Shown here one piece after another: positions 1 to 25,203 of a stretch of DNA of 25,203 nt. The position numbers were made by a program, and so were the translations under genes. Numbering within the stretch: position 1 is the stretch's first letter; the number at the start of each line of letters is the position of its first letter. The notes under the pieces were generated by a model. That model saw only the letters and a program-made list of their open reading frames with translations, did not search any database and had not been told where the DNA came from. The stretch is from the NCBI GenBank assembly GCA_046497275.1, contig JAWOFX010000006.1, positions 1-25,203 on the forward strand. The letters run 5' to 3'. Source of the stretch: Promethearchaeia archaeon. GTDB taxonomy: Archaea > Asgardarchaeota > Lokiarchaeia > Sigyniarchaeales > SOKP01.

Positions 1-156
1 TATTTTTCCTAATATCTATACCGCTATTTTTAATTGTGAAAGAAACATTAGAAATAGAAAAATAATTAAAAAATTCTTTTTTTTTATTTATATTAATTTT
101 TCAAACGACATATTTCATAGATTCTTTAATAAAATGGAAATTAAAATTTGTTTGAT

Positions 157-1170
157 TTATCTTCTCTGCGATTCAACGATTATTTTAATCCATTCTTCCC
201 TGTTATAATAGTTAAACGCATCGATAGCTTCTTCAAGTGTAATTCTCTTAGTAATTAAACTTTCAAGATCTAATTTTCCAGAGGCAATCATATCAAGTGC
301 TTCATCCCAATAATCCTTTTCTGCTTTGGAATTTACCATTGCTTCAGGATAAATTAACTCAACTCCTTTTTTTCTGCAATTGACATAAGGAATATACTGC
401 ATTTTTTGAGCACCAAATACTACAACACGATATCCTGGCCTCACTAAGTCTATTGCATCTAATAATGTATCATTCAAACCAACCATCTCAAAGACTGCAT
501 GTGGTGTTCCAAATTCTTTCTTTATCTGATCAACAACGGTATAATTCCCATGAGTAGAACGAGAGAAATCATTGGGATTATAAGTCTCAGCACCCCATTT
601 TTCAGCCAACTTCCTTTTATGATGATATGGTTCCGAAGCAGCTACTTCAATCCCATTATTTAATAAAATTTGTGTTAATATTAATCCAATTGGACCTAAA
701 CCGAAAACAACCGCCTTAGGATTCATTGGTATTCGTTCAAATTCAGCTCGTTCAAAACAATTAATTGCACACCCCACGGCATCAGCAAATGAAATTTCAT
801 CCATTGTCATATCATTTCTTACAATAGGGAGTGCTCCAGTTTTCTCATCTTTTCCATGTCCTATGACATTTACATATGTTGAATATTCTGCATAGCCTTG
901 TCCCATCCGAGCTAAATGATCTCCCTCATGAATCCATTCTACATTCTTACCTACTTCTACAGCAATAGCGCCAGTTTCATGACCATGCCCTCCAGGTTCA
1001 TTAGCTTCTATCCAATGCCCCCCTTCAAAAATACCCACATCACTGCCGCATATTCCTACTGAAATTATTTTTGCTAGAACATCATTAGGACCGCATTTAG
1101 GAACCGGAACTTCTATTAATTCAACCTTCCAAGGTTCGGGAAAGACTAATGCCCTCATTTTTTCCTTCAT
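157..1170 (-). CDS. Zn-dependent medium-chain (sugar/polyol-type) dehydrogenase, 337 aa
   Basis: Catalytic Zn motifs GICGSD and GHE; Rossmann motif GLGPIG with an acidic residue after beta2 (EPY), which suggests NAD(H). The structural-Zn CxxCxxC lobe is absent. Substrate unknown. Confidence 0.9.
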   Translation of the reverse strand: MKEKMRALVFPEPWKVELIEVPVPKCGPNDVLAKIISVGICGSDVGIFEGGHWIEANEPGGHGHETGAIAVEVGKNVEWIHEGDHLARMGQGYAEYSTYVNVIGHGKDEKTGALPIVRNDMTMDEISFADAVGCAINCFERAEFERIPMNPKAVVFGLGPIGLILTQILLNNGIEVAASEPYHHKRKLAEKWGAETYNPNDFSRSTHGNYTVVDQIKKEFGTPHAVFEMVGLNDTLLDAIDLVRPGYRVVVFGAQKMQYIPYVNCRKKGVELIYPEAMVNSKAEKDYWDEALDMIASGKLDLESLITKRITLEEAIDAFNYYNREEWIKIIVESQRR

Positions 1171-1215
1171 AACATAACCTCAAATTAAATAAGATAAAAA
1201 AATAAAAATAATTAA

Positions 1216-4008
1216 TTATCTGCCCTTAATCCCATCAATTAGGAGTCTCAACATGATTTTAAGACTTAAATCCAATGGTTTGGGTTTAACTTTCCCATGT
1301 TTTTCTGGATCATAATCCTCATTCACTTCTCGAACCCATTCAAGATAAGATATATTTAATAGATCTTCTATATCAAATTCTTTTATTAATTTCTTAGCTA
1401 TTTCATTATAAATTGAAAAATTATCTACAATACGAGATTTTTCTCTATTCCCAATAATTATCAATGGAGGGAATGCAAAATGATCAGCAAAATTTTGAAC
1501 TTCATCTGGAGGTTTATCTCCTGAATAAGGTGATAATACCAGTTCAAATGATATTTTTTGACCGCTGAATGTAGGAGCTGTAGAATGATATGTTCCAAAA
1601 AGTTGAGGAATTATTTTTTGAGCATGTCTGGAACCTTCAGACCAATAATTAAAATGTTCTCCATAATAAGTACCAAAAGGGTTAATTCTAATTTGTTGCC
1701 CTCTGAGATGAGTATCTCCAAAACCCTTATCTTTGAGTTTTATGGGAGAGAAAGCAAAATTAGCGGCCTTTAAAGCGTTAAATCCAATTAATAATCCTTT
1801 CTTCTTATTTGTTATAGCCATCCAGCCATCTGAGATATTTGCAACCATACATCCAATGTCAGAATTCTTAGCATCAACTAGTTTCATATCACAATCAAAA
1901 TGAGAAACATATCCCATAAAATTCTTTTTCCAAATTCTTAAAGGAGTTTCTAAACCGATAATATTAGGTTTAATTTCACAGGGCATTACCTCTCGCCATC
2001 GCTCGTCCCAGGGATCTTCAACAAATGAGGTTCCATCTTCACTGCATCTTTCACCTTTAATATCACATAAATTCATTTTAACATCAACGAAGATTTTATC
2101 TAAATTCGAATATAATGTAATATTTTTCTCTACGTGAACTAATGCACCCTCTATTATTTCAAATTTAGAGATAAGTTTGATTTTTGCTGAAAAACCATCA
2201 TTTCCATCTCGTAAAACAACAATTTCGTTTTCATTTGATGAATATCTTTTAGCTTTCTTAGGATCTCCGAAAACTACTGCAGAATCAAGAAAATTCTTAC
2301 AAGCAAATTCCTCATTCTTAAATTGTAATGAATTTAATCTTCCCTCTTCATCAAAAAGTATCGTGATAAATTCATTGGATATCTCTTTTTTGCTTGCTCG
2401 TAATTTATTTGTTTTTGAAGCTTGTTTCTGCTCTTGGAAATTTAAATTTATTTGATATAAATTTTGGTCAGAAAAAGCTGAAGAGTTAATAATTGCCTCG
2501 AATATAAATTCAGATTTTTCATTTTGTTGGTATAGAGAAAAGCTAATATTATCTTTTATTGAAAGGGTTTTTGCTTGATTAGCGATTATTTGGTTAATTT
2601 GTTCTGGAAGAGGTGTTTTTATAAATATCGGAGTATTTATACTTAATTTTTCCCTCTTAGAGATACCACGATCTATTATAGGAATAATAGTTAGGAGAAG
2701 ATCATTCTCTCGCACATTGCTATAGATTTTTGCCAGAGAATTTTCTATTGCAATTTGGAGAGCTTTATTAGCCGCAAAATGAGAACGAATTGCATAATTC
2801 ATAGCAGTCTTTCGTCGATGTGGATGTTGGAATGGCATAGACATACCAAAATTAGTAGTAGAGGCAAAGAGTATCTGGTTTTTAATATAAGTATCTGCAA
2901 CATCGTTCTTATCATGAATAAATCTATTTATTTCTTTATCTTCTTTAGTTAAATAATTTGATTTTAAGGTATCAGTAATACATTTAAACCATCGTGCTCT
3001 TTGTCCAATAGTCCAAAAGCGAGTATTATTATATTTCTGAGCCCAATTATAAAAACCATTCCAATTCCCGTCAGCAGCATCTTGTTTAAGAATAGTTCTA
3101 CCATAAACCTTCATTTTTGGAATAACATCAATTAAATTGCCAAATTCAACGTAATCGTAAGCATCGACAATTTCAGCAAATTCATCCAATCCCTGTGTAT
3201 TAGGCATCCAACTTAAAAATTTAGGTAAATTAATTCCAATCCAATTGTCATAATCCATATCAAAATTAAGAAATAGAAGTGCATGTCCTTCAATTAAATT
3301 CTTCTTTTGATAAATTCTAATCTTCTCAAACCATTTTTTCAAAGAATAATAATCAAGGATATCACCAAATCCATACATTGGAATCATCAACATAGATGCA
3401 TCTGAGACCGCAGATTGAAATTCAACTAATCCATATCTTTGGTTCGCATCCAATCTTGGATTTAGAAAGGGGCGCCCCACATCAAAAGGATAAACTGAAT
3501 AATAAATCCCTATTCCCTCTACCCCTAATTTATTATATTGCTCGATCATCCCTTGAGTAAACATGGTTTCTTGAGTTCTTGCATAGGGAACCACTCGATC
3601 GCCAAATAACTGATTCACCCCCATTCCCATAGTATTTTCTAAAAACCATTTATGTTGTATTTCAAATTGTTCTGTATCCAAAATTGGTTGTGCCACATTT
3701 CCCCATGATCCAATTAAAACTTCATCTTTTCCTGCTTTACATCGTTTAATAACTCTTTGAAGGACGTCTGGTTGAAATTCTTGTTGTAATTGAATTGACC
3801 AAAAGGTATCTGCATAGTCCCAAGTGAGACGTAATTCTCCATTACAAAGCCCTTGGTTTTCAATTTCATCTATTTTATCAAGAATTGCTTTCATAAGTTT
3901 CATATCTTTTCCAAACCCTGTTGGTCCTCGACTATCACCTCGATAGGAATGATAATAATTTATATGGGGCGAAATTACAAAGTATATCTTTTTCTCTTCT
4001 ATATCCAA
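1216..4008 (-). CDS. Large glycoside hydrolase-like protein, 930 aa (GH57/GH38-type N-terminal barrel plus C-terminal beta-sandwich)
   Basis: Long open ORF with TTG start behind a GTGAGG SD-like motif. N-terminal PHINYYH, IGSWGNVAQPIL, ARTQETMF and FLNFDMDYDNW resemble GH57 conserved regions (HxH, nucleophile Glu, acid/base Asp). The C-terminal third is beta-rich (ISNEFITILFDEEGRLNSL), like the GH38-C supersandwich. The family call is an inference. Confidence 0.6.
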   Translation of the reverse strand: MDIEEKKIYFVISPHINYYHSYRGDSRGPTGFGKDMKLMKAILDKIDEIENQGLCNGELRLTWDYADTFWSIQLQQEFQPDVLQRVIKRCKAGKDEVLIGSWGNVAQPILDTEQFEIQHKWFLENTMGMGVNQLFGDRVVPYARTQETMFTQGMIEQYNKLGVEGIGIYYSVYPFDVGRPFLNPRLDANQRYGLVEFQSAVSDASMLMIPMYGFGDILDYYSLKKWFEKIRIYQKKNLIEGHALLFLNFDMDYDNWIGINLPKFLSWMPNTQGLDEFAEIVDAYDYVEFGNLIDVIPKMKVYGRTILKQDAADGNWNGFYNWAQKYNNTRFWTIGQRARWFKCITDTLKSNYLTKEDKEINRFIHDKNDVADTYIKNQILFASTTNFGMSMPFQHPHRRKTAMNYAIRSHFAANKALQIAIENSLAKIYSNVRENDLLLTIIPIIDRGISKREKLSINTPIFIKTPLPEQINQIIANQAKTLSIKDNISFSLYQQNEKSEFIFEAIINSSAFSDQNLYQINLNFQEQKQASKTNKLRASKKEISNEFITILFDEEGRLNSLQFKNEEFACKNFLDSAVVFGDPKKAKRYSSNENEIVVLRDGNDGFSAKIKLISKFEIIEGALVHVEKNITLYSNLDKIFVDVKMNLCDIKGERCSEDGTSFVEDPWDERWREVMPCEIKPNIIGLETPLRIWKKNFMGYVSHFDCDMKLVDAKNSDIGCMVANISDGWMAITNKKKGLLIGFNALKAANFAFSPIKLKDKGFGDTHLRGQQIRINPFGTYYGEHFNYWSEGSRHAQKIIPQLFGTYHSTAPTFSGQKISFELVLSPYSGDKPPDEVQNFADHFAFPPLIIIGNREKSRIVDNFSIYNEIAKKLIKEFDIEDLLNISYLEWVREVNEDYDPEKHGKVKPKPLDLSLKIMLRLLIDGIKGR

Positions 4009-4164
4009 AATTCCTCACTAAATCTTTTCTCTAAATTATAAAAATTAGTGATTGGGGGGTTAAAAAAGTTAAGAGCATTACAACTTTGACAATAAAGAAA
4101 GGATTCTCACGAATTAAAAATATTATTTAAATTATAAATAATATAAATATAATCTAAAAATAAA

Positions 4165-5316
4165 CTACTTGTCTTCTAAATTATCTTCTATTCTTTCTTC
4201 TTCAGTTTCGTCAAATTCTTCTTGTTTTTCGCTATATTCTTGTACTTTTTTCATAACCGAATCTTCAGTATCTTGCGGGCTGGGCATGGGCATCTTTTCA
4301 TATAGTTCGATATATTTAACATCATCAACTTGATCCGAAATATATGTCTGTAAATCATTAGCAAGTCCAAATTTGAGGTAAGTAAGATTTTGGAATAGAT
4401 ACATTTTAGGAATTGTTATCTCAACAGTTTTATCTTTTTCATCATATTTTATTACAAAATCTTCAATATTATCAGGTGGAATTCCTTTATTTTGCATAAA
4501 ATATTTAATCTTTTCATCAAAATCTTCAATCTTATCTAAAATCTCAATATTATAATCAACATTTTGACCGGCAAGAGGGTGATTATAATCAACTAAAACT
4601 TTCCCTTGAACGATATTTCGAACTCTTCCCCTTTGAGCCCCTTGCTGTGTTCTTCTTGTAAATTCTTGACCTATTTCTGGAGCTTTTCCGTTATTCATTC
4701 TTCGAAATTTTGCTATTCCTATCCTGTCAATTTTATTAGGATCCCTCTTTCCAAATGCTTTCTCAGGAGGTATTCTTACAGACTTCTTTTCGAAATAATT
4801 CATATTTTCAACCGTTTGCATAAGACCTTCATTTAAAAAGCCAGGTTTTCCAACCACTACAAATTCTGGAGTATATTGGCCTTGTTTTGCCTCTTGTTCA
4901 TCATAAATTCCTACCTTTTTAGCATCTTCTTCAGAAGAGACTCGGAAAACATTTCCCCTCCGTGTTTTTCCAGTAATTTTAACTAATATGAAATCTCCTT
5001 GTTCTATCTCTTTCCCTTCTAACCTTTTTCTTTTTTCTTCTTGTTTTTTTACCTGCTCTTCAATTTCTTTCTCTTCTTCTTCAGTTAAGGTTGGTTCTTC
5101 CACTTCGGATTTTTGTTCTTTTTCTGGCTTTTTCCCTAACATTAATTTTGCTTCTTCAACAAATTTAGTCGCGCTAGCTTTTCCAATACCCTCAATCTTA
5201 GTTAATTCATCTACATTTGAGTCAGCTAGGTCTTCAACTGACTTAATACCTGCTTTTTTTAGATTTTTGACGGTTTTCTTTCCACAACCTTTGACATCTT
5301 CTAATTTAAAACTCAT
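4165..5316 (-). CDS. slyD: Long-type FKBP peptidyl-prolyl isomerase (SlyD-like) with N-terminal tandem helix-hairpin-helix domain, 383 aa
   Basis: FKBP motifs GDFILVKITG, EGLM...M, IPPEKAFGKRD and VDYNHPLAG, followed by an archaeal long-FKBP C-terminal domain and an acidic tail. The N-terminus carries HhH motifs LEDVKGCGKKT and LTKIEGIGKAS. Confidence 0.88.
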   Translation of the reverse strand: MSFKLEDVKGCGKKTVKNLKKAGIKSVEDLADSNVDELTKIEGIGKASATKFVEEAKLMLGKKPEKEQKSEVEEPTLTEEEEKEIEEQVKKQEEKRKRLEGKEIEQGDFILVKITGKTRRGNVFRVSSEEDAKKVGIYDEQEAKQGQYTPEFVVVGKPGFLNEGLMQTVENMNYFEKKSVRIPPEKAFGKRDPNKIDRIGIAKFRRMNNGKAPEIGQEFTRRTQQGAQRGRVRNIVQGKVLVDYNHPLAGQNVDYNIEILDKIEDFDEKIKYFMQNKGIPPDNIEDFVIKYDEKDKTVEITIPKMYLFQNLTYLKFGLANDLQTYISDQVDDVKYIELYEKMPMPSPQDTEDSVMKKVQEYSEKQEEFDETEEERIEDNLEDK

Positions 5317-5455
5317 TTGAATTCATTCCTACAATTTTTATTATCGAAAATCAATTATTTAAAACAATTTACCATAATTTCTAAATTTTACTTTTTGTGA
5401 AAGTAATAATGAAAAATTAATTGGATATTTACAGCTTAAAATTAAATTAATTGAC

Positions 5456-6568
5456 TTATGAAACAGGTTTCCATAAAATCTCTAATTCATCAGCATAATT
5501 TTTAACATCAAGCATCTCCTCAGAGGTTGGACGACGATTTATTTCATCAAATTTATATGCATGATATTCTGGACGATACTGTCCCATAATGTTCACCACA
5601 CAGTTAGGAATTTCATCCGCCACATAATCTAAAATTGGTTTGGAGCAACATTCAACATGGTTAGGCATGACTAAATGTCTAATTATGATCTCTCCGCTTC
5701 CTTCATCATGAATTCGTTTAAGATTCCTTGTTAAAATATCATAATATCTCTCTATTCCAGAATATTTTTGAGCACATTCATTATTACCATATTTGAAATC
5801 TGGAAGCCAGAAATCCATAAAATCAATTATCAAAGAGAGTGCTTTATTCGAAAGAAAAAAATTAGAATTCCAAAGTTGGCAGATATTGCTATTCTGAAAT
5901 TGCAAGCTGGCTATGATTGTGTGAAGATTGGGGATAGGATCTCCTCCAACATAATTTATATTGAGCGCTCCTTCCTTCGCTAGTTGCTCTGCTGTATCAG
6001 CAAGGTCTTGAGGCTCTGCTTCTCGTGCAACTTCGGAAATATCTCTTTTCCCTTTCCATGCTTGAGAGATATCATAATTTTGACAGAATACGCAACCAAA
6101 ATTACATCCTTGAAAAAAAATAGTACCTGATGGTACTAATACACTCTCTTCTCCATAATGCAGAAAAGCAGATGTGATATACGATTTTTCTGGTACTAAA
6201 CAAAATCCTTTTTCGCCATTTATTCGGTTAACTTCACATCTTCGCTCACAAAAAATACAGCTTTCAAGATATTTATACGCTAAAGTACTAGCTAAACTAA
6301 TTAAATTTTTTTCTTGAAACTTTCGTAGTTCTAATTCTTTTTCACTTTCTATTATCAGATCATTGAATTCATCGGATTTTTGCTTCATAATTTGTTCTAA
6401 TTCTTCAATTGTATCATCTTGCTTAAATTCACATTGTAAGGTTTTTGCGATTAAAAATCTTGCAGTTTGTTTTCCATCGATTATATCTCGATATCTAGAA
6501 AAGCGTTTCCTAATTTCTGATATTTTCCACGCTGAAGATGCATCCGGCCGCAGAAATCTAAAAGACAT
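5456..6568 (-). CDS. pflX: Radical SAM protein, PflX family (pyruvate formate-lyase activating enzyme-like), 370 aa
   Basis: CxxxCxxC motif FFQGCNFGCVFCQNYDISQ; N-terminal CIFCERRC; HYGEE..LVPSGTIFF, NINYVGGDP, RHLVMP and NIMGQYRP are typical of PflX. Confidence 0.9.
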   Translation of the reverse strand: MSFRFLRPDASSAWKISEIRKRFSRYRDIIDGKQTARFLIAKTLQCEFKQDDTIEELEQIMKQKSDEFNDLIIESEKELELRKFQEKNLISLASTLAYKYLESCIFCERRCEVNRINGEKGFCLVPEKSYITSAFLHYGEESVLVPSGTIFFQGCNFGCVFCQNYDISQAWKGKRDISEVAREAEPQDLADTAEQLAKEGALNINYVGGDPIPNLHTIIASLQFQNSNICQLWNSNFFLSNKALSLIIDFMDFWLPDFKYGNNECAQKYSGIERYYDILTRNLKRIHDEGSGEIIIRHLVMPNHVECCSKPILDYVADEIPNCVVNIMGQYRPEYHAYKFDEINRRPTSEEMLDVKNYADELEILWKPVS

Positions 6569-6681
6569 ATTATTTAGTAATTCATCAACAATATATAATT
6601 AATTCGTTTAATATTTTAAATATAAAATAAGAACTAAACCAATAAGATCATTAAATGTATGTCTATAATGAGTATTATGTC

Positions 6682-7407
6682 TTAGATTTCAAAACAAAGC
6701 CATCGAATTACATTTGTGAAGAACTTCAAATTATCTCCAGCATCTAAACCGAAGTCGTTATCTTCAAGCATAAATTCTGAAGATCCAATGGAAAATGCTC
6801 TTCCATTATAAAAATCACTAGTAGCACATACGGGAACGGGGCCCACTAAATCAATTGTATCATCGCTCAAATATTTAAATTCCGCTTTTTCAGAGGTCAT
6901 TATTATATCTTCTGCATCCTCTGTAAGACTTAAGAAAGTGCAGTGAGGTAAAATTAATTCAGTTACTCCTTTTGTAATTGGATGTGTGTATAAGTCCGTA
7001 AAAAGAAGATTATGTTTTTTTACATGAAAATTTTCCTTTGACTCATAAATCACACCATTCCAAAATCTTCGTACTCCTGTGATCTTATAGAGTACTCGAA
7101 TAGATCCTTGTTTCATTGGTATATCAAGATCTCCTCCTTTTCCCGTTGAAAGGAAAAGACCTCCTCCTTCACCAACAAATCTTTTTATTGCCTTTAGTTC
7201 TTCAGGAGTAAATTTATCTTTTTTTTTATCTTCAGTATGTTTTATATACCCAATGAATAAGACATCATAGTCTTCTAATTTCCCGAATTCAATTGGACCT
7301 TCATTTTTATCTAAATAATCTATTTCATAGAGATCCTCACCTAAAGAAAACTCGGGAAATTCAATCTTTTCATTTTTAGTGAGATCAACTAAAATTCGGT
7401 AAGACAT
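6682..7407 (-). CDS. Stand-alone GIFT-domain protein (IFT52/GldG/DUF4350, class I GATase-like fold), 241 aa
   Basis: KFTPEELKAIKRFVGEGGGLFLSTGKGGD, HPITKGV..LILP, GRAFSIGSSEF and DNLKFFTNVIRWL match the GIFT-domain pattern. No catalytic GATase Cys elbow is evident. Confidence 0.75.
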   Translation of the reverse strand: MSYRILVDLTKNEKIEFPEFSLGEDLYEIDYLDKNEGPIEFGKLEDYDVLFIGYIKHTEDKKKDKFTPEELKAIKRFVGEGGGLFLSTGKGGDLDIPMKQGSIRVLYKITGVRRFWNGVIYESKENFHVKKHNLLFTDLYTHPITKGVTELILPHCTFLSLTEDAEDIIMTSEKAEFKYLSDDTIDLVGPVPVCATSDFYNGRAFSIGSSEFMLEDNDFGLDAGDNLKFFTNVIRWLCFEI

Positions 7408-7623
7408 AGTAATCGATGATTTGTATTTTTCTAATGTATGTTTATTTAAAGAAATTATCTACTTATTAAATTACTATAATTAAGATTTTTAAACTTTATT
7501 CATTAAGTTTTTAAAACTTTAATATCATAATTATTTCCGAATATAGTATTATTAAAGAGAATATAAATCATTGCTTCCTAATAATCAGAAGGTTTAAAAA
7601 GTATAATATGAAGAAAAACTTTA

Positions 7624-8355
7624 TTATTTATCGATCGGGAAGAATTCTCGTTCTGCGGGACCGCTTTCCTTTATGACTACAATATCCACTCCGTTCCCTG
7701 AAGCTATGTCTCTTTTAATTGAGGATTTTACTGCTACTTTTACTATTTCCTTACCTTCTTCTGCAGATAAATCATCCTTATATTTAGCTTCTAATACTCC
7801 ATAAGAATAATTTTGACCGCTGCCAACAGCACAAAATTTTTCTGGTAATCTAGACCCATAAGCGCCAATATTTAATACAATGGGTCCTTCTTTTTTGGTG
7901 ACTCCTCCTAAAATTAACCCAACTTCATATGGAGTAAGTTTATTTCTATATAAAATATTTGAAAGAAGCTGAGCGGCTGACTTCACAGGAATAGTTTTTT
8001 GTCTTTCCATCTTATAAAGAGAGGCGTAAGCACGTAATAAATCCACTAATTGTTGAGCATCAGCCACACCACCTGCAGTTGTCATATATAAATGTGGTTG
8101 AATTTCGTAGACTTTTTCACTTGTTTTACTAGCAATAAAATATGCCATTGTTGCCCGTTTATCAGTTCCTAACACAACAACATCTTTACAAGCAAGACCC
8201 ACCGTAGTTGTGCCAGATTTAAAGGTTTTATTATTTTTATGTAAACGAAATTTTTGATTATGTGGTAATTTTTGAAAATTCGTTTCGGAATTCTTCAGAA
8301 CTTCTTCATATTTCATATTTTCATAAATTAATAAATGGTTTAATAACTTTTTCAT
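7624..8355 (-). CDS. psmB: Proteasome endopeptidase complex subunit beta, catalytically intact
   Basis: Propeptide ends KSG|TTTVG. Counting from the mature N-terminus, Thr1, Asp17 and Lys33 are present, as are GSG and RDIASG. The true start may be the second Met (MKYEEV). Confidence 0.97.
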   Translation of the reverse strand: MKKLLNHLLIYENMKYEEVLKNSETNFQKLPHNQKFRLHKNNKTFKSGTTTVGLACKDVVVLGTDKRATMAYFIASKTSEKVYEIQPHLYMTTAGGVADAQQLVDLLRAYASLYKMERQKTIPVKSAAQLLSNILYRNKLTPYEVGLILGGVTKKEGPIVLNIGAYGSRLPEKFCAVGSGQNYSYGVLEAKYKDDLSAEEGKEIVKVAVKSSIKRDIASGNGVDIVVIKESGPAEREFFPIDK

Positions 8356-8477
8356 AATTTTTTATAAAAGAGAATAGGTTTAACTGAATAAAGATGAAGA
8401 ATATATGAGCAATTTTAAATTGTTATTTTTACATTTGAGCGTTTTTTATTACGATTACTATAATTATCAAGTTAACA

Positions 8478-8897
8478 TTAAATTCTTCGGGAGATTCTTG
8501 AAAGAGGATGCCCCTTAGCCTTCATTTCTAACTCATTAAACCATCCAAATGGAGGTCTTAGAATTTCATAACCTCTATTAATTAATAAATCTTCTAATTT
8601 TCTGAGAGCGTTTAAGGCAAATTTAGGAGTGCTTAATTCTGCAAATAAATGTGCAAATGATAATAGAACGATATTTGAAACCTTTAATTGAGAAATGAGT
8701 GATTCAATTTCCTTTTCTGATCTTTTTAAAAAATTTGTATCCGTTTGATCACTTTTCTCAATACTTATGAAAAGGACAAGAACATTTTCTAAGCTCCCTT
8801 CTTTATTTTTAGCCGTTAATTCTTCAAATACATTGGAGCGGCTTCGATCTGTCGTTTGGTATCTAAAATACTCACAATGAAAAGAAAGAAATCTCAT
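8478..8897 (-). CDS. Stand-alone archaeal ThrRS editing-domain protein (DTD-like fold), 139 aa
   Basis: MRFLSFHCEYF, FISIEKSD, FAHL, PFGW and KGHPL motifs of the tRNA-Thr_ED domain. No catalytic or anticodon-binding domain is attached. Confidence 0.88.
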   Translation of the reverse strand: MRFLSFHCEYFRYQTTDRSRSNVFEELTAKNKEGSLENVLVLFISIEKSDQTDTNFLKRSEKEIESLISQLKVSNIVLLSFAHLFAELSTPKFALNALRKLEDLLINRGYEILRPPFGWFNELEMKAKGHPLSRISRRI

Positions 8898-9073
8898 AGA
8901 TAGAATTAAATTAAAGAATTTTTAAAATTTAGGAAAATAAAATATTACAAATATGCATATTCCCCAATCTCTTGAGAAAATGACTGCATTTAACGAATCT
9001 CGATATGGATTAAAAAGATGAGGAACTAAAATTGGATATCTATCAGAAATTCGAATATTTTGATTTCAAATAT

Positions 9074-9262
9074 CTATTTAACTTTAATATTTTTCTTTAT
9101 TGATCGTCTTTTAAGTATTTTTATAAACTCCTCTGTATTCGGAAAAATATAGGCTATATTATCTCCATCATCTTCGATTGTTATTTCTTTATAATACTTC
9201 CCTTTTACTTTCTTATTCAATTCATTAACAATCATAATATAAGAACAACATAATTTACTCAT
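9074..9262 (-). CDS. Small hypothetical protein, 62 aa or a remnant of a longer gene
   Basis: Co-oriented with its neighbours and protein-like in composition. The frame stays open for 39 more codons upstream of the ATG with no start codon, so the 5' end is uncertain. Confidence 0.4.
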   Translation of the reverse strand: MSKLCCSYIMIVNELNKKVKGKYYKEITIEDDGDNIAYIFPNTEEFIKILKRRSIKKNIKVK

Positions 9263-9411
9263 AAATGAAAATAATACAGATGTAATACTATAATAATATC
9301 CTAATTGCCAGAAATTGAATAAACTACTTTGAATTGTAAGATTATCGAATAATAAAAGAAACTTAGTTCTTTGATTTAATCAAAAATAAAAAAAGAAAGT
9401 ATTTAGTATTT

Positions 9412-10683
9412 TTATTGAGTTAGGTACAAGAATCGTTCTAAATAATACATCCATACTTGTCCGATATTTGTACTAAGAACAAAATCACTGGCATGGCCCG
9501 CAAACGGAAATTTCAGCAAACAACATTTAACGCCTTTTTCTTCCATATTTTTTTCTAATTTTATAACATTTTCTATTGAAACTTGACTATCACTCGTCCC
9601 TTGGAAGAATAAGGCGGGAGGATCCGATGGATCTGAGATATGAGAAAGATTATATGCATTATAAATTTCTGGATTCAGTGTACGATTTACTCTCAAGAGG
9701 GCTGCGGGAGCTGCTGATGGACTATATAAAGGGATAATTCCTTTTACTTCGATGTTTGGATTGAAAGTACTGTTATGATAATCATAATTGTTTCCTAAAC
9801 CAGCTACTCCTGCTAAATGAGCTCCAGCTGAGCGTCCCATATAATAAAAAGATTTGATATTACCCCCATAAGTGGCGGCGTATTCGTCAACACATTTATT
9901 AACAAAAATTCCGATATGACGTATTTGATCTTGAATTGTAAAATTACCTTTTAAATATTCTGGAGTATCTGGAGCTTCCGCAACATATTCAAACCAATCA
10001 ATTAATCCATACTCAATATCAAATACAATGTATCCTTGACTCGCCAAATATTTACTTGTTGAAATCATATTCCACGTTCCTTTTCCTCCAGACATCCATG
10101 CTCCAGGATGTAGATTCACAATTATACTTCCATTTCCAGGTAGTTCATTCGCAGGTTTAATTGGGCTATAGACATCGAAATAAAGAGAGATATTCTCTCC
10201 TGTATAGAAGAGAACATCCTTATCTATTTGTACTGAATCTTTCGGTATCGTTAAGAAATGTGATGATAATAAATATGGAGTGGGAAGAAATTGCCTTTTA
10301 ACATCATTAGGAATATATGTTTCCCAATCAGAACCAAATACTTCTTGGAATTCTGATTCTGCATTTGTAATAGTATAAGGAGTTGCGAAGAAGGACATTA
10401 AATTTAATCCAGAAATTGATAATGCGATAAATAGAATTGCGTAAAATTGTTTTGGGTGCGATTTTCTTCTTAAACTTAAGAGTTTCATTAAAATTAAAGA
10501 GACAGATACACATAATCCAGCAACCAATACAGAACTCTGAGCAACAAATTCTTCTATAACTATAGTTATTCCTCTAATTTGCTTCCCTCCAACTATTAAC
10601 ATATATATCCAAAAAGTACCGAATAAAAGAATGAGAATACAAAAAACACCCATGAGAAATTTTAAGACTTTAATTTTATTCAA
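9412..10683 (-). CDS. Membrane-anchored alpha/beta hydrolase (HSL/BD-FAE-like esterase/lipase), about 423 aa
   Basis: Oxyanion motif HPGAWMSG, nucleophile GRSAG, acid QGTSD and His in AGH; three N-terminal hydrophobic helices. Start re-assigned from 10758 to TTG at 10683, which follows a GGAGG SD motif and overlaps the upstream stop by 8 nt. Confidence 0.85.
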   Translation of the reverse strand: MNKIKVLKFLMGVFCILILLFGTFWIYMLIVGGKQIRGITIVIEEFVAQSSVLVAGLCVSVSLILMKLLSLRRKSHPKQFYAILFIALSISGLNLMSFFATPYTITNAESEFQEVFGSDWETYIPNDVKRQFLPTPYLLSSHFLTIPKDSVQIDKDVLFYTGENISLYFDVYSPIKPANELPGNGSIIVNLHPGAWMSGGKGTWNMISTSKYLASQGYIVFDIEYGLIDWFEYVAEAPDTPEYLKGNFTIQDQIRHIGIFVNKCVDEYAATYGGNIKSFYYMGRSAGAHLAGVAGLGNNYDYHNSTFNPNIEVKGIIPLYSPSAAPAALLRVNRTLNPEIYNAYNLSHISDPSDPPALFFQGTSDSQVSIENVIKLEKNMEEKGVKCCLLKFPFAGHASDFVLSTNIGQVWMYYLERFLYLTQ

Positions 10684-11110
10684 TTTTCCAAACCTCCCTA
10701 CGTTGAAGACTTTTATAGTTTTTAAAAGAGAAAATTGAGCCAAAAATAAAAAGTCCAAAAAAACCGCAGAAAATCAGAGAAAACTGAAGTAAAGGAGAGA
10801 ACCAATTTGCATTTAAAAAGAATAAACCAGCTACTAAAAGAAGAATAGCAATAATTTGAAAAAATAGATATCCATAACTCAGTAAATTAAGTTTCTTACC
10901 CATTTCTGTAGTTTTAACAGTTTTATATTCATCGAGAACAATTAAAGAAATATTAAAAAGCCACGCTAACAAAATAACAATACTCAACAGAAGTCCGTAG
11001 AAAAGAATAAGTCCTAAAAAATAATGAAGGATTCCAAGTATAATAGTTGAAATATTAAGTCCTATAGTAATTTCTGCGTAGATTTTAATATATTTTATAT
11101 TTAGATTCAA
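10676..11110 (-). CDS. Hypothetical 4-TM membrane protein, 144 aa
   Basis: Four hydrophobic helices, TTG start, stop codon overlapping the hydrolase start (translational coupling). Confidence 0.75.
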   Translation of the reverse strand: MNLNIKYIKIYAEITIGLNISTIILGILHYFLGLILFYGLLLSIVILLAWLFNISLIVLDEYKTVKTTEMGKKLNLLSYGYLFFQIIAILLLVAGLFFLNANWFSPLLQFSLIFCGFFGLFIFGSIFSFKNYKSLQRREVWKIE

Positions 11111-11547
11111 ATTAGAAACACCTTTTAATTATTTTATAAGAAATACTTTCTAATTAAAACTCAATCTTTAAGTATATAAAATTTTAATTTCAATAAGCCA
11201 ATTCATAATTTAATAAATAAAGCAAAGAGACTAAAGAAAAAAACTAGTGAAAGAGATATAGAGATTTAAAAATCAATAAAGTATATGATATTTTTTTAAA
11301 AATAATTATAAGTTCAAACTTAAAACTTTTCTTAATGAGTATACAATAATTATATTCCAACCGATTTTAATTATCACGTTCTGCTAATTCAAGAGTTTGG
11401 CATATTCTTATTTTCTTTATGCATTTCCTCTTATGAGATATAATAGGCAAAATTATATTGGTAAAATATCAGTATAAAAATAGTTGAAAAACAATAAAAA
11501 CCATTATAAATTAATTATATTAGTTAATATTAAAGGAGAAGTGTATT

Positions 11548-12504
11548 TTGGATTTTGGATTAATTGGTGCCGTATTTAAAAATGCCAAATTAAATAAACT
11601 GCATAAAAAAGCGATTGAATTTGCAGAAAAGAAAGACTTTAAAAACGCAATCGCAAATTTTCTTAAAATTCTCGATGAGCTCCCTGACCATGCAACTACA
11701 TGGAAAAATCTCGGAACCGCTTATTATGAAGCACAAGATTATGAGAATGCAGTTCGGAGTTTTAAAAAAGCTTTATTGTACGATTCAAGTTTAAATGAAG
11801 CTAATTTTGGTCAAGCTTTCGCATTGCTCGCACTAAACAAATTATCTGAAGCTCAACCAATACTTATATCTGCGTTGAAGAAAAAACCTGACTTTGTGAT
11901 CGGATGGATAAATCTCGCTAAATTATATTGGCACCAAGGAGAACATCAAAAAGCAATTGATGAATTCTTGAAAGCTTTAAAAAGAGAACCCCAAAATGTT
12001 GATGCTATGCAAGGAATTGCTGAAGCTTATTTTAGAACGCGTCAAAATGAAAAAGCAATAGAGTATTTTGAAAAATTAACAAAAGAACTACCAGAAAATA
12101 CTCACGTACTATTAAGATTAGGAGAATTATATGGCAATAGTGAACAATTTGAGCTTGCTCGAGAGAAACTAGCTAAAGCTCTCAAGATTAACCCAAACTT
12201 TCACGATGCCTTATTCATGTTTGCCAAAATTGATATTTTAACTAACAAATTTTCAGAAGCAGTAAAAAAGCTTGAAAAATTAGCCAAAACCCATCCCAAT
12301 AATCACGAAATTTTGTTTAGTTTAGGAACGGCTCTTGGAAATGGAGGAAACGTGTCCAAAGCGATTGAAACGTTCGAAAGTGTGATAACACTTCAACCTA
12401 ATTTAGCTGAAGCATGGAAATCCTTAGCTGTGTGCTATAATCATATAGGAAACAAAGAAAAAGCCGATAAATGCGTAGCGAAATACAAAGAATTAATATC
12501 ATAA
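11548..12504 (+). CDS. Tetratricopeptide repeat protein, 318 aa (about 8 TPRs)
   Basis: Repeated 34-aa units with W/F..LG..Y...G....A...F.KAL...P; TTG start after GGAG. Confidence 0.93.
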   Translation: MDFGLIGAVFKNAKLNKLHKKAIEFAEKKDFKNAIANFLKILDELPDHATTWKNLGTAYYEAQDYENAVRSFKKALLYDSSLNEANFGQAFALLALNKLSEAQPILISALKKKPDFVIGWINLAKLYWHQGEHQKAIDEFLKALKREPQNVDAMQGIAEAYFRTRQNEKAIEYFEKLTKELPENTHVLLRLGELYGNSEQFELAREKLAKALKINPNFHDALFMFAKIDILTNKFSEAVKKLEKLAKTHPNNHEILFSLGTALGNGGNVSKAIETFESVITLQPNLAEAWKSLAVCYNHIGNKEKADKCVAKYKELIS

Positions 12505-12676
12505 GAGTTTATATTTTGGGGGCAATTTAGCTCAATAAAGAATACTCACAACTGTTTTAAAGTGGTCTGCTTAAAGCCCTATAAATTTGTTCCAATAGTC
12601 AATTCGAAAAAATCTTCGAAAACTTTCCTATGCTCATGAGTAACGTAATTTTTATTTAAGGGTCTCTATGTAATAA

Positions 12677-12883
12677 CAAGTTTATGAATTTCTTAATGCT
12701 ACTAGTAATAACACAATTCATTATAGATCTGGAGGACATGCTTTTACTAAAGAAGATTTTAAAGTCTTATTAGATGTATCTGATACATTACTCTTAGGAA
12801 AGGAACTTATAGGCAATTTCTATATGACTCCATATAATATCGATTTCCCCAATATATTATTCAGCACCAAATTAATAATTTAA
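12677..12883 (+). pseudogene. Possible start-less gene remnant, 68 open codons
   Basis: Frame reads QVYEFLNATSNNTIHYRSGGHAFTKEDFKVLLDVSDTLLLGKELIGNFYMTPYNIDFPNILFSTKLII*. It is bounded by an upstream TAA and lies in a 430-bp gap that looks more coding-like than other spacers. Confidence 0.3.
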
Positions 12884-12932
12884 AATTTTAATTTCTACTA
12901 CTTCTATTTTTTTGACAAAAGAATATAAAACT

Positions 12933-13205
12933 TTATTCAAAAGAGATTTCAAGATTATTTTTGATAGCATATTCTTTAGCTTCCTTATCAGAGTCAAATC
13001 TTTTCATAATATAATACTCACCCTTTATTCTTCTACATCCTATAGATATTTCAGTTATAGGTCTTGCTTCATTTTGGGGTTCTAAATAAACTCGAATCAA
13101 ACAAAATGAAATATCATCTTGATATTCTTTGCATTTTGTACAATGTTGTGGCCCTCTAGCACAATGGATTTTTGGCATCTTTTTTATGATATCAATATGA
13201 TCCAT
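12933..13205 (-). CDS. Small Cys/His-rich hypothetical protein, 90 aa, putative metal binder
   Basis: ATG start; HCARGPQHCTKC plus two further Cys; co-oriented downstream of the LRR gene. Confidence 0.75.
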   Translation of the reverse strand: MDHIDIIKKMPKIHCARGPQHCTKCKEYQDDISFCLIRVYLEPQNEARPITEISIGCRRIKGEYYIMKRFDSDKEAKEYAIKNNLEISFE

Positions 13206-13344
13206 AAGCGATCATATAGATATTAGTCTGTTTACATATTAAAATACTTAATTATGAAACATTAAGCCTTGTAATTTTGTTTAGAAAAATCTATTTAAAT
13301 AAATAGAAGTTAGACTTCAACCTCGAAAAAATATATCATAAAAA

Positions 13345-14949
13345 TTAAAAAAAATCAGTGATTTTAGTCTGATCCTTATTAAATAGCCAGTATTTAAACT
13401 TGTTTGTAATTTTTCCCCCCCATATTGCATTTGAGTTGTAAATTTCCTCGAAATCCTCAATTTCATCATAAGTGATTTTATTTTTTTTCATAAGTTTATT
13501 CATTTTTATAACCCATTTGGTAAAATCCTTGTATAATCTATCATCTGATCTGGATCTCGCCTTTGATTTATGAGTTTCTTCATAATAATCAACAGCCTTT
13601 TGAGTAAATCCTGTGAAATAACAATAATTTTGATCATTCCAAAACAATTCGTTCGTAGCTTCCTCATAAACTCTAATATCACAATTCCATACTTTAAGAA
13701 TCCTCAAATTTGGCAATTGGGCTAAAGTTTCTGGAATTTTTTTTAATGTCTTATTTCCAGATAAGTTTAATCGTTTTAAATTCACTAAACCTTCGATGTT
13801 TTTTAGATCGCAGATTTTGTTATTCCGAAGTGATAAATCCTCGACTGAGGTGATGTTATTGATATTTGTAATGTCCTCAATCATATTATTATCCAATCTA
13901 AGAATTTTGAGATTAATATATTTTTCAATGCCCTTCAAATCTGTAATTAAGTTATTTGATAAATCTAATTCTATAATCGTTGATATTGAGTCCTCAATAC
14001 CTTCAATACAGTCTATATCTACGATTTTTTTATCATTTAAAAATAACTTATCATCATCGAGCATACCAATTATTCTTGATTTGTATTTGATGAGTTCAAA
14101 TTCCTCTAAATTAAAAGCATCAATATTATTATTGATAAATTTAATTTTTGGAAAGGTCGAGTTTTTTTTGTAGTGATTATACAATAATAAAGCTAATTCA
14201 TTTTGTTTATCATCGGGGATTCTTTGTTTTATTTTTGAAAATATTAATGGAATATGTTTTATATTAAAATTATTGAGAATTCCTTGAAATAGAGAAAAGA
14301 GATATTGATTTGAGTATCGTTGCGGTTGATTAAAATATGTATTTAAATTTCTAACAAAATTATCTAAAAAAGAGAGACTTAAATCATCCATAATGCTTTC
14401 TAATTCATCGCTAGATAAGTGTCGCAAATAATTTTCCTGTATTAAGTAATTTATAACTGTTGGATGATTACTTGCTAATCTTAAAGCAATCTCCTCTTTA
14501 AATACTTTTTTTGCTTCTGGGTCACCAACTTCGACTAATCTCTTGAGTAAAGGGAATGCTAAATTTCTATGTAAAATACGAGTGTCATATCCGTTTTCTG
14601 CCCAAGCAGTTATATTAGAACAGTGACCCCAGAATTCAACTTCTGGTGTTATTCCATGCTGTCCCACTCTATTTCCCTCCATTGAGCGATCTAAATGTTC
14701 GGCAGCTTTATCAATAGAATCAATATCTTCATAATCTCTTATTTTATCCATAGGGATATTTAATAAAAGGTACATACACTGACGAAATCTTTGATTTTTA
14801 ACATAAATATTGGTCACTCCATTCTCAAGTTTAAGCTTTATATATTCATTTACTTTATATTCTTTTTTAGGAGATGGATTTCTAACTATAGTGAAAAATG
14901 TAATCATAAATAAAACAAAAGTCGATAGAATTATTTTAAGGTAATTCAT
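13345..14949 (-). CDS. Multidomain leucine-rich repeat protein with unnamed N-terminal domain and C-terminal PIP box, 534 aa
   Basis: About 5 LxxLxLxxNxI repeats. N-terminal block KEYKVNEYIKLKL...FWGHCSN..AW.EN.YDTRILHRNLAFPLL, recalled as typical of expanded lokiarchaeal paralogues. The protein ends in QTKITDFF. Confidence 0.9.
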   Translation of the reverse strand: MNYLKIILSTFVLFMITFFTIVRNPSPKKEYKVNEYIKLKLENGVTNIYVKNQRFRQCMYLLLNIPMDKIRDYEDIDSIDKAAEHLDRSMEGNRVGQHGITPEVEFWGHCSNITAWAENGYDTRILHRNLAFPLLKRLVEVGDPEAKKVFKEEIALRLASNHPTVINYLIQENYLRHLSSDELESIMDDLSLSFLDNFVRNLNTYFNQPQRYSNQYLFSLFQGILNNFNIKHIPLIFSKIKQRIPDDKQNELALLLYNHYKKNSTFPKIKFINNNIDAFNLEEFELIKYKSRIIGMLDDDKLFLNDKKIVDIDCIEGIEDSISTIIELDLSNNLITDLKGIEKYINLKILRLDNNMIEDITNINNITSVEDLSLRNNKICDLKNIEGLVNLKRLNLSGNKTLKKIPETLAQLPNLRILKVWNCDIRVYEEATNELFWNDQNYCYFTGFTQKAVDYYEETHKSKARSRSDDRLYKDFTKWVIKMNKLMKKNKITYDEIEDFEEIYNSNAIWGGKITNKFKYWLFNKDQTKITDFF

Positions 14950-15235
14950 TTAAACTAAGCCTGGTTTTTTTGATTCTTTCATTTGGATTTTTGATTAGAA
15001 TTAAAAAGATTTGAAGAAATTTTTTAATTTAAATTACCAGAGAGAGTGGATTTTTCATTTGTTATTTATGCTGTCTTTTCTAATTCTATAAATTTTCTTA
15101 AAATTTATCTAAATTTCTTATTATTTCCAAAATTACGATTTTTTTAGAAAGAGAGAGATGTTATAAAAAAGATCTCAAGAAATTTGTTTTTATTATAAGA
15201 AATTTTAAAAGTTTCTAATTCTTGCAATTGAAACA

Positions 15236-16231
15236 ATGGATTATGTTATTCATAATAGAAAAAAATTTGAAGTTATAGAAAGTCATTTAGATCTTTCAGC
15301 AAAAGGCATTGTGGATATCAAAAATATTGATGGTTTAGAAAAATTATCCGATTTAAAGAGTCTTGACTTAAGTTATAATGATATAAAGCATATCGAAGGA
15401 TTAAATACTTTAAATGGTTTAGAATATTTAGATCTCTCGTCTAATCAAATTGGTAAAATTCAGAATCTTAATCAGTTACCAAATCTAAGAAGATTATATC
15501 TGGACAATAATCTTATAATCAAAATTGAAGGATTAGATAACCAGAAGGATTTAGAAATTCTTGAATTAAGTGGTAATAATTTAAGATTAATCTCTAATAT
15601 AGACCATCTATACAAGCTTGATATGTTGAAAGTGAATATGAATAGAATTTTTGAGTTAAGTGGATTTAATAATCTAAAGAGTCTTACGAAACTTTATCTG
15701 GAACATAATGAGATAACCACAATTGAAAATCTTGATAATTTAAGTAATCTTAAGGTACTCAATTTAAATGATAATGAAATAAAGAAAGTAGAAAATCTAG
15801 AAGAATTATATCGCTTAGAAGCCCTAATATTAGGCAATAATTATATTCCTGAGATCTCTGGATTAAATGAACAATTTAAATTAATGCTACTTAATTTCGA
15901 AAATAATAAAATCTTAGAAATAAGGGGTTTGGATGATTGTGACGATTTACACATACTTAATCTCTCAAAAAATAAAATTTTAGAAGTGAAAACGGGAGAT
16001 TTATCAAAATTGAAAAATTTAGTAAATTTAGATTTAAGTAACAATAAAATAAAAAAAATTGAGGGCTTAAAAGATTTAAACCATCTTAGAATTCTCAATT
16101 TAAAAAATAATCAAATAGAGAATTTCGATGTTCTAAAATCTCTACCAGAATTAGAAACTGTTTATCTTCAAAATAATGAGATTTCTTCAGCGGAGCTAAA
16201 AGATCTTGAGGATGAATTCGAGAACAAATAA
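15236..16231 (+). CDS. SDS22/internalin-like leucine-rich repeat protein, 331 aa
   Basis: About 13 consecutive ~22-aa repeats (LxxLxLxxNxIxxIxxL) plus a degenerate first repeat; no other domain. Confidence 0.95.
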   Translation: MDYVIHNRKKFEVIESHLDLSAKGIVDIKNIDGLEKLSDLKSLDLSYNDIKHIEGLNTLNGLEYLDLSSNQIGKIQNLNQLPNLRRLYLDNNLIIKIEGLDNQKDLEILELSGNNLRLISNIDHLYKLDMLKVNMNRIFELSGFNNLKSLTKLYLEHNEITTIENLDNLSNLKVLNLNDNEIKKVENLEELYRLEALILGNNYIPEISGLNEQFKLMLLNFENNKILEIRGLDDCDDLHILNLSKNKILEVKTGDLSKLKNLVNLDLSNNKIKKIEGLKDLNHLRILNLKNNQIENFDVLKSLPELETVYLQNNEISSAELKDLEDEFENK

Positions 16232-16300
16232 ATAAGTTTTGAAGAAGAATTCTAAGAAAAATTTTTTCAAATTTGATTATAACTAGGAATTTGAATATAA

Positions 16301-16579
16301 TTATTATATATACACTCTTTATTATTCATAATCTTTTTTAGTATAATTTGGGAATTAACCGAGAATATAGTATTAATAAGATTTAATATTAAATTTGGAA
16401 ATAGAAAAGACAGTTTTTTTAATTCAGGAATGGATGTAATTTTTTTTTTGATTGGAGGATGTATTGGATTGATAAGTTTTTATTTAGAATTTAGATTTTT
16501 TCTAATTCTTATGTTATCCATTCTTTATGGAATGTTAGTTATCTCTTTTATATACTATATAAGAATCAAAAGTAAATGA
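16301..16579 (+). pseudogene. DUF2585-like membrane protein, 5'-truncated or start-less (92 open codons; internal ATG at 16430)
   Basis: Not in the ORF track. Frame reads ...IIFFSIIWELTENIVLIRFNIKFGNRKDSFFNSGMDVIFFLIGGCIG...; the WExxEN and DSxxNSxxD motifs flanked by TM helices match this family. The expected N-terminal His-containing helix and a start codon are missing. Confidence 0.55.
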
Positions 16580-16676
16580 ATATAGGATTTATTGATAATA
16601 TACGCAATTATAAAAATTTAAATTTTTCTTATATCCTTCTTTTTCCTAGTTAATATTTTAATCATATGAATTTAGT

Positions 16677-17642
16677 ATGGCAGAACTAATTGGTTATTTA
16701 CTTGCTCTCAACGCGATTATCACCTGGGGATTAGCCTCATTAGTGTATAAATTTGGATTAGGAAAAACAGAAGCAAAGGCAAATTTATTCTTTAGATTGG
16801 TAATCGTGTCTTTTGCAACTTTTATTTTTTCTTTATTTTTTGGAGATTATCTTTTTCTTACAAATCTTAATAATCAAGATTTATTGTGGTATTTATTAAT
16901 GTGTATCTTGTCTGGAGTTTCTGTCACTATAGGAGATCTATTATATTTCTTTGCCCTCAAAAAAATAGATGCTTCGAGAGCATATCCATTGACTCAATTA
17001 TCTTTAGTTTTTGTGTACCCACTTGCTTTTATCTTTTTTCAGGAACAAATAACATCTTCGATATTAATAGGAGGGCTCTTAATATTATCTAGCGTATTTT
17101 TTTTAAGCAAGAAAGATAAACCTAAAGAAAGTGCATTCTATGAAGTTAATGAGAATCAAAAAAAGGAAAAAGATGAAGAGGATGAGATTATTTCACGAGA
17201 ATTACTATTAGGAGTAATTATGGCTGTCGCAACTGCTTTTTTTTGGGCATTGGCGATTGTGAGTTTTAATCAAGCACGGATATATTCAAATGAAGTATTT
17301 ACAACTAATTTTATACGTGTATTATTTGGGATGATTATGATTGGGATTTTGGGATTATTCGACCATGACTTTTTCTTAGGGTTTAAAAAACAAAATAGAA
17401 AAAATCTAAAATATTTCTTATATATCGGAATTGCAGGATCCCTTTCATTAGGGTTGGCAGATTCTTTCTTCTATAAAGCTGCCGAGATTAATGGTTTAGT
17501 TTTAACATCCACTATCACCGCTAATACACCAATGGTACAGCAAATATTCTCTCTAACATTACTAAAAGAAAAATTTCGAAAACGATTTGTAGTTGCTATT
17601 GCTTTGATTATAGTTGGAAATTACATTATTTTATTTTTATAA
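16677..17642 (+). CDS. EamA/DMT family transporter, 321 aa
   Basis: About 10 TM helices in two EamA repeats (ALKKIDASRAYPL; LLKEKFRKR) joined by a charged linker. Confidence 0.92.
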   Translation: MAELIGYLLALNAIITWGLASLVYKFGLGKTEAKANLFFRLVIVSFATFIFSLFFGDYLFLTNLNNQDLLWYLLMCILSGVSVTIGDLLYFFALKKIDASRAYPLTQLSLVFVYPLAFIFFQEQITSSILIGGLLILSSVFFLSKKDKPKESAFYEVNENQKKEKDEEDEIISRELLLGVIMAVATAFFWALAIVSFNQARIYSNEVFTTNFIRVLFGMIMIGILGLFDHDFFLGFKKQNRKNLKYFLYIGIAGSLSLGLADSFFYKAAEINGLVLTSTITANTPMVQQIFSLTLLKEKFRKRFVVAIALIIVGNYIILFL

Positions 17643-17652
17643 AACATCTCTC

Positions 17653-18069
17653 TTACTCTTCTTGGAGTATATCAGCAACTAATCCCAAATAGTCCCCATA
17701 TGCAATAGTATTTTGAAGATCGCCTTCTATTTGAAGATCACCTGACATATAAGCAGAAGTACCATCAATTTCTCCAATCATCATACCTGACATAGTTTCC
17801 CAGTTAGCAGACATAGTAAATGAGGGATCTTCCGCCTCCCCTTTGCTAAAATCATATACTCCATCACCCATTTTCACCCACCATTTGAAATCTTTATCCG
17901 AGATTATCATTTGACCCACAAATTGATTTATATCCGCTAACTCCTCTTTTAAATCCTCGATCTCTGAGGATGCTTGTTTAAAAAGCTCATTTAAGATTAA
18001 AATGTCTTCGGGACCCTCCATACCTTCTTCCATAAGTTTTGAAACTTCTTTTATTAAATTTTCGTCCAT
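17653..18069 (-). CDS. SCP2 sterol/lipid carrier domain protein, 138 aa
   Basis: WWVKMGDG....KGEAEDPSFTM and AYMSGDLQIEGD match the SCP2 pattern; very acidic. Confidence 0.88.
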   Translation of the reverse strand: MDENLIKEVSKLMEEGMEGPEDILILNELFKQASSEIEDLKEELADINQFVGQMIISDKDFKWWVKMGDGVYDFSKGEAEDPSFTMSANWETMSGMMIGEIDGTSAYMSGDLQIEGDLQNTIAYGDYLGLVADILQEE

Positions 18070-18231
18070 ATTCTCACCTATTTTATTATATTTAGTTATT
18101 TATAATTCATTTATTGTATATAAAGATTTTAATAGAAAATAGCTAAATTTCATGATTTTCTTTTTTGACTTAGATTTAATTATTATTAAAAATTATTATA
18201 TCTTGCTTTTCTAATTGTAGATGATTTTGAA

Positions 18232-19263
18232 ATGCTTGAAATAGAGATAATATTACTCACAAATAATGTTGTTAAGCCATTTCAGAAATTTCATAAAGAA
18301 AAATCTTTAGAATTTATTGAATTTAATAAGTTGCATGTGACAAAATGCCTTGCTGAACATGGTTTGGGATTTTTAATTAATATCTGGGAAAATAATGATT
18401 CAAATAGCTCGAATGATAAAAAATTGGTTAAAAAGATCATTTTTGATGTTGGTGGGACAAATCTAACTTTTTTACATAATTTATCTGTTATGGATTTACG
18501 TATTAAAGATGTGGATTCCATTGTTTTGTCTCATTGGCATTATGACCATGTTGGTGGATTACATAAAGTATTGGAAGAAATAGAAGAAAAAATTCCAATA
18601 TATACTCATTATTTTGCTAAATTTGAAAGATTTTTTCGAAGATCTAATGATGTTAAACCCTCTGATCTAAGGGGAAAATCTTATGAGGAAATAAAACCCC
18701 TCCTTTTAGATTCAAAAATTGTAAATCAAGAACCAATTGATCTTGCTCTAATTGAAAATCTTGGAGGAGATGTTAAATTTACTACACAAAATATAAAAAT
18801 CTTAGATTCAGAAAGGTTAAAAATTTGGGTTAGTGGTGAAATTCCACGTGTTTTTGATGACGAGGATTTTAGAGATTATTTCTCATTACAAAAGAATGAA
18901 ATACTTGAAGAGGATAAAATTTTAGATGATAGATGTATAATAATTGAATTTCAAGACAGAATCATTGTTTTAAATGGATGCTGCCATTCAGGATTGAAAA
19001 ATACTTTAAAACATATCATCTCCCACACAAATAAGGCGATAAGTCACATCATTGGAGGGTTTCATATGGCGAGCTCCTCAGAAGAACGCTTAAATTCTAG
19101 TATAGATTATTTAAAAGGTATACCTAAATATAAAAACGAATTATATCTTTTTCCAATTCATTGTACCGGCGATAAATTTTTAAAAAAGTTGGAGAGAAAA
19201 AAGATCCCTTCAATTTATGGATTTGATGTTAGTGTAGGCACTGTTTTTAAATTCTTTTCATAA
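18232..19263 (+). CDS. Metallo-beta-lactamase fold protein, COG1237/MJ0448-like, 343 aa
   Basis: AEHGLGFLI, IIFDVG, SHWHYDHVGG, GCCHSG, IGGFHM and HCTG motifs. The archaeal member of this family has been linked to pterin (methanopterin) biosynthesis; function here is not established. Confidence 0.88.
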   Translation: MLEIEIILLTNNVVKPFQKFHKEKSLEFIEFNKLHVTKCLAEHGLGFLINIWENNDSNSSNDKKLVKKIIFDVGGTNLTFLHNLSVMDLRIKDVDSIVLSHWHYDHVGGLHKVLEEIEEKIPIYTHYFAKFERFFRRSNDVKPSDLRGKSYEEIKPLLLDSKIVNQEPIDLALIENLGGDVKFTTQNIKILDSERLKIWVSGEIPRVFDDEDFRDYFSLQKNEILEEDKILDDRCIIIEFQDRIIVLNGCCHSGLKNTLKHIISHTNKAISHIIGGFHMASSSEERLNSSIDYLKGIPKYKNELYLFPIHCTGDKFLKKLERKKIPSIYGFDVSVGTVFKFFS

Positions 19264-19265
19264 AA

Positions 19266-20456
19266 TTAACCTAATAATTTTTCGATCCTGTCCATCCCTT
19301 CAACGATATCATCATAAGATACACAAAAGGAAAACCTAATATATTCATCTTTCTCATCAGGACTTTTATGTCCAAAAAAGACTCTCGATAATGTTGCCAC
19401 GTCTGCTTTTTCTAATAAATATTCTTGAAATTCTAAAGAATCTTTAAGTCCGAGGTTTTTACATGCTTCTGTTACATTCGCAAAAATATAAAATGCGCCT
19501 TTTGGTTTTAGAGTCGATATTCCATTAATTTCGTTCAATCTTTTATATATTAAGTCTCTCCGTCTCTCGAATTCATCCACCATTACTTCAGAAGGAGATT
19601 TATCTTGTTTCATCCCAGCTAATCCTGCCATCTGAATAAATGTTGAAGTGCAAGAAATTGTATTAGTAGCCCATCTTCCAAAATAATGAGCTAAATCCTC
19701 ATTGACTATTGCGTATCCTAACCTCCATCCAGTCATGGCGAAATATTTGCTAAATCCATCTAATATTATAGTTCTCTTTTGCATATCTGGATGAGCTGCG
19801 ATTGAAGTGCATTCTAAATTATCAAAAACAATATTAAAATATATCTCATCTGAAAGTATCCAAATATCATTTTCTAATGCGATTTCGGATATAGCTTCCA
19901 AATTTTTTTTATTTAGAATTGAACCCGTAGGATTTTGTGGACTATTAATAATAATCATTCTTGTTTTCTTGGATATTTGCTTTTTTAGTTCCTCAATATC
20001 ATAATTCCAATCTTTCGATTCCCATATTTGAGCAGGTATGGGTTTACAACCATGAACATTTATTATGCTTTCATAAATCGGATATCCCGGATTTGGATAG
20101 ATTACTTCATCTCCGGGATTTGTACAAGAAAGAATGGCCAAATCAACGATAATTTTCGCGGAAGGAAGAACAACCACATTCTGAGGAGATACTCTAATTT
20201 TCTTAGTTTTTGAGGCGAATTCTGCAATTGTTTCCCTTAATTCTGGAATTCCTGCTGAAGGAGAATAATGAGTAAAATTATCATTTATTGCTTTTATTCC
20301 CGCTTGCTTTATATGCTCGGGGGTATTAAAATCTGGTTCTCCTATTGCGAACGATATAATATTTTTTCGTCTTTTTTCGGGAAAATTTTGTATTTTTTCA
20401 AGTACTTTAAATGCAGTTTCAGTCCCCAGACGTTCCAATCTATTTGCGTAGTGCAT
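19266..20456 (-). CDS. PLP-dependent class I/II aminotransferase (aspartate aminotransferase-like), 396 aa
   Basis: GEPDF, NSPQNPTG, SDEIY and DGFSKYFAMTGWRLG (PLP lysine) motifs. Confidence 0.95.
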   Translation of the reverse strand: MHYANRLERLGTETAFKVLEKIQNFPEKRRKNIISFAIGEPDFNTPEHIKQAGIKAINDNFTHYSPSAGIPELRETIAEFASKTKKIRVSPQNVVVLPSAKIIVDLAILSCTNPGDEVIYPNPGYPIYESIINVHGCKPIPAQIWESKDWNYDIEELKKQISKKTRMIIINSPQNPTGSILNKKNLEAISEIALENDIWILSDEIYFNIVFDNLECTSIAAHPDMQKRTIILDGFSKYFAMTGWRLGYAIVNEDLAHYFGRWATNTISCTSTFIQMAGLAGMKQDKSPSEVMVDEFERRRDLIYKRLNEINGISTLKPKGAFYIFANVTEACKNLGLKDSLEFQEYLLEKADVATLSRVFFGHKSPDEKDEYIRFSFCVSYDDIVEGMDRIEKLLG

Positions 20457-20481
20457 AAGTAAAATTAACCTTAATCATTTT

Positions 20482-21087
20482 TTAATTTTTATTATTTTGG
20501 ATTGTTATTTTTTCCATTTTCAGAAGGGATTTTTTTAAATCCTTTTGCCAGGACTTTCGAGTTTTACCTATAAATCCCCCAATTTTTCCATTTTTTTTTA
20601 TCACACGATGGCAAGGGATAATAAGTGGGAAAGGATTTTTTCTTAATATATTTCCTATAGCTTGATATGCTTTACTATCGAGATTTTGACCTATTTGAGA
20701 ATAACTTGTCAAATCTCCATATTTTAAATTCTTAAGAATCCATTCTATTACTTTAGCTGAAAATGCTGTCCGAAATGTCTTTTCATACGGGATTTGAATG
20801 CCTAAATTTATCATCTCTTGAAAGAGATCTGTTTTTTTTCCTTTAAAATAATCATAGAACAAATTTTTAAGTTTTGTAAGCGTCCTTAAATCTTTAGTCC
20901 TTAAATTGCCAGGAACTTCAAGGAAATTACTTTTTTTAAAATGATCTTTAATAGATTTGCTTTTGTCAAGAATCTCAACTGAATTGAGAACTATAGAACC
21001 ATTATTCGTTAGTATTTCAAAGCTAATAATGATATTGATATCAAATTCTTCTGGGTGAATAAACAAGGCAAAAATATTTTTTATCAT
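20482..21087 (-). CDS. ogt: Methylated-DNA--protein-cysteine S-methyltransferase, 201 aa
   Basis: KYGDLTSY HTH segment and the NPFPLIIPCHRV active-site motif; 25 nt upstream of the aminotransferase, probably the same operon. Confidence 0.93.
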   Translation of the reverse strand: MIKNIFALFIHPEEFDINIIISFEILTNNGSIVLNSVEILDKSKSIKDHFKKSNFLEVPGNLRTKDLRTLTKLKNLFYDYFKGKKTDLFQEMINLGIQIPYEKTFRTAFSAKVIEWILKNLKYGDLTSYSQIGQNLDSKAYQAIGNILRKNPFPLIIPCHRVIKKNGKIGGFIGKTRKSWQKDLKKSLLKMEKITIQNNKN

Positions 21088-21240
21088 AAATTCATTTAGG
21101 TTTTAAATATTATCGAATCGTTAATTATTTAAACCAATTCTCTCTTATTAATGATAGTTTTAATTTAAATAAATTTAAGATAGAGACGTGTTTCTAACTT
21201 ATATAGTTACAAATTATTGAAAAATTAGAGAAGAGAAATT

Positions 21241-22260
21241 ATGCCTGATGATTTAAAAAATGTGTTGGATGATATTGAATCTAGTGAGAAAGAAACTGCA
21301 AAGCTACAAGAAAAAATAGCAAGGCTTACTCAATTAGTAAATAGACAGAAAAAAATAATCGATGAGCAAGAACAATTAATTGACCAACAGAAGCAAGCTT
21401 CGGGAGATATGGTAGATATCCCTGAAGATGTCGTTCAATTGAAAGAGATAATTGGAACTCAAAGAGCTCAATTAAAAGAAAAAGATATGGAACTTGAGCA
21501 TCTCAAAGGAACTAAAGCACAATTAGAAAAAGAGATTGAATTAATGGGTCAACAAACTAAGCCTTTAGAAGAAAAATATAATCAATCATTCGAAAAAATT
21601 GGAGAACTAAAAGCCGAAATAGCCCAACTAAAATCGAAAATAATAGCGAAGGACGATAGAATAAAAAATTTGGAGATAAAGGTTCAAGAATTAAAATCGT
21701 TTTCTGATAAATTAAAAAATGATTATGCTTTGGAAATTGAACAAATTAGGGAAGAGAATAAAAAAGAAAAGGATGAATTACAGTCTCAATTAAATGAAAT
21801 TGAATCTGCATTGCTTGATAGTAAATTGACTTCAACTGAAAAATCTTCCGAAGCCAAGGACTTTGCTACAAGGTTTAAAGAAGTCAAAGATAAATATGAT
21901 TCATTGATAAGCAAAGTTGAAGAACTGAGGGATAAACTTAGAGAAAAGGAATCTGAATTCAATCAATTAAAAGATAGTATAATTGATTTAAGAAATTTTA
22001 GGGAAAACAACATTGATAAAATTGTTCAATATGACCGACTCACGTCATTAATGGAAGAAGAAGCCCTTTTTAAAGCTTTTCTCATTATTAGAGATATTGG
22101 TGGTAAAGGAATTTTTATAGACGATTTAAAGAGTTCTTTAGGGGTACCGATTGTAGTTGCTAAAAAACATGTTGATAAATTGAAACAGAGTCATTTAATA
22201 GAGGAAAATCAGGACGGAAAACTGGTAGTCAGGTCCGCAGAAGAAACTGAAGTGAACTGA
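21241..22260 (+). CDS. Long coiled-coil protein with probable C-terminal winged-helix domain, 339 aa
   Basis: About 270 aa of heptad-like E/K/Q/L sequence, then FKAFLIIRDIGGKGIFIDDLKSSLGVPIVVAKKHVDKLKQSHLIEENQDGKL (helix-HTH-wing pattern). Confidence 0.8.
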   Translation: MPDDLKNVLDDIESSEKETAKLQEKIARLTQLVNRQKKIIDEQEQLIDQQKQASGDMVDIPEDVVQLKEIIGTQRAQLKEKDMELEHLKGTKAQLEKEIELMGQQTKPLEEKYNQSFEKIGELKAEIAQLKSKIIAKDDRIKNLEIKVQELKSFSDKLKNDYALEIEQIREENKKEKDELQSQLNEIESALLDSKLTSTEKSSEAKDFATRFKEVKDKYDSLISKVEELRDKLREKESEFNQLKDSIIDLRNFRENNIDKIVQYDRLTSLMEEEALFKAFLIIRDIGGKGIFIDDLKSSLGVPIVVAKKHVDKLKQSHLIEENQDGKLVVRSAEETEVN

Positions 22261-22344
22261 AAAAGATTAATCTACTTTCTTTTATTTTTAAACTAAATTT
22301 GTTATAAAAAGAAATTTCCAACAAAAACCATTATTAAAAAATTA

Positions 22345-22734
22345 TTATATCTTCGCTAATTCATCATATAATTCAGGAAGTATCGCTCGAAACTCTCCCC
22401 CTTCAATTTTATCAAGAATAGAAGCTGCTATTTTCTTTAGCATTTCTCGGTAAATTTGAGGCTTCTCATCCCGACGCAGTAATAAAGCAACAACATAGTT
22501 CTCAACTGAGATATGATCTTCTCCTACTCCCGAGAAAAAGGATACAACTTTGTTATTCTTTAATGATATTGACGCAAAACCTGGTTTTAACGATTGATAT
22601 CGATGTGAACTATATACTTGGGTTAATAAATTATTGGTAATTTTAAGATTGTCCGGGTAAAAACCTTCATTAATCGGGCCGATCTCGTTGTCCCACCTAA
22701 TAACAAGAATTCCAACTGGCAATTTTATAAGCAC
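22345..22734 (-). CDS. Stand-alone uDENN/longin-like protein, about 125-129 aa
   Basis: GILVIRWDNEIGP...FYP matches the start of uDENN/longin folds, and the beta-beta-alpha-beta-beta-beta-alpha layout fits. Start is GTG or the downstream TTG (MPVG). Confidence 0.7.
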   Translation of the reverse strand: MLIKLPVGILVIRWDNEIGPINEGFYPDNLKITNNLLTQVYSSHRYQSLKPGFASISLKNNKVVSFFSGVGEDHISVENYVVALLLRRDEKPQIYREMLKKIAASILDKIEGGEFRAILPELYDELAKI

Positions 22735-23031
22735 CTTAAGCTTGATTTAACTAATTCAGATTTATAAAATGTGATGGGTAGTATAATTTTATCATTATAA
22801 TATTTTTTTACCTTATATAGTTATTTAATTGTGAAAGGTAATAAATATACCCAATATCAGTAATTCAATTTCATTTTAAACAATTTTGAAAATAAAAATG
22901 TTTTAATTTATCAAAAAGGTAAAATACCCATTTACCACTAACTGAATGGTTTTTGGAATTTCTAAGCAAAATCATTCCTTCAATCATTTAGTTTCTGTTA
23001 CAAAGAATGGGAGAATAAAATAAAAATAAAC

Positions 23032-23364
23032 TCAATATTTTATACCTGTTTTCAATACTTCGGTTATTAAAGGATTTTTATTATCCACCATTTCCTTAAA
23101 TTCTTGATTTGTGTATACTAAGGGTTCAATTGGCAAATCTGTTAGATCTAAAACTTTTTCTATCCTCTTTAGAAAGGGTTCTTTAAAATCTCCCACTATG
23201 ATTAAATCGATATCACTCCCCTCATGAATTTTCTTTTTAGCAAAAGATCCGAATAGATAAATAAAATCAACTGGTAATTCTGCTTTTAATTGTTTTATAA
23301 ATTCCTCTATCTTTCCATAAATTTCTTCACGATTTGTAATATCGATTCTGCATAATTTAGGCAT
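23032..23364 (-). CDS. Minimal nucleotidyltransferase (MNT), 110 aa
   Basis: YLFGSFAKKKIHEGSDIDLIIV (GSx10DxD) and IEPLVYT; paired with the upstream HEPN gene. Confidence 0.92.
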   Translation of the reverse strand: MPKLCRIDITNREEIYGKIEEFIKQLKAELPVDFIYLFGSFAKKKIHEGSDIDLIIVGDFKEPFLKRIEKVLDLTDLPIEPLVYTNQEFKEMVDNKNPLITEVLKTGIKY

Positions 23365-23714
23365 TTTTTGGCATCCTCCTCTTCATAAAACTCAAATGGA
23401 GCTAAATTTCCAGCAAGTCCATTTGGGTATCTAGTTGGGATATAATATAAATCGAGAGATTTTGCTTCTGATTCTTTTGTAGAAAACTCACTTTCAATTT
23501 TCTTTGCTTCTCTAATCAATTCTTTTAATGAATGCGTAAGAATTGAGGTGTATCCATTTTTATATAAAAATGACTTTATACCTTTTTCTGCAGCTTGTTG
23601 AGCTTGAAAACAGCTCCATTCATAATTTTGTGTCTTTAAACTATTTTTAGCCGCATCTAAGTCTGCTTTCGCTTGTTTATACCATCTATATCCTAATTCT
23701 GATATAATAATCAC
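23307..23714 (-). CDS. HEPN domain protein (COG2250/sacsin-type), 135 aa
   Basis: WYKQAKADLDAA, WSCFQAQQAAEKGIK, THSL and YIPTRYP motifs. Confidence 0.93.
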   Translation of the reverse strand: MIIISELGYRWYKQAKADLDAAKNSLKTQNYEWSCFQAQQAAEKGIKSFLYKNGYTSILTHSLKELIREAKKIESEFSTKESEAKSLDLYYIPTRYPNGLAGNLAPFEFYEEEDAKKCLNYAESILQIVKKFMER

Positions 23715-24154
23715 TCATAATTGCTTTTTTTCTACCTCTCAATTTTTATATAATCCATTTAATCTAATTAAATTAAGTTTTTGCATAGTTCTATTTTAAA
23801 GAAGTAAAAAAGAGAATCTAAATACTCGTTGGTAAATTAATGATTTCCTTTTTAAGACAATTTATATTCTTCATCGTTCGAATCCAATCTTTTATCAGAA
23901 ACTAAGAATAATATGAATCTAATTGATTAAGATAATATGCTTCATTTAATCAATCGCTCAAGATTCACTAAAAAAATAAATCAGCTATTTCTTTCTAAGT
24001 GAATAAGTTTTGAAATTCCTCTTAATCTTTAAATACAAGTTAGACAAAATATAAAATACGCAATTAGGTAAAATTTAAATTAAAATCATAATTTTTGATT
24101 AATATACTTTCTAAGAATAGAAGATCATACAAAAATTATAATACCATTTCAGTT

Positions 24155-24162
24155 TTTATAAA
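24155..24162 (+). promoter_or_regulatory. Putative TATA box of the tRNA gene
   Basis: TTTATAAA ending 24 nt upstream of tRNA G1 (24186), the expected archaeal spacing. The AT-rich context limits specificity. Confidence 0.5.
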
Positions 24163-24185
24163 AAATAAATAAACAAAAACAAATT

Positions 24186-24335
24186 GGCGGGGTTACCGAG
24201 TCTGGTCAAATGTTTTGACTAGCAATGGTCCTACAGGCTAATGGTCGCTTGATAAATGGGTCAAGACCGATTATAGGTGCTGGACTTAAGATCCAGTGGC
24301 AAAGGCCTTCGTGGGTTCGAATCCCATCCCCGCCA
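24186..24335 (+). tRNA. trnL: tRNA-Leu(UAA), 85-nt mature form, with a 65-nt intron at position 21/22 (24210-24274); CCA not encoded
   Basis: Acceptor stem GGCGGGG/CCCCGCC plus discriminator A; anticodon stem CTGGA/TCCAG with TAA at 24287-24289; long variable arm GGC-AAAG-GCC; T arm GTGGG-TTCGAAT-CCCAT. Removing 24210-24274 restores the standard D loop GAGTCTGGTCAA|AGGTG. Confidence 0.95.
24210..24274 (+). other. Non-canonical D-loop tRNA intron with relaxed bulge-helix-bulge motif
   Basis: Central helix GGUC(24204-07)/GAUU(24269-72); 3-nt bulges AA|A and AU|A; inner 9-bp helix 24212-24220/24259-24267. Cutting after the second nucleotide of each bulge gives exactly these ends. Confidence 0.85.
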
Positions 24336-24340
24336 CACTC

Positions 24341-24350
24341 CTTTTTTCTT
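24341..24350 (+). terminator. Putative oligo-T terminator after the tRNA
   Basis: CTTTTTTCTT directly downstream of the discriminator base. Confidence 0.5.
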
Positions 24351-24513
24351 GTATCAATCCTTTAAATTTCCCTTAATTCATCTCTATCAAATTAAGATAT
24401 ATAAATAAGAAAAAACAAGAAAATTCTTGATAATTTATTTATTTTCAATCTATTGGAATGGAGCAATCTTTCTATAAACTTTAAAAGCAATGCAAATAAC
24501 TTTTTTATTGGAA

Positions 24514-24807
24514 ATGCTTACTAAAGAAAAAATATTGGATGAGTTAAAAAGATTAAAACCTGAATTAGAGGAGAAATATAAAGTTAAATCAATTGGCCTT
24601 TTTGGATCTTATTTAAATGATGATGTCTCAGAAAAAAGTGATATCGATATTTTAGTTGAATTCTATAAAGGCGCTGATTTATTTGATTATATCGGGCTAA
24701 ACTTATTTTTGGAAAAGACATTTAATAAGAAAGTCGATTTAGTTTCTAAACCCGCATTAAGAGATGAATTGAGAAATTATATCCTGAAAGATGTTGCATA
24801 TTTATGA
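24514..24807 (+). CDS. Minimal nucleotidyltransferase (COG1669-type MNT), about 97 aa
   Basis: IGLFGSY....SEKSDIDILVEF, KKVDLVS and LRDELRNYIL motifs. The second ATG (MLTKEKIL) gives the usual family length; the ORF track start is 24490. Confidence 0.9.
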   Translation: MLTKEKILDELKRLKPELEEKYKVKSIGLFGSYLNDDVSEKSDIDILVEFYKGADLFDYIGLNLFLEKTFNKKVDLVSKPALRDELRNYILKDVAYL

Positions 24808-24889
24808 AGAATTCTATTTATTTTGAGAAATATTGAAAAGAAAATTAGAGTATTCAATTACTATTAAAAAAGAACATGAATTTAAATAA
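24804..24889 (+). pseudogene. Possible decayed DUF86/HepT-like gene N-terminus
   Basis: An ATGA overlap with the MNT stop opens only 10 codons. A shifted frame reads FYLF*EILKRKLEYS..EF, reminiscent of DUF86 N-termini (YRLFLEDIL..I.EY..EF). Confidence 0.3.
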
Positions 24890-25096
24890 CCCATCTTAAA
24901 ACTTATTAAGGTGTTCTATAGCAACATATTTTTAAAATAACAAGTAAGTTTAAATAACACTTTGATATAATCTAATTAATAATAATAATGGATTGATTAA
25001 AAAAATCAAACCGAAAATTACAAAATTTTAGCAGTTAATATTATTAAAACCCGAAATTACTGATTTTATATATTAAAAACTTCTTAGGTTGAGATA

Positions 25097-25203
25097 ATGA
25101 CGTCTAACACTGAATTTGACCCTGATGTTCATTTATTAGCGTGTCCTTTTTCCGATGGTTGTATTTTACCAAAAAAGATGGAGATTTGCCAATTTCCAGC
25201 GTA
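25097..25203 (+). CDS. Hypothetical Cys-rich protein, truncated by the window end
   Basis: ATG after AGGTTGAG; reads MTSNTEFDPDVHLLACPFSDGCILPKKMEICQFPA, open to the edge. Confidence 0.6.
   Translation, partial: MTSNTEFDPDVHLLACPFSDGCILPKKMEICQFPA

Follow-up and report, generated by a model that had tools for sequence, protein, structure and literature searches.

A conserved leucine-rich repeat protein of Lokiarchaeia with a C-terminal PIP box as a probable membrane-tethered PCNA adaptor

Introduction

Clients that bind the sliding clamp PCNA through a PIP box are already known, among them the PolD large subunit DP2, Nre, FEN1, RNase HII and the p21/Cdt1 proteins with 'TD' boxes. These proteins, either enzymes acting on DNA or nucleotides or small regulators, carry the motif at a free C-terminus behind a variable linker and keep it among their orthologues. 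Leucine-rich repeat (LRR) proteins such as SDS22 (PPP1R7), internalin B and SHOC2, on the other hand, are scaffolds in which LxxLxLxxNxI repeats form a solenoid. LRR adaptors tied to the replisome are known in eukaryotes, namely LRR1 of CUL2-LRR1 and LRWD1/ORCA, neither of which is known to be membrane-anchored or reliant on a C-terminal PIP box. The LRR proteins of Asgard archaea are almost all of unknown function (preprint 10.64898/2026.10.28.762692).

The protein described here is encoded in a window of Lokiarchaeial DNA, by which is meant the whole stretch of 25,203 nucleotides that was analysed. The original prediction was of an LRR protein ending in a PIP box and possibly anchored in the membrane at its N-terminus, an architecture said to be undescribed in prokaryotes. 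In the literature searched (Asgard and archaeal PCNA, PIP-box and LRR topics) this architecture was likewise not found, nor was any PCNA client, whether archaeal or eukaryotic, with a membrane anchor or an LRR-based build. What would be new is therefore not the use of a PIP box but a membrane-anchored client assembled from LRRs and an Asgard-specific domain. On balance we consider this conserved protein to be a probable membrane-tethered PCNA adaptor, with a cytoplasmic body, a PIP box that would bind PCNA, and an LRR region and N-domain that would hold a second partner. If the PCNA reading is true, one conserved Asgard LRR protein gains a concrete and testable partner.

Results and Discussion

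Gene and domain organisation

The features of the gene and its product are collected in Table 1. Orthologues are mostly 510–540 aa in length, and more than 100 full-length orthologues at 42–71% identity were identified. The AF2 model of the protein (overall pLDDT 84, pTM 0.68) places an N-terminal helix (residues 2–23) ahead of beta-hairpins (29–55), an acidic loop (60–97), which is conserved across sequences and modelled with low confidence, and helical repeats (102–275), followed by the LRR solenoid (286–427) and a helical C-domain (430–525).

Table 1. Coordinates of the LRR gene and of the features of its product within the window
Feature	Position	Strand	Basis or remark
Whole ORF (P0001)	13345..14949	(-)	534 aa + stop, open from ATG
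N-terminal single-pass hydrophobic helix, residues 4-22	14884..14940	(-)	Kyte-Doolittle 2.32; AF2 helix 2-23, pLDDT ~88
N-domain, residues 26-200	14350..14874	(-)	Alignment; beta-hairpins, conserved acidic loop, helical bundle
Helical linker/repeat region, residues 201-285	14095..14349	(-)	AF2 helices 193-274, pLDDT 84-93
SDS22/internalin-type 22-residue LRR solenoid, residues 286-427	13669..14094	(-)	Pfam LRR_4; Foldseek
Helical C-domain, family-specific, residues 428-526	13372..13668	(-)	Alignment; without PDB sequence relative
Small module at end of C-domain, residues ~491-526	13372-13479	(-)	Common to L018, L021 and L041 proteins
C-terminal PIP box QTKITDFF, residues 527-534	13348..13371	(-)	Sequence, conservation, predicted PCNA contacts
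TAA stop immediately behind PIP box	13345..13347	(-)	Sequence

The C-terminal PIP box

The octapeptide QTKITDFF, which the original prediction had placed directly ahead of the stop codon, is present there, and these final eight residues of the protein fit the pattern Qxx[ILM]xx[FY][FYLWM]. A scan of the 3.85-Mb genome (3470 ORFs) for octamers fitting Qxx[ILMV]xx[FYW][FYWLIM] gave a frequency of 2.7e-4 per position, and ~0.94 exact C-terminal octamers are expected by chance among the 3470 ORFs. A lone C-terminal PIP octamer in this genome is therefore insignificant taken by itself. In contrast to the single occurrence, its conservation is significant. The terminal motif Qxx[IL]xx[FY]-hydrophobic was kept in 118 of 120 aligned orthologues (42–71% identity) and formed the extreme C-terminus in 113 of these carriers, so the conservation that the original prediction had asked for is there.

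Inspection of the alignment columns also indicates this. Among the 118 carriers, the glutamine, the I/L and the F/Y are each found in all 118 and a hydrophobic last residue in 116. The information content was 4.25 bits for Q527, 4.03 for I530, 3.64 for T531 and 3.71 for F533, against 2.0–2.8 bits at the x positions, and the 3–4 residues ahead of Q527 are variable and contain indels. Position 5 is T in most orthologues and position 6 is D in ~30%, with I-T-D-F-F a frequent reading. A column pattern of this kind is typical of a short linear motif in which selection acts on the positions predicted to contact PCNA. The motif lies in an accessible terminal segment, as indicated by its C-terminal placement, the variable residues that precede it and model confidence that declines along the tail from a pLDDT of 80 for residues 521–530 to 64 for residues 531–534, with a short helix at 530–533.

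The same pattern is enriched at the C-termini of proteins encoded in this genome, with seven exact cases where 0.94 would be expected; for matches within the last 12 residues the figures are 18 observed and 2.8 expected. Among the other carriers Pfam recognised the PolD large subunit DP2, Nre, a LigD 3'-phosphoesterase, two DUF72 proteins, a RecU-like protein, a Y-family polymerase and a dNK-like kinase; a 352-aa FEN1-like carrier was judged on length and tail alone. Given these 18 carriers near C-termini and the DNA-metabolism proteins among them, the terminal PIP pattern is a good predictor of DNA-metabolism proteins in this genome. Two further carriers, one APS-kinase-like and one HGD-D-like, look like chance matches.

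The LRR protein differs from the known PIP clients in that it has no recognisable DNA-related domain, and instead has LRRs, an Asgard-specific N-domain and, in most orthologues, a membrane anchor. It also differs from a PIP degron; the motif ends the protein, for which reason the basic residue at +4 is missing and the motif is no PIP degron.

Predicted docking on PCNA

The genome encodes only one PCNA, of 267 aa, on contig C83 at L013:1495-2295. A complex of this PCNA with residues 428–534 of the LRR protein was modelled using alignments of our own making, and calibration counts of the method therefore hold roughly; by these counts 58 of 80 solved complexes attain the mark of 0.78, as do 2 of 110 mismatched pairs. 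The complex scored 0.78 (three runs, 0.77–0.79), whereas the three controls with unrelated partners scored 0.00–0.10. Contacts agreed in at least 76% between runs, and the partner had a pLDDT of at least 80. The predicted interface joins residues 523 and 526–534 of the LRR protein with PCNA residues 41, 44–48, 128–135, 231–232 and 248–253, with I530 in the hydrophobic pocket, F533 against PCNA 231–232 and 248, and Q527 against 252. As modelled, this is the canonical PIP mode, involving the pocket, the interdomain connector loop and the C-terminal tail of PCNA, and is the same site at which the known PIP clients bind. The proposed modelling of the tail with an Asgard PCNA has thus placed residues 526–534 in the canonical PIP site. 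Since many PIP-PCNA structures have already been solved, a pass of this kind shows likeness, and the score may partly reflect memory of, or resemblance to, those structures and not true affinity. The complex model supports binding to PCNA without demonstrating it.

It could be argued that the conserved octapeptide is not a PCNA ligand at all, and that it folds back on the C-domain or the LRR groove of the same protein (autoinhibition) or serves as a motif for another partner. The intermediate pLDDT of the tail and its short helix would leave room for such a contact in cis, replication genes were not found near the LRR gene, and the complex score may be owed to PIP complexes that have already been solved. 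Nevertheless, we regard this explanation as unlikely, as conservation falls precisely on the positions that make the predicted PCNA contacts, with variation at the x positions, the DNA-metabolism proteins of the genome show a strong enrichment of this terminal pattern, and the unrelated controls scored so low.

N-terminal anchor and topology

Residues 4–22 (LKIILSTFVLFMITFFTIV) are the sole strongly hydrophobic stretch of the protein, with a mean Kyte-Doolittle value of 2.32 against 0.76 for the next-best window. As the original prediction had noted, more basic residues follow this stretch than precede it, with one K before and R23, K28, K29 and K32 after. A comparable N-terminal hydrophobic helix with positive charge on its C-terminal side is found in at least 79 of the 120 orthologues, in which the n-region, often MLEIQ, has on average 0.19 K/R and 0.30 D/E, while the 15 residues past the helix have 2.95 K/R. 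The net charge of the n-region is zero or negative in 69 of these 79 orthologues, and the h-region is 17–19 residues long. By the positive-inside rule this distribution predicts an anchor with its N-terminus outside and its C-terminus inside, which would leave the body of the protein in the cytoplasm, as had been proposed. A cytoplasmic setting is also supported by the fusions of the N-domain to Ras/Roc GTPases and TPRs in other proteins, and by paralogues that combine the N-domain with LRRs and have neither anchor nor PIP box.

The suggested conservation of the segment holds in part, as it applies to the orthologues counted above but not to one clade (P0093 and its relatives), which is genuinely without the helix, stop codons being found upstream, and has kept all of the other domains and the terminal motif. 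Another orthologue that seemed to be without an anchor (P0063) was set aside as a miscalled start, an upstream TTG restoring the hydrophobic helix. The anchor would accordingly be a common but accessory feature and not a universal one, of a protein whose body is probably cytoplasmic in either case. Given that a clade without the helix exists, membrane tethering cannot be the whole function of the protein.

A cleaved export signal had been raised in the original prediction as the finding that would count against it. The segment does not have the character of a Sec-type cleaved signal peptide, in that the n-region has hardly any positive charge, which lies after the helix, and it looks instead like an uncleaved anchor. 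This bears on a further explanation, under which the protein would be exported or displayed at the surface in the manner of the bacterial internalins, the N-terminal segment being a signal peptide or an N-in anchor and the PIP-like tail being irrelevant. The presence of an N-terminal hydrophobic segment and repeats that most resemble those of internalin and SDS22 are in keeping with such a protein, but we consider it very improbable. The n-region is often acidic, the hydrophobic stretch of 17–19 residues fits an anchor, one clade has no transmembrane helix, and the N-domain is fused elsewhere to cytosolic Ras/Roc GTPases. The class 1 internalin models of NCBIfam gave scores of 15–40 bits, far from their cut-offs of 1050–1700, and an exported protein would offer no explanation for the strict conservation of the terminal PIP pattern.

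The LRR solenoid

The identification of the protein as an LRR protein was upheld by a match to Pfam LRR_4 (E 3.5e-13, 49.8 bits with a cut-off of 27), with its best stretch at residues 326–365, and by the solenoid in the AF2 model, which comprises about six SDS22-type LRRs at a pLDDT of 88–95. With tandem LxxLxLxxNxI repeats of 22 residues that exceed the Pfam cut-off, and with its solenoid fold, it belongs to the SDS22-like class. When the whole model was compared with the PDB using Foldseek, the LRR part matched InlB, LIC12234, SDS22 and SHOC2 (E ~5e-6) and nothing except LRR proteins was found; a search of the Atlas with the whole model returned matches limited to its own family, relatives of the N-domain and generic LRR proteins. 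No domains apart from the LRRs were found in a scan of the protein with Pfam and NCBIfam, and an E2 or E3 domain, sought with Pfam, was not found.

The likeness to SDS22, InlB and SHOC2 amounts to 23–37% identity over 105–190 columns and extends to the likely role as a protein-binding scaffold. It covers ~140 of the 534 residues, however, and the flanking domains, the anchor and the PIP tail have no counterpart in those proteins. Like LRR1 and LRWD1/ORCA, the Lokiarchaeial protein would be an LRR protein acting upon the replication machinery; unlike them, it has no PH, BC-box or WD40 region, and the homology is confined to generic LRRs. Pfam LRR_LRWD1 gave a weak, sub-threshold match (24.1 bits with a cut-off of 28).

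The N-domain and the C-domain

Across 155 N-domains, C58, H109 and C110 are conserved at 96–97%, H127 at 88%, and S111, N112, W116 and Y121 at 97–100%. The protein had been described as non-enzymatic, and that part of the original prediction is not established, because this cluster of Cys, His, Ser and Asn is near-invariant and a metal site or a catalytic centre is possible. At E<=1e-3, a profile of the N-domain retrieved 2786 representative proteins, with as many as 11 copies in a single protein, and in ten representatives that were scanned it was found fused to Ras/Roc GTPases, TPRs and LRRs. Its structural matches in the Atlas were to Promethearchaeota clusters only. A comparison of the fold with 48,161 chains using VIA-align gave a best Z of 4.2, which is below noise for helical models, and Foldseek found no relative in the PDB (best E 1.5).

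Three paralogues in the same genome (L002, L003 and L004) share the N-domain of ~170 residues at 42–50% identity, including the conserved C/H/C/H, S, N, W and Y, and combine it with LRRs, but they are without the anchor, the C-domain and the PIP box. Among Asgard N-domain proteins, the full combination of anchor, N-domain, LRRs, C-domain and PIP box is limited to this orthologous group.

A profile of the C-domain found nothing below E 0.4 among PDB sequences, and its matches, all to coiled-coil iSH2, were treated as chance; an Atlas feature search with the C-domain gave no usable match. The last ~35 residues ahead of the PIP box form a module that was also found in GIFT-like proteins of 420 aa and at the front of HisKA-receiver proteins, in both cases without a PIP box.

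Proposed role

Given the features described above, it is logical to assume an adaptor that works as follows. The N-terminal helix would insert into the membrane with its N-terminus outside, an orientation that we infer from the charge distribution, leaving a body of 510 residues in the cytoplasm. This body would act as a chain of interaction modules, consisting of the N-domain, the helical linker, about six LRRs and the helical C-domain, from which the PIP box would project on a short variable linker as the free C-terminus. Its predicted docking site is the pocket, the interdomain connector loop and the C-terminal tail of the single PCNA. An adaptor of this kind could tether PCNA to the membrane on its cytoplasmic side, and with it PCNA-loaded DNA or replisomes, or it could deliver cargo bound by the LRRs and the N-domain to PCNA.

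Distribution and gene neighbourhood

When 400 genomes of the phylum were searched with a single C-domain sequence, 72 matches were strong (E of 1e-14 or lower), all but one of them in one GTDB family (f1) and the remaining one in a second (f3). With weak matches included, the C-domain was found in 86 of 134 genomes of f1, 2 of 14 of f3 and 1 of 4 of a further family (f4), with one copy in most genomes. No full-length orthologue was found with the C-domain profile in genera g2, g6 and g7, where only the small shared module occurs. The orthologous group thus seems to be patchily spread within the same family, and for this reason it is probably not part of the core replication machinery.

The neighbours of the gene in the window are housekeeping genes, encoding a proteasome subunit, a ThrRS editing domain, an aminotransferase and MGMT, and no replication-related genes were found near it there. 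The original prediction had also suggested a sensor of, or decoy for, replicating foreign DNA. This defence reading found no support and was set aside, in view of the housekeeping neighbours, the conserved chromosomal synteny and the finding that neither the LRR protein nor the products of its two nearest neighbour genes had a match in PADLOC. The only PADLOC matches nearby, weak ones on a neighbouring TPR protein (11548–12504), were attributed to its TPR repeats.

One of the recurrent features of the related genomes is a near single-copy gene for a ubiquitin-like protein (Ubl) of 82–84 aa ending in GG. Comparing coordinates by eye, we found this gene 0.2–4 kb from the LRR orthologue in ~58 of the ~66 genomes having both. 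Two layouts were seen: in the first, Ubl lies directly upstream of the LRR gene and is co-directional with it, and in the second it lies ~2 kb upstream and is divergent, with a 65-aa coiled-coil/proline-tailed gene and a 368-aa wHTH gene between them. One related locus has genes of 65 aa and 370 aa, and no Ubl gene was called there. A gene for ThiF (E1-like) is found 4–5 kb from the orthologue at several loci. The Ubl and LRR genes lie close together in two different layouts, which hints moderately at a functional link and serves as a lead, and the recurrent neighbourhood adds a testable link to Ubl signalling. Part of the linkage may be explained by inherited gene order among kin genomes.

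This neighbourhood could mean that the PCNA adaptor works with the Ubl system, either bringing PCNA or its clients to Ubl conjugation or being itself a Ubl target. Eukaryotic analogues are PCNA ubiquitylation, the PIP-degron/CRL4-Cdt2 system and CUL2-LRR1. Besides the recurrent Ubl gene and the ThiF gene, the frequent I-T-D-F-F reading would fit such a role in resembling the high-affinity 'TD' PIP boxes. Against this, three genomes have the genes on different contigs: the one studied here, its closest relative (G274), and G178. In the present genome the Ubl and wHTH genes are on contig C168, and no Ubl gene was found in the window. The Ubl-wHTH pair is also kept at sites without any N-domain or C-domain protein within ~6 kb, so that the linkage could be one of inherited order, and the LRR protein has no detected E2 or E3 domain. 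We therefore give a Ubl role a low probability; it would refine the reading as a PCNA adaptor and does not exclude it. A bolder form, in which the anchored LRR protein would be the receptor of a PCNA-directed arm of the Lokiarchaeial Ubl system, would capture PCNA by a terminal PIP box of high affinity and would couple PCNA or its clients to Ubl conjugation, must be called a long shot. If true, eukaryotic PCNA ubiquitylation and replisome control based on LRRs or PIP degrons would have a prokaryotic forerunner or analogue in this arm, which would also tie replication spatially to the Asgard cell membrane.

Metatranscriptome matches

Metatranscriptome contigs from two salt-lake studies contained ten matching pieces of the ORF, all between positions 13429 and 14729, and none of them matched the flanks of the ORF. 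Such contigs are uninformative on strand, transcript ends and expression level, and the start codon lies outside the coverage, which ends at 14729. The matches are compatible with transcription of the LRR gene, a hint that allows for possible carry-over of DNA. All ten pieces matched at an identity of at least 95%, and nine of them at 99% or more.

N-domain of P0001 and its family

The N-domain of the LRR protein P0001 belongs to a family of 2786 representatives at E<=1e-3, with a maximum of 11 copies in one protein, and this family is very large and apparently Asgard-restricted. Near-invariant positions in the family were C/H/C/H, S, N, W and Y, and Ras/Roc, TPR and LRR were identified as fusion partners in the scanned relatives. 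No Pfam model matched the family and no PDB fold matched the N-domain of P0001. For the orthologue P0063 the database start was probably miscalled, as an in-frame TTG upstream adds a hydrophobic N-terminal helix, as found in other orthologues.

Ubiquitin-like genes near the orthologues

A ubiquitin-like (Ubl) gene, whose product ends in GG, was located 0.2-4 kb from the P0001 orthologue in ~58 of ~66 related genomes, as counted by a by-eye comparison of coordinates. This neighbourhood comes in two layouts, and a ThiF (E1-like) gene often lies 4-5 kb away. In the genome carrying P0001, the Ubl gene and the wHTH gene that accompanies it in one of these layouts are found on another contig, C168 (loci L038 and L039), apart from the P0001 gene.

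The C-terminal region and other PIP-like tails

Immediately preceding the PIP box of P0001 is a module of ~35 residues (…Y.DI..FE….AIW.G[KR].T..FK.WL), for which Pfam holds no matching model. It recurs without a PIP box in GIFT/ABC_transp_aux-like proteins of 420 aa and, in an N-terminal position, in HisKA-receiver proteins. The window also encodes a 241-aa ORF with faint IFT52-GIFT/ThuA matches, which is possibly related to the N-terminal portion of these module-bearing GIFT-like proteins.

C-terminal PIP-like boxes occur in the same genome on expected carriers (Nre, PolD DP2, a Y-family polymerase and a FEN1-like protein) and also on unexpected ones, namely a dNK-like deoxynucleoside kinase, two DUF72 proteins, a LigD 3'-phosphoesterase and a RecU-like protein.

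Coordinates of the features described (L, loci outside the window)
Feature	Location	Strand
N-domain of P0001	window 14350-14874	-
~35-residue module of P0001	window 13372-13479	-
Proteins sharing the module	L018:453-1709	+
	L021:423-1685	+
	L041:757-1707; 2150-3073	-
P0063 upstream extension	L016:7927-8003	+
Ubl/orthologue neighbourhoods	L034:7595-9602; L014:7566-9620; L016:5837-9533; L033:6011-9536; L035:2949-6605; L036:2954-6665	
Unexpected PIP-like-box proteins	L028:1-720; L023:1-873; L029:1-801	+
	L027:1-603; L030:1-501	-
241-aa ORF	window 6682-7407	-
331-aa LRR protein	window 15236-16231	+
930-aa ORF	window 1216-4008	-
90-aa Cys-rich ORF	window 12933-13205	-
Nucleotidyltransferase/HEPN pair	window 23032-23714	-
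Stand-alone nucleotidyltransferase	window 24490-24807	+

Other ORFs in the window

Divergent from the P0001 gene, across a 286-bp spacer, is the gene of a 331-aa protein made up almost entirely of SDS22-type LRRs (LRR_4, E 5e-40), with neither anchor nor PIP box. Pfam and PADLOC gave no match for the Cys-rich ORF directly downstream of the P0001 gene or for the 930-aa ORF. An overlapping, toxin-antitoxin-like gene pair encodes a minimal nucleotidyltransferase and a HEPN protein, and a second nucleotidyltransferase stands alone.
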